Below are positions 1 through 64,000 of a DNA stretch of 64,000 bases, one piece after another. Position numbers and translations under genes: made by a program. Numbering within the stretch: position 1 is the stretch's first letter; every line of letters starts with the position of its first letter. The stretch comes from Podospora anserina (taxonomy: Eukaryota). The DNA is taken from positions 6,324,001 to 6,388,000 of the forward strand of contig CM030332.1 of the NCBI GenBank assembly GCA_017654855.1, written 5' to 3'. The notes beneath the pieces were generated by a model. The model was not told the DNA's origin. It searched no databases and saw only the letters and a program-made list of their open reading frames with translations.

Positions 1-291
1 AGAAGCTAGGAAGAAAGGGGATTTTTTTTCAGGGCCCCCGAGAGTGGCAAGCCCGGAGGACGAGATGCTGGATGCAGTTGCGGATGCGGGGGTGGTTGGC
101 TTCGGCATGCCGCGGCAAAACAACTGACAGCCTCCGCTCGAGCGATGGTGTAGCTCCCTGTGGCAGCTCGCGGCTTACTTGAAGAGAAGATCTCCTGTTG
201 CATTTTCTTATTTTTTCTCTCTCGAGTTGTCCCGTCCCTAATCAACAAACCCACCGTCAGCCATTGCCAGGTGCCATTGCTGCCATTGACG

Positions 292-2051
292 ATGTCTGCT
301 GTCAACCGTGGGTTGCGCCAGGCCACCAAGTCCCTGCACACACGCCTTCCCCAGCGCATCTCGCAGCGCTCCGCTCTGCCATTGTTGAGCAGCACATTTA
401 AGACGGCTGCCCCCCTCACTCCCGCCGCCCTCCACGCCCGCAGAAGCAACTTCTCCACCATGGCCTCTCTTCAGTCCGCCGCGACCACGGCCCCTTCCCC
501 CGCCGGGCACAAGGGCTACGATCCTGAGATCCAGGACATCGCCGACTATGTGCACAACAAGCCCATTGACTCTGAGCTTGCCGTGAGTTGAGCCTCCCGG
601 AGCTAGCCCCGCTTTATCCCATCTTTGGCTGATGTTGACCTTTCCCCCCTGAACAGTTCGACACAGCGAGATGGGTGTTCCTCGACACTCTCGGCTGCGG
701 TCTGGAGGGTCTCCAGTTCAAGGAGTGCACCAAGCTCCTCGGCCCTATCGTCCCAGGGACCGTCGTGCCCAACGGCACCAAGGTTCCCGGCACACCCTAT
801 CAGCTCGACCCCGTGAACGGTGCCTTCAACATTGGTGCTATGATCAGATGGCTCGACTACAACGACTGCTGGCTCGCTGCTGAGTGGGGACATCCCAGTG
901 ACAACCTGGGCGCTATCCTGGCCGTGGCTGACTGGATCACCCGTACCAACAAGGCCGGCGGTAACCTCGCTGGCGGCAAGATCTTCACCATCCGCGATGT
1001 TCTCGAGGCTATGATCAAGGCGCACGAGATTCAGGGCTGCCTTGCTCTGCTCAACTCGTTCAACAAGGTTGGTCTGGATCACGTAGTTCTCGTCAAGGTT
1101 GCCAGCACGGCTGTTGTCAGCAAGATGCTCGGCCTCAACGAGAAGCAGACTGCCGATGCCATCACCCAGGCGTGGGTTGACGGCCAGAGCTTGCGTACCT
1201 ACCGCCACACCCCCAACACCATGTCCCGCAAGTCGTGGGCTGCCGGTGATGCCTGCCAGCGCGCCGTCAACCTGGCCCTGAAGGTTCTCAAGGGCGAGAG
1301 CGGTGTTCCCACCGTTCTCTCCGCCCCCGTCTGGGGCTTCTATGATGTCCTCTTCAAGGGCAAAAAGTTCGAGTTCCAGCGCCCCTATGGCAGCTACGTC
1401 ATGGAGAACGTCCTGTTCAAGGTGTCCTACCCTGCCGAGTTCCACTCTCAGACCGCTGTCGAGGCCTCTGAGAAGATCCACGCCCAGCTGAAGGCCATGG
1501 GCAAGTCTGCCGCCGATATCAAGGAGATCACCTGCAGGACACACGAGGCCTGCGTCCGCATCATCGACAAGCAGTTCAAGCCCATGGACAACTTCGCCGA
1601 TCGTGACCACTGCATCCAGTACATGTGCTCCGTCATGCTCGTCTTCGGCCGTCTTACTGCCAACGACTACGTTGACGGCAGCGAGGCTGCCACCTCCCCT
1701 CTGGTCGAGTCTCTTCGCAAGAAGATCAAGTGCGTTGAGGACCCCCAGTTCACCGCCGACTACCATGACCCCGCTCTCCGCACCATCAGCAACGGCCTCA
1801 CCGTTGAGCTCAACGACGGCACCGTCCTCCCCGAGGTTGTCATTGAGGCTCCTCTCGGCCACCGTCTCCGTCGTGAGGAGGCCAAGCCAGTGATCATGGC
1901 CAAGTACAAGCGTCACTTGGAGCCTCACTACAGCGCCGAGAAGGTGCAGGAGCTCCTTGAGCTCGGCCAGAACCCCAAGAAGCTCGAGGCTATGGAGGTT
2001 GACCAATATGTGGATTTGTATGTTAGCGAGAACAGCAAGTTTGTCAACTAG
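292..2051 (+). CDS. PDH1: 2-methylcitrate dehydratase (MmgE/PrpD family), mitochondrial precursor; exons 292-582, 657-2051
   Basis: Motifs RWLDYNDCWLAAEWGHPSDN, RKSWAAGDA and PAEFHSQTA. The intron 583-656 (GTGAGT..CTGAT..CAG) joins SELA|FDTARWVFLDTLGC in frame. The N-terminus is Arg/Ser/Leu-rich and lacks acidic residues, as in a presequence. Confidence 0.95.
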
Positions 2052-2453
2052 AGAGTGACAGACAGGCTCAAAATAGACTTTACTAAATGCAAATACAAAA
2101 AAAATAATTTTATATATATATACCCTCATGTTGACACTGTATCGCTGACTCGGGACGTTGTTTCGGCCCGCCCCACTGTCGGGACGGGGTTGCACAGCCC
2201 CTGGTTGAGTTCCTTGACGGTTCGGGTACCGGCACACAGTGCATCCCCGGCGCCCGGGCGCCACTGGACTTTTGGTGGGGCTCCGGACTCGTCACAGCAC
2301 TGCGCCACCCTGTAACCTTTCTTGCAACCTTTGACCAACACCACAATACTTCTGTTGACTGCAACGACAAGCGCCAAACTTGAGACGACATTTCCTTTTA
2401 CTGCAGAACGAACCCTAACGATTCGCCAGTAAACTTCACCGAACTCAGTCATC

Positions 2454-3329
2454 ATGGTCTCCGAAGACCGCCAAAGAGTCATTGAGACCAACCGGTCTCT
2501 GCGCAACATCAAGAATGTAGGCAACTCTCCCCTCAACCACATCACAAACGCCCATCTAACCTGTGTTTTCTGACTATAGGAACTCGAATCCCTCCTCGAA
2601 AAAGGTGTAATCACCGACGAAGCCTACGACACCATCTCGGGCCTCCTCCCCGCCGAGTCGTCGTTCAACTCGCGGTCTACCCCCGCCCCTCGCACCAATC
2701 CCTCCTCCCTTCCCACTCCAGCTGCTACCCCCTCCGCCGCTGTCCCTCCCACAGCAGCAATGGCAGCCCTCTCAGTAGGCGGCAACCCCAACCCTCCCCC
2801 TTCATACGCCCAGTCTACCGGCCCCCCTGCCCTCCCGGGTCGGAACCCTCCCCCTGCTAGTGCCCCGACCAAACCGATCATCGCCCACGCGAGAGCGCTT
2901 TACAAGTACAATGCCGCCGACGCGAGAGACTGTAGCTTCGACAAGGACGATAGGGTTGCTGTGTTTGAGTATATGAATGCGGATTGGTGGATGGGGAGGA
3001 ATCAGCGGACGGGGCAGGAGGGGATTTTCCCACGGTCTTACGTTGTGGTGGAGGACGAAAAGGCTGCTCAACCTGCGGCGGTTCTTTATCCTCCCCAACA
3101 GCCGGTCTATGGTCAGCCTGCTCCGGGGGCGTATGGAGGGGGTTATCCGGGTGCGCCACCGCCCGGGCAGCCGTATCAGCCGCATGATCAGGGGCAGCAA
3201 CAGCAGGGAGAAGAAGGGGGGAGTAAGATGGGTGAGCATGGGAAGAAGTTTGGAAAGAAATTGGGCAATGCGGCGATTTTTGGAGCGGGTGCGACGATCG
3301 GGTCCAATATTGTGAACTCTATCTTTTAA
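2454..3329 (+). CDS. LSB1: SH3-domain protein of the Lsb1/Pin3 family; exons 2454-2516, 2580-3329
   Basis: SH3 domain (ARALYKY..DWWMG..GIFPRSYV), a P/Q/G/Y-rich linker and the family C-terminus KKFGKKLGNAAIFGAGATIGSNIVNSIF. Intron 2517-2579 (GTAGGC..CTAAC..TAG) keeps the frame. Confidence 0.85.
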
Positions 3330-3820
3330 GGGGTGGGATTGGAGATGGATGGGTCTCAATGGACAAGAGACTGTGAAGCGGAAAGGATGTATCTTTCTTG
3401 ACTTTCACTTATCACCTTTACACCTGAAGCCTTTTTGTTTTTTTTTTCCTTTTTTCTTTTTGCGTCTTTGGGACTCTTCATCATATCATGTTAAGCCACG
3501 TCATGTTCAGAGTAGGGTTTGGGAGTTTGGGGATTCATGTTGATTTCTTACGCTAGGTTGGGATAATCTATCTTTTATTTTGTGAGAGATGCGGGAGTGG
3601 TATTGGTTAAATGTTGCTAGACATGGAAAAACCAGATAAAACAGTATTCAAACGTTTGGTTCCTAAGCGGGATAGATCGTTGCCGGGAGAAGTGTGAGAA
3701 TATGTCTGTAAGGAAGTACTGATATGATGGTTTGCCAACTTGGTAGTGATTCGGTTTCTGACTGTCAAATGTCATCGACATGTATCCTAATTCTGTTGGT
3801 CAGAACATGAACAAGTAACA

Positions 3821-3891
3821 GCATCAGTGGTTTAGTGGTAAAATCCATCGTTGCCATCGATGGGCCCCGTGTTCGATTCACGGCTGATGCA
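3821..3891 (+). tRNA. tRNA-Gly(GCC)
   Basis: Acceptor stem GCATCAG/CTGATGC-A, D-loop TAGTGGTA, anticodon arm CATCG-TTGCCAT-CGATG, T-loop GTTCGATT; T-run downstream (Pol III terminator). Confidence 0.97.
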
Positions 3892-4708
3892 CAACACCTT
3901 ATTTTTTGTTCTTTCCTTGCATTTTTTCTTCTTCTCCATTGTGCCCAACAGAGAGTGTCTGATTATTATTTTTTTGGACAGATTGGGGGTTTGATGTGAT
4001 TTTTGCTGGATTTCCACCCATGTAAAGTTCGATTTGTGAAGGTTGTGGGAGTGGACAGATGCCCGTCGTCGTGGTCGAGACCAATTCCAATTCTCCGTTT
4101 TACCCAGCCACAAAGATGGTGCCATCCGGAGAAGCTATGTTGTTGTTGGTGCGTCGTATAGGCGAAAGCACCTGCTGGCAGGCGGGGCCATCTAGAATCG
4201 AAAGTCTCTCGGGATTCCCCAAAAGCGGGGGGACCAGTCCAAGGGGAAGGGGATGCACGTTGTCGGTCTAGACCTTACCCATACCAGAATAGCCCCAACC
4301 AACCATTGGAATGCTACTGGGCGAACTCCGAAAAGGGTTGTTGCAAGCACCCTTGTCACATCACCAACCCCAGGTGGAAAACGTGTGTACACAGTCAGCC
4401 GTCTGCGGCGATGCCTTACTTTGGCTTGCCCACAGTTTGGTCTCTTTTATTTAAGAACGTGAGATGGTCTGAATTCGGCCCTCTTCCTGATCTCAGCTGA
4501 CAGGTTGGTTTCTTTTTGACATACAACCCAAGTTTTGTTAATCTTCCCTCTCCAACCTCCTCATATGCACTGTTTCGGAGGGCTGTTGTTCTCTTTGACG
4601 CTCACACAACCGACATCCCACACTTTTCCGATGTGGATTGTGAAAATACCACTGTGACAAACGAGACAACCATCATCACCCGCTGCAGGGCGTGTGAACC
4701 TCGCAGCA

Positions 4709-6229
4709 ATGTCTCGAGATCTCTCCCCGGCGCACTCCGGCTTGTCCTCCGGCGCCAAGAGTCCGATCGCCGGTCCGTCATTGGCAGCACCGCCAATGCC
4801 GGCTCGGTCTCCGGGCTCTGTTGCCGACGACGCCGCGGTAGAGTCCGACGTCAAATCAACCCTCACCACCGCCGGCAGCATCAGCAAACGCCCCTTGATC
4901 GGCAAACGCCACGCCAGCACCCGGTCTGATGCCTCCGGTCTTCTACCATCAGAACCAGGATCACACCCCGACTCCCCATTATCACCACCCTCCCCCGGCT
5001 CCGACTCGGAAGAAGACACCTACCCCGAAGGCGGCCTCCGCGCCTGGCTCATCGTCTTCGGCAGCTGGCTCGCCCTCTTTGCCTCCCTCGGCCTGATGAA
5101 CGTCATGGCCACATTCGACACTTACCTCTCGGCGCGCCACCTCGTCGACCACGACAACGGCACCGTGGGCGGGATTATTTCTCTGTACACCATCCTCAGC
5201 TTCACTCTGGGGATATACGTCGGTCCGGTATTCGACAAACACGGCCCGCGGTGGCCGATTGTCGGGGGGAGTGTTTGTCTTTTCGCGGCGTTGATCGTGG
5301 TCAGCATATCGACCAACTACTGGCATTTGCTGGTGGCGTTTGCGGTGTTCAGCGGTCTGGGGAGCGCCTTGCTCTTCACGCCGTCGATCGCGGCGATAGG
5401 GCATTTCTTCAACGAGAGGAGGGGGTTAGCCACCGGGGTGGCGACTACGGCGGGGAGCGTGAGCGCGGTGGTGTTTCCGTATGTTGTGCAGGAGTTGTTT
5501 GTCATGATTGGGTGGCCGTGGACGATGAGAGCGTTGGCGTTGATCTGTCTTGGGGTTGCGGTGGGGGCGAACTTCTTGATCAGATCGAGGTTACCGCCGG
5601 CGAAGCATGCCAAGATCACTCCCAGTGTGAGGGTTTTCCAGACAAAAGGGTTTGGGTTGACGCTGGGGGCGGTTTTTCTGATGCAGTTTGCGGGGTTTGT
5701 GCCGCTGAGTTATCTTTCGGGGTATGTGCTTGCCAAGGGGTTCGGGCAGGAGTTTTCGTTTGATGTTGTGACGGTGTTGAATGCCAGTTCGGCGTTTGGG
5801 AGGGTGGCGGGTGGTTGGTTGGGGGATTGGGTTGGGGTCTATAATGCGAATGTGGTGTTTTCGGTGGTGGCTTCTATCGCGTGTTTTGCGGTTTGGTTGC
5901 CTGTTGAGGAAGGAAAGGCCGGGATGATTGGGTTTGCGGTTTTGTTTGGGTTTACGTCTGGGAGTAATGTTAGTTTGATGCCGGTTACGGTAGGGAAACT
6001 GTGTGGGACGAGGGAGTATGGGAGGTATTATGGGACGGTGTATACTATTGTTAGTCTTGGGGTTTTGGTTGCTATTCCTATTGCTGGGAAGTTGGTGTTG
6101 GGGAGTAAGGGCAGTTGGGATGGGTTGATTGTTTTGACGGGGGTGGCGTATCTTGCTTCGGCGGTGGTGTTTGCGGTTGCAAAGATGTCGATTGTAGGGT
6201 GGAGATCGAAGCCTTGGGTGATTTTTTGA
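4709..6229 (+). CDS. MFS transporter, monocarboxylate-porter (Mch-like) family; single exon
   Basis: YPEGGLRAWLIVFGSW N-terminal motif, GPVFDKHGPR loop motif, HFFNERRGLATG, and about 12 hydrophobic segments. First ATG is at 4709. Confidence 0.9.
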   Translation: MSRDLSPAHSGLSSGAKSPIAGPSLAAPPMPARSPGSVADDAAVESDVKSTLTTAGSISKRPLIGKRHASTRSDASGLLPSEPGSHPDSPLSPPSPGSDSEEDTYPEGGLRAWLIVFGSWLALFASLGLMNVMATFDTYLSARHLVDHDNGTVGGIISLYTILSFTLGIYVGPVFDKHGPRWPIVGGSVCLFAALIVVSISTNYWHLLVAFAVFSGLGSALLFTPSIAAIGHFFNERRGLATGVATTAGSVSAVVFPYVVQELFVMIGWPWTMRALALICLGVAVGANFLIRSRLPPAKHAKITPSVRVFQTKGFGLTLGAVFLMQFAGFVPLSYLSGYVLAKGFGQEFSFDVVTVLNASSAFGRVAGGWLGDWVGVYNANVVFSVVASIACFAVWLPVEEGKAGMIGFAVLFGFTSGSNVSLMPVTVGKLCGTREYGRYYGTVYTIVSLGVLVAIPIAGKLVLGSKGSWDGLIVLTGVAYLASAVVFAVAKMSIVGWRSKPWVIF

Positions 6230-6570
6230 GGTGGAAGGAAGGGGGGTAGTGTATGAAGTTATGATCTTGCTTTCGGCTTTTTTCATTTCGGGGAAAGCGG
6301 TGTCACTGGCTGCAAGCTGTGTAACACGCTCAGAAGGGGAGCTAATCTACGATACCACAGCATGGCATGTATATAAAGTGCGCTCACACAGCGAGTCTAC
6401 AGTTTTCTTGCATACCAGTCAGGTTGTTTGAACAGAGATACCATATCAACTCCTTCGCGCGAAGATACACATCAGAGACCTTCCTACTCAGCGAGTTATA
6501 GATTGGGAAATCCAAATTACTACCTTCTACTGCATGAACGTGAAACATTTTATACCCCCACCTTCATCGC

Positions 6571-9500
6571 TCAAGGCGAAGAATACATTCCCCTCGTCCC
6601 ACTCCCCCCCATCCCCGAAGCCAAGCTGACACTCCTAGGCGTAACCGGCAACCCCATCTGCCCCCTCCTCTTCATGGTATTACTACTACTCCCCCCAAGC
6701 CTCAGCCCAGGACTCCCCAACCCAGGACTCCCCAACCCAGGACTCCCCAACCCAGGACTCCCCAACCCAGGACTCCCCAACCCATGACTCCCCAACCCAG
6801 GACTCCCCAACCCAGGACTCCCCTGCCCACCACCAACATCCAACCTCCCACCACCCCCTCGAAGCGCAACCATCAACTCCATACACCCCCTGACCCCCTT
6901 ATTAACCCCCCTCAATCCCTCCACCATCCCCGGCCCAAAGCTCAAAATCTTCTTCCCTAGCGCCTCCCTGATTTGTATCCCCAGGTTCGTCCACTTGTTG
7001 AACAAGCTCTTGCACGTCGACCATATCGGACCATTTTCACTGTAATTGAGCGGCGATGAAGAAGACAGCATTGAGCGCAGAATGTCCGTTTGCTGGAGGA
7101 CAGAGCTCGTTTTGGAGATGAGGTCTTCGAATAGGGGTACCATGGTGGATGATCGCAGTGAGTCGGTGGTTGTGGCGTTGTTGATGACGGATGAGAAGAG
7201 GGTGTCGAGGGACGGGAGGAAGGTGTGGATTAGGGTTGTGAGGTTGCGGAGGGAGGTGAGAAAGGCGGTTAGCTGGAGGGTTATGGGGGTCGTGACGTTG
7301 AATGTGGTGTTGGTGGATGAGGGGGTTAGGAGGCTGGGGAGGGGCGTTGATAGGGGTGGCGGGGAGGCGAAACGGCGGTCGTCGCTGTCGTCGTCGTTGG
7401 AGGAGACGGCGGAAGTGAAAGAGTCGGCTGATTTAGGGGTTTGAGGGATGACGGCTATGGTTGTTGTTGGGTAGCTTTGGGAGGTGGATCGCGATGATGA
7501 AACAGAGACGGTGACAGAGTTCGACTTGGGACGGTAAGGGATATCGGTGCGGACTTGCATAGGTGTCTTGGGGGTGATGGCCGCTCGTTTTGCACGAAGA
7601 GACGATGGCTGTTGCGGCTGAGGCGTTTGGGACCTGGGCGTCATTGGCAATGGCTGCGATGGTTGTCGACGACGGACAGAAGGAGGTGTCACTGGTGGTG
7701 GTTGGGAAGGACGAGCAGTCAGGATGTTGTTGCGGTTATTCAAAGGCCGGCTGGAAATGGCCACGCGCAGCTCCATGATGCCATGATAAACCTGCATGAG
7801 AAAGGTGCGCATATATCGGGGATCTCCATTGTCGACCAGTAAATCAACATTGCTGGCCAGCCGAGCACAAATCTGGACGTAGGCCAATATCAAGGCTGTG
7901 TAAGCGCGTTGCATAGGCCCGTAGTCTCGTGCTGATGTCCGACCGCCTGACGACAGTTCAAAATCCTGGATTGCCTGCTCTAGCTCTTCAAAGTACTTGT
8001 GGGTGTTGTAAAAGATCATCTCGAGACTGGAGCGCCGTGAAGTCCCGTCGTTGGTCAAACTCATCAACGTTTGTACGCACAAATGGATCTGATAAATGGA
8101 ATATAGAACCCCTTTGAAAAACTCCAAGACCGGGTCTGGAATTTGAGATTGATAACGACGTATTGGCAGAGCGGAAAGCTCGCGAACACACAGCGGCCTC
8201 TGTAGAGACGGTTCTTCCGGACTGAAAGGATTGGAGAAGGTCGGCGCACCACTGTAACTGAAACCGCGAAAATGACTGCTAAGCCGGTTCATATTGGGCA
8301 CATCTGTCGAAAGGCTTGAAGCCGAAGACGGCGCAAGAAAAGAGCTTGCTGATCCAGGGGTGATAGTCCTAGAAGAGATGGTAGACTCTGTCGTGCGAGA
8401 AGATGCCGTATCTGGTCTCTTCGGCTCCGGTGATACGGCCGGCTGCTCAGGCGGGCTCCGTAGATCGTCACTCGATGCCGTCATTGTCAGTGGTATCATT
8501 CCCGACGGTCTCCTGGTGAACCCATTGCTGTACTGAGAAAGAGACCGTCTGCTGGAAACCCTCGGTGGTCTAGACAAAGATGCAGATCTCGATCCTGGCG
8601 AGGATGCAATTCCGGATCCATTTACCTTGACCGGAAACCGGCCGCCTCGGCGTGATGGTACTCGCGGTGTATCAGCACTCTCACTCGACTCATCCCCCGT
8701 CTCTGTATCAGCCATCCCTTCAATGATACTCACACTGACACTCCGAGCTAGAAATTTCTTGATACGCTCAGTCACAACACGGTCTGTCTCGCTCTCGGCC
8801 AGAGCCCCACTGGACAGTTGATCCTGGACCGTTGGTAGCTGCAAGACCTCCTTGGGAGGGTAGATGATCGGATTGCCCGTGAACCTCAACCGCTGAAGGG
8901 AGACCATATTCGCCATGCTAGCGGGAAGTCTTGTAATTTGGTTCTCCTGAACCGAAAGCGCCTTGAGCGAAGTCAGCTTGGAAATCTCGGGAGGGAGCTC
9001 CCTCAACCGATTCCTTCCCACATCGAGGAACTCCAATGATATTAGATCACATAACTGTAGCTGTGGTCAGCATTAAGCCCTCAAATCCAGGTCAAGCAGT
9101 ACTCACTGCCAAAGGAAAGACCTCGAACGCATTGTTCCTCGCCGCAAGGTACCTCAAAGATGTACATTGCGAGAACCTCGGTGGAAGTCCCTTCAAGGCA
9201 TTGTGTGATAGCGCGAGCCTTTCAACCCCTGTCCTCAGGATATCGACAACCTCATCAGGTAAAACAGGAATGTTTTTCCCAATCAAATCTAGCGTGATTC
9301 CCGAACCAGTTGCCCCAGTGGTCCCCGACACTGGCGTTCTTGTCTCCTCATCTTCAATCGCTTTTCTCCTAGCCTCCCGAACGAGAGCAACGACCTGATT
9401 TGGCGAAAGCAACGGCCCAGTGTTGGCATTATTCGCATTGGGTGATGTACCCCTCGATGTACTCTGCCCTGTCGACAAAGGCGGGAATCGCTGCTGCTGC

Positions 9501-9589
9501 TGATGCAGTTGATGTGCTCTCGAAAGCGGCATCCCACCTCCAGAGACCGACCGAGCTGCCATCGGGTGAGCCTTGCGATGGGTGTCCAT
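6571..9589 (-). CDS. SOG2: Leucine-rich-repeat protein of the RAM/MOR network (Sog2/Lrp1-like); exons 9589-9107, 9054-6571
   Basis: N-terminal LRRs (LALSHNALKGLP, LDVGRNRLRELP, LSVQENQITRLP) and a central helical Sog2-like region (GDPRYMRTFLMQVYHGIMELR). Intron 9106-9055 (GTGAGT..CTGAC..CAG) is in frame. Confidence 0.8.
6706..6823. repeat. 15-bp tandem repeat (CCCAGGACTCCCCAA), 7 full copies plus 1 partial, encoding (GSPGL)n in the Sog2 C-terminus
   Basis: Read directly from the sequence; one variant unit CCCATGACTCCCCAA (GSHGL) at 6781-6795. Confidence 0.97.
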
Positions 9590-12500
9590 TCTTTATCAAT
9601 AAGTCAAACTCGATTCAGAAATTAACAATGCAAACCCCAACTGAAAATTTCATCAGTGGCAGTATCAACGGAAACGCATATCTCAAAACTGAGAACCACT
9701 GTGTAAGAAGAGAGCTGATTGATCGATCCCGTCGCTGTGCTGTGTGCTGCCGTGCTTACCTCCTGCAGCACCATATCTCTAACCCTTCTGTGCCAGCCTG
9801 CCGCGCTGTACAACACAGCCAATCCTGGCACATCCTCGCGTGCTTGCTGCAAATCCCGTCAGCTCTCAGCCGTGTTTCTTGCGTTGGCGTTGCCTGCCGC
9901 TGGGCGGGTGACGGGCAGCCCCCAATTACACACGAGGGCGCGGCCAGTGAACTGTCATGGATTCCATACCATCAAAGCTAAAGATCACCCACTCCGCCAA
10001 AAATATACATGAAGCCCCTCTCGATTTGTGTTTGGATCCAAAGCTTCCATAGTGGATATTTCCGGTTATTCTTGTTATGAGAGTTTAGCAAAAATCATTG
10101 TTTTGAGCTCATGGAAGTAAGACATCTCCAACCAAGTCTGCCTTATTCTGTAGCCACAGAAACTCACCCATGTGCACGGGCCAACCATGGGTAACCATCA
10201 CCTCCATCCTCCCACTATCCGTCCGCTCACAACTCAATGACATGAAACTCGGCAACACAATCACCCGAACACATGTCACTATCATGCGTGTCACCACTTC
10301 TTCAACTCATTCGTCCCAGCTCATAATTTTGAGCATTCTATGGGAATCCCTCTCATAGGGGAAGCTGCCTCACTTACATGTCCCATGAGCTGTAGATATG
10401 TCGTGCGACGATCATTTTGCCTTTGTGGTGTGTGTTGGCCCCCTCTCACTCGCTCATGTTGTGACCAGCAGCCTTGTGAGCTGGCCCATCAGTCAGTCAC
10501 CGGATGTAAGTGAGATTACAGCTGTCATCTCGTCATGTGACCTCTCTCCTGTTGTGTTGCATGAGGTAGGGTGTTCCAATGACGATGCCCGAGGCTGATC
10601 ACTCATTATTGAGAGTTGTGAGAGGTATGCTTATCTTGATATTGAAGTTGAGATGGTTGTCATGAAAATATCTTCTCACAAATGAGAACCGGTAATTCTG
10701 CATTACTGCGTCGCATCGCATTATAAAAGCTTGATGAGTTGGTAAGCATTTATTGAGCCAACCCTGTAAGTGATGAGTCAACCCAAGACAAAAGCTGAAC
10801 GTAGCCATCACCACAACCACAAGCGCCAGCCTCTCCGTTTGTGAATTCTAGTCATTCACTAACCAGATTTCCAACAGTAGAAACCTGCTTTCTAACCCAC
10901 CTTCATCAGACCCTTTCCTTACTTACACTGTGTACTTCATCTTGAGTGACAAATATATCCTCTCCCTTCAACCCAAATAGCCACCAATACGTAAACCACC
11001 ACCCAAAAACATCACCCCTTGACACTTCACCAAACAACACCATGTTACGGCAAAGCTCAAAATTGATAATGCCAAACCCGAAATAACGTACGAATATTGT
11101 AACAGCATTCACATACCAACCAACCGAATGCCCTCTCATACTCCCAAAACCAACGTCTCCACTTGAACACCAAAACTCCCGAAACTCCGCTCACAAGCTA
11201 TCTATTCTTATTTGGCGTCATGTTCATCAAGGTGCTTACCTACCTCACATCGGTACCTAACCTACCTGTCGTCCGTCACCCATCACAACAAGATCACGAT
11301 CGAAACACCCACCTTCCCCTAACATGGAGAGCCGTGGCAATATGTTATCCAGGCAGTCATAAGCATAAGCCAGGCAGAGGTGGGCCCAGATCTCCCATGC
11401 CATGCCCATCCTCCCTGTCGTCACCCTTCTATGTTCCATTCTCTCCGATGAGCGATGGCGGCGGCAACAAATGTCAACCGTCCCTTGTCCACAACTGTTA
11501 GGGTAGCCCCGCCAGTTCCAGAACGGAGAAACGGGATTTAGAAAATTGTGTTGTGTCCTGTCTCTTGTTGTGGTGGTGGTGTGGTGTGGTCCTCAGTCCG
11601 CCGAATGACTCACTCTGGAAGAGCGACCAACCCAACCCGGGAAGGAAGGAACCCGGGCCCCGGAATGCCGCCATCGTGATTCGTGACAAACCCAGCTGGT
11701 TGGACAAGAAAATTTAGGTAAGAAATCGGTTGACTTTGGAACGCATTGCATTGGGCTTGGAATTTTCCTGGGATCGGACCAGTTAGAAATGCAAAATGGG
11801 AACGCGAGAAAAACGCTGCAAAAAACTGGGGACAAAGGGACACAGCAAGCAACCAGATCGACCCCCGTCGTTACCACACCAACGATCCCATCTCCAAATA
11901 CATGGTTGTGGCAAGTTGCTCGGTTGCCTGACCGTCGCTCATTTGGGCGCCCAAACAGGGGGTTGATGGTAAGCGCAGGCAGGACACGTCGGAGGCACGA
12001 TTGCTTCGGTTTGAGACAGAAAGGTAGCTGCTAGCTCCGATGATTTTGGCTAATAGCATGGTATTTGTGCGGCTGCTAGTCGCGAGTCGGAATGATTTCC
12101 TTGAAGAGGATCAAGTCTGTCCGTCTTGGTCCCTTTCAGGGCCCGAAGGTCTCGGTCTTGGTAGAAAACCTACGGCGTTCCTATAAACTCCGTTTGATGC
12201 AATAAGCCTCAGGCCTAAATGCAGAGAGAATTGTTCTGGCGGTTGCAAATCGTCAGTCTCGTTGCTAAACGAGAAAAGGCGTTAGCAGCTGTCCAGCTCT
12301 CCGCTGCCCAGTGTCCGTCCATTATGCTCCTAATAGTTCCCAACGCCCCCTCTCTGCGCCCTCGGACGCGAGATACTGTGTCCTGGTATGTAACAACGAC
12401 TTAAGAACAGAAAAAGCACGACAAACAACATCGTACACAAAAAAACACCCACCACCGTTCGCCATCAAAAAATGACCATGATTCCCCGCCTTCGCCTGTC

Positions 12501-12773
12501 GCCGTTTACCCCAAATCCAGGATGTCGCATGCAAAAACCCCCAGAACACGCTTTTGCCCATTTTCCTTGAGCCATCTCCAAGCCCTCTGCTAGGGACTTG
12601 ATCTCTTCCGAGAATTACCACTTCTTCTCCCTCTAGCGAGGGACTGACAAAGAAACAAAGAATGGTGTCACAGCGAAGGGTTTGGTTGATTGATATGATC
12701 GTTATGTGCAGTTGGCGTATGAAACGCAAAAATAATAAACAAGGTGTTTGTCGAAACGTGTGGTGTAAAAGAA

Positions 12774-14850
12774 TTACTGCAGAATTCCCTGCCACATCCC
12801 TGGACCTCCTGGTCCTCCGACTGCTGGGTGAAGCGAAGAGATCATGTACGGCTGAGCCGCCTCGGTTGAGCAGCAGACTCTCTTGTGACTTCCTCGAACC
12901 ATCGACTCGGGCCAGGCACCGGCGTTGGTCGAGTCCATTGAAAGGTATCCACGCACACTCTCCTGCAGCTGGGCATTGTCCATTGAAAAGGTCCGGCTTC
13001 GCTTGGTTCCGATTCTGACCGGAGCTGACGAAGAATCGACCGCTTGACGCTGCAACTCTTGAAGGGCCATGGCCGCATCATTCATCTCACGCTGCCTGCA
13101 CGCATATTGAGCATCCAGCGTGCCATCGTAAAAGTCCTTACCCGCCGGGCCGGTGTAAGACTCTGGCGACGCTGTCAGACAATGACCCTCCTCATAGACT
13201 TCGGGAACCGAAGCGATGGTGGGCTTCAGGCTCATCCTCTCACTGAACGACCTTCCATACCGGCATCGCGCCTGAGCATCCAATTTGGCTGACGGCGCGT
13301 TAACCGAAGAAAGAGACGAGATCGAAGAAGAGCGAGAAAGACGAGAAGAATCCGATACCATTGACTCGGGCGAGGAGGCGGTCGAGACCGAGTTGGCAAG
13401 AGATGACCTGCGGGGAAGGTGGTTCATGGGAGACGAGGTGACAGCGGGGGGCCACCGATCCAAGGTCTGAGCAACAGACGTGGAGGAGGCTTGGGCCATG
13501 GCGAAACCCATTGATGAACTTCTTCCAAGAATTTGGGAAGCAGCACTCACAGCAGGAGTGCTGAATCCACGAGTTTGGGGAGTGATGCGTGGTGTAGGCA
13601 ACAGGCCTAATGCAGGCGCAAAGCGGCCAGGAACGTATGCCGAAGGAGGACTTGGCTCCATAACGACTGGTGCCAAACGTGGCTTGAGAACCGCATCCAG
13701 ATCGCCCCAAGGATTGGCACTCTCAGGGGAGCTGCAGATGGCCTGAATAGATACCTCCCGAGTGGCCCGCAGCCAAGGAGCCAACTCTTCCAAGTTATCG
13801 AGCGAGGGCGTCAGGTTGAGAATAAGCCGTTGAAACTGTTCGCACTGCTGTTCGTAAACGCGCTGTGCTGAGGGGCTGGGAGGCGAAGGAGGCTGGGGTG
13901 TGAACTTGAGAACTGATTCAGACCACTTCTTGTAGGTTTCCTCTGTGATGTGCAGGTTCCAGTTCACAGCCAATATGAATGCCATCTCGTTTTGGTTGAT
14001 CTCGGATGTTTTGAGTCCAGAGATTCTGCTCCAGGCACGGGCCGAGTAGTTGCGATCTTGCAGATACTTGGACGCCAAGATGAGAGCTGCGAGGAACATG
14101 CGGCGACCACATTGGAGGGCCTGGCATTCTCGGTTGCTGTCGGGCTGTTCCATGGTGAAATCATGGCTCGGAACGTGAGGTCTAATCAGGACAAGGTAGT
14201 ACAAGGCAACTTGAAGGGTCGAGTAGCTGGTGCGGGACCGGCGCAAAGTTTCTTGAATGAAACTGCGCAGCGGGAGCACAGCACTGCTGCCCACCTCTTT
14301 GCAAGCTGGCGATGACGTAGGCCAGATGGCTTCGACCATGTGGGTCGAAGTGTCTAGAACAACATTGTTGAGCATATATCCGTTACATGAGGCAAGCGCA
14401 TTCCTTACCGACGAGGTTGTCAACGAAATTGACCTTCCGGTCAGCCTGGCGCACGAGCGCAGGGGGACGCCCAGTCCTTGAAGTCGCAGAGTTGGAGGTT
14501 CGGCGGGGGTTCTGGCGCAATGGCGCGCATGATTCGGGCTGAGAATACTGTTCATGTTGCTGGCGGACCCAGGGATCGCAGCTCTTGATGACTGGCTCGC
14601 AGTAGCTTCCAAAGGAGCTTACTGAGCTCTGAGAAGATGTGGGCGCAATAGAAAAGCAGGATTCGCTGAATTCGGAGTCGGAAGAGGGTCCGTTGGAGGT
14701 ATTGTCGTCCGAGTGCTGGGAGGATGCGTCGGACCAGATCGAGGTGGTAGAAGCGGATGCCAACGCGGCTAAGGGTTGGTTGTAAGTGGCATTGTGGAGG
14801 GAGGTAAGGGGGTTGATAAATGCGGGGGACAAGTATGTGTCGAGCTTCAT
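12774..14850 (-). CDS. Pho85-type cyclin (Pcl5/Clg1/Pas1-like); exons 14850-14409, 14353-12774
   Basis: Cyclin box LPLRSFIQETLRRSRTSYSTLQVALYYL..CGRRMFLAALILASKYLQDRNYSARAWSRISGL. Intron 14408-14354 (GTAAGG..TAG) joins FVDNLV-D-TSTHMVEAIW. Confidence 0.88.
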
Positions 14851-17800
14851 CTTGGGTTATGGTGGGTGGAAGTGCTTCCAACAACCTCCAGTCGCCGTCA
14901 CGCCGTGATTACCGATTAAACCAGTGTGCTGAACAGATCGTGAAATTAACGAGATGCAAGTCCTGCAGCAAATCTTGAAGATTGCTGCCAAACTTTGAAT
15001 GTCGAAATGGACAGAAGACTCCTAAAACAGGGTGCTAAAGAGAGCCAACTTTTCACGAACGAGCAGACCGGTAGACGGGACGGAGACGGCGACTGGAGTA
15101 GAGTTATTTTTCGCAAGAGGCATCGTGTGTGTGTCCCTTCGCTTTGTTGGAGCGGAAGAGCGGTGGTTGAGGCTATATGGCAGCTAGTTGCGTACCATAA
15201 GGGGCGGGAGGCGAGGTGTTGTTGATGGTGGTTGGTGTAAGGGTGCAATCGTGTGGATGGCTAACAGCGGGTCGAGACTCGACGATCGGATTCGCAGTAG
15301 CTGAAGATGCAGGCGTGGTGGACTAGGTGGTCCTTGACAGTGGCAGGCTATGCAGGTACCGATCGGCTGTCTCTCTCCAACTGCGGTGTGGCTGCGAGGC
15401 CGACGGACTCTTTAAAGTGAGAGTATGGTGATGGCGACGGCCTGAGGAGAGCGGCAATGTGACTCTATGAAGCGCGTGTCTTCTGGGGCGACCTAAGATA
15501 AGCTGCTGGCTACGGGTGGCCCCCCTGGTCTGGATGACTCTTCCCGTTAGATTCAGAGTGGCGAAGGCCTAACCGACTGTTGCCGCTAGGTGAAAACAGG
15601 TGGCCCCAACTGGCAGTGTGCCCCCTGTGGTTTGTGTGGTGTGACCTGGCGCTCAGCAACGGAAGCCTGAAAACGGGTCTTTCAGAAGGGCTGTGGCGAC
15701 TTGGTAGTCACCGGGCTGGTTAAGTTGCCTGTGCAGCTCAAAAGGGGGAAAAAATGAGTGGTTAGGTAGCGTTCTCGCGAAGCTCCCTCTTTTTCTCGCC
15801 TTTGTTCGACAGGCGGCGGATTCCTTGTTCTTTTTTTGACGGGATGGTGTGGTGTATACGGTATTGGAGAAACACAGAGCCAGCGGGGTGAGTGTGTGAC
15901 GGTTGCTGGCTGTTGTTGATGAGAGCGGCGCAGAGGCTGACTCTGCGGGCTGCTGGAGAAGAAAGATGATGAACTCGGTGGAGGAATGTCTGTTGGTCCT
16001 ATTTTCCTTTGTCGCAGAGTGCAAGCGAATGCCGCGCGAACAAGAGAAAACGTTGCTAGACAAACAGGCAGGCAATCAGGAGAACGGAAAGATACTAGAG
16101 AGTAGAGATGTAACAAATTAAATTAAGAGTAGTGAGGAGAGATGGTCCGTCCAGATCTCACAAGCAGACTGCCAAAGAGTCGCTTCTTCCTAGATCTTGA
16201 AATTGAGCATGATGGCTGCTCGATGGGGAAGAGAAGAGAAGGGAGCGTTTTGGCCTGGCTCCTGGGTGCCGAGTAGTTTTGAATGGGGACTCCCTGGGGT
16301 CACTGGGAGATGCCCACAAGTGCCAACGAATTGCCAAACCAGCCCGTCGCATGCACAAGACAACCTTGCTCCCCACTTTGTTATGCACGCTCCACCCCTT
16401 CACCAACCCCACCCTTCGAATGTTCCCACCTTTTCCATCGACAGCCTGCACGAGCCACTTTGTTCTTCACTCATTCATGGACAGAACTTCCTTTCACGAC
16501 GCATTCGCACTTTGTCCCCCCTCCTTTCTGGCTGCAGCAAGACGGCAAGCACAATTTGCCAACATCGGTGGCTGTTCCTATGCCCCGTCATCCCCTCCTC
16601 TCGCCTTCCCTCGCCACCATCCTCAGCACATTCAAACACGGAGGAATAATAAACTATGATATACCCTATCTTATCGCCTAGCGCCATAGCTTACTTCCAT
16701 TCTCGTGCAGCCAGGCCAACCTAGAGGTCATCATCGCGAGGACTCGAGTGTCCATCATCAGTTCCTAAATCCAATCCCTCGCCCCTCCTCCCTCTTCACA
16801 AGGCCACCAACTCTCTGCGAGACACTCTTGCAGTTTCAACTCGCCCGTAGGAGGGATGAGATGGCATCGCCCATCTCCTGATTGGCTATGTTACTGCATG
16901 GCAGAAGGGGGCGGGAAATCTGGGTTGCAGGAGCGTGGCCAGTTCATCCATCCAAGTTGCTCACAAAGCAGATTACCCCTGTCTAGCGCGTGGACTGTTC
17001 TCAAAACAGCTAGCCCGCAACCAAAGGCGCAGGATGCATCATCACTCATCAGCACGGTGTTGATCCTGCCACACAGTCATCATTTCTTTCATTTCTCACC
17101 CTCCGCCTTCATCAAGCTCTTGATCGAGGCAACAACCTCACATCAATGAAGCTTGTGGCATGAGAATAACATCGCGATGGTGACATCTTACAACGTGGAT
17201 TGGAAATGCTCGGGGCTTTGGTTGATTCACCGCAGTGGAGGGAGTGACCGAGCGGCCTCATGAGTGATGAGTGAGGGAGTCTTGGCTGCGAAACATCGTC
17301 GACTCACTTTCACAGCTGAGTTCGGAGTGTTGCACAGCTGACAAGGGTTGGTCGGAACGGCAGTCTCGAACACCACCAAGTCTTTCGCGACCACCGAGAG
17401 GTGTGTCAGTGAATGCAACACCCCTCCTTCATGGAGATTCAAATGATGCCCAATATGGGTGAGAAGAGAGGCATCTGTTTTATGATTTGGATGTTCATAA
17501 ATCATTCTCCAAGAGACGTAAACCTGGCATTGCGGTCAGTCATGATTTGGGCCCGCATTTCCTACCATCGACTCGGAAAACTGGATGGTCGGCGACCGGC
17601 AATAGACAGAGTCCGTTTCTCGTTGGCCCAGTGCACGCTACGGAGAAACCCTCCAAGGCAGTGACGCATGTTCATTGATCGCTCGCACTCACAGCCGCGT
17701 CCCTCCCCATCAGTTCAGTGTCCCTAAATTTATCTTTGACCAGGCATTTACACAGCCAAACTCCATATCCCGTTAGTAACCTACCCAGCAATCATCTAGG

Positions 17801-20800
17801 TCCATGATCACATCACAAGTCTAGCCTGTTCTCAAGATTGCTTGAACACTTGCAGCTTATCTGCTACAGTTGCGCAATCGTATCGGTGCTCTCCCGTCCC
17901 GTCACTACCGGCGCCCAGACCTTCTAGAATGAAGTCGCTCCACCATGCTACCACCAGGGCATCTCCGGGAGGTCTGGAGACCGTTTCATGCCTCCGGACA
18001 GGAATGAAATCTCCAGATATTCAGAAGCCTCGATACGACTTCCCAAGTATGACTCTCTCGGGTCTTGATACAAATGTTTGTCGATCATGTGTTGAGTCCA
18101 AAAATGGCCATGTCCTGGGTTCCCCGCAAAAGGCTGTGCTCGGGAGTCTCAAGCCCCATCAATGCCCCCTCTCACAGCCAGTCGGGGTACTATGTACATG
18201 GTCAACCACTTTTTGCAACCAAGAAACAAGAATATCGTCTTGTCTGGACGAACGAATGCCACCGCTACCTTGGAGAGTTATGGGCTTCATGATGGCTTCG
18301 TTCATCGTGGGTTGCGCAAGTCGGCCGTGTCCACTTGCACAGTGGCCACTGGCTGTTGAAGGTGTTGGCTCCCTTTGCCAACCTCAAGATCTGCCTCTCA
18401 TTCGTCGCCATATATCGCCATATAACTCATAGCTGTACCAAGTGATGCAGTGCTGTCCTGCACACATCACCAAACCCCCACCGAGACACTCGATGGCCAG
18501 ACGACCCAGCTCCTTCGACGACGCCTATCTGCCTTCCATCCGGCGCTGTGTTGGCACAGTTCGCATGGATGGCTGGCCTGGGCGCGTAACACAACCCTCA
18601 AAGTTTTTCTTTCTATCAGGCCTGACCGCAAGATTTGGCCTTGTCGCACCTCAACCGTTGCCCAATCACAGTGGGAACTAACTTCACCCCGCCCCTCAAG
18701 GCTGTCACCATGACACCAAAAGAGAGTCGTGAAAGTGGCTCGCCATGAGACGCCCGTTCTTGATGCAGAGCAACCCAACGTCCAAGCACTCCACTGCCAG
18801 TGCCTTCTCGCAAGGCAGAAGGACCAGGGGGAATCATCACAAGTGTTGCTTTTTCGCACTTCACGCCGTTCTCGGCCATTCGCTTGTTGCGTACGCTGAT
18901 CACGCCTTCGGCAAGTTTTATCTTTGCTTTAGTTAATGACCGGTTCTCAAGAGGTCGAGACGAGCTGGAAACCTCTGGTTTAGCCCCGCCCAGACTTTCC
19001 TCCACCATGACTCAACTCCAAAGATCACAACTTCCTTACCAAAAGTCAACACATGACCCGCGATATCGGATCTTTTGTCTCGGTCCCTGCCAACACTAGA
19101 GGGCTGATGCGATAATACACTATGGAATCACCGGCACCAGCCGTTCATGTGTATGGAGATCCAACATCTCGGTCGCCGATAGGATGAATTGCTCTCGGCG
19201 ATATCATGGAAATCGCGTTGTCGTCAGCTGTTAAGCATCTCACGGGATCAAACCCGCTGCAGAATTCACATGCTGCTGCTGTTCCCGTCTCCGTGCGGCG
19301 GGTTTCTTACCGCGCGGCCCAGCGGCTGAGTGTCTTGTGTGATACCCGGTTGGGGGCGCTTGTGAGGCGGTCACAGCTAGCAGATCAGTCTTGTAGGTTG
19401 CTGATCTCGAAATCATTCCACATTTGCACATATTGCCATACCTACTCTTACGAGAGCCTTCCCCTGTAGGTTGCCTGGACAATAACCACCCGGTAACAAT
19501 CTAGAGATATTGTCGCGGGCGGCGCCGGGCTAAGTTTACCTGCTTCGGGTGCCTCGAATAACCGCCAAGGCTCAGATCCGACTTGCTCATCATCGTGATG
19601 CTCCACACCAACCGGGCTCTCTGGAAACACCATGATGGCCAAAGAAGCCTTTCCAAGGCGAAAGACGGGAGAGATCTAAGCTGAAGCTGAAGGGGGGGCT
19701 CCGCAACAATTATTGACTCGGCTGGCCTCGTCCGGCGACAAGAGTCACCACCTGCAAGACTGATCATCCCCTCGACCAAGACCTTCTATTCAGCTCTTTG
19801 CCCGGTACTTGGCTTGTCTTTGACAAGCCAATAACACTGCTCGGATTTCCCGAGGCCGGAGAGCAGCATCGTGAATGGGAGGGAGCTAAAAGATGGTGGT
19901 GAGTGGTAATTCAAAAGGTTTGAGTCAGCCACCGACCACGGAGACCGTGAGATGATGATGATATGGAATATTGCTCTTGGCTTTCCACAGGGTCCTCCTC
20001 CTCCTGCTCCTCCTGCTCCTCCTCGGCTTCGTCATAAATTTGAGGCTGAGTCTTTGTCAAACAAGTTATTGGGGAAAAACCCTTCCCAGTCTGGTGTTGT
20101 TGCTGTGTGGTTTGCTTGGGAAAATTGATGCCCCACATTTATCTCGGTGGTTCGGAACCTGTCATCGTTCATTCGCTCTCTCTCGGCCGAAGGATGACGA
20201 TCGCGGGGACGGGGATGGGTGAGGGACCCGGTGAACTACCGACCAGCTTTCACATCCACCATCAAGTTTCAAAAAAATAAAAAAATAAATAAAAAAGGCT
20301 TGCATTGCGGACTCCCCGATCGCGCTTTGTCTTGCCGAGGGAAATAGTACAATTCAAAAGGACACTGCCGCCTATTTTGGATGGAGGTTGGAGGAAAGAG
20401 AGCATGAGATGCGGTTCATCAAACAGGCACAGGCAACAAAAGTGTGGGGCCAAGGCAGCAGTGGGATTTGGGGGTTGGTTCCACTTTTGACCTCGTTCGT
20501 ACTGCAGAGCAACACCAGTTATGACCAGAAACTCCGTCGGGAAGATCGGGACAGGTTCAACTATGGGATCTCGGATGTGAGGCTGTTGTCTTGGTTGTAT
20601 GGGTAGCCAACGTGACAACTGGCCTCGACGAAGACCATGATGAACTACACACATGAGAAATAGGGCTGGAAACCGGAACCAAACTGGGAGGCGAATCACA
20701 GATAGGGGATTAGATATTACGAACTTGAGCCATCGGAGATTTGAGTCGAAGGGGAAGGTAGGTGATCATTTAGCAGCAGTTGTGGTACAAGCTAAGTGAG

Positions 20801-23800
20801 GCAACGCAAAAGGGCAGGTGAGCTACACACCATTACGGGCTTGGTCATCCAACCATCCTTCACGAAAAATCAGCAGTGGATTTTGCCCACATTTGCCCTT
20901 GAGCGTAGGATACGAAGAATGTGGCGGTTGAGAGCCTGTCATTCTCGCTCAATCTTTTAACCTTGATCCCTACCTACTTGGTTTCTGAGGGGATGGGTAT
21001 CTCATGTGATTTCAAGCTTTGAAACTCTCACGAGGGGCGCCGAGGGGGCGTTGAGTATGAGGATGGGAGGGGAAGGAAGGTAAGCCGAAACTTACCGGAG
21101 CTGCTGTTGGTGGAATTCTGGCCCGATCGATCGGAAAGCTCTTATTTTCTGGGTTTGGAAAGTGCGAGAGTTTGAACGCGGCGCAGTTGGCTTACGACAA
21201 TAGTGAGTGAAATTTCGAAGGTGAGGTGAGGGGGGTTAAGGTGAGGTGGGGGAATGGGCTTGCCGTGATTTGCCTCCGTCACTAGAGTGAAGTCACTTGT
21301 TCACTTCATTCATCACAGCTAGCTTATTGCCACATCGGAACCTTGCTTGTGATGTGGGATCTTGCCATTCGCGGCGTTGTGCACGTATCTGACCATGAAG
21401 GACACGATAGTCACACAGAGGACACATTGACCTGGGGTCAAGCTCGCATACGAGCTCGCATCTGATCGAGCCTTGCTGATGATGATAGCGGGAAGTTGTG
21501 AGGATTTCACTTTACACATGAGCAAGAGCCTCATTCGGTGCGGGCTATTTACTTCGTCACAGTCATACAGGTGGCCAGTCACTCGCTCGTGCATAGTTTT
21601 TCGTTCACTCAGTCATACAATCTGCCTTCATTCTGTGGCCATCATGTGTAGGCCTTTTGATCTGGCTTCACTTTCATTTCCCCCATATCTCAACTGCCAG
21701 GCATGATAATCACGCTCGAGATATGAGATGACAAGCAGGCAGACAGGCAACAAGGTGAGGCAAGGTGAAGCAAGCTCACCATGAGGCCTCACACAAAACC
21801 AGTCACATACCTCATGACGTTTTCAACAGCCTGCCTCAACCCGAGTACGATCACCCTCACACAGACTGCCTCACCTGCCTTGCCCGTCTTCCCGCTCTGT
21901 GTCCTCCACAACAAACATGCCGGTCGTTCACAACCCCAGCCCTGTGATAATCAACAGGTTACATACCTCTGGCCCCCTACATTGCCCTAGATCGTAGAAA
22001 CAGCTCGGCAAACATTCTTTACCTATTGGCTCCCGGTGGAATGACAGCACTCGACCAAGAAGTGATACCCATATCACCTCACACAAACTACCCAATGATA
22101 TGGTATGGTATCATGGTGCCACAAACAAACAAACAAACACTCTTTCCATTCGGCAAGAGTGTTATGTATGAGGAGGTCGTAGACAGATCGGCCGCCTTGC
22201 CGCTGCTGAGCCGTGGTGGAAACATGGGGGAGGCCATGTTCGTGACCCATACACACTTTACAAGCCGGCAAAGGTAGGGTCAGAGAGGCCAACCATGGGG
22301 GCCAAGGCTCGTCATTTAGATGGAAATGAGTGTGCTTTGTTGACCGTCAGTCTGAAGGCCATGTATGATGATGTGGTCATCATAAGGCTTTGCCAACAAG
22401 ACACATAGGCACGTAAGAGGGGTAGATTACTGCACTCTGATGAGAACAAGCCCGTGTTTGGATAAGTATCTAATATTGGAACTCAGAGCTTGTGAGGATG
22501 ATTCGGTGAAGCTCTGCTAGGGTGGAAACAAATCATGATGATTATGCCAGGTACCTTAGGTAGCTATGAATCATACCTGCCTCACTCACCCACATCCTCA
22601 CTTTGTAAGGGGTAGCTACCGGCAGGTGATCCCACAACTAGAATAAACATGTTATCAACCAAAGTACCTTGTGGCTGCTTAAAGTCATCGTGGATATGTT
22701 TACTCACTCATGCTTGATCTCCATGTTCTGCTTCCTTGCCCAAGTCATGAACGAGCAGCTATCATCATCAATCCGATGACCAAGAGTTTGATACTCAGGG
22801 TAAGTTCGGTCCATCGTAATAAACTTGCATGACATCCACACTTCAATGGAGGTGCACCAGACCCCAAAAGAAGTACACCGTTCTTGCTCGCCGTGACCAG
22901 CCAAGTAATGATCTCGTGCATATGCCCCCCTCACAAGGAACCGAAAGGGGTAGACCGACTCTCATTCTATCCGGCCAGCCAAAAGTGGAAAGATGCCTAA
23001 TGCAATGTTACAGATCATCACCCCCCAGACTTGAAACTGCAATAGTGACATTGTTTCGGGACAGTCTTCTCAACACGACATAATCCACAAAGTATACACC
23101 TAGTTACTCGACAATATTCCCCCCTGACCACGACACCTACCTTACCAGCCCAGAGTCATACCCCCCTATTAGTCTCTGCCAATTCACCAGCAACATGTAG
23201 ATACATCAAGGAGGGGTATCCGGCAAGTCATAACCCGCGAGCCCATACCTAGGTGCTCGAAATAGCTCCCCACGATCAGATACCTACCTACCAAGGTAAG
23301 ATGGAGACAAACACAAGCCCCCGGATGAGTCAAGCCTGTGTGGTCACAAACATTCGCCATCATCACAGTTACTCATGCTTGTATGACGCATACGGCGTAA
23401 TAAAAAAACACCTACCTATCGCGATTGAAAGTCGTGATCATTATTCACAAGACTTATCACTCCCAGCTGACTGCTGTTGGGTTGTTGGGCACCGACGGCG
23501 AGACTTGCTCCTTAATCACGAAAGCTTCAGGCAAAAAGTAGAGTCAAAACAACAATACAAGACGGGGGCGGGGGGGGGGGGACTTGACTTACGATTGACG
23601 ATGAATCATCCTGACAAGGAGTTACAATTGGGCAGCTCAAGGCCAACAAACACCAACCGTCATACCACATGGAGAAAATCTAGGACGGTGTCAGAACTCT
23701 AGTCGCCAACAATGTAACAATCATTGCCAGATAGGAGAACAGAACATATCCATTGAGCAAGGTAACTAACTACCGAGGATGTATACGAGCCTCCCAACCC

Positions 23801-24186
23801 AAACCAGTTCGGCCACCCCAAGACGAAACGCATCCCACCACCCCTTTACTTGAGACAAAGCGATATAATGCAGTGTTCCAATAACAACCAGTGGCGATGT
23901 GTCTCCCCTCATGCAGCAATTGATGTTGACACCAACTCAGCATGAGCACCAGCAAGAGAGAAGCTGTTTCTGAAAGCATGGCGATAATCAATGGTCTGGT
24001 ACTAATCATACAAAACTAAACCACCTATTGGGCACTTGCTGCATATATTCTGCCACTTTTGATGCTTTTCCCTTTGCAACCATATCCGCCGTTTCAGAAA
24101 AAAAAAGAGGAAAAAGCAATCGCCAAACTAATTAAAAGTGAGAAGTGGTATGCCAGGGCCAAGCTCAACAAACACCAACAACTCAT

Positions 24187-26262
24187 CTAAGAGGCCATGT
24201 AGGTGGAGGCATCAATACCATCCTTGGGGAACTCACTAGTAAACAGTTAGCAGACAATTCCGGAAGTTGACTAGGAAGGTATTACGTACGGAAGAGCGAC
24301 CTCGAAGCGTTTCTCAATGGCTTGGAGGACCTCCTTGTCCTGCTCGGTGGTCACGAAGGAGATGGCGAGACCCTTGGTACCGAAACGTCCAGCACGACCG
24401 ACACGGTGGAGGTAGGAATCGGCATCAGCGGGCATGTCGTAGTTGATAGCGAGGTTGATCCGCTCGATATCGATACCACGGCCGAAAACGTCGGTGGCCA
24501 CGCAGATACGCTTGTTGAACTCCTTGAACTCTTTGTATCTCTTGATACGCTCCTCTTGGCTGACACCGGAGTGGACGGCAATCGAAGGGAAGTTGCACTC
24601 GCGGAGGAGCTTATCCAGCTCGGTAGCGCGCAGGGTGCTTTTGACGAAGATGATGACCTGGTTGAACTGGAGGTCGTCCAGGAGCTCGTTCAGCTTACGG
24701 TTCTTCTCCCTCTCTTCAAGGGCAAGATAGTACTGCTGCAAGCCGTGGAGCGTCAACTTGGTGTCCTCATCGACGTAGTGCTCGGTGGGGTTCTGCATGA
24801 ACTTCCGGCAAATGGGCTTGATCTCGTCGGACAAAGTGGCCGAAAACATCATCACCTGCTTCTGCTGAGGAGTAGCACGGAAGATCTCCTGCACGTCACG
24901 GCGCATGTCTGATAGATTATTAGCGGTTTGGCCCAAAAAAAACCCCAAATGATAATCGCCTTACCAATCTGATCAAGCATCTTGTCGCACTCATCGAGGA
25001 CGAACATTCTGACACTGCCAAGACGGAGGTGCTTGTCGCGGACAAGGGCGTTCAAGCGGCCAGGTGTGCCGACAATGATGTGGGGGTGGGTATCCTTGTT
25101 CTTGAGTATCTCGGCATCCTTCTGGATAGGAGTACCACCGTAGAAGACGCCGGTCTTGATGTCGGGCATGTACTTGCTGAAGCGGTTGTACTCGTTGCGA
25201 ATCTGGAAGGCCAGCTCACGGGTGTGGCACATAACCAACACGGAGCACTCGCCGGCAACAGGCTCGACCTGCTGGAGGGTCGTGAGGACGAAGACGGCAG
25301 TCTTACCGAGACCGGACTTGGCCTGGCAGATGATGTCACCACCAAGCATAGCCTGGGGAATGGTGGTCTGTTGAACTGTAGTCGGGCATCGGATTAGAAC
25401 TGGATACGCAAATTTGGACAGAACGATGTGTGGGAAGGTTCATCAGAAGCCCGTCCATCGTCGCAGCAAAGACATGTCGACCACTCCTCCTCCTACACCA
25501 CCAATCTTCTCCTTCCAAACCAAGGTGTGCCCCGAGACCAGCTGAGCGAGATGCGGAAAACGCGACCACCTGTCACGGCAACGACGTTCCCACGCATCCG
25601 CGAAAACCACGACCAAAGGCCAATGGATGATGGAGACGGGGGAACAAGGTCCCTTTGTGAAACCTCCCGAAGGAGTTCGAGGTATGGAGCTCGAGTGAGC
25701 AATGAAGCAACCTTGTCGCTTTCCAAGCGCCGACTCAACCCAAGCGCGACAGCCGAGGCCATCTATGAGAGGTTTCTCTTGCGCAAGAGCTCATTGGATT
25801 TTCCAGAAGCATGGTTTTGCCGCTCGGGGGCGACCCCGAGCGGTCTGACGGTCGCATGGTGAAGAGTCACCAGGTGCTTGCGCAAAGCGCGTCGACGGCG
25901 CGCCAACCAATAGCTCCATCCGATGATAGTCTTGTTTCAAAAATTGCTTTGCGTAGCTTTGCCTTTGCTTGCGAGATGGACGGACCCGTGATGATAGGAA
26001 GGAATAACGGGATGCTGGGGATGAGATTTGGTCACTAACCCTCCGAGGGATGTTCGAAACCGCAATCGGCAATCGCACGGAGAAGTTCAGGCTTCAACAG
26101 AAAGTCGCGGAAACCAGTCGAGTGAATACCGACATAGGAACCCTTCTTGTCGACATTTTGGGCAGCAGCGGCATCCGCCTTCTTGCCGTTGGAAGCGGGA
26201 GCGGTGGTCTCTTGGTTGAGCTCGTCGTCGGAGTAGTCGATGAGATCCTCCTCAGCAGACAT
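24187..26262 (-). CDS. SUB2: DECD-box RNA helicase Sub2/UAP56; exons 26262-26040, 25375-24965, 24908-24290, 24235-24187
   Basis: Motifs [36 protein letters not shown] and [10 protein letters not shown]. All three introns have GT..AG ends and restore the frame. Confidence 0.97.
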
Positions 26263-26797
26263 GTTGGCTAGTTATTTGGCGAAAACTGGAAACGGTCGCA
26301 AGGCTTGTCGTGAAAACAAAAGAGGCGATGGCGCCAAAAGTCGTCAGGAAGAGTCGCGTCTGGTGAAGAAAATAAATCACCGAGTGGAAAGTCGCAAGGT
26401 GAGAAGAAAAAGGCGCGCGTTGGTGATGAATACCAAGACTATCAGATGGCGAGGGGTTGGCGCGTTGATGAGAAGAGGATGTCAGAAAAGGAAGGGAGGG
26501 AGCAGAAAGGCGAAAATAAGGTTGGAGGTCAAGCAGCACGCACAGCCTCAAAACCTGACCGCAATCAGCTCTAACCACGAGTGGCTTAGCCAGAGCCGGA
26601 AAGGTGCCGCTTGGCCCGTGCACTGGGCGCTGGTGGGGCCAACGGAACCGTCAGAGCACAGGCCACCCTGTGACAGTCCGAATTCACTTCACTTGGCCTT
26701 CTTGGCTGGGCAAGCTTTTTCTGTGTCAGTTGACATTCACAAACAATCGTGATAAAAAGAAAAGACAACTCGACCTTCATTCCAATTTCCTTTCATT

Positions 26798-27271
26798 ATG
26801 GCAAAGGCAAAAAATGGTGGCGGCGGGGTGCAAAACAAGGCCATCTATTCTCGACTATCATTTCTTCAGCAAGCAGCCGTTTTCCTCTCGACAGCAACTC
26901 TGGACGGTGATGGTTCCAATATCTCAGAGCTCAACCAGGATCAAAACCCACCACTTCAAGGTGCTGGAAGACGTCTAGCCACTGACTTGCGCGCTGTGTC
27001 CCTGAAGAGCCGGATTCGATTGAACCCAGCAGTAAAGCAGAGCATCTGCAAGTTCTGTGACTCGGTCCTCATTGACGGGGAGTCTTGCACTTCGGGAATC
27101 GAGAACAAGAGTAAGGGAGGTAGGAAGCCATGGGCCGATATTTTGGTTCGCAAGTGCCATGCTTGCGGCAGGGAGAGAAGGTATCCAGTGTGCACCAAGA
27201 GGACAAAGAGAAAGACAGAGAGGCCGGTTGCGACCCCCGATGAACCAGACATGATGGACCAAACTGGATGA
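26798..27271 (+). CDS. RPR2: RNase P/MRP protein subunit, Rpr2/Rpp21/Snm1 family
   Basis: SRLSFLQQAA helix, then KQSICKFCDSVLI and CHACGRERRYP zinc-binding CxxC pairs. Confidence 0.85.
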   Translation: MAKAKNGGGGVQNKAIYSRLSFLQQAAVFLSTATLDGDGSNISELNQDQNPPLQGAGRRLATDLRAVSLKSRIRLNPAVKQSICKFCDSVLIDGESCTSGIENKSKGGRKPWADILVRKCHACGRERRYPVCTKRTKRKTERPVATPDEPDMMDQTG

Positions 27272-27716
27272 AGAATTCCGAACTTGAATGTCAGTTTATA
27301 ATTTCCTCGGGGATGCATTGGCTTGCTTCTTGTAGATGAGGGACATATTCAAGGCCTAGGTGCCATGTCAGACAGCAAAACCGATGAGGAGATGTCGTCT
27401 CGAATCCCCAGGTGCCCTCGATATCCTTCAACATGGTCCTCAGAAACACCAGCATGGTACTACCCAGGTGATCAGACCAGAAGCTCTCAGCGTTCAAGGA
27501 CACCAACTTTCCAGTGCCACCGTCAACAAACTGCAAGGCATCGGATATCAGTCGTTCCACCACCAAGCACCTGCTATCATTCGTCTCTATCTACACAGCA
27601 GTAACCATGCTGCCCACCAAACAGTCGAGCCACGCGTCTTCTGTCGCCATACGACAGAACCTCATCCCAGCAAACCACCCGCATTGTCTCAGAACCTGCA
27701 CCTACCCGCCGGTCCT

Positions 27717-28162
27717 TCAGTTTGGTCCGTCGCCGCCGCCGCCGCCTCCTCCCTGCTGCTGGTTCTGTTGCACCGACTCCTCCCCGAGGACTTTACTCGC
27801 GGCCATGAATCTGTGATCCGACAACGACGAGCGGATGTCTGTCAGTTTCAACTGTATGTAAAGTACACCAAAGCCAAGTAGGGTTACTCACAACCCCGCA
27901 TGCCAACTTCCCAGTCCGCGCATGGACTCGGCCTGTACGCTGGTCATACGGAGGAGGTTCTCAGTGTCGGCGAGGTTGTTGGAAAGCTGGGCTAGTTGTT
28001 GTTGGAGTTGGGCCTGGGTGGTGTTAGTATCAGCATCAAATATCACAATATCAAGGACAGAGAATGTAAACAAACCAGTTGCCTAGCTTTAACAGCCCCC
28101 CCAGATGAAGCCATAGACTGGCGTGTTTGTGTGGGGGCGCTGCCGTAGCCTCGTGATGCCAT
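27717..28162 (-). CDS. HSK3: DASH/Dam1 complex subunit Hsk3-like; exons 28162-28076, 28013-27892, 27810-27717
   Basis: Spliced product MASRGYG..KARQL|AQLQQQLAQLSNNLADTENLLRMTSVQAESMRGLGSWHAGL|FMAASKVLGEE..GPN*. Both introns have GT..CTRAC..CAG. Only a fragment appears in the ORF track. Confidence 0.82.
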
Positions 28163-30076
28163 GGTGTGTGCTGTTGTGGACTGATATGCAGGTGGTCTGA
28201 TGGCTAGGTAGGCAAAGGACGAAAGGAAATAAAGAAGTCCAAAGTGGGCCCACCGCTATAGTAGCGGGTTACGTTGTGATATTTCAATGTGGGATTTTGT
28301 ATGGATGGGAATCCCAAGCACGCGTGTTGTTCAGTGATGCGGATGGAACAAAAAGCCCTTAACACGAGAGCGGGGCCGCAGGGCGTTGTCAAACGCGTTT
28401 TTGGCGGGGTAGCTTTGGGGGGTTATAGCAGCAACAGCACTGCCTGGGCGATTCAATGCCTTGGACTTACGGAGATAGATAGATGACTTGAGAGAGGCTT
28501 CAGTCTGGAGGCTCGGATTTCGACTGATAGCATACTCGAGATATGCCTCTTGTTTTCGATCTGGAAGAACCCTATCATCCATGACTTCATCACACCTGAG
28601 AATTCAGACGAGACACCACACAATGGAATCCCGAGGAGATCATAGCAACTTCCATGCAGTACTCTTCAACACAGCATAACAACATCAACAAGAATAACGC
28701 CCTCTTTGCTCCCGTATCTGCTCCCCCGCCTCATGCCCGTCTCCCGAGGCGGACAACGTCAAGCTAATTCTTAGTTTCCGTGGCTTGTTGCTGTTCTATG
28801 GCAGCAGCAGTAGATCCCCTCAATGATCAGATCATACGCTCAGACCGCTTCGTCGTCAACCAGCCAACCTTGGTGGGATAATGAACCCTTTCAACAGACG
28901 TAACCGAGCTGGCTCTACACCTACTTGTTGAATAATTTCCGAGTTCCTGAGTGTTTGGAAGCCTCTCGCCACAGGATCAACAGCACCAAACACATATCAA
29001 CTCAAAATAGCTAGAATCCATGACCAGTATGTGTTTCAATCTTCAACCATTGTAATGCTTTGTATTTACCATCCAACTTCTTCGGCAAGCCCTTCCTTCC
29101 TCCTTTTACTTCTGTGTGTCCGCACGCTTCCCTCCTCTCCCCCCCGGCCCCTTCTCTGGGTAGGTAGGTATTACATCCCTCCTTGAATCAAAGACCCCAA
29201 AAGACAAACTGCCGCCCTCTGATAGCCCACAACAAAACAATGCTCGTAGCTGCGGAATGAATTTACCACCAATAAACATTGCATTATCGTCCTCCCTTAC
29301 CCCCTAAAGCACACACACCGTTGAAACACACAGACAGAAAAAAAAAAGTAACGTCGACCAAAAGGAAAAAAAGTTGTCATATGTACTTTGTCTCTTTCTC
29401 TCACTCAACTCTCTCTTCTCTCTTACACAATTTCAACCCAACCTCCCGCACTCTTCACCATTTCCCCTCCACCTCCCCTCCTCGTTTTTGTATCCACCCC
29501 TCCTCACTCTCTTCCTTCCCATCAAAAAATGCGATACTAGAAACACACAAAAGAAAAAGAAGAAAAAAACACAAAGAAAAACTAACATTAATTTGATTTT
29601 TGTACGCGCGTTCGCCATGTGTGATTGAGAATCTGAGTGTTGTGTGTCAAAAGAAAAAGTCAAAGAATAGTCCAAAAATATTTCCCACTTCTTGCCCTTC
29701 CCACAACACGACACACACACACACAACACGGGTTCTCCCGCCACTCCCAACTCTCTAGACCATAGAAAAAACATGTGTGTATAAAACCTGTGTAATGTTC
29801 GTATCATTTCCTAACCCGTGAGAACGAATTCCATCTCGAAGCTTTGCTCCCCTCCCCGTTCCTTTCGCTCGCTTAATATGTTGTTGTTGCAATGTTGTGA
29901 CTTTGTGTGTCGTGTGTAGATGTTCAACTTCTTCCTCCCTCTCTAGACCAAAACTGTCTTCTTCCCTTCGATCGTCTTGCCTCAGCTCGGCTCATGGGTT
30001 CGTGGGAGGTGACGCAAAGGTGAGGAGCTTATGTGCCCCATTGGATGGGTGCTCCCTCATATCCAACACCAGCCTC

Positions 30077-33070
30077 TTAACGCACTCCAATCGGAGGACG
30101 GGGGCCTAGGCTGCTCTGACTGCTGGCAGCTGATGGCTCTGAATCAAGGTGAGTGGAATCACCACTGCCCGCGCTAGCACTCGCACTACCGGTCAGACTT
30201 CGCACAGTTTTAGTCTTTGGCGGTTGGAGGGCGCTCACCCCAGCGTGCTGTTCCACCTGTTGTGGCGCAACCATGTTTCCGTGACCGGGTGGGTATCGGG
30301 GCATGGGTTGTCGCACACCATCCGGAGGTGATGGCCTTCCGTTGATTGGCGGTCCAGCATAGCCATTTGGTGGTGATGGTCGTCCCTTGTTGGTCCCGCC
30401 ACGCACCGATGGGGTGTAGGGGTTTCCTGGAGACTGGCTGGCACGCCGTACGCTGCCATTCATGCCCATAGGTGGGGGCCCTCCCTGATTGTACTGCAAT
30501 TCATCGAGACGAGCAGCAGTCAGAGAATTGGCCCTCGAACCTGCGTGCATGGCCCCTCGATCCACGTTACCGTAGCGGTTAGACGTAAAGCCCAGCAGAG
30601 GATCGTCCAAGATGTTTTCGTGCAAGTTCGAAATGGCGGGTGTCATGACTTGACTTGAACGGTTGCGTCCAAAGCTAGGCCGGAACCTGCTGCGGGTTGA
30701 CGGTATTGAGTCTGCCTCTGGGTTTTGGCGGAACTGGGCGGCATTGCTAGGCGCTTTCCTATTCTTCTTTGACGTGACGCTCATCATGTCGAAGTTATCA
30801 GGATCGATCATGGGGGCCATCGGCGTGGGGTCGAAGTAGTCTTCTCCGTCCTCGTCGTCGTCATCGTACATGCCACCCGGAGGGGGCCTTTGTGGTGGCG
30901 GCCCTCTTCGTGGGCCGGGGCCGGGGCCGGGTCCGGGTCCAGGTCCAGGTCCGATACCAGCGGCAGCGCGCCTAAGTCTCATCTCCTGCTCCCTTAACGC
31001 AAGTTCTCGTTGCCGAAGCTGAAGCTCTCTTTCCCTGATGGCAAGGTCTTGTGGTGAAGTACCAGAATAGCCATTTTCGCTCCCCTCGGGGATATCATCA
31101 TAGACCACCAAGTGGCTGAACTCTTCCAGATCCGTTCCTTCCATCGAACCTCGCCTCGAGGGCACACGTGAGTTTGGCCCCATTCCATTTGGCGGCATTC
31201 CATTAGGCGGACGTCCGTAACCGTTTGGTGGACCTCCGTTCATGGGCGGTGGTGGCCGGCGCATTCCAGGTCCGGGAGGGCCCATTTGCGAAGGAATTCT
31301 TGGACGTGGCCGGCCAGGAGGCATACCGTTCCCGTTGGGCATACCGTTCGGCATCGGTCGGGGTGGACCTTGAGACATCCGGGGCAGTGGGGAAGGCGTA
31401 GCAGACGGTGAGCCTGGCTGCGCTGGCGCCATTGTGGCGTCACCTTTCGGCCGGTTGCGATTGACCAAGTTGAGATTGTGGAGGATGGCGTAAAGCGTTT
31501 CAATCCGGGGAACTGCGACTCCAGTTTCTTGCGATAGCCTCATGGGCGATCCAAGATACGTCTCGATTTCCATGGGACGTCGTGCAATGTAGTCTTGCCA
31601 CATGATGTTTTCGGCCCCATTTCTGGCAAATTCGTCGATCGTGCTCTGCTTGAATTCAGGAGGGAACTTACAGCCCTGCGCGTCCGCGAGCGCCAACATC
31701 TCGTCGATAATGTCGGACACCAGCTTGGGCACCCCAACCTTGTCGAGTAACGCGGCATAGCTGGGCGTTTCGAACAAGACCGTCAGTGGGTGAAATGCAA
31801 TCGGGCTACATCACAGTTAGTCACCAACTGATATGCCTCCAGCTCATCAGCGTCCCCAAGACTTACCCAATAACTCGTTCGTATTGCTGCTGTCGAATAT
31901 TAGGCGACACCTTGCAATCGACCTGGCCGGTGCTCAAAGTCATGGCCAGAGCCTGTGCCATATCCTCTTGGATCGTGGGCGGAATGTTGGGGTTCTTGTT
32001 GGCAGGACCAACCCATAGTTCGGCCGACCCCTTGTGCTCGAATTCGCTTCCGCCAAGTTGGGCCAAGTCAGCGCCGCAAACGAGTGAGAGCACTACGTTT
32101 GTCGGGAACCGTTCCTCTATAGCCGATTCGAGTCCGAGTGCGTGGGTTGTGTTCACGAGGATGCAGGTATGTTGAGGCGTCACAACTGAATCGATCACCG
32201 AAGCGAGGTCGTAGACATCGGGGAGAGCTTTAATACAGAGGATGACGTAGTCGAAAGCTCCCTCCCTGCGTGTAGCAGCCTCCTCTGGCGTCCGGACGAC
32301 TGTATATCAATTCCACGTTTTAGCAAATGAAAAACAGACTGGTCGGTCGCTGGTGGGGAGCGCTCATCAATGGGGTGGAGCGTAGAAAAAAGAAGTTGCA
32401 TACCATGACGGGGCTTAAACCGCTCGTTCCCAAAAACGAGAGATCTGGGCGCAGGACCGTTAGCATACACATCATCGCACGCATGCGTCAAGCAAAGAGG
32501 TTGGCAGGGCGGCTGCGTGGGTGAGAGGTAGGTGCTTACTTGAACGAGATGCCGTATTGCGACACATGCTCGTAGCCCGTTTTCCACACGAGGGTGACGT
32601 CGCAGGCATTAGTCGCTTGGAGCCTCCATGATAAGAAGGCAGAAACCGGATTCCCACCGACTGTGACAACATTCATCAGCTCATAGTCCGACATGTCTGG
32701 CTGCTCTGGCTAGAACACATGTGCAGCAATCCGTTGGGCAGTCTGTTCTTTTTGTTTTTCTGGGAAGAGGGTCGGGGGTCGGGGAAAGAAAACGAGTGTG
32801 GTGGTGGTGGTGGTGGACAACGGGAAGGGTGTCAGGGGGAAGAAAGTTGGACGAGGGGAACGCCAGAGAAGCGATGCCCACTCTTTTTGGGCTCCCGTCC
32901 CGGGAATTGAGGTGACACTAGGCTGAAGACGGGGATGGGGTGCACAGGAGGGGAATGGAGACAGAGGGACAAGAAACAGGACGAGACGGCTGCAGCTCCA
33001 ATTGCAACTGGCGCCGGTGGATGGGCTACTGACCTGATAGGATCTTGAGTCGGGGTGTCATGGGTGCCAT
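30077..33070 (-). CDS. Ketopantoate-reductase-fold (ApbA/PanE-like) protein with a long Pro/Gly-rich tail, Svl3/Pam1-like; multi-exon, first intron 33033-32661
   Basis: Spliced N-terminus MAPMTPRLKILS|VGGNPVSAFLSWRLQATNACDVTLVWK (Rossmann-like strand and helix), then an ApbA_C-like segment MWQDYIARRPMEIETYLGSP and a low-complexity C-terminus. Confidence 0.8.
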
Positions 33071-36000
33071 GGTGGAGGCCCGATTCGGGATAGTGGGTAG
33101 GTCAAGTTTCGAAGCTGCGAGACCAGCAGCTGTGTCTGGCGGGCAGTGATCGACCAGCAGAACGGGACAAGAGAGCCAGCAGCGTTCTGCGAGCTGTGGT
33201 GGTGGCGGTGGTGGTGGTGGTGTGTGTGTACAGGTGTCCCACCAAGCGCGACCAAGTTCCCCTTTGTGGCTGGCTTGTTCTGCGGCTTCCAATCAACAAT
33301 TTTTGTTTTCTTTTTGGTTTCTCCCGCTGTCGACTTCGAGATCTCGTTTCCGCGGTGGATCTTTGGTTTCTTTTTCCTCTCTCTGCCTTCTCCAATCTCC
33401 CCCACACAAGGCGGTCTCACCCACGAGAGGCCCTCTCGGCGCAGACTGTCGCGAAGACACCGGTCGTTCCCGAGATTTCGTCCAACGGGGCTTGCAGATC
33501 GGGGACTTGATGATAGAGCGATTGAAAGATATCACACAGACCCTTCGGGTGCTGGCTCAGCAAGCGAACGAGCTCCCCTCGGGCGCAGTAGTTTAGCGGC
33601 AGTGACAATTCGACGATCGTACGTGCGCGCTTCGCAGTGGCGCCGGGGGATCTAACTCTTTGGCTAGCTTCAGGCAAATGCAGACGTAGTGCAAAATGTC
33701 AAGCGGCGGGCTGGTCTGTACGCCAGCAAACGAGCGTGACGCCTTGACGCCCAGAAGGCCCCGACACAAAATCTAGGGTGTTCCTGGGTTTCGATATGAC
33801 TGGATTCGGATGTGTGGCTGGCGGCGGCGTGGGCTGCCTGTGACGAAGCCGGTGATGATAGGCCGCAAGAGTTGAAAAGGACCGTCTTTTCCCCCGTCTG
33901 TTGCGTGTTGCAGGCCTCGCCGTCTCACACTGTTCTGCTCAAGAAGATGCGGTACAGGATGCGGGATGCGAGATGCTGGGACAGGTATTCTGTAACGAGC
34001 GGACGAGCAAAGAGTCGGGGCGGTCTGGGCAACGATCGAACCACGAGCCACGGGGAAGACGCCTGCTGCAGAGAGACTTTCGAGACACTTTGGGGTCGGT
34101 GCCAAGGTATGTGCCGTCGGCGCCGGTAGCAGCTTGGGTGCAAACTGGAGCGACTGGAGCGGACTGGAGCCCGAAAAAAAGGTATTTGCAGGACACAAGA
34201 CAGGCAGTCCCGTCACAGAGCAAAACAAAAATAAAATGGCGATAGGATTCGTAGGGAGGGGACCGGATAATCCGACAGAATCGCAGGCATGGAATTGACC
34301 TTTCTCGCAAGGTTGCGTGTTTCGCCCGTCGGGAGTGGATTCTCTCTGCTGGCTGCCCAGGGCTCTCGTGTCGTCTGCAACGGGAGCGCTTTCTGCCCTA
34401 CCCAGCAGTTGAATGCTCCCTGGCCACTGCTTGGATGGATGCTGCGATGGCAGGCACCGTCCGTCTCCATCCCCTCTGTCAATGGTAGACAGCCCATTCG
34501 GGTGCCAGGGGTGCTTTACGGGTAGGAAGGCACGCACGCATCACCGCACCCGACATTCTACTGTTGTGGAAATGTGCATTCGGAAGCCCGTGTAGGTAGG
34601 TGGGTAGCAGCCACCAGCCACAGCCTACTAAGATAGATGCCTACCTTACCGCTTGAAAAAAAGATAACAATCTCACTGTCCCTGTCTTCCACGGCGTCGT
34701 GGCATTAAACTAAACCAGAATATCTATATTTCTCAATGGTACGGTATCTCGTGCCCTGAAACGCCAACCACCGACCGAGAGGCGTCAGATGTCAGAGGAG
34801 AGCACCTGAACCGCCAGCTTCGTTATCAACGCTCCTGATGACAATCGATATTCTCGAACCATCGCCAGCTTCTGAAAATAAAAAAAAGGCTCGCCAGGGG
34901 CAGACCCCCACCTGTGGATAACTGATCGCTTGTTCCGCAAGCCGATGCGACCGACAAGACTTTTTCGCGGTCGGCCCTGGACAATTTTGCAGGTGGATCG
35001 GAAGGGATGTGAACAGCATCAACAGGGAACAGGGGCCCATTTGGCCTGTGCCTGATCGGTGACGCGGTCTTAGGCGTGTGGCTTTGAGCGGAAGCTAGCC
35101 CGTGTTCAATGTCAACATGCCTTTCCAGTGACGTGGGAGGGGCCAGGGGCAACTGAATTTTTTCTCGACCGCTCTGACGCTCTGGGAGGGCGAAAATAGA
35201 TTGGATGATAGGAGACGGTTTGAGATGGCAGTTTGGCATTTCTCGCCGTCCGAATCCTTCTCTCATCAGAGTGCGAATGGCCCGGAAACAGATGTTGGAA
35301 ATTCCACATGCTGGACCGTTGGATAAGATGACAGCTGGTGTGGTGGGAGAGGCAACCTGCCAAGGCCAGAGTGGGTGGGGGTTTCCCAAAGCCCGGATTT
35401 GGCTTCTTACCACGACTCTGTCGCTGTTTCAGGCCAATGAAGAAGCTCCAGTTGAGGGTTCCTGATGGCTCTCTTCGGTGTCCGCTTACCGTCCGGTGCT
35501 CTTCGGAATTGAAAGCAACCTCAAGTCTGGCCGACTTCCAAGAAAATCTTGTAGGCACTGTTCTTCCATGGAATTATCCTGGATTTCATATGGACACAAT
35601 CTCTCTGCTCGTTCAATAGTCCAATGGCCCAAAACACCTTGGAATGAAGTGGTAGTGCACTAGTTGTCTCTCTGATATCCAGACACTCGTCCTACGCAGA
35701 TGGATACACGCAGAGGATCCTCTCAAAGGCTCAAACCAACCCAGACCAAGGACAGAATGTTTGTTGACCCTGGGACGGCACACCGCTTGTGGATTGTGTC
35801 AATTGTCGAACGATCTGATGACACGAAGCGATGCAATGGTGCTGGCTTTTGAGCTCTGCATTTGCTGCATGCATGTTTGGGATAAGTATCGTATCCGTAC
35901 CTATGTGTACTTGTCTTTTTATCTGGATGGATGACACGGAGTCCTTTTGCCATGTCGATGTTCGGTATCAAACGATAGGCGAAGTCTCAGACATTACCAA

Positions 36001-39000
36001 AGGATTGTCTCCTAAGCCGCATATCAATATTGTAGCTCCTCACCAGAATAGGATGAGTCTCTGGAAGAGTTCAACAATTAGAAGTCTATAGTGTAAGACC
36101 GCTTATCGAAACATGTTCGGTATTTGCGCCTTCTCCAGCCCCTTGCTGAGCTGATACTGGGCAGTCGCGCTTAGCCGGGTCTGCGGCTTGGCGCCACGCA
36201 CCTGGCGGACCCCTGTCTGTGATTTCAGAATTTCAGATGAATGACGCACGCTGATGGAACCCTTTCCAACTTTCCCAGCCTCGGTCAAGCGGGGTCAATT
36301 GGCGAATTCAAGAACGGCCAATGATCATTCCAGCCTCGCGACCACTCCTGGTGAGACGCGACCATACATCTTCAGTTTGCTTCTTCAACCTAGAATTTCG
36401 ATGCTCACAGACATCCCAAAGAGGGACTCCTTCACCTCCGAAACGGGGAGCATGCGAGCAACTCGGAGTTCGGTACTGCAATGCAGCCCCTCTCACATCA
36501 TGGAGCTTTCCCCATGAGCTCCTCTCTTCATCACCGAACACCCATCACAAAGCCCCATATGCATCTGATTTGTATTCAAGGCCAGGTACGGATCCTACCT
36601 CAACAAGATCCACCGTTCAAGATGGCAGCACTCCTCTGGCAGGTGCTAATTCCGCTGCAAACGCTCCGTACCAATAGCAAAGTTCTATCACTATCCCGCT
36701 ATCTCTCAAAAGCTGGGTGATAGATTCCCATCTGCGAAACGCCATCCTCCCACCTCTTCCCGCGTCTCAACAGCCTGGGGGTTTGGCCGTTACGGCGCAA
36801 AATCTCCGGAAGCAACCCTCGACGGACAAGCCCTCGACGCCGAGCGCTTGATGAGGCCAGTGTGCCCCAGCCTCAACACCGAAGAGAGCCTCATCTTGGC
36901 AGGTCATCGCCACGAAAAGATGAGGATTGGCATGGACAGAGACAAGCCCTCAGTCGACAAACGCCACGGCGGACACCATTGACAGAGCCCTTTTCAGACT
37001 GACATCTCGGTGCTGCTTTCCTATGGCCCCGTCAGCCCGTCCGTGGTGGGTCAAAGCGACACTCGAACCCTGCAGGATACAGGGGGTTCGTCCAGGAAAC
37101 CTGAATGATTTTCCAAGAAAATGGAAATTTGGGTCCAGCTTTCCCTCAGTGAATCCGATTATAGATGCAATTGCACCATTCACTGCACGGCAGTATTGCC
37201 CTCCTGCAGTTGGGTCACCCATCATTTCCTTGTACAGTTTGATGATCAGGGCACGCAGGACACCAGGCTGCAGTTGACGCAGTGGGGAACCATTTTGCCG
37301 GCACTTCTGATTATCATCTCTTCGGACGCCCAACCGAACTCGACATGCTGCACAGCTCGCGGTCGAGATGGGAGCGGCCAATGAAGAGGCTGTTGGTCAG
37401 ATGTTTGTGACACAACAGCAACCAAGTACACACAGCGAGAACTCCCCTTGGCAATCTTTCTCTGACACAAAGTTTCCGTGATGCATTTCCGAGCGTCTTA
37501 CCAACTGTCCGAAGCCTCGTGAACTGGGCCGAGAGTCGTAGGCACCACGGCCGAGTGCAGGTTCATATTGACGCTTATTGCCGCCGACATGCCCCTATCG
37601 TCAACATTGGTCCATGAGCTCGTAGCGTACGGCTAATTGTGCAAGGTGCAAAGACGGCATTGACGGGGCACGGGCGAATCGGCTAGATACCAACGATCCA
37701 TCCACAAGTGCCCGTAGTTCGGGACGGCCCAGGAAGTGGTAGTTTCGTCAAGTGTCAACCAAGGCTTGTTGTTTATCTGCATTGCTGGGTTGGGTCTGGT
37801 AGACCAACCAGAAGACGATGATATGTAGAAACTGGGAGAACATGCCTTGGTTGCTGTTGATGAAGGCACCACCATGAAGGTTACCGGAGCAGGCGGCTAA
37901 TAGCTGACCATATGTCAGGTCTGCTTTTTGGCCATGATATGCGCTGTCAAACATGGTCAATGTTGACGTTTTTTTGCCTCCCCGCTCACCATTTTGGTTC
38001 CCTTTCAGGAAGCTGAGGGAAGAGATGGACATTGATTGACAATTGACAGCCAATTGTCGGCATATGGGATTATCGGATGGGAAGCCACCCGTTCCAGCCG
38101 CTGCCTGCCCCCTATTCTCAAAACCTTGATATTGAGCAGTCTGCTTTCACACGTGGCGCCACTGCAACGTGGTAGAGAATTAGACTGGAAGGAGAAACTC
38201 AGCTCCGTGGCTGTTGGGCGTTATTAAATCAAGTAGGTAATATTGACTGTAGGGGCGTGTGGGGGATTGATGACACCGAAAACGATGGCGGCGGCTTTTT
38301 TGCTTCTTCTTCTTCTTGCCGTGTTGTCTATGGCTCGGCCCGTAATTGCGTGGCGGTTTGGACAGTGGGATTGTCAATGGAGAATGGTTAGGTGTACTGT
38401 GCTTTGTTTTCGTGGGCTGAAGAGGCTTGACTTCTTGTAGAGGGGGGGTGTAGGATGTCTCAGATCAATATTGGGCTGTTGACGTTCAGCCCTGCCCGGT
38501 TTTGTAGAAGGATTTACAGAACTTGCAGAGAATGATGGGAGCCGTTGGGGGGATTGGGGATAGTCCTGAAAGGCGGCTTGGGGGGTGTTGATATGTGCCA
38601 TTCCGTAGTAGATATGTTTCAATAAGGACGGTAATACTCACTGCCGAACCGAGCGACAAGGTGGCGTGTTGAATTTTGAGGGTCGTCGTACGAAAACTGC
38701 CTGCCCGAGGGGGCAAGACATTGATAGGGGTTGCAGGAGGCATGTCTGAGATGGGAGGAGGAGGCTTAGAAGGGTTTAGAGACATCGACTGCAGATAGCC
38801 GACCGCGGAGTCCGAGGGTTTGTCTCTGGGAGCCCCTTTTCTTATCATGGACTGCCTTGGAATTTGAAAGGGGTTTGAGTGGTTGTTGATGGGTGTTTGG
38901 TGAGTTTTGGGTCTTTAAGCTTTCCCCCTTTACGTGGAGGAGGGACGCATGGTCTGATTTGCTCTGGTTCGTACACCTTTATACTGAGGCTAGAGGGAAG

Positions 39001-39847
39001 TTGAGAATATCCTGTGTTGATGCCGAGCTGGACTTGCTTGTGATATTTGTCTTTCAGTGAGAAAGGGCGAAGAGTGAGTGTGGGACTCCTGGTTGGACAT
39101 GTGCTTGATCAAGTTGATTCTGCCAATCTTCAACAGCAACCGCAAAATGACTGGTTCTTCATAAACAGGAGTGTTTTTTTCCAGCTCTCGTCGGCCTCGT
39201 GGGCATCTCACCTTGCCGTTTCCAAAATCAAGCCCCCAGGACTGTAAGCCTTCAGTTTACGGTGAAAGCAGTCCCTCTTCTTCGACTTGTGCAACTGCCT
39301 GTTGACAAAAGACCTTCATAGAATCCCGTCCCAGTGAACAACTCTCTCCAATCACGACGAGAAAGTACGAACCTATCTGCTCCTGTCGGAACCCCCCTTG
39401 AAGTATGCCAATTAGCTCTGGACTGACAACAAGTCTCGTCATTAGAGGTTGTCGATAGCTCTAGGTCTAGTCCACTCATGTTAAGGTACCTCATCACACC
39501 ATATTTCTCACGACAAAACTCTGTGGAGGTAGGCAAACCTGGTACATGATGACTTCGAGAGGCAAAATCAGACAACACCATACCTTATACCTACAGAAGT
39601 TTTTAAAAAAAAAGAAAGAAAAAAGCCACGATCCTGCAGCTCATACAAAAACGAAACCCCCTCAACCTCACCACACCTCATCTGCGGGTTTGTCAGAAAG
39701 ACCTCTTCGAAAATGTTTAACATCGTTCATCCCATCATGCACCAGACCATAACCACCTTGCAAAGGGCGAGTAGTTGTGGCTGTCTCCCCCTTCAACTAC
39801 AGTCAAAACCTCTATTCCCAACTAACCGCAACAGCAACAACAAAACA

Positions 39848-39960
39848 GGGCGTGTGGCTCAGTTGGTAGAGCGTTCGCTTAGCATACTCAAGTCCCTTGA
39901 CTAAATATCAGGGATCCCATTGTATGCGAAAGGTCCTGGGTTCGATTCCCAGCTCGTCCA
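39848..39960 (+). tRNA. tRNA-Ala(AGC) with a 40-nt intron (39885-39924)
   Basis: Acceptor GGGCGTG/CTCGTCC-A with the G3-U70 Ala determinant. The anticodon arm TTCGC-TTAGCA[intron]T-GCGAA has the intron at the canonical 37/38 position. T-loop GTTCGATT. Confidence 0.95.
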
Positions 39961-40329
39961 AAGAAACTTCATCTTTTGCCCACTCTTCCCCAGTGGGGTA
40001 CATTCTTTTTAAGTTTGTGTTGAAATTTCGCTTGTACAAGTCAGCATGACGCTTTACTACTGCGTTGGGGGGTTAGGGATATGGTTAGAGGGGATTAGTT
40101 GGTGAAATTCGGGCATGAGGCTATCACCAATGTCTTCGACCCGGTCACCAGAAAAACACAATGGATGTGATTTCTGTCGCGGAAGCACGGCTAACCTGTG
40201 TATACTGCTTGCAAATTTCATGCTGATGTAAGAACAGAAAGCCGCCATGCATAATACCCAATTGCCTGCTTCTCATGCCTTGCCGTCTATGTGCCTAAGC
40301 CAAATCATACACTGCTTTCTCACCCTTCC

Positions 40330-41828
40330 CTAAGCCTCCAGCTTCTTCCCCTCCATCGTCTTGATGTACTTCGTGTGCAACTCTGCCACAGCCGGAATAA
40401 TCAAGCTCTCGATTTCCGCCTCCGGCTCCTGCTCCGGCAAGCTCTTCGGATCCAACGGCTCGTCCTTCTCCGCCTCCTTCGCATCATCCAGCTTACCCCC
40501 CTGCGGTATCCGGATCCACTTGTCCGGATTCCCAGGACTGACAAACACCACCTCCCACTTCCTCGTCGACAGCAAATTCCCAATCACCAGGTGGTGCTGA
40601 TACCGATCCAGCGAGTACTTTGCCTTGTGCACAAGAATCTTGGGGTCAGTCTCCAACTTGAAGGAGACGATCATCCCCTCTGGTGACCACCCCTCTACCA
40701 GATTCTTGAGGAATTTGGGGACGGGATCAAGGTCAACAACGAGGCGTTTGCTGCGTGGGACGGAAGGGGAGGAGTCAAAGTTGTCAAAGGTTTCTTCCTC
40801 TTCCGAGGCTGATGGCTTTGACGGCTTCTTGTTGAAGGCCTCAACTGCGTCGGTGGATTGGATTTTGTGTTCGGACATACGTTCGGGCTTGGGGTTTGTC
40901 AGTAAAGAGCAGAGGGGGAGGATAGGGAGAACGTACAGGTACAAAGAAGTCGCTGACTGCCGCGGCGAGATACAGCAACCCTTTAGGCCCCAGCGGCTTC
41001 ATCAACTGCGCGATGCCGCGGAGCTCATGGAGGTAGTCGGAGATGCTGACAAAGGGGAGGACAAGAAGCATGTTCTTGTCACGAGCCTCACGGTATTTCC
41101 GGAGGACGTTGAGCATCTTGCCGGCATCCTCGTCACGGGCTACCACGCTTCCGTTAGGGCCTTCGCGGAGGAAGTCGAGGAAGCAGTCGGTGGCATGGCT
41201 GTAGTGGCGGGAGTAGGGGAGGAGGGAGAATTGACGGTGGCTGTTGGGTGTTAGCTTGACTTATACATTTGGAAGAAGATGCAACTGTAGGTTACCCACA
41301 GGAAGAGAACCGCATAACCAGCTTCTAGGAAGTACTCAGCGCTAGTCTGAGATCTGAAGTCAGTATTCTTGTCCATCAAGTTCCACCACATCAACTTTTC
41401 TTCAGAGACAATGTCCCTAGGGACAAGAGTGGGAGGACCCCTAAACACCATCCCACAATACGCCTCATCATTCTGTAACAACACCAAAACAAATAAACAA
41501 AAAATCACTTACAGCCCCTCTCGTACCAGCCGAAAAGTTATCAATAAACCGCACAGTCTGCTTCTCTGTTCATCACCTCGTCAGTACTCACTCATCTTTC
41601 CCCGATTCTCACTCGTCCAGACGTCAACATACCCAAAGGCACAGTAGTACCCCCCGAAGTAACCAACACCAACCTCCTCCCCGCCTTGGAGTGAAACTCG
41701 ATAAAGTCCTTCGCCAGCTTCATGTGCTTCTGCAAGTCCTTCGGCGGCGGGTTGGCGCTGAAATAATGATCCTCCGCCAACGCGGCAAGGTTGGAAGGGG
41801 GAGACTCGGAGGGGGTGTGAGGGATCAT
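40330..41828 (-). CDS. CAB2: Phosphopantothenate--cysteine ligase (PPCS); multi-exon
   Basis: Spliced LVTSGGTTVPL|EKQTVRFIDNFSAGTRGA|TSAEYFLEAGYAVLF, YLAAAVSDFFVP and IVSFKLETD. Introns include 41632-41566 and 41512-41347. Confidence 0.93.
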
Positions 41829-42771
41829 CTTGGCTATTCTTTCTTCTGCCAACTGACAATGCTGTGTAAGTGTGCGTGGAATGAGAGCTATCCTTAAGTT
41901 AGCTTTTTTGCAAAGGTAACAAACACATGACGCTGCCATGGGAAGTATATATCCCCAAATTTTGATCATGACCCCCAAAAAGTGGTCTGACACTGACTGA
42001 CCTTCTTCAATCCTTCAACCACGGGATCAAATCAACAACAGTTACTGTCCTTGTCCGAATTGAAGTTGGGATAAAACAATCTGGGTACAACCCGGTACTG
42101 CCGGTCGGTGTAAGCAATGTTGGGTCTGCTCTCTCGAGTATACAAATTGATGCAAGGTGTGTAAGAGATCCAGTCGAATCAGATAAAGCTGCGCTGCGGC
42201 AACAGAGGGGCGGCAAATGCGTCACTTTCGGAATATCCTTGGGAAGAGAAGCTCGCTCGCTCTGGGGATAGTGGGGTAGGTACCCCATGAGTGGACTGCG
42301 GGGAACGCCTTCAGCAATCGACTCAAGTGCCCTGGCTGCGGATGAAAGGGGGGATCAATTGTTAGGTAATTCGCACGTACATTACAATCGACCGACCCGA
42401 ATGAACCGAGTCAGTCCCGTGAGCTACGGCAGGTGCATATCTGCATGCTTTTGTTTTGTTCTTATGTCCTGTTCCTGTCCTTGATCATACATACATCAAT
42501 CAGCCCTTCTCCCCCGCCGGCTCATCCAATATCTGTACAAGTCCTCTACGTCATGATAATACAAAAATATATGCTTGTCCTCCCTGTTGAGATGAGATGT
42601 CAAAGAAAATGGCCAATACAAGAGGATATAAAGTGGTGCCTTTCCTTGTCCTCCCTCCAACGCCCCTGTCTATTACTCGCTTTTGCCCCTTTTGTATGCC
42701 CCCAAACGCCAATGCCAACAGCACAAAAAGTGAGCAGTAATTATCGCACATGTCGCTCCTCCTTTTCATCT

Positions 42772-44451
42772 TCAGAATGGCCACTTCTTGGCCTTGGGCT
42801 GCTTAGCGTTCTTGAGCATGTTCATCCTCCTCAACCGTTCCCGGTTGGTAGGATCAAGGAGCACGTCGGTGCCGTCCTCACGGTACCAATGGCTCTGGCC
42901 GCCTCCTCTTCGCACGTCGTGAATGTTCATCTTGACCCGGCCGATCTTGCGGAGCTTGACCAATCCATACCAGCAGACAATGAGCGAGGCAATGGATGAC
43001 ACTCCAGTGACGGCCCCGAAACCCCAGTTGGTTTCCTCTATGAAATTCTCCAGGTTCATGCCGTACAGGCCTGCTAGGAAAGTGCCCATGGCAAGACCGA
43101 GGGTGCCAACACTGAACTTGAGGTCGAGAAGCATGAGCGAGTTGCGGTTGGCATCGAGAATAGCACGGATACTAGAGCACTGTCAGCTGGGTTCGACCAA
43201 GAACAAAAAGATGCGATATGCACATACATTTCTTCCGTGTTCCTGATACTCGAGACCAAGTTGCTCGCCTCCTGCACCACTTCGTCGCAAATCTTGTTGT
43301 ACGATTCCAGCAGCAATTCAACCTCCGTGTGGTCGTCCTCCCCACGGAACAAATCATGCGTCTTCTCAGTGAGATACATAGCCGCAAGATCATCATCCGC
43401 CTCAAGCAACTCCTCAATAGCGTCCCTGACCAACTTTGCCTTTTGCTCAAACGTGCTAACCCGCTTGGACAAGACGAGCAAAATCCGGAGCTTCTCCCGA
43501 TCAATATCGTCCTCCAGCTCGCTGAGCACACGAATAACGGGGTCCCGCACCGACTCAAAGTCAGCTTCCAGCTCCGAAGTAACCGACATCAGCACCGCTT
43601 CCAGCGCCCTGAACTCGTATGGCAAGCTATTCGCCCCGGCCGCCTGCTTCTGCTGAAGCTTCCCTTGCAAATCATACATAAACGCCGACTGGGGATACGA
43701 CGACTTTGACCCGTACACATCAAACAGCAGCACCCGATCATGCTTAATCAGCACCTTCAAGTGCAGCAAGTTGAGCAGAATCGCCGACGGTCGAACGAGA
43801 ATATGTGGCAGGTTGGACGAGTCAATCTTTCGGAGATCGCGAGGTAAGAGGCCGTACTATTTCGCATACAAAGCCGTTAGTCTACCAATTCCCCCTCCCA
43901 ATTAGTCTTCTAACTTCTCATACCTTCGCAATAAGCTCACTCTTCTTCAACTCGCCATCCACCATGATAACATCCCCATTCCCATCCACCTCGGTACACC
44001 TCAACCTCGGATCCAGCGCCGCCTTGCTCGTCAGCGCCCTCCTCTGGAAAATACTCCCCGACTCCTCCTCCAACTGCACCGGCAAGTCATCCTCCTTCAG
44101 CAGCTCCCTCGCCTTCTTCGGCGCACTCCCAAACAACCAATCCTGCCACGACCTCTTGCACGCCACCTCTTCCTTTTTGACCGGTGGTTTCTTTTCCCCA
44201 CCACTACTACTACTCGAAGCCCACCTCTCTTTTGCCGCCCCCGGTTGTTTCCTCAGCTCCAGCTGCGGCAAGAACCCGCCCTGTCTCTGTTCCCCTACAC
44301 CCCGACATCTCGTAGAGACATTGCGCCTCGTCGAAACACCCAGGCGAATAGTATATTCAGCATAACACAACCCCTCGGATTGGGCGTGCAAATATCGAAG
44401 GAGACTCCGCGATGGCGTTGCTACTGCTGCAGGTCTTAATGCCGGAGGCAT
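42772..44451 (-). CDS. MRS2: Mitochondrial inner-membrane Mg2+ transporter (Mrs2/Lpe10, CorA-like); exons 44451-43924, 43856-43228, 43171-42772
   Basis: YGLLPRDLRKID, LPYEFRALEA, LDANRNSLM and the signature YGMN followed by a second TM helix. Paralogue identity (Mrs2 vs Lpe10) is not resolved. Confidence 0.9.
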
Positions 44452-44798
44452 CGCAGCTCGGAAAGGGGGGGGGAGGGTCTGGTGCGGCGGTAGTGTTTCT
44501 TTCTTTTCGCTGTCGGAACTTGGCGAAAACAAAAAAAAGATTCCCCAAAGTCTGAACTCTCGATGATGCAGGTCCCCGCAGGGTCGGTCTGTGCGTTGCT
44601 CGGCAGACTGTAAGGGTATCTACCACAACAGTCAGGGTTAAGTGTGGGAAGAGCATCAATCCTCGTTATTTTCCACCCTCAGGTGAAGAGAGCTAGAGAA
44701 AGAGGTGAAAATCTTTGTTGCAAGATGGGAAAAGAGAGGTTCAAATTCTGCATAAAGAGATGAGCAAAAAAAAAAAAAAGGCAAAATTTAAATTGAGA

Positions 44799-44869
44799 TG
44801 CATCAGCCGTGAATCGAACACGGGGCCCATCGATGGCAACGATGGATTTTACCACTAAACCACTGATGC
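44799..44869 (-). tRNA. tRNA-Gly(GCC), identical to the copy at 3821-3891
   Basis: Exact reverse complement of 3821-3891; downstream T-run on the minus strand (A-run at 44766-44779). Confidence 0.97.
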
Positions 44870-45329
44870 TGTTTTATTGGGTGATGGTTCACTGCAGAAG
44901 CTGGCACTATATTTGAATCTGTTGCATGCGGCCCCCTTTCCTCGGATAACCTGCAAGCACACCAACATCTTTGACTACTCTCTTCCCTACAGGAAACTCC
45001 CATGATTCATCCACCACGATACACGAAGTTAATACGAAGCTTTCGTAGCAGTAAATAATATTATGCATTGTAATAACTATGAAAAATGAAGAACCGGGGA
45101 ATCACTAGAATAAAACCGACGACTGAAGACAGTAAAGGCCCACCTCTGTGGTAAACCCATCCATCCTCTTCGAGAAACAAAAACCATGACACTAAAACGT
45201 CTGAGGGAAAAGAAGAACCCTTCCAAAGTACCCCGTTCCATCCTTCTTTTCTACTGTCTCCAACTTGTAACTTTAAAACACAAAAAAGAAACAATACAAC
45301 CACACCATCATTACACTTCGTCATCCAAC

Positions 45330-48300
45330 TCACGCACTCTTCTCCGTGTGCCCATCATTCAACAACATCTCCAACACGATCTGACCGCCGGGAACCTCAG
45401 GGTGGCTCATGCAAATCTTGACCGTCCCCTTCGAATCCGGCTGCCCGCCATTAGCTGATCCCACCAGCCCGGGTGGCAGACCGCCAGGACCGTTTGCCAT
45501 GCCGCTTCCTGTCGGCCCCCTAAATCCGTAATCCAAACACCTCACATCTCTACCCGCAATGATCTGTCTCAACCTCCCATTCTCCGCATTCCTCACCTCC
45601 ACGTAATCATCATTGAACAATAGCAAGTACTGTCCAAACATGGTCGCCGCCTTTGCCTTCTTTTGCTTGCCCGAGTACTCCATAATCAGCGTCCGGCTGA
45701 TTTCTCCATGCTTATCAACATAGACCGCACAGTCCTCATATGTAAGCAGGAACTCTTGGTCGTTGAGCTTGAACATGCCCAGCGGTCTCTGATTGATTCT
45801 TGAGGCGATGTTGGCAATCGCTGGCGCGCTCAGGTCTCGAGGAATCGACTGCGTAACCTTCTTGTCGAGGGTCAACAGCTCAAAGCCCTTGGCCGAGGCA
45901 ACAGCAATGTAGGACTGGAAGAGATTGAGAGAGAAGCACTCGGCGGGGATGTAAAACTCGTCAAAATCGCGGAATGATTCTGTGGAGCCGGCGCCGCCCT
46001 TACGGCCGCCAAAGAGCCGGGATCTCTTCTCAGTTGCCTTTTGGAAGACCGGCTCGAGAACCTTGAACGTGTTGTGCATGCCCTCCTTGCGCTTGTAAAA
46101 CAAGAGAGTCCTATCCTTCATGCGTGCCGTGGCGAAGAAAGCGACGTCCTTGGCCAACCGCTGAGGTGCCCGGCGGGGGTTGTCATGAGATGGTGCAGGG
46201 AAATTGGAGACGGGGGCAACCACGTCGAGAGGATATGAAATTAGCGATCTGTCGGCGATGAGGAGACAGACCGAAAAGTCTTCCAAGACGGTGATTTGGG
46301 TGACTTTGCTGATTTGCACCGTCCTCGTCCAACCGCGAGGATTTGATGACTCCGATATGTACACGCCATAGTCCGTTCCAATGGCGATCATCGACTTGCC
46401 AAAAGCAGTGAAGGCGCAGGCGCAGTTCACGGTAGCTCTGCAGACTGGTGGAGGTCCCCGACCTGGGCCATACACCTGCTCCATCTCTCTGATGGCTCGA
46501 TCCAAGGGAGTACCCCGAATCGATACACTCGGTTGCCTGCCCATAAGTGAGATAGAATCATAGGCGAAGGCACCATCAGATAAGATGCGCAGCCGGAATG
46601 GTTCCGCATTCTGCGCATGCAATGCTCGTGCGTGTCTGGTCTTTGCTTCAATAATGGCTGAGCACCAAGCCGCCCTTTCCTGGGCCGACGAGGCATAGAG
46701 GGTGTAGATCTCGTGACCGAGATGCTTGATACGGAAGGGGTAGATGATCTTCCCGTCGTCTGTGCCACCAGAGCCTAGGCGAGTAACCGTACTCATAGAT
46801 CCCATGGAAGAACTAGTTCCGGCATGCTCAAGCCCAGGACGCTCTGCCCCATTAGAGGCCACCTTATTCAGTTGCGTACCCGAACCAGCTGCGACCGCTG
46901 TTCTGGTAAGCGGTGCTGTCAAGCTCTTTTGTTTGGCAACCGGATCGTCATTCAAACTCTCCAAGAAGAGCAGCGGCATTGGAATTGGCTACATCGATTG
47001 TCAGCATCAGACATGAGTTGTAAATAATGCCAGGAACATTACTCACCTCCTTTGAAACATCGTACTTCTTGTCACCCCTCCCATCCTTTGAGGCGACACC
47101 CTTGGCCAGGATAAAATAGTGATCAAAAAGAAGCGCGTGTGTATCAACCCAACGGACGCCTTTTGAGCCCTGTCTCTGTAGCTCGCCCTGCTTGAGTAAT
47201 TCTCGGCCGAGATGGTCGAGGTTCAGTACTGACTGGAAACCTGGACGCAGCACTAACTGTCCCTGAAGTTCAATCAACTCAACCTTCTTCGTCATCTCAG
47301 CAACCTTCTCATCACATTCGTGAGTGACTGCTTTGATTTCCTCCAGAGCCTTGACAAGATTGGCCTTCTCCTCGCTTTCGCCAAGCATGTTCTTTTTGAC
47401 CGTCTCCAAGAGAAGGCCGTATCGTTGTAGCCGGGTGATGGGTGCCTTCACGAATGTGGTCCATTCGAGACGCTTCGAACGCTTGTGATCTCTGACCACG
47501 TCGAGGAACTGGCGGAACAAAAGATTTCTGCTCGCCTCTCTCCTGATCAAGTATGTGGCGTGTGGGAATGATGAACAATACTCGATGTAAATCGGCCTGG
47601 CCTTTCTGATCCACTCCCTGAACAGATCACTAAAGCCAACAATCCACGGCCCTTGCTCCTGTTGGCGATACTTGAGCTGAGAAAGGAGGTGTTCTTTGTT
47701 GATTTGCTGGACGGCATCGACCTTTCCAAACACGGCCTCGAGGAACTTCTCGAGTCTGTTTGCCGCAATAATCGGTGGCTGGTAGACCCGAAGTTGATCC
47801 CTATAAAGCAGCCGGAGAACATCGAGCTGGTTCATGAAGTCTTCCTCGCCCGTGACAATTTCGTGCAGAACGTTCTGTCTCTCGACTTCCTTCTTGTGCT
47901 TAGATTTGATGTCTTCCATGGTCACGCCGTGGAAAGTGGCCCAGTCAAGGGTGGGCGTGTCGTCCTCGGACATCATGTTGTCCAGGTTCACCTTCTTAAG
48001 CGTCCGGCCGCAATGCTGGGAGTAGCATCTCACAGGAATGCCATCTCCATGCAACCTGGGGACCATGCCCTCATCTTCATGCAGCTTTGGAGCGTAGCAC
48101 CCAGAGCCAGTAAGTTGCCACAGCACACCGGACAGTTGACCTTTGCCGAACTTGACCCATTCTTCCTCGGGTATCAGGATTCCAGCCGCAAACATGGATT
48201 CGACGACGTTGGCGCTCAGAAGCTCAGCGTCGGCGACATTCATGGTCGGAACTTTAGCACAGAAAAGCTTGAGAACGCCCTCTTCGATGGTCTTCCTTTT

Positions 48301-50754
48301 CAGATCTGGCTCGCCCTCAGCCATCTCGCGGATCCAGGCAGTTATGCCACTAAGAGCCCATGGCTCTGCACACCGCTTAATATCGGCGGCATTAAGCTTC
48401 GAAGGAACAAATTTCTTCCGTCTTCCAGTGGGCAGGGTGATCATATCATAGCCAGCCATGGAAGATGGAGTACCCGTCTCATAGCCTTCATATGCGGCGC
48501 CTTGTGGGTAGGGAAGCTGGTGTTGCTGCGACATCTGCTTCTGCGCGCGCCTCCGCTCCTCGGCGGCATCTGTCCTAGACCTTGCAGGTGCCACCACTGG
48601 AGGGGTATTGCTGTGGCTCGACAAAGATATCGACCTTTCAACTTGTTGTTGCTGGATCGCATGTTGACCTGGATACATCTCGTGGTTATCAGGCGGATAA
48701 GGAAGTCGAGAGTCTGCACTCAGAGAATGATTGTGCTGATAACCGGCTCTGTTTACCAGATCTGGGGCAAGGTGGGAGCCACTGTGTCGTCCTTCTAGAC
48801 TTGGAGGGATGGCAGGCAGAGGTCGGTTAGACAGGCCGGGGTGCCAAAACATCTGATCGTACGGATACTCCTCTTTGGAAGGGGAGTCACTGCTCTGCCG
48901 CGAGTGAAGTGACACCCTCTCATCACCCTCATCAAAGCTCAGACGGTGGACCTGGGGCTGTTGGAGACCACCAGTGCCGCCATAGTCTACCGATGCTTCG
49001 GAAAAGGGTGCATAATCAGGGACTTGTCCCGGAACTGGGAGCGGTCGTGGTCCGTCATGAGCTGTAGCTGGCGGCGAGTTGATATCGTTTCCATAATGAA
49101 GATTCCCAGCATAGCCGCCGCCATACATTCCTAGATCCATTCCACCATAGTCGCTATCAGTGCTAGGCTGCTCCTCCGCAGGCGTAGAAAGCTGAGATCC
49201 CAACGGAGCAGGGATTGGCGTGCCTGCTGAAGGTGCAGACGAAGACGAGGGTTTGTAATCAGGATATCCAGGGAAAGACATTCCGCCAAACCTTCGGTCG
49301 TCAAGATCATCTTGCATAGCCTGGAGCCCCGCGGCGCCCTCAGGGTCGCTTTCCTCGGAGTCCCAGTTATATGTCGTCGAGATATCATTATTGCTAGTCA
49401 GAGCAGAGGAGGCATCGGATGGGTGTCGATTCAACAGCGAGTTCGTCGCAGTTTGCATCGTAGTGCCAGACGCATTAGAGCCATAACGCCGCACCATGTC
49501 CAGGTTATTGTCAGACAAAGCGCCATTAACGGGCAAGGGCCGCTGCCCACGGGAAGGAATCCCAAGGTCAGAAACAATATCCTGGATCAAGCTGTCCTGA
49601 GTAAACCGCGTGTCGCTATTACTTCGTCCGTTCGCTCTCCAACTTGCTCCCTCCGTCAAGTCGTCCAATGGGCGGTTGGGAAGAGGAGCATTTGTTGGGT
49701 GGCGGGATATCAGAGAGTTTTGATACCCATGATTTGGGGGTGAAGGTATTGGCGATGTGTGCGAGTTAGATCGAGAGGCCCGGTTGGCAAAAGAGGTGGG
49801 ATCTGGAGAGTATCCTGGACCAACTGGAATCTGGGAATGCGTTGGATAAGGTGCTTGTGAGCTCGAGGCAGAGAGCCCAGGGCTCTGTGGGATGTTGGCT
49901 CCATTGGTAGCATAAGAATTGGAGTATTGCTGTCCGCCATAATTTGCCGGGTACTGTGATTCACGGGGAGAGCTAACGGATGATGGAGTTGGTGCTTGTT
50001 GGGCATACTGCGGACTGTGAAGTGTTGGCTCAAAAGAAGAGTTTGGAAGCGCCGGAGAAGTAGTGGCCGAGGGCTGTTGAGCCCCCCCATAACCTGAGGG
50101 CGGAGGAGGAACATAGGCCGCAGACACATGAGGGACCGTGGCTGAACTGTAATTATAACCATAGTTGTTGTTATTGTACCCTGCAACGGTAGAGTGCCTT
50201 TGCGGAACCACAGCAGTGGCATTCGCATACGCAGCTGGGTTGTACGCTTGGGGAGTGAAGTTCTGAGGGGGCGCGTTGTAAGTTGGGCTCGCTGTGGGCG
50301 TATATCGGTTCGCCGCTGGTGATGGGTGGTATGGAAGTGAGGTGGATTGCGATCGAGCAAAATGCTGGGGATTATACGTAGAATGTGATGGGGGTGGAGG
50401 CGGGACGTTGCCCTGGAACTGTCGTTGATAGGCAGTGTTGGGGGTCAGCGGAGGAGGTGGCATGTAGCTTGCTCGGTTCGACGGCGGCGGCGGAGGTGGT
50501 GGTTGAGAATCTACCGTCGGACTCGTTATGAAAAGCTCGTCTTCACCCCTCCCCACATTGTTGTTACCGGTGTAGAGGGGCTGAGGTCTGGGTGCGGCCA
50601 CATCCTGATCGAAGAAACTCGAGTCGTCCCCGTTATTGAAGCTCGGTTGTCGTTGAGGGTATCCTGCCGGCTGTTGTTGCGCACCGCCGGCAACAGGATA
50701 CTGCGCGGGGGGCACATGGCCATAGCGGCGCGACTCGTCCCCGCGGAATGACAT
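45330..50754 (-). CDS. Rho guanine-nucleotide exchange factor with DH-PH-CNH architecture (Rgf3/Tus1-like); exons 50754-47047, 46988-45330
   Basis: DH domain (ERQNVLHEIVTGEEDF..APITRLQRYGLLL), PH domain (ALLFDHYFIL) and C-terminal CNH domain (IAIGTDYGVY..YVEVRNAENGRLRQII). Intron 47046-46989 is in frame. Confidence 0.9.
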
Positions 50755-52908
50755 GGTGATGATTGTAGAGACAAGCGCCGGCTGGGAGATATTTTTGACA
50801 CTGGAGAGAGCGCAAAGGCTGAGAGAGAGAAAAGGTTAGGCGCGGCGATACCTCGTCCTCCCGCGCGCAGAGTACTACCGAGCGATTTCGATACAAGTGG
50901 ACACCCTCGCGAGGGTGACCTGGTCAAACGACGGCAACCTGGAAGGTTCAGTGTAGGATCTTAAAAGCGAACGGGCCAGGGGCAATGTAGATAGGGTATA
51001 TGGAGCTCAAGAGTCAATCGTAAGACTCAACCGCGTGCAACCGGCCTCCGCATATGTGCGCTACAAAGCACGGCGCTCGAATATCGATTATCGGCGACGG
51101 TTGGAGGCGTCGACGAAGTTATCAAGACATGGTTCGGGTCCCTCGTGAACAGTGGATCGATGCCCTGGGTCGTGGGTCGGCAAAGTGGATGCAAGAGGTA
51201 AGACGCCGTTACAAGGCCTGCGTGCCTTGTGCCTGTTCGCCGGGCGGCGTGTGGGTGTGTGGAGGTGGAGTCCTCTGGCTCTGGCAAGGTCACAGTCAAC
51301 CCTGGGCCTTGTCACTGGGCAAGTTGCGAGGTGCTGTCGTCAGATGCTGTCGGGTGCTTCTGTAGCACACCAGCAGATGGTTGAAGAATGGCAAAATGAA
51401 GCGCGAAGCACTGTGGTGCTAGGTTCTCGTGATCGCCCCGAGGTTTGGGATCTCAAACAGCGGCGACCTGTGTGAGGATTGAGTTTGAGTTGTTGACTGC
51501 AGGTGAGCCCAAGCCACAGATGGCTTGAGCCTTTTCCTCTTCGTAGCGTCGCAGACGGAGACGGGAGTCAAAAGAGGCGCAGGGCCCGAGGCAGACAGTC
51601 AGGCTCGATGGCGACAAAAGGACGGCAAAAGAACCCAACAAGACACATATAAGTTGACACGAAGAACTGCTAATCTTGGCCCTTCCCGTCATTCGGTGTT
51701 CCCTAGTAATGATCACTGCAGTCTCCTCGGCTCTTCACCCTCTTCAAGTCACGTTGGCCTGGCGAATAATGGCTTTTGTCGCACAGCCAGCACTTTTTGG
51801 CTCGCATGGGTCGGAGTTCATCCTTTCGTGTTGAGGACTTGGCTTGGGACCTCCCGTTCCATAGCCACTTATCACCATCTGGCTGTTGTTCTCCGTCACA
51901 TCAACGTCTACAAACCAATAAGCCTTGAATCATGACGGATAACGGCATGTAAGTCTATGTGAGAGACTACAGTCACCAGTCGAATAGACAATCTACCTGT
52001 ATTGAGCACGTATGTTATATATTAGCCCAGATTGTGAGTAAGTCGGGGCGCCTCTCGACCACTTATGATTACATGGCGACAGCTTGATGTCACAAGAAAA
52101 CGGTGTAGTAAACAGCATGATCCTCGGCACGAGGGCACTCAAAAATATTCGAAAGGGTATTTACTACTCTCCAAGGTCTTGATTCTGCATTGGGGTCTAC
52201 ATTACTTTGTCCACATCAAACGTGCCATACATACCATAGACAGTGGACAGAATCTAGATCAGCATGCATGTACCGGACCTCAGTATGCGCCACATCAAAG
52301 TTTGCTCAGATATACATCAACCCAGGTCCTGCGAGCCATGTGGTATTCAAAAATATAGACCAAAAATCGGGCCCTCCCACGCTCATCCTTCTCGCGAGAT
52401 GTTTTGAGGCGCATCTCGAATACATACATCACTTTCCGTCTCAGCATTAGGATGAGGGGCACAGAGGGGTTAAGTGCCAAGCCAGGCACTGGCACCTTCC
52501 AACTAACACACGACCGGGGAAGCATGGGAGATTCCCAAATACCTATCAGAGGGCCCAGAGAAATCTTTGGGTTGTTTTCCGTGTCGCAGTGCCGCATTCG
52601 AAGTTTCGAGATGCTCTGCTGTTGGTAAGCGCCGCCCTCGAAATAAGGGGGATGACGGCAGTGCGGGGTTCAGCTAGGTCTCCGCCGCGGGAGCTCTCTC
52701 GTCATCCATTTGGACCCCACTTCACCAGCGATCCGATCCTCGGGTTTCCGAAGTGTCCCCCGCCATTGCTCCCGCGTGTGTCTGGATTTTCCCTTCTCAA
52801 ATATCGCGAGCTTCCCCGAGTATCTTGTCTCTTCCGTCCAGCTCAGGCACTCCCAATCGATCACTCAACCTCAAGTAAACCTCCAACCTTCGAAACAAAA
52901 CCGTCAAA

Positions 52909-53744
52909 ATGGTCAAGGCTGGTATGTAGTTTTTGAGTCTGTACAGATTTACCCCACCTTCTGCACACTCCTCGTCCTCCAGAGCTGCCCGTCCATCCTA
53001 ACTGAGCAAGATCCGACAACCTTGATGGGCACTTTATCTGGCCGGAAGGGTTCTCGAAGCCCTGGGAGGAGGGCTGGCTGGACCCTGCAGGAGCGGCCCG
53101 GTGCAGAGGCGCTTTGGTCCCTGGACATGCTGTTGCTAACACTGGGGATGTATAGTTGCTGTCGTCCGTGGTGACTCCAAGGTCTCCGGCTCCGTTGTCT
53201 TCGAGCAGGAGACCGAGAACGGTCCCACTACCATCACCTGGGACATCACTGGCCATGATGCCAATGCCAAGCGTGGCATGCACATCCACACCTTTGGTGA
53301 CAACACCAACGGCTGCACCTCCGCCGGCCCTCACTGTAAGTCATCACATATTCATACCTTCAGCCTTGGACTCTGGGGAGCCACTTGCTAACCACCAATT
53401 CCTTCACAGTCAACCCCCATGGCAAGACCCACGGCAACCGGACCGACGAGAACCGCCATGTTGGTGACTTGGGCAACATTGAGACCGATGCCCAGGGCAA
53501 CTCCAAGGGCACCGTGACCGACAACCTCATCAAGCTCATTGGCCCCGAGAGCGTCATTGGCCGCACCGTCGTCGTCCACGCCGGCACTGACGATCTTGGC
53601 AAGGGTGACACCGAGGAGTCCCTCAAGACTGGCAACGCTGGTGCCCGCCCTGCCTGCGGTAAGCTTTCTAACTGGAGAGCAATACCCCTGATAGGCCATA
53701 AGCTGACTTGTTTTGTTTCAGGTGTCATTGGTATCTCTGCTTAA
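52909..53744 (+). CDS. SOD1: Cu/Zn superoxide dismutase; exons 52909-52921, 53156-53335, 53410-53658, 53722-53744
   Basis: Spliced [65 protein letters not shown]. Metal-ligand His residues and both Cys are present. Confidence 0.97.
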
Positions 53745-55049
53745 GTTATTTGGTAGCGCTTTGTGAGTTGATAAGTCGGTGCTTATGGGACGTGGACCAG
53801 CCGGACAATATTACTTTTGGATAAAACCGTAGTAATTGGTCGTCTTGGTTGCCTTCATCAAAGTCACTCGAGATGGCACAAATAAAAATAATAATTTTCC
53901 CAAAAGCCATTGCTGCCCTGTATAAGTTGCTTGGAACTACGTATGACGAAATAGGGCGGGGTAATCACGGTGCGCGCGCAGGTATCGACAGATCCCAGGT
54001 CTAAGCTCTACTTGACCTCAAGCAGTTTGATACAGCTACTCATAAAATGACTGTCGATAGAAACAACTATCATGGTTCAATGTGAAAGCTCTCCAAACAT
54101 ACTTGCTGTCATCCAAAATTAAAATACCAGCCATTGATCAGCCTGTGTTCATCAGCTCCTGCACTGTGTTTGTGCTCCCCGCACTTCACACGTCACACGC
54201 ACTGTGTGGTGTGGTTTGACGGCCCCGAGACACCTTTGTGCCAGATAATTTTTCGGGAAAGAGCAATGGGCTCGACAACCAATATAAACAAAACATAAGA
54301 ACTCCTGTAGGCAGTTTATTCAACTCCAGAAGCTAGATACATATGATGGAGTGAAGTTAAAAAGAGATGCTTCGGTTATCTGGGGCGGCGACTTGCCTAT
54401 TTTTGCCTAGCTCGGGTGGTTCAAGTTACACAAGCAGCTGGGAGCTTGAGCCCCTGAAACTCGGACGAGTCCCTTGAAGCCTACCCCACAATATGCATAT
54501 GGAGCCAATCCAAATTAATGATGAAAGCTGTCAAATAGCCACCACCTCACCTCTCACCACGCACCGCCTGTTGAAGTGTAACTTAAGCCTTCTTCAACTC
54601 TTTCTGAACATACTCACATTCTTCTTTCTTGCTGATCATCCATCAGCTTTCTTTCGGTATGTACACAGTCAACCCTTCCTGGGACTGGGCATCTCGGCGC
54701 CCACCATCCCATCCCATCCCATCCCCAACATCAGTTCTAGGCATTTTAGTGGGGGGCATGACACGACGGTGAGGGCTGCCTGCCCAACGCCTTCGAACTA
54801 TCACCAAGCCGTTATCATGCTCCGAACTCCTCATCCCAAGAAACAACAAAGAACTATCTGATTGGAATACCGCCATCGGATGGAACTGTCGACAAGTGAT
54901 ATCAGCTGTGGGGAGCAGTTCAACTGACAATTCACTATATAGAGGTGGGATCGTTGGCTCTCTTGCCACTTGCTTCCCTTGTATATCGACACTCCGTTTT
55001 CCCACTCACCTGGCCATTGGTTTTCTAAACAACACACAATTCCATCATC

Positions 55050-57768
55050 ATGGCTGCTCACTTCGCCAACGTCAAGTCGGTCCTCAGCGGAGACACCTTC
55101 GTTCTCTCCAGCCCAAACAACCCTTCGCAGGAAAAGACATTCTCTCTTGCTTATGTCTCTGCTCCTCGGCTCAGCAAGGACGGTGATGAGCCGTACGCTT
55201 TCCAGTCCCGCGAATTTCTCCGGAATTTGACCGTCGGAAAGCCAATCAAGTTCACTGTCTTGTGTAAGATCTCATATCTCCTCATCATGTACCGTTGTCA
55301 CTGTCTCGCATATTGGCTGACACATCTCAGATACCATCCCCAACTCGGGCCGGGAATACGGTACTGCTCAGCTTCAAGACGGCACCACTTTCCCAGAAGC
55401 CTCTGTCAAGGCTGGTTGGCTCAAGGTTAGAGAAGATGCTGGCAGAAAGGAAGAGTCCGAGGCTGCCCTGGCCATGATCGACACTCTCCGAATCTACGAG
55501 AGCGAGGCCAAGGACGAAGGCAAAGGTCTTTTTTCCGGCTCTGGCGGTGTTATTGAGGTCCAAAACGATCTCGGTGGGCCTGACTTCCTCAACAAGTGGA
55601 AGGGAAAGACGGTGGAGGGCGTTATCGAGCGCGTTATTAGCGGCGACCGATTGCTCGCTCGCCTACTCCTCACCGAGAAGAAGCATTGGCAAGTCATGAC
55701 TCTGATTGCTGGCATCCGCACCCCATCGACGGCCCGAACGAACCCATCCAACGGACAAGTCCAGCCGGCCGAGGAGTTTGGAGATGAGGCCCGCGCCTTT
55801 GTCGAGTCTCGCCTCCTTCAGCGCCAGGTCAAGGTCAAGATTGTGGGTGTGAGCCCACAAGGACAGCTGGTTGCCGCTATCTTGCACCCCCGCGGAAACA
55901 TTGCCGAGTTCCTTCTTCAAGAAGGTCTCGCTCGCTGTAATGACTTCCACTCCACCTTCCTTGGCCCCGACATGGCTCCTCTTCGGGCCGCAGAGGAGCA
56001 GGCCAAGTCTGCCCGTAAGCGCCTCCACAGAGCGTTTGTTCCCAAGGCTACCGACAACAAGGAGGCTGAGGCCACCGTCACGAAGATTGTTGGCGGCGAT
56101 ACCATCATTGTTCGCAACAAAACCGGTGCCGAGAAGAGAATCAGCTTGAGCAGTGTCCGCGGGCCCCGTGCCGGGGAGGCTTCAGAGGCACCATGGAGAG
56201 AGGAGGCCAAGGAGTTCTTGCGCAAGAAGCTCATTGGCAAACATGTCAAGGTGTCTGTCGACGGGACAAAGCCTGCTACTGATGACTTTGAGGCTCGTGA
56301 GGTTGCCACCGTTACCCAGAGCGGCAAGAACATCGGTCTGCAGCTTGTCGAGGGCGGTTACGCCACTGTTATCCGTCATCGCAAGGACGATACTGACCGC
56401 GCTCCCAACTACGATGAGCTCTTGGCCGCTCAAGAAAAGGCTCAGGAGGAGAAGAAGGGTATCTGGTCCGGCAAGTCTCCCAAGGTCAAGAACTACGTTG
56501 ATGTGTCAGAGAGCGTCCAGAAGGCCAAGATCCAAGTTTCTACTCTTTCCCGGCAAAAGAAGGTCCCTGGCATCGTCGATTTCTGCAAGTCTGGCTCCCG
56601 CTTCACCATCCTCATCCCCCGCGAGGGCGTGAAGCTCACCCTCGTTTTGGCCGGCGTTCGTGCCCCCCGTGCGCCTGGTAGAAATGCGCAGGAGAAGGGT
56701 GAGCCCTTTGGCCAGGAGGCCTTGGACTTGGCCAATAAGCGTTGCAACCAGCGCGACTGCGAGATTGATGTTCATGACATCGACAAGGTTGGTGGCTTCA
56801 TCGGTGACCTCTACGTTAACCGTGAGAGCTTTGCCAAGATTCTTGTCGAGGAGGGTCTTGCCTCCGTTCATGAGTACTCTGCTCAGAAGGCCGGCAACGC
56901 TACCGAACTGCTTGCTGCCCAACAGCGTGCCAAGGAGGCCAGAAAAGGTCTCTGGAAGGACTGGGATCCGTCTCAGGATGCCCAAGAGGAGGAAGAGGCC
57001 GCCCCTGCCGAGTCTGCTGATGCTGATGTCACCATCGACAAGAAGCCAGAGGACTACCGCGATATTGTCATCACCAATGTGGACTCCAACGGCCGGGTCA
57101 AGGTCCAAGAGATTGGCAAGGGCACCGCTGCTCTTGAGACGCTGATGAACAAGTTCCGCAGCTTCCACCTGAACCCCAGCAACAATGCTGGCCTCAAGGA
57201 CAGCCCCAAGGCTGGAGACTTTGTTGCTGCCAAGTTCACTGAGGACGGTGAATGGTACAGAGCGCGCATCCGCTCCAACGATCGCACCGCGAAGGTGGCT
57301 GAGGTTGTGTACATCGACTATGGCAACACCGAGAAGCAGCCATGGTCCAAGCTCCGTCCCCTGAGCCCAGAGTTCAACACCCAGGCCTTGAAGGCCCAGG
57401 CGATTGATGCTCAGCTCTCGTTTGTCCAGCTTCCCGCCTCCCCCGACTACCTCAACGACGCCATCAACTACATCTACGAAATCACCGAGGGCAAGCAGCT
57501 TGTAGGCAGCTTCGACTTCATTGACTCCAAGGAGGGCGTCAGCTACATCACGATCTATGACCCCAAGGCTGAGGGTTCCCACAAGGTCACCGAGTCCCTC
57601 AATCGTAGGATCATTGAGGCTGGATGGGGCCTTGTCCCACGGAAGTTTAAGCGTTGGGAGAGCAGCAAGGCTTTCGAGTCTCTGGTGAAGAATCTCAAGG
57701 AGGCTGAGAAGGTGGCGAGTGATGCCCATCGGGGTATGTGGGAGTACGGTGAGCTCTATGAGGATTGA
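55050..57768 (+). CDS. SND1: Tudor staphylococcal nuclease (Tudor-SN/SND1); exons 55050-55263, 55331-57768
   Basis: Repeated SNase domains (VKSVLSGDT, IERVISGD, VTKIVGGDT) and a Tudor domain (DGEWYRARI..VYIDYGN), ending RGMWEYGE. Confidence 0.95.
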
Positions 57769-58732
57769 GAGGAGGTGGTTCTGGGCATGGGCATGGAGAG
57801 TGTGGGGGTTGGTGCCCGTTAGGTGTGGGCGATGACCGGGAGCTACTCCACGGGTTGTGGACGGACTACTCTTAGCAGGCAGGTTCGGGTTTGCATAATG
57901 CTAGGTCATCATCATTATCATCATCATCATTGGTAGAATAAAAGTACTAAGTTGTGTTTGATGTTCATATGGCATATGTCAGGAGTCGGTGATGGTGTTG
58001 TAAGACAAGATATCCATTATATAAGCTTCTCCGCGCCGAGGAGAATAAAGGGTGAGGTTGAAGGTGGGTAGCGTCTTTTCTGACTTTTGGCTATTTGAGG
58101 AAGTGGATCTGGCCTGCAGGATCCAATCATGCCAATGGCTCGCGGCACGCCCGATGCTGGGTGTTCCTGGTCATGGCTGAGTAAGGGGGGGGTTCTTGTT
58201 AGTGGTCCAAATCCCCACTGTCGGAGCTATGTCGGATGGCCGGGTCCGATGACAGCACTCGCGCGATTCCAAATGTCTGTCTGGTAGCTGCTGAGCTGAG
58301 CTTCTTGCCTCTGCAGTAGCGGGAATAGTTTGGATGGTTGTATGAGTGATCGCCATGTCAAGTCAGCCAACAACGGCCACCCTTCTCATCTGATGTTGGG
58401 CATGGGATTGGCTTCTCCGTGCTAAGTTTGAAGGAGGCGGCAGCGGCGAGGGGCATTGACTGCTTAGAAGACAAGGGGGGGGGGGGGCGATGTCCGGGGC
58501 GCTCATGACGAAGATGCCCCGCTAAAAGCCGTAGAGAAAGTAGGATATTATCCGCAACGGTTCCCAACACTCCCTTGGGCATTCTTTCCATTGAACTCTT
58601 TTCTGACACATACCAACCTGCGACAAATTCCCTCTCCGTCTTCGTTTTTGCTCCTTTCATTGCAGCAAACAACTCAGGCGTAACTCGTTTTTTTTCTATA
58701 TCGATACCCCCTCAAATCCTAATATCATCAAA

Positions 58733-60158
58733 ATGTCCAACTCTCTTGAGCAGCTCAAGGCCACTGGCACTGTATGTTCCGTCCCTCCCCCGTCCAAATT
58801 ACCCCGCCAAACCTTCCCCTCGTTGGGGATTGAAGCTTGATGAGCCCAACACACTTCGTCTGGGCGGTGTCGCGAAGCTGGTGTTTTCTGAAGCGGAAGC
58901 TTTGGTTTTGAGGACTGGGCTAACATGTTTGCTGTTCGTCTTGCTTTAGGTTGTTGTCAGTGACTCTGGTAAGCTACCTCCTGGATGATGCCTGTCTGGC
59001 AAGTCTCAACAATGCGGTGGCTAACATTGGTTCTCTAGGTGACTTTGCCTGTTAGTATTACCCTCGATTGCGTCTTCCTCGAACGACGACAACTACCCCT
59101 CCGCCTTCCTTTTGGATACAATACTCACATCGCTTCCAGCCATTGCCAAGTACAAGCCCCAGGATGCCACCACCAACCCCTCCCTGATTCTCGCCGCCAC
59201 CAAGAAGGCCGAGTATGCCGCTCTCCTCGACGCTGCTGTCGAGAAGGCCAAGGCCGAGGGAGGTTCCGTTGACAGACAAGTCGACTCTGCTCTCGACCAC
59301 CTCCTCGTCGAGTTCGGCCGCAAGATTCTTGAGATTGTCCCCGGCAAGGTCTCCACTGAGGTCGATGCCGCTTTCTCTTTCGACACCAAGAAGTCCGTTG
59401 ACAAGGCTCTCCACCTCATCCAGGTATGAATTCTTGAGGTCAGAAACGTCGCCACGGAAAGCTAATGTTCCCCCAGCTCTACGAGAAGGCCGGTGTCTCC
59501 AAGGACCGCGTCCTGATCAAGATCGCCTCCACCTGGGAGGGTATCAAGGCCGCCGAGATCCTCCAGCGCGACCACGGCATCAACACCAACCTTACCCTCA
59601 TGTTCTCTCTGGTCCAGGCCATCGCCGCCGCCGAGGCTGGCGCTTTCCTGATCTCCCCCTTCGTCGGCCGTATCCTCGACTGGTTCAAGGCTGCCCACAA
59701 GAAGGAGTACAAGAAGGAGGAGGACCCCGGTGTCGCCAGCGTCAAGAGCATCTTCAACTACTACAAGAAGTTTGGATACAAGACGATCGTCATGGGTGCC
59801 TCTTTCCGCAACACCGGTGAGATCACCGAGCTGGCTGGCTGCGACTACCTTACCATTTCTGTAAGCTATCTCCCTGTCTGTTTCCTATCAGACCTGTGGC
59901 TAATACGTTCTGTGCCAACAGCCCAACCTCCTCGAGGAGCTCATGAACTCCTCCGAGGCCGTCCCCCAGAAGCTCAACGCCGAGGGTGCTTCCGCTCTCG
60001 ATATTGAGAAGAAGACCTACATCAACGACGAGCCCACCTTCCGCTTCGACTTCAACGAGGACCAGATGGCTGTTGAGAAGCTCCGTGAGGGTATCAGCAA
60101 GTTCGCTGCTGATGCTGTCACGCTGAAGGATATCATCAAGGCCAAGGTTCAGGCTTAG
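58733..60158 (+). CDS. TAL1: Transaldolase; exons 58733-58771, 58950-58968, 59039-59050, 59140-59423, 59477-59860, 59922-60158
   Basis: Spliced [41 protein letters not shown], catalytic [19 protein letters not shown] and MGASFRN. Confidence 0.96.
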
Positions 60159-60520
60159 ATGGTTGAAGAGAGAAAAGGGGTAATGATTAAAAAATGAATA
60201 AATACACTCGGGTTTCAAGCACAATTGCGGGTTAAAAAACTGGGCTGGAATGACTTCTTTGATGAGCAATGGGCTGTTAGTTCAGTAATTGATTAATGGC
60301 TTTTGAGGCAATTTTGATGTTTGTGTGTGGTGTGGTCGAGGCGGCGTGAGAGATAAGATTAGTGTGTTGGTGGCTGATGACGTATAAATGCGTTTTGAGG
60401 TCGATGATCTTGATAGTCTAATAAGAACCTTTCGGTATTACATCTCATACCTTTATGTATCATGCTGAAGACAGACTATGGCGACATCGTGGAACATCAC
60501 AGAATACGATTGATAATATG

Positions 60521-60561
60521 TCTCTCTCTCTCTCTCTCTCTCTGTCTGTGTGTGTGTGTGT
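60521..60561. repeat. Compound (TC)n(TG)n microsatellite between convergent genes
   Basis: TCTCTC... followed by TGTGTG..., read directly from the sequence. Confidence 0.9.
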
Positions 60562-60733
60562 GATGAGTATGTACAATCTACTTATACCCAACTTGCTTGC
60601 CAAACCTCCCAACCCAATAGCCAAAAGCCAAAGACTCAACGCCGCTATAAATGCGCAATGCTTTGCCTGTAAGCAATAAACCAGACACCTAAAAACGCAG
60701 TGACCGCTTTTCTAATGCATGCAAACCACCCCT

Positions 60734-62447
60734 TTACTGAGCATCATCCCCCGTGCTCATGTCATCACACCCCACCTGGACAATCTCATGCTTGATCTCC
60801 CCTTGCCCTCCTTCGGTAGTAGTAGTAACCGGGAGATTGATGACCAAAGCAGTCAACTTCTTCCCGTGCCCACACCCACTGTCCAACCCAAACGCATATC
60901 TGATGCCTCTTTCCTTTTTGGGCCGGTTACCTTTCTTATTGGAACCCTTTTGTTTCTGGAAGTAGGGCGTGATATCCACATGGGGATCGACCTGCAGTCC
61001 GCGCCTAGCGTCGTGGCCGTAGATAACGATTGTTTTTTTGGAAGTGTCGTGTGAAGAAGAACGGGGTAGGTGGTTTTGGTAGCGGCTCCTGGGGGGGCAT
61101 TGTTAGTACACACGCAGAGCGAGGGGGGCATCAAGGGGGCAAGACAAACCAGGCTTTTGACCAGGGCTCCCCGTCGTCGGTGCTATCTACCGGTATGGGA
61201 ACCTCTTCTTCTTCCTCCTTGTCATCATCTTTGCCGTTGTTGTGGCCGTTGTTGTGGCCGTTGTTGTTGTTGTTGTTGTTGTTGTAAGAAGGGGCATATA
61301 TCAAACTCCGCATATTCATCACGGCCCAGGGGTCTTGCTTTTCAAGGTCAAGACCTGGTACCAAACCACCGTGGACAACGACAACTTCGTTGAGGGGGTT
61401 CCATGGCTGTTGCGGACCTTCATCCTCTTCGTCGCCATTGCCGCCCTTCTTTTTCTTGCCATCTTTGTGGTGTTTCTGCTCTGTCGATAGCTGAGGGAGG
61501 TGCCCCAGCTGGCCAACGTGCAATATCACAGGGCGTTCTGCCAGCCACTTTAGTTGTGACTTTGATAGGCTTTTCGCGACAGACTTGGCGTGCTCGTCCT
61601 TTTGGTGCTCCTTTTGCCTGTCACGCTCCTTTTTGCCTTCTGTTTCGACTGAGTCGCTGTCGTCCTGTTGCTGAGGCCAGTAGTCTAGCTTTTTGAGACC
61701 GTAGGCTGCTGCTAGGACACGGTCTTCGTGGTTTCCTCTCACTGCTGAGGCGCCGATGGACATGGCTAGGGTGACGACGCCTTTGCTGTCTGGGCCTTTG
61801 GTCACTAGGTCACCGACGAAGATGGCGTGGTCACCAGAGGTGGGGGAGAAGTTGAGTTTGGAGTAGAGGAGTTTCTGGAGAGGAAGCAGGTGACCATGGA
61901 CGTCGGAGATGATGATTAGGCGGCGGAGTGGGGGGTGGGAAGGGGGAAGGGGGGAGATGAGGTTTAGTGGTGGGGGAGGGGGGTGTTTGTGGTGTTTGTG
62001 GTTGCTAGCCGTGAGATCCATTTCTTCCTCCTCCTGACTGTTGGCGGAAGCACCGCCCATGGGGTGCTGAGAGGGGTTCATTTTAAGGTTGTGATTGGTG
62101 TCCATGTCGATGTCGTGGGATGGTGGTGGTGGTGAGTGAGGTCTGGGTTGGGGTTCAAGGTGGGGTGCACCTATCGACCCTGAAGACGTCATCCCGCTTT
62201 GCCCATCTTCTTGCCCCTGCGTCGGTGGTGTCACTGTCACCACGACTTCTCCTGCAGCTTCTTGGTGGTGGTGTGGTTTGTGATGCCCTCCTCCAATCGT
62301 ATCAAACACTCGTAGTGTAGATAGCTGGTTGAGGATTGGGAAGTGAATGGTGAACATGCATAATGTCAAAAATGACAGGGTGCCAAAGATTATGAACAGT
62401 GTCCGCCGTGGTGGTTGGCGGTTGAAAAGGTTGGTTATTGCCGGCAT
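60734..62447 (-). CDS. Calcineurin-like metallophosphoesterase, ApaH/Ppn2-like, with an N-terminal TM anchor; exons 62447-61150, 61088-60734
   Basis: Motifs DVHG, GDLVTKGPDS, RGNHE, VHGGL, YGHDARRGL and GLDSGC; hydrophobic segment near the N-terminus; poly-Asn tract. The ATG at 62447 is preferred over the upstream TTG. Confidence 0.85.
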
Positions 62448-63117
62448 CGTGTTTTGGTCGTGTGACGAGCTGTGGCAACGGGAGTGCTGTTTCTCAGTTT
62501 GCTGAAGGAAGGGTTCACGGAACCCCCATATTGTCAAGGATCAATTGATGGAACCAAAAACCGTTTGAAAGGGGTGATCCAAAGTTGAAGTCGGTGAGAA
62601 TAAGTAGCAGGTCCACGAGTCACTGACCCTTGGCCATGATGTGCAAAAGTCGATGGTGGATATCTGATTTCTGTGCCACGGTCAATCGCTCCGGGGTCCT
62701 ATTTTAGTGCTGCGTAGCAGGGGTCTCTTTTTATGACTTTGCGCTGTCACGTTGCACCACCATTGGCTCTTGTTCGTCTGGGTGTTCAGATCGGAGAGGC
62801 CAAGACTGTCGACTACCTGAAGTTTGTTGAAGAGAGTGTGCCTCCTTTGTCTGATGAGTTCTGAAGGGTGGAAGGAATGCTGTGCCGGATGTTTGGAAAC
62901 GAAAGAGCATCCCGTCACCTGCCGCTGACCTCTGCCCCCAACAACACCCAAGTGACAGACATGCCTCTTTGCCCAGAGTCTGATTTTGTTTTTGCCAAAA
63001 CGCCTGCTATGCCCTAATGACCCAATTCAAATATAATACAGATATCGCACATATGTTTTCCTTATCCCATTACATTGCGCAACCCCGGGTATCGTCCCAT
63101 GCTTTCCCATAGGTCTG

Positions 63118-63576
63118 CTATGACTTCTTCGCAGCAGCTTCCTGTGCTTCTCTGTATTTCCTGTTCTCAGCTTCTCTCCAGTCCTCTGGCGCCTTGTTGG
63201 TGCCGTCTGTCTCGCCGCGTGTCCCTGCGAAAGCAGACTTGCCCGCATACAACTGGTATCCCTCGCCGGTGTCCTCTGTCTTTTGGATCTTCGTGAAAGC
63301 AATGGGCTGGTTGCCTCTGAAGCGCTTGCGCATGTCGACCATGCCACGGCGGCATTCACCGAAGCCCTTCTTGAGTTGCTTGCACTTGAGCGGGAGGGTA
63401 TCGACGAGAGGTTCGCGGAGGCAGTCGGCGGCCGAGTTGCGCTGCACCATGACGCATTCAGACTCTTGGAGGCATTGCGCCAAGGCGTCTCCTGGATACC
63501 AGAGGTTAGTTTCGAGAAGGCTGTAGCAATTGACAACGAGGAACACACGAATATCTTTACATGAGCTGGTCGGCAT
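63118..63576 (-). CDS. COA5: Cytochrome c oxidase assembly factor Pet191/COA5; exons 63576-63549, 63491-63118
   Basis: MPTSSCKDI|RDALAQCLQESECV..DCL..KCKQLKKGFGECRRGMVDMRKRFRGN: twin CX9C-type cysteine pattern and the family motif DMRKRFRGN. Confidence 0.92.
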   Translation of the reverse strand: MPTSSCKDIRVFLVVNCYSLLETNLWYPGDALAQCLQESECVMVQRNSAADCLREPLVDTLPLKCKQLKKGFGECRRGMVDMRKRFRGNQPIAFTKIQKTEDTGEGYQLYAGKSAFAGTRGETDGTNKAPEDWREAENRKYREAQEAAAKKS

Positions 63577-64000
63577 CTTGAGGGCTGTGGAGGGGTTGTT
63601 GTATTGTTGATCGCTCTTCCGATGCGGCAGGCAAGGAATTAGACAGTGCTCGGCAAAGCACGGTCCGCGGGTGCAAAGCTGGCAGCTCAACCTTGATAAA
63701 CACCATTAGGGTTAGGGTATCTGCAGTCTCACGTACACAAAGGTACAGACTGAGTTCATGTATGTTCATATAGCAACTTGTTTATACAGCTTTCTTGTGG
63801 TCATTGTATCCCGTAGAGCTGCCGCAATACTAATCCACCGAAAACTTGTTCAACAACTAAACAAAAGCTCACCCAACTGCTCACTCACCTCTGTCTGCAA
63901 GGAATGGACATCATCAGCCAGACACCATCACTTTGGAGTCTTGGTTTGTCTCATGACTACAGCTCTTTCACCCTCCTTGTCTTTTTCCTTCCCCTGGTGT

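What the first reader, a model, noticed from the sequence alone, without database searches (positions are those of the whole stretch)
25441..25993. SUB2/UAP56 intron 1 (664 nt) is clamped by a ~31-bp sense-strand helix: candidate cis-regulatory or intron-encoded structured RNA
Seen in sequence: most introns here are 50-90 nt, but SUB2 intron 1 (26039-25376) is 664 nt. On the transcribed strand, the 5' arm CAUCA-cg-GGUCCGUCCAUC-UCGCA-a-GCAAAGGCA (25993-25960) pairs with the 3' arm UGUCUUUGC-UGCGA-c-GAUGGACGGGCU-uc-UGAUG (25474-25441), giving 5+12+5+9 bp. Three of the pairs are G-U. These would be C-A mismatches on the other strand, which points to selection on the RNA rather than a DNA inverted repeat. 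The helix starts ~46 nt after the 5' splice site and ends ~45 nt before the CUAAU branch motif (25397-25393), shortening the effective intron to ~110 nt. Established: Sub2/UAP56 is a splicing/export RNA helicase, its TREX partner YRA1 is autoregulated through a long intron in yeast, and intramolecular pairing is known to aid splicing of long yeast introns. Inference: this could be a helicase-sensing feedback switch, in which Sub2 unwinds or binds the clamp to cause retention or decay. Alternatively it is the closing stem of a stable intronic ncRNA.
Basis: partly seen in the sequence, partly recalled or inferred. Interest (0 to 1): 0.85.

Follow-up and report, generated by a model that had tools for sequence, protein, structure and literature searches.

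The report
Conserved clamp helix in SUB2 intron
The unusually long first intron of the fungal SUB2/UAP56 helicase gene is closed by an RNA helix whose two arms are almost unchanged across dozens of related fungi, which marks it as a functional splicing element and a candidate regulator of this essential gene.

Summary
SUB2 intron 1 (26039-25376, minus strand, 664 nt) contains a 33-bp sense-strand helix of -52.9 kcal/mol. It joins 25994-25960 to 25474-25440 and closes a 485-nt loop.

Comparison with 80 metagenome loci changes the picture. At least 50 loci have an intron at this site, and every one is long (365-818 nt), while intron 2 is 47-76 nt. Of 36 distinct introns, 33 carry the same arm pair, GUCCGUCCAUCUCGC and GCGA-N-GAUGGACGG. 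The arms are about 99% and 85% identical between two clades in which the loop, intron 2 and third codon positions are saturated. Pairing is kept through compensatory changes. G-U cells outnumber A-C cells 60 to 28, which favours the sense RNA.

[quoted passage not shown] My own transposon (MITE) idea is rejected. I found no Rfam match and no mention of SUB2 in three fungal RNA-structure screens.

Best reading: a deeply conserved zipper-type structural splicing element. Its invariant sequence suggests that a factor also binds it. Sub2 feedback remains plausible but untested, because no RNA-seq of this organism was available.

The parts
26040..26262 (-). SUB2 exon 1 (ATG at 26262; ends ...HPSE + G of a split Val codon)
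25376..26039 (-). SUB2 intron 1, 664 nt (GTTAGT ... CTAAT ... TACAG)
   Evidence: exon-exon joint 25375/26040 in one X18 contig
25995..26033 (-). 5' linker, pyrimidine-rich and unpaired in the consensus. It holds a motif conserved across clades (TTTCATCCCC..AGCT.ATCGTT).
   Evidence: identity 0.83 and 0.79 within clades and 0.63 between them, against 0.58-0.62 for intron 2
25960..25994 (-). 5' arm of the clamp helix in this genome (35 nt)
25971..25985 (-). Near-invariant core of the 5' arm, GTCCGTCCATCTCGC
   Evidence: 0.98-1.00 identity within clades and 0.99 between them
25964..25970 (-). AAGCAAA tract directly after the core. It is conserved in clade 2 as well, where its 3' partner is not conserved.
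   Evidence: helix 6 is only 71.9% paired
25475..25959 (-). Enclosed loop, 485 nt. It is structured locally, fast-evolving and variable in length among relatives.
25440..25474 (-). 3' arm of the clamp helix (35 nt)
25449..25464 (-). Conserved core of the 3' arm, GCGA-C-GATGGACGGGC (the C is a bulge)
25398..25439 (-). 3' linker between the helix and the branch motif, pyrimidine-rich and unpaired in the consensus
25393..25397 (-). Branch-point motif CTAAT. The likely branch A is intron position 646, 18 nt from the 3' splice site.
   Evidence: This is a motif match; the branch point was not mapped.
24965..25375 (-). SUB2 exon 2
24909..24964 (-). SUB2 intron 2, 56 nt, used as the internal size and rate control

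Best explanation
The helix is a conserved long-range duplex in the SUB2 pre-mRNA. Once the 3' arm is transcribed, it pairs with the 5' arm and closes off a 230-640-nt loop whose sequence is not constrained. [quoted passage not shown] The spliceosome therefore meets an intron of about 100 nt effective length, the size it normally handles in these fungi. This is a zipper-stem-type structural splicing enhancer, and expression of an essential gene depends on it.

The arms are almost invariant in sequence, far more than pairing alone requires. An adjacent unpaired AAGCAA tract and a 5' linker motif are also conserved. I therefore infer that the element is in addition bound by a trans-acting factor, which would make helix formation a controllable step.

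Shown: existence, position, deep conservation, compensatory changes, sense-strand bias and linker geometry. Inferred: enhancement of splicing, factor binding and regulation.
For: - Helix in this genome: 33 bp, -52.9 kcal/mol, present in the whole-intron MFE.
- Intron length: 50 of 80 related loci have a long intron at the same codon, and none has a short one. There are 36 distinct sequences of 365-818 nt.
- Size control: in 47 of 47 rows that carry intron 1, intron 2 is 47-76 nt.
- Arm motif: 33 of 36 distinct introns carry it at the same place. All 8 truncated loci with at least 100 nt upstream carry the 3' arm 77-95 nt before exon 2.
- Folding: 27 of 31 introns keep at least 8 of 9 core pairs in their own whole-intron MFE, and 25 of 31 have a mean pair probability above 0.5.
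- Pair counts on 36 sequences: 73.3% of cells are paired, against 32-50% when partners are slid. The covariation score is 0.111 against 0.087 for shuffles (0 of 500 reach it), and 19 pairs show a change on both sides. Examples are GC:17/CG:7, CG:28/UA:2, and two adjacent double changes in L058.
- Strand: 60 G-U cells against 28 A-C cells.
- Rates: arm identity between clades is 0.99 and 0.85. The loop is 0.48, intron 2 is 0.58 and third codon positions are 0.48.
- Linkers: 37-75 nt (excluding one regex mislocation of 31 nt in L016) and 41-77 nt, with medians of 51 and 53. They are unpaired in the consensus.
- Phylogeny: all clamp-bearing genes fall in one clade with 99/99 support.
- Precedent: zipper stems promote splicing in yeast (PMC12350175, passages; PMC12311795, abstract).
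Against: - No functional data exist. No RNA-seq of this organism was found, so neither splicing dependence nor regulation is shown.
- With the core helix only, total linker length is 79-138 nt (median 100). This exceeds the 85-nt upper bound of the S. cerevisiae zipper-stem definition. With the full helix of this genome it is about 90 nt.
- In 4 of 31 relatives (L003, L017, L018, L069) the thermodynamic model does not form the core, and in L006 and L007 the probability is below 0.5.
- L040 lies inside the clamp clade and has a 646-nt intron without the canonical arms. The clamp is therefore not absolutely required for a long intron at this site.
- Covariation power is low in the core because the core hardly varies, and the sequences are related. 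The tool warns that shuffle controls overstate significance.
- A plain zipper does not explain why the loop never shrank below 227 nt.
Confidence: 0.6

Rival explanations
1. Sub2/TREX autoregulatory switch. The loop delays synthesis of the 3' arm. During that window excess Sub2, or a partner loaded with it, binds the single-stranded 5' arm and its AAGCAA tract and blocks clamp formation. The intron is then retained. Its in-frame stop (GGT TAG straight after exon 1) sends the transcript to decay.
For: - The arm sequence is conserved far beyond what pairing needs, and there is a conserved unpaired tract next to it.
- The loop is retained at 227-638 nt in all 33 clamp-bearing introns, although its sequence drifts.
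- An immediate in-frame stop follows exon 1.
- Precedents: RPL7B is autoregulated by inhibiting its zipper stem (PMC12311795, abstract). The TREX factor Chtop autoregulates through intron retention and NMD (PMC5175361, abstract in the listing). YRA1 autoregulation through its intron is recalled, not read here.
Against: - There is no expression data.
- No conserved alternative, mutually exclusive pairing of either arm was found. The best alternative partners are scattered and weaker, at -14 to -28 against -28 to -37 kcal/mol for the core.
- DEAD-box proteins bind RNA without sequence specificity and unwind only short duplexes (established knowledge, recalled). Sub2 itself is therefore an unlikely reader of an invariant sequence.
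- An in-frame stop early in an intron is common.
Confidence: 0.2
2. Closing stem of an intron-derived stable or processed RNA. The helix protects or defines a species of about 300-550 nt, or is a substrate for an RNase III or Dicer enzyme, and this RNA has a function of its own.
For: - The intron folds more stably than shuffles (z = -2.72).
- There are lineage-specific inner helices with compensatory changes. In clade 2 a 17-20-bp inner helix occupies columns 147-169 with 301-322. Clade 1 has small hairpins.
- A 33-bp near-perfect duplex is long enough for dsRNA-specific enzymes (inference).
Against: - Loop identity is 0.66-0.67 within clades and 0.48 between them. This matches intron 2 (0.61-0.62 and 0.58) and third codon positions, so there is no conserved RNA body.
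- Loop length varies from 227 to 638 nt.
- There is no Rfam match in the window's intron or in 13 related loci.
- No RNA evidence for a stable species was obtainable.
Confidence: 0.08
3. DNA-level element: two inverted copies of a protein-binding site, or a cruciform, flanking an intronic regulatory region.
For: - Both arms are conserved in sequence and not only in complementarity.
- The loop of this genome holds two TTGCGCAA palindromes and a TGACTC (the reading as binding sites is recalled and was not tested).
Against: - G-U cells outnumber A-C cells 60 to 28 in the sense orientation.
- The duplex is 11 kcal/mol more stable as sense RNA than as antisense RNA.
- Compensatory double changes keep the pairing (L058, L048/L049, and G-C to C-G between clades). 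Two independent binding sites would not be expected to change in this way.
Confidence: 0.04
4. Neutral relic of a transposon with terminal inverted repeats (MITE-like) inserted into a former intron of about 109 nt.
For: The 35-nt inverted arms are flanked in this genome by a 6-bp direct repeat, CCTTCC (26002-25997 and 25438-25433, read). Removing the arms and loop leaves 109 nt.
Against: - Only one contig per genome assembly (runs X1 and X13) aligns to the intron at 80% likeness or more, so it is single-copy.
- The arms are conserved across a whole clade while neutral sites are saturated.
- The CCTTCC repeat and the outer 6 bp are not conserved in relatives (helices 1-2 are only 31-34% paired; alignment).
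- An ancient insertion as the origin cannot be excluded, but it does not explain the present constraint.
Confidence: 0.03

Closest known systems
Zipper stems of S. cerevisiae introns (RPS17B and others; Rangan et al. 2025, PMC12350175; passages read)
   Same: [quoted passage not shown]
   Different: According to that paper, yeast zipper stems are only 20-30% conserved in sequence between Saccharomyces species and are often present in few orthologues. Here the arms are nearly invariant across a whole clade. The enclosed loop is 227-638 nt. Total linker length (79-138 nt with the core, about 90 nt with the full helix of this genome) lies at or above the paper's 85-nt limit. The organism is a filamentous-type fungus with otherwise short introns.
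RPL7B intron autoregulation by inhibition of a zipper stem (Granas et al. 2025, PMC12311795; abstract read)
   Same: A zipper stem acts as a structural splicing enhancer, and its formation can be the regulated step.
   Different: RPL7B has a conserved alternative structure, bound by Rpl7, that excludes the zipper. I found no conserved alternative structure here, and no binding protein is known.
Long-distance (~530 nt) base pairing in the Neurospora crassa NCU01977 TPP-riboswitch intron (Li and Breaker 2013, PMC3597705; abstract read)
   Same: Both are fungal nuclear introns in which conserved pairing over about 500 nt controls splice-site use.
   Different: That pairing involves a ligand-binding aptamer and selects between alternative 5' splice sites. 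Here there is no aptamer (no Rfam match) and no alternative splice sites were identified.
Autoregulated introns of TREX components: YRA1 in yeast (recalled) and Chtop in human cells (PMC5175361; abstract in the listing)
   Same: An mRNA-export factor gene carries an atypical intron whose retention lowers expression.
   Different: No structure comparable to this clamp was recalled or seen for those cases. Regulation of SUB2 through this intron is untested.
Introner-like elements and symmetrical stwintrons of fungi (PMC3609843, PMC8469720; abstracts in the listing)
   Same: These are longer-than-usual fungal introns with stable predicted secondary structure.
   Different: Those elements are multi-copy and near-identical within a genome. 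This intron is single-copy and orthologous across many taxa.
Hairpin motif in longer Aspergillus introns (McGuire and Galagan 2008, PMC2467506; passage read)
   Same: The authors proposed that the motif reduces effective intron length or positions the branch site.
   Different: It is a generic motif class in introns averaging 183 bp. SUB2, UAP56 and helicase are not mentioned in the main text.

Membership tests
Zipper stem (definition of PMC12350175, section 27) | [quoted passage not shown] | tested here: met
   33 bp in the window. A core of 15 bp or more in 33 of 36 introns.
Zipper stem (definition of PMC12350175, section 27) | [quoted passage not shown] | tested here: met
   In the window, 45 nt and about 45 nt. 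For the core across relatives, 37-75 nt (plus one regex mislocation of 31 nt in L016) and 41-77 nt.
Zipper stem (definition of PMC12350175, section 27) | Total linker length of 42-85 nt | tested here: inconclusive
   About 90 nt with the full helix of the window, and 79-138 nt (median 100) counted from the conserved core. The limit was derived for the S. cerevisiae spliceosome.
Zipper stem (definition of PMC12350175, section 27) | The stem forms in vivo and promotes splicing | not testable with these tools
   No RNA-seq or probing data for this organism.
Any Rfam 15 family (snoRNA, riboswitch, other) | A match to a covariance model | tested here: not met
   Only chance-level hits (E of 2.1 or more) in 24500-27000. 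No hits at E of 0.5 or less in 13 related loci. The window at gathering score has three tRNAs only.
MITE / TIR transposon | Terminal inverted repeats | tested here: met
   35-nt arms.
MITE / TIR transposon | A target-site duplication flanking the repeats | tested here: inconclusive
   A 6-bp CCTTCC repeat is present on both sides in the window but is not conserved in relatives. It lies in pyrimidine-rich linkers, where chance matches are likely.
MITE / TIR transposon and introner-like elements | Several similar copies in the genome | tested here: not met
   One contig per assembly was laid at 80% likeness or more in runs X1 and X13. Copies more diverged than that would be missed.
Autoregulated TREX-gene intron (YRA1-like) | An atypically long intron in a TREX component gene | tested here: met
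   Intron 1 is 664 nt and intron 2 is 56 nt. The contrast holds in 47 of 47 rows.
Autoregulated TREX-gene intron (YRA1-like) | Splicing or decay of the intron-containing RNA responds to the level of the encoded protein | not testable with these tools
   No expression data.

The most novel reading that the evidence does not exclude
The clamp is the core of a clade-wide feedback device on mRNA-export and splicing capacity. The long, sequence-free loop acts as a co-transcriptional timer. A sequence-specific factor, or Sub2/TREX recruited by it, reads the invariant single-stranded 5' arm and AAGCAA tract before the 3' arm is made. That reading decides between clamp formation, which leads to splicing, and intron retention with decay, and so sets the Sub2 level.
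Probability: 0.2. Interest if true: 0.85.

Novelty: new member of a known kind. Interest (0 to 1): 0.62.

Why it matters
Sub2/UAP56 is an essential, dosage-sensitive helicase that links splicing to mRNA export. How filamentous fungi set its level is, as far as I could find, not described.

This element is a rare case of an intronic RNA helix that stays conserved after neutral sites have saturated. It has a simple, testable geometry: two linkers of about 50 nt, a core of at least 15 bp, and a free loop.

- It offers a natural system for asking how long introns are spliced in organisms tuned to introns of 50-90 nt.
- It also allows a test of whether long-range pairing is used as a regulated step outside yeast ribosomal-protein genes.
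- It is a ready candidate for a new RNA family, since the core motif pair finds orthologues directly.

Tried and rejected
- MITE or TIR-transposon insertion. This was my working idea. It is rejected because the intron is single-copy and deeply conserved.
- First chance statistic. RNAduplex between the intron halves was uninformative, because long sequences give huge summed energies. I replaced it with a local-stem score.
- Whole genome. None is held, and the records behind the loci are not held either. Copy number and other genes carrying the motif could therefore only be checked in the window, where the 11-mer core is not enriched: 4 hits at 1 mismatch or fewer, two of which are the arms themselves, against 1.25 expected.
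- RNA evidence. No RNA run of organism A holds the stretch. The RNA runs laid (X18, X20) are metatranscriptomes with shares of 0.04, and they cover the exons with relatives' sequence. The intron interior 25408-25935 had no cover in them, which proves nothing. Two X18 contigs reach into 25936-26039 with many differences. They may be a relative's unspliced RNA or DNA.
- Conserved alternative pairing of either arm. Partners are scattered and weak. A 12-bp decoy is seen only in L003 and L007.
- Extra pairing between the two linkers: none in the consensus.
- Nested intron or alternative splice sites next to the arms: none seen by eye in the alignments. This was not tested formally.
- Coding potential in the intron. 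There are only short ATG ORFs of up to 103 aa, and indels among relatives are not in threes.
- Selective retention of intron 1 in contigs: none. Every contig with intron 1 also has intron 2.
- Literature. No mention of SUB2, UAP56, helicase or DEAD in the main texts of PMC5640933, PMC8216456 and PMC2467506. The searches found no paper on a SUB2 intron structure. Supplements were closed and may list it.
Full report
**1. The observation**

SUB2 lies on the minus strand. Exon 1 (26262-26040) ends ...HPSE plus the first base of a Val codon. The intron runs from GTTAGT at 26039 to TACAG at 25376, which is 664 nt. Exon 2 continues with TT CAA CAG, that is VQQ. In the metatranscriptome run X18, one contig joins 25375 to 26040 and skips exactly 664 nt, with GT..AG ends on the minus strand. 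It was laid at 80% likeness, so it is probably a relative's mRNA and shows only that the exon junction is used.

The inverted repeat is real. Its arms are 25440-25474 and 25960-25994, and it is the top-listed pair of the 18 in the whole window. As RNA, the sense strand forms 33 bp at -52.9 kcal/mol and the antisense strand -41.7. There are four G-U pairs, one C/C mismatch and two single bulges. The whole-intron MFE contains the helix.

None of 2000 dinucleotide shuffles reaches its local-stem score. Of 764 real tiles of the window, 8 score higher. The six of these that I inspected are long, loose alignments between C-rich and G-rich tracts. SUB2 intron 2 is 56 nt.

**2. A first idea that failed**

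The arms are flanked by a direct CCTTCC repeat, and removing arms and loop leaves 109 nt. I therefore suspected an old transposon with terminal inverted repeats. Two genome assemblies of the organism (runs X1 and X13) each place only one contig on the stretch at 80% likeness or more, so the intron is single-copy. The comparison below shows that the repeat and the outer 6 bp are peculiar to this genome. No whole genome is held.

**3. Relatives**

A scan of metagenome contigs with the exon 2 protein gave 80 loci. I located exon 1 and exon 2 in each by tblastn.

- 50 loci have an intervening sequence at exactly this codon, and all of these are long.
- 16 loci have none.
- 14 contigs end before exon 1.

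Of the 16 without the intron:
- L022, L031 and L060 are uninterrupted full-length reading frames, so they are cDNA-like.
- L064 also lacks intron 2. Its reading frame breaks further downstream, and it groups with L061/L063 in the tree.
- The other 12 are distant sequences (49-80% exon-1 and 55-66% exon-2 protein identity). Nine of them were checked and also lack intron 2.

The window and 48 loci give 36 distinct introns of 365-818 nt, all with GT(T/C)AGT (GCAAGT in two), a CTRAY-type branch motif (absent in L061 and L063, which have TCAAAC) and ACAG. In all 47 rows where all three exons were found and intron 1 is present, intron 2 is 47-76 nt.

**4. The clamp in relatives**

An unbiased search for the best long-range stem in each intron recovers the same helix, at the same place, in most of them. 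A motif search finds the core pair GUCCGUCCAUC / GAUGGACGGAC, with up to three mismatches, in 33 of 36 introns. L040, L061 and L063 lack it. For L016 the regular expression mislocated the 5' arm, and its helix is shown.

All 8 truncated loci with at least 100 nt upstream of exon 2 carry the 3' arm 77-95 nt before the exon. L045 and L046 carry both arms.

In their own whole-intron folds, 27 of 31 introns keep at least 8 of 9 core pairs, and 25 of 31 have a mean pair probability above 0.5. L003, L017, L018 and L069 do not, and L006 and L007 are near 0.45.

RNAalifold run separately on two clades returns the clamp as the dominant consensus feature in both.

In a protein tree, all clamp-bearing genes fall in one clade with 99/99 support. 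That clade has two subclades. L061 and L063 have a 417-nt intron without the motif and lie outside it. I did not establish taxon names.

**5. Is it RNA pairing that is conserved?**

On the 36-sequence alignment A1, with the window's 33 pairs:
- 73.3% of cells are standard pairs, against 32-50% when the 3' partners are slid by 1-3 columns.
- The covariation score is 0.111, against 0.087 for shuffles (0 of 500 reach it).
- 19 pairs show a change on both sides.

The 11-bp core is paired in 91.8% of cells but hardly varies, so it carries little covariation signal. The informative pairs are these:
- 78/971: GC 17, CG 7
- 80/969: UA 20, UG 14, CG 2
- 91/948: CG 28, UA 2
- 106/928 and 107/927
- two adjacent double substitutions in L058 (CCGUCC/GGACGG becomes CCAGCC/GGCUGG)

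Over 24 core pairs in 33 sequences there are 615 Watson-Crick cells, 60 G-U, 28 A-C, 64 other and 25 gapped. The excess of G-U over A-C favours the transcribed strand. The sequences are related, so these counts are not independent events, and the tool itself warns that the shuffle control overstates significance.

**6. What is and is not constrained**

| Region | Within clade 1 | Within clade 2 | Between clades |
|---|---|---|---|
| 5' arm | 0.98 | 1.00 | 0.99 |
| 3' arm | 0.92 | 0.92 | 0.85 |
| 5' linker | 0.83 | 0.79 | 0.63 |
| 3' linker | 0.72 | 0.76 | 0.58 |
| Loop | 0.67 | 0.66 | 0.48 |
| Intron 2 | 0.61 | 0.62 | 0.58 |
| Exon 2 third positions | 0.66 | 0.54 | 0.48 |

The arms are frozen while the loop drifts like neutral sequence. 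The AAGCAA tract after the 5' core is conserved even in clade 2, where its partner on the 3' side is not.

Geometry:
- The 5' linker is 37-75 nt (one regex mislocation, 31 nt in L016, aside) with a median of 51.
- The 3' linker to the branch A is 41-77 nt with a median of 53. The two are often nearly equal within a sequence.
- The loop is 227-638 nt with a median of 449.

The linkers are unpaired in the consensus. Inside the loop, clade 2 has a strongly conserved inner helix and clade 1 has several small hairpins with compensatory changes, but nothing is shared between the clades.

**7. What it is not**

There is no Rfam 15 match in the intron, in 13 related loci or elsewhere in the window apart from three tRNAs. 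There is no conserved ORF. The core motif is not enriched elsewhere in the window. I found no conserved alternative partner for either arm.

**8. Mechanism**

The best-supported reading is a structural splicing enhancer of the zipper-stem kind. [quoted passage not shown] The stem length and the two distance conditions are met. The total-linker condition is borderline, at about 90 nt here and 79-138 nt from the core.

Two features go beyond a generic zipper. According to that paper, yeast zipper stems are only 20-30% conserved in sequence, whereas here the arms are nearly invariant. In addition, the loop has not been lost in any clamp-bearing intron seen. Sequence invariance together with maintained pairing suggests recognition by a factor, and RPL7B shows that a zipper stem can be the regulated step (PMC12311795). 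Whether Sub2 itself is involved cannot be decided here.

I put 0.6 on a constitutive or factor-assisted zipper, 0.2 on a Sub2/TREX feedback device, and small weights on a stable intronic RNA, a DNA-level element and a neutral transposon relic.

**9. Novelty**

Long-range intronic helices that aid splicing are a known kind, in yeast and in the Neurospora TPP-riboswitch intron (PMC3597705). This particular element appears to be undescribed:
- It has no Rfam family.
- SUB2, UAP56, helicase and DEAD do not occur in the main texts of three fungal RNA-structure screens.
- Three literature searches found no relevant paper.

**10. Limits**

- All comparative sequences come from metagenome contigs, capped at the best 80 of 158 confirmed relatives.
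- Taxon names are unknown.
- There is no expression or probing data.
- Branch points are motif matches only.

Noticed in passing
window 6706-6823: A tandem array of a 15-nt unit (CCCAGGACTCCCCAA), 7.9 copies at 98% match. It sits inside a C-rich/G-rich low-complexity region that gave the highest loose-stem scores in the window.
   Followed up: partly
window 3821-3891 (+), 44799-44869 (-), 39848-39960 (+): Two tRNA-Gly(GCC) genes with identical Rfam scores lie on opposite strands about 41 kb apart. A third tRNA match spans 113 nt, so it probably contains an intron. Rfam reports it but ARAGORN does not.
   Followed up: no
window about 26000-26023 (-), and the same columns in L003-L074: [quoted passage not shown] It is shared by both clades although it is unpaired. 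It may be a protein-binding site.
   Followed up: partly
L023:842-867 with L023:985-1009 (and the same columns in L024-L074, L048): Clade 2 introns have a second, inner long-range helix (GAUCCUGGRAUGUCUCU / AGAGACWUCCAGGAUC) with compensatory changes in L033, L025 and L048. It has no counterpart in the window's clade.
   Followed up: partly
L040:3283-3928; L061:2218-2634; L063:113-529: Three long introns at the same site lack the canonical arms. L040 lies inside the clamp clade. Its best stem is displaced to intron positions 138-175 and 457-491, with a GGUCCAAUGUC-like arm. L061 and L063 lie outside the clade and have only a weak 14-bp helix at the equivalent place.
   Followed up: partly
all clamp-bearing introns: The two linkers are nearly equal in length within each sequence (for example 54/54, 60/59, 59/58, 51/48, 45/43, 38/41), although they differ between lineages. 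This suggests a symmetric geometric constraint.
   Followed up: no
window 25878-25885 and 25779-25786 (-); 25820-25843: The loop of this genome holds two TTGCGCAA palindromes and a perfect 10-bp hairpin (CCGCTCGGGG/CCCCGAGCGG). A GCGCAAGCGA-like block recurs in both clades' loops.
   Followed up: no
L003, L006, L007 (intron positions about 142-168): A 12-bp decoy (CGUUCAUUGUCG) can pair with the 3' arm in place of the 5' arm. It is probably the reason why the clamp is not in the predicted MFE of L003. It is confined to this small subclade.
   Followed up: partly

Follow-up and report, generated by a model that had tools for sequence, protein, structure and literature searches.

A conserved closing stem and weak splice signals frame a lineage-specific interior in the long first intron of fungal SUB2

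Sub2/UAP56 is a central ATPase of splicing and mRNA export. In the window, as the whole 64,000-nt stretch of Podospora anserina DNA analysed here is called, the SUB2/UAP56 gene lies on the minus strand, as do all features of its first intron given below; the protein encoded by exon 3 matches yeast Sub2 with an E value of 1e-100. Coding exon 1 (26040..26262; 74 codons and one base) specifies the acidic N-terminal domain and the beginning of the helicase core, and is followed by a phase 1 intron of 664 nt (25376..26039) that terminates in the 3' splice site TACAG (25376..25380). The ends of this intron are confirmed by the 664-nt joint 26040/25375, present in the assembled contigs of two of four public runs. 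Intron 1 is single-copy: the 36-Mb genome yields one match, the intron itself, which rules out a second copy or a transposon origin, and searches of viral and prokaryote collections returned no matches. No Rfam family, riboswitches, RNase P/MRP, SRP and snRNAs included, matches the intron at gathering or E-value thresholds, the top local matches reaching 17 bits against thresholds of 45-77, and the whole window gives three tRNAs only. These tRNA genes are found at 3821-3891 (+), 44799-44869 (-) and 39848-39960 (+); two are identical, with anticodon GCC, and one tRNA carries a long insertion within its anticodon loop. A gene divergent from SUB2 and ~500 nt upstream of it (26756-27271, +) codes for a protein with an RNase P Rpr2/Rpp21/SNM1 domain (E 1e-22).

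Orthologous introns were collected with a pattern spanning the exon 1/intron junction, which returned at least 118 metagenome loci; at least 77 of these include the intron in full (loci L082-L119 comprise 5' ends only). The pattern demanded a GT intron at that position and misses orthologs with other motif residues. Among the matches listed, and with the window included, there are 78 introns, 65 of them distinct, and 54 of these measure 408-706 nt; the 11 short ones, which have other exon signatures and are without the clamp core described below, were left out of the counts. The orthologs are related to one another, some being near-identical, and the counts overstate the number of independent events. 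In the orthologs intron 1 is 408-706 nt long, compared with 46-90 nt for the later SUB2 introns.

The splice signals of intron 1 depart from consensus in a constant way. The donor is the non-consensus GTTAGT (26034..26039), whose TAG (26037-26035) becomes an in-frame stop if the intron is retained. GTYAGT is the donor of all 54 long introns among the matches listed, whereas of the 61 controls, the later SUB2 introns from the same loci, 2 have a pyrimidine at +3 (one control call, in L052, is probably wrong). The branch point TCTAAT (25393..25398), with its branch A at 25394 inferred from the consensus, carries a non-consensus T at -3; TCTRAY recurs in 53 of the 54 long introns among the matches listed, against T at -3 in 6 of 48 controls, these being the controls for which a branch point was called (13 others had none). 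Pairing of the donor with the branch point was rejected, no covariation between the two being apparent by eye. An in-frame stop lies within four codons of the start of intron 1 in 78 of 81 cases among the matches listed, and an equally early stop is present in 8 of 46 copies of intron 2, a control of the same phase. The position of the stop varies with the donor: among the matches listed, all 63 distinct GTTAG starts have TAG at the first intron-encoded codon, and for GTCAG starts the stop is TAA two codons later, at codon 3, in 15 of 18. A donor-sequestering hairpin of the form GUYA/URAC was rejected, as the sequence found with GTCAGT is TAAC or TAAT in 11 cases and TGAC in none; the TRA at +9 is better explained as a stop codon than as a donor-pairing strand. 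Some 20-30 nt past the donor, a CCCC(A)AGC motif with pyrimidines before it (26022-26013 in the window, -) recurs in many orthologs; it resembles a decoy 3' splice site, and no joint uses it.

The two ends of the intron are joined by a long-range closing stem, the clamp, which the first-pass annotation had drawn around the hairpins considered below and which is well supported. Its 5' arm (25960..25994, core GUCCGUCCAUC at 25985-25975) pairs with its 3' arm (25440..25474, core GAUGGACGGGC at 25459-25449) with a P of 0.999 for the 11-bp core. The core retains 11 of 11 pairs in all nine close introns, and among the matches listed both 11-nt arms are present with two mismatches or fewer in 48 of the 54 distinct long introns; L002 is, by alignment, a 49th clamp-bearing long intron. 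The clamp begins ~45-55 nt past the donor and stops ~45-55 nt before the branch point. Comparison of sequences thus shows a long intron with a near-invariant stem, a weak donor and branch point, and a stop within four codons.

Inside the clamp, a dense domain had been drawn at 25664..25919, and all the motifs named for it are in place on the minus strand of intron 1. They comprise an inner helix, AUGGAGCU (25919-25912) with AGCUCCAU (25691-25684), said to enclose three hairpins, and a further hairpin with a UUCG loop. The enclosure is not reproduced: in the predicted fold of the whole intron only hairpin 1 (GGUGA-cucu-UCACC, 25871-25858; P 0.95) and the 10-bp hairpin 2 (25843-25820; P 0.995) persist and are predicted to form, and hairpin 3 (CUCUU-gcgc-AAGAG, 25789-25776) has a P of 0.002. 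The inner helix attains P 0.96 in the isolated 256-nt piece but 0.015 in the whole intron; forcing it alone would cost 1.3 kcal/mol, and forcing all five drawn elements 11.5. The UUCG hairpin (CUCC-UUCG-GGAG, 25675-25664) had been taken for an extra-stable tetraloop, and its sequence fits, but the 4-bp register has a P of 0.03 when the piece is folded alone and 0.0 in the intron, where it loses to a hairpin at 25666-25659/25653-25646 (P 0.94) and GGAG pairs downstream instead; the loop differs in eight of eight orthologs. UUGCGCAA is present twice in the flagged stretch, and in the model the two copies pair together as an ordinary helix (P 0.89 alone, 0.47 in the intron), whereas an alternative or kissing pairing had been suggested. 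This helix excludes hairpin 3, which has a P of 0.0 in the piece folded alone.

The flagged stretch folds better than shuffled sequence. Its z is -3.58, with none of 200 shuffles as good, and repeat scoring gave -3.5 and -4.8 (30 and 60 shuffles), values to be read with the caveat that the borders of the stretch were chosen by eye; z -3.5 is reached by 2 of the 91 256-nt tiles of the window. The 10-bp hairpin at 25843-25820 is the source of much of this signal, z being -2.4 after its removal. Perfect hairpins of at least 10 bp number two in the 64 kb, hairpin 2 among them, and five shuffled windows gave 0 or 1; the sole other perfect 10-bp hairpin of the window is at 19809-19831. Another part of the window, 21701-21956 (-), forms an extended imperfect hairpin with over 60 pairs, many of them G-U (z -5.0, 0/200 shuffles), in a region without a long ORF and with no Rfam match.

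A lack of conservation of the hairpins in related genera had been named in advance as a ground for refutation, and on this ground the drawn domain fails. Intron 1 of the window was aligned with eight orthologs (three near-identical) by MAFFT, at a mean column identity of 62%, a depth and identity at which a poorly aligned conserved fold could escape detection. In this alignment the 32 drawn pairs survive in 54.8% of cells, which is no different from shuffles (270 of 500 score as high), and no covariation of the drawn pairs was found. The inner helix keeps 1-4 of its 8 pairs in orthologs and is unsupported; hairpin 2 keeps 4-7 of 10, being perfect in this genome only; hairpin 1 retains 5 of 5 pairs in two of the eight orthologs; and hairpin 3 keeps 1-3 of 5, a GAGYUYUGGCGCAAGC-like sequence being partly conserved there and the stem not. 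The C-G-closed UUCG tetraloop and the doubled UUGCGCAA are, against the eight orthologs, found in this genome only. Even L002, the ortholog nearest to the window (68% identity over the 3' two thirds), keeps 4/8 pairs of the inner helix and 2/5, 4/10 and 3/5 of hairpins 1, 2 and 3. Across the eight orthologs, identity to the window is 87% in the clamp arms and 45% in hairpin 2, and along the inner helix's 5' arm it is 32%; within the flagged stretch it is 58% in the 3' half and 43% in the 5' half. The homologue of the stretch folds like shuffles in the eight orthologs (z -1.04 to +1.35), and the region of hairpins 1 and 2 scores +0.9 to -1.2 there versus -4.6 in this genome. As far as sequence comparison goes, the flagged hairpins are mostly peculiar to this genome, and the drawn domain is no conserved feature. 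The cluster serves as a caution that the conserved part may lie elsewhere than at a strong single-genome folding score with a UUCG loop.

It is conceivable, though very improbable, that the fold was drawn correctly and has a function confined to this genus, as a recent protein-binding site or a small ncRNA core with possible UUGCGCAA kissing. The z of -3.6 and the standing of hairpin 2 as one of two such hairpins in 64 kb are consistent with this, and an inner helix with P 0.96 in isolation and a cost of 1.3 kcal/mol in the intron could form during transcription. The lack of conservation even in L002, the ordinary helix of the UUGCGCAA copies that in the model excludes hairpin 3, and the absence of an Rfam match and of a box C all argue the other way. 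A recent function of hairpin 2 itself is possible, a single-genome z of -3.5 to -4.8 being uncommon. An intronic snoRNA of either class was ruled out by box tests and by the absent Rfam match. Intron 1 contains no exact box C (RUGAUGA); one CUGA and one box C with a single mismatch lie near 25446, outside the clamp interior, and their position is not conserved. Of the hairpin-H box-hairpin-ACA arrangement expected for the H/ACA class, an ANANNA is present at 25817, 3' of hairpin 2, but neither is kept across orthologs.

A different arrangement of the interior is given by the RNAalifold consensus. It consists of a candidate inner helix, P2, formed by CCAAUGAGC (25797-25789) with GCUCAGCUGG (25547-25538), and a candidate subdomain, GAGUCGG (25736-25730) / CCGUCUC (25639-25633), with small hairpins inside it at 25720-25706 and 25700-25689; both are incompatible with the drawn inner helix. 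P2 is retained at 7-8 of 8 pairs in eight of nine introns, and two of its pairs are changed on both sides in the alignment. In cross-validation it was recovered from three of three training subsets, and held-out sequences kept 7/8, 7/8, 5/8 and 7/8 pairs, and 7/7 three times, with 7/7 in the window. It dominates the ensemble in three of eight introns, and in this genome the minimum-energy fold of 25800-25536 is closed by it. These results speak for a functional RNA domain conserved in the window lineage as well, closed by P2, multi-branched and including the 25736-25633 subdomain, that would act as a protein-binding platform tuning retention. Clear interior elements in other lineages agree with such a domain, as does the subdomain alignment (z -3.6, 0/60 shuffles; picked after the fact, and with a single-sequence z of -0.7 here). 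The domain is possible but rather doubtful, given that in the whole intron of this genome P2 has a P of 0.0 and forcing it would cost 11 kcal/mol. Against column shuffles the alignment scores z -0.7 for the whole interior (9/40 shuffles) and -1.0 for the P2 domain, so that the interior of the window lineage as a whole is not significant. The cross-validated pairs are overall at expectation (z -0.6 and +0.7; the window alone +2.5, on 14 cells), and an unbiased helix scan gives a longest conserved long-range run of 5 pairs, against 4-7 in the null, with P2 not above it. The pairing figure of 87.8% for the consensus fold is circular, the structure having been derived from the same alignment. P2 is suggestive as a lead only, and both P2 and the subdomain are candidates.

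Interiors of intron 1 divide into separate similarity groups, that of the window having nine members. The 40 of 54 long-intron interiors that were scored have a mean z of -1.4, with z at or below -2 in 15 of the 40; the tiles of the window, an imperfect control, have a mean of -0.14, with 6 of 91 at or below -2. In a group of 14 introns (L011, L012, L013, L020, L028, L030, L034, L039, L043, L048, L058, L062, L065 and L071) the interior alignment reaches z -18.7 (0/40 shuffles). This comes from a long inner stem whose strands resemble GGAAGUCUCU/AGAGACUUCC, at intron positions ~95-285 and with compensatory changes; the stem is visible in the individual folds of 13 introns, its cross-validation z is +2.5 and +1.1, and it is the best target for studying interior function. 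A 5-bp hairpin with a 7-nt loop of the UUUCGAC type is common to several groups and present at L012:1341-1375(-), L030:1679-1713(+), L016:1312-1346(-), L033:1184-1218(-) and others. All 55 of its 55 cells are paired, and both sides of one pair differ in 4 of the 11 sequences, which had been selected by a pattern that presupposes the stem. A covariance model of this hairpin detects six further loci at E <=0.005 among 81 sources; against the intron of the window its best score is 6.9 bits (E 0.13), which indicates that the hairpin is absent here. It is a candidate protein-binding site. A GUGGCG...CCGCYAC-type hairpin at intron positions ~110-140 is common to L026, L036, L042, L046, L072, L076 and L078 (no null comparison). 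No 6- or 7-mer is common to most interiors, the best being present in 16 and 9 of 37. Interiors can carry conserved structure, but of a lineage-specific kind. The earlier proposal that the interior has a function of its own keeps some support in general, from the conserved stems of other lineages, the 15 of 40 interiors with z at or below -2 and the better conservation of the 3' half of the flagged stretch; it holds for those other lineages, and not in the form drawn for this genome.

Transcript evidence comes from assembled contigs of four runs from four studies, the RNA status of which was guessed and in which rare forms are dropped. Contigs of all four runs cover intron 1 joined to both exons, with introns 2 and 3 skipped or uncovered; in run X1, one contig reads through intron 1 yet skips introns 2 and 3. 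Runs X15 and X18 contain both the spliced joint and intron 1, the intron contig having a depth of 198.5 and 139.8 versus 415.9 and 481.7 for the spliced joint, figures that do not amount to a retention rate. Retained introns of 54-56 nt may be lost as small bubbles in assembly, and the contigs give a hint of selective retention of intron 1. A poison exon or internal splice site was rejected, as no joint lies inside intron 1 in the four runs, whose contigs drop rare forms. Position 25654, in the loop of the hairpin 25666-25646, has A for T (+ strand) in four of four runs, which corresponds to A to U in the transcript, and six other runs carry all sampled words of the reference; this is probably a strain difference and not A-to-I editing.

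The explanation that fits best, and which we hold to be reasonably likely, is that intron 1 is a regulated intron-retention element, probably tuning the level of Sub2, with the flagged hairpins as its lineage-specific interior. The weak signals would make splicing slow and place it in competition with export. The clamp would draw donor and branch point near enough for splicing and would be the likely control point, a conserved duplex that Sub2/TREX or a spliceosomal factor could bind or remodel. Transcripts exported unspliced would be non-productive because of the immediate in-frame stop, and Sub2 output might thereby be set by how abundant or active the export machinery is, in a feedback such as that at yeast YRA1. 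The interior would have to fold on itself to avoid competing with the clamp or the splice sites, and its shape would turn over between lineages; the flagged hairpins, the 10-bp one above all, would be local products of this turnover and no conserved binding platform.

A bolder proposal, tentative and on the unlikely side, sees in the intron an RNA switch found across Pezizomycotina and not described before. Sub2/TREX or the early spliceosome would read an invariant duplex that gates a deliberately weak intron, lineage-specific inner domains would bind regulators, and the donor-site stop would end the retained form, leading to decay or to a 75-residue N-terminal peptide. If true, the inner domains would be P2 and the subdomain here, and elsewhere the 15-20-bp inner stem and the hairpin with the UUUCGAC-type loop. 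The N-terminal region of human UAP56 is described, in the available part of PMC13391367, as binding TREX-2-like complexes; the 75-residue peptide, if made, would carry this region and could compete with the full helicase.

In its geometry the clamp recalls the zipper stems of long S. cerevisiae introns, e.g. RPS17B, which are defined in the available part of Rangan et al. (2025; PMC12350175) as stems of at least 6 bp, no closer than 10 nt to the donor and no closer than 20 nt to the branch point, with a linker total of 42-85 nt, and which are only 20-30% conserved. Like a zipper stem, the clamp joins the post-donor region to the pre-branch-point region of a long intron, and its 11-bp core, extended to 25994-25960/25474-25440, and its 45 nt + 45 nt to the outermost predicted pair agree with the length and spacing of that definition. 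However, its linker is 90 nt when counted as far as the outermost predicted pair, or 114 nt if the core is taken (the median core linker being 109 nt over 53 introns among the matches listed, a few of them mis-located by the pattern), and its core is near-invariant across distant fungi and tied to conserved weak splice signals. The clamp is not classed as a zipper stem because its linker exceeds the limit and its conservation is far higher. The likeness in geometry, the clamp P of 0.999 and the turnover of the interior would also suit a constitutive zipper merely aiding the splicing of a long intron, with the weak signals and the stop as passengers, retention as a leak and a neutral interior. 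Such a zipper is unlikely, for it leaves unexplained the length of 408-706 nt against 46-90 nt in later introns, the non-consensus donor and branch point, the compensating stop at codon 3, and a near-invariant core where yeast zipper stems are 20-30% conserved (PMC12350175).

A role as cis-regulators or autoregulatory sites has been suggested for intron structures in Pezizomycotina by Li and Breaker (2017; PMC5640933) and by Gao et al. (2021; PMC8216456), and the main texts of these two papers, whose supplementary candidate lists could name the gene, contain no mention of SUB2, UAP56 or helicase. The available part of PMC13490950 holds nothing on a fungal SUB2 intron element, and no description of such an element was found in the literature covered, from which subscription papers are mostly absent; nor was a description found there of the control of Sub2 level in filamentous fungi. 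Precedents for the preferred reading, a regulated intron-retention element, are provided by yeast YRA1 and human DDX39B. Conserved suboptimal splice signals are a feature of the YRA1 intron, and SUB2 intron 1 has this YRA1-type feature as well. In S. cerevisiae, YRA1 has an autoregulatory intron, its pre-mRNA being shunted to export and decay through several modular intronic elements, according to the available text of PMC2864733, and SUB2 intron 1 likewise belongs to the gene of an mRNA-export (TREX) factor. For human DDX39B/DDX39A, the accessible account (PMC11317157) describes splicing of intron 6 that depends on DDX39B, with positive feedback and a C-rich pyrimidine tract. As proposed for SUB2, the human ortholog thus governs how an intron of its own transcript is spliced, but the intron is another one, the feedback is positive, and no RNA structure enters the described account. 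The precedents differ in sign, negative at YRA1 and positive for DDX39B intron 6, and either might apply by analogy. An invariant duplex, fixed weak signals and a donor-embedded stop would together make SUB2 intron 1 a small testable system for export-splicing feedback, and its stem offers a case far more conserved than the zipper stems of yeast.
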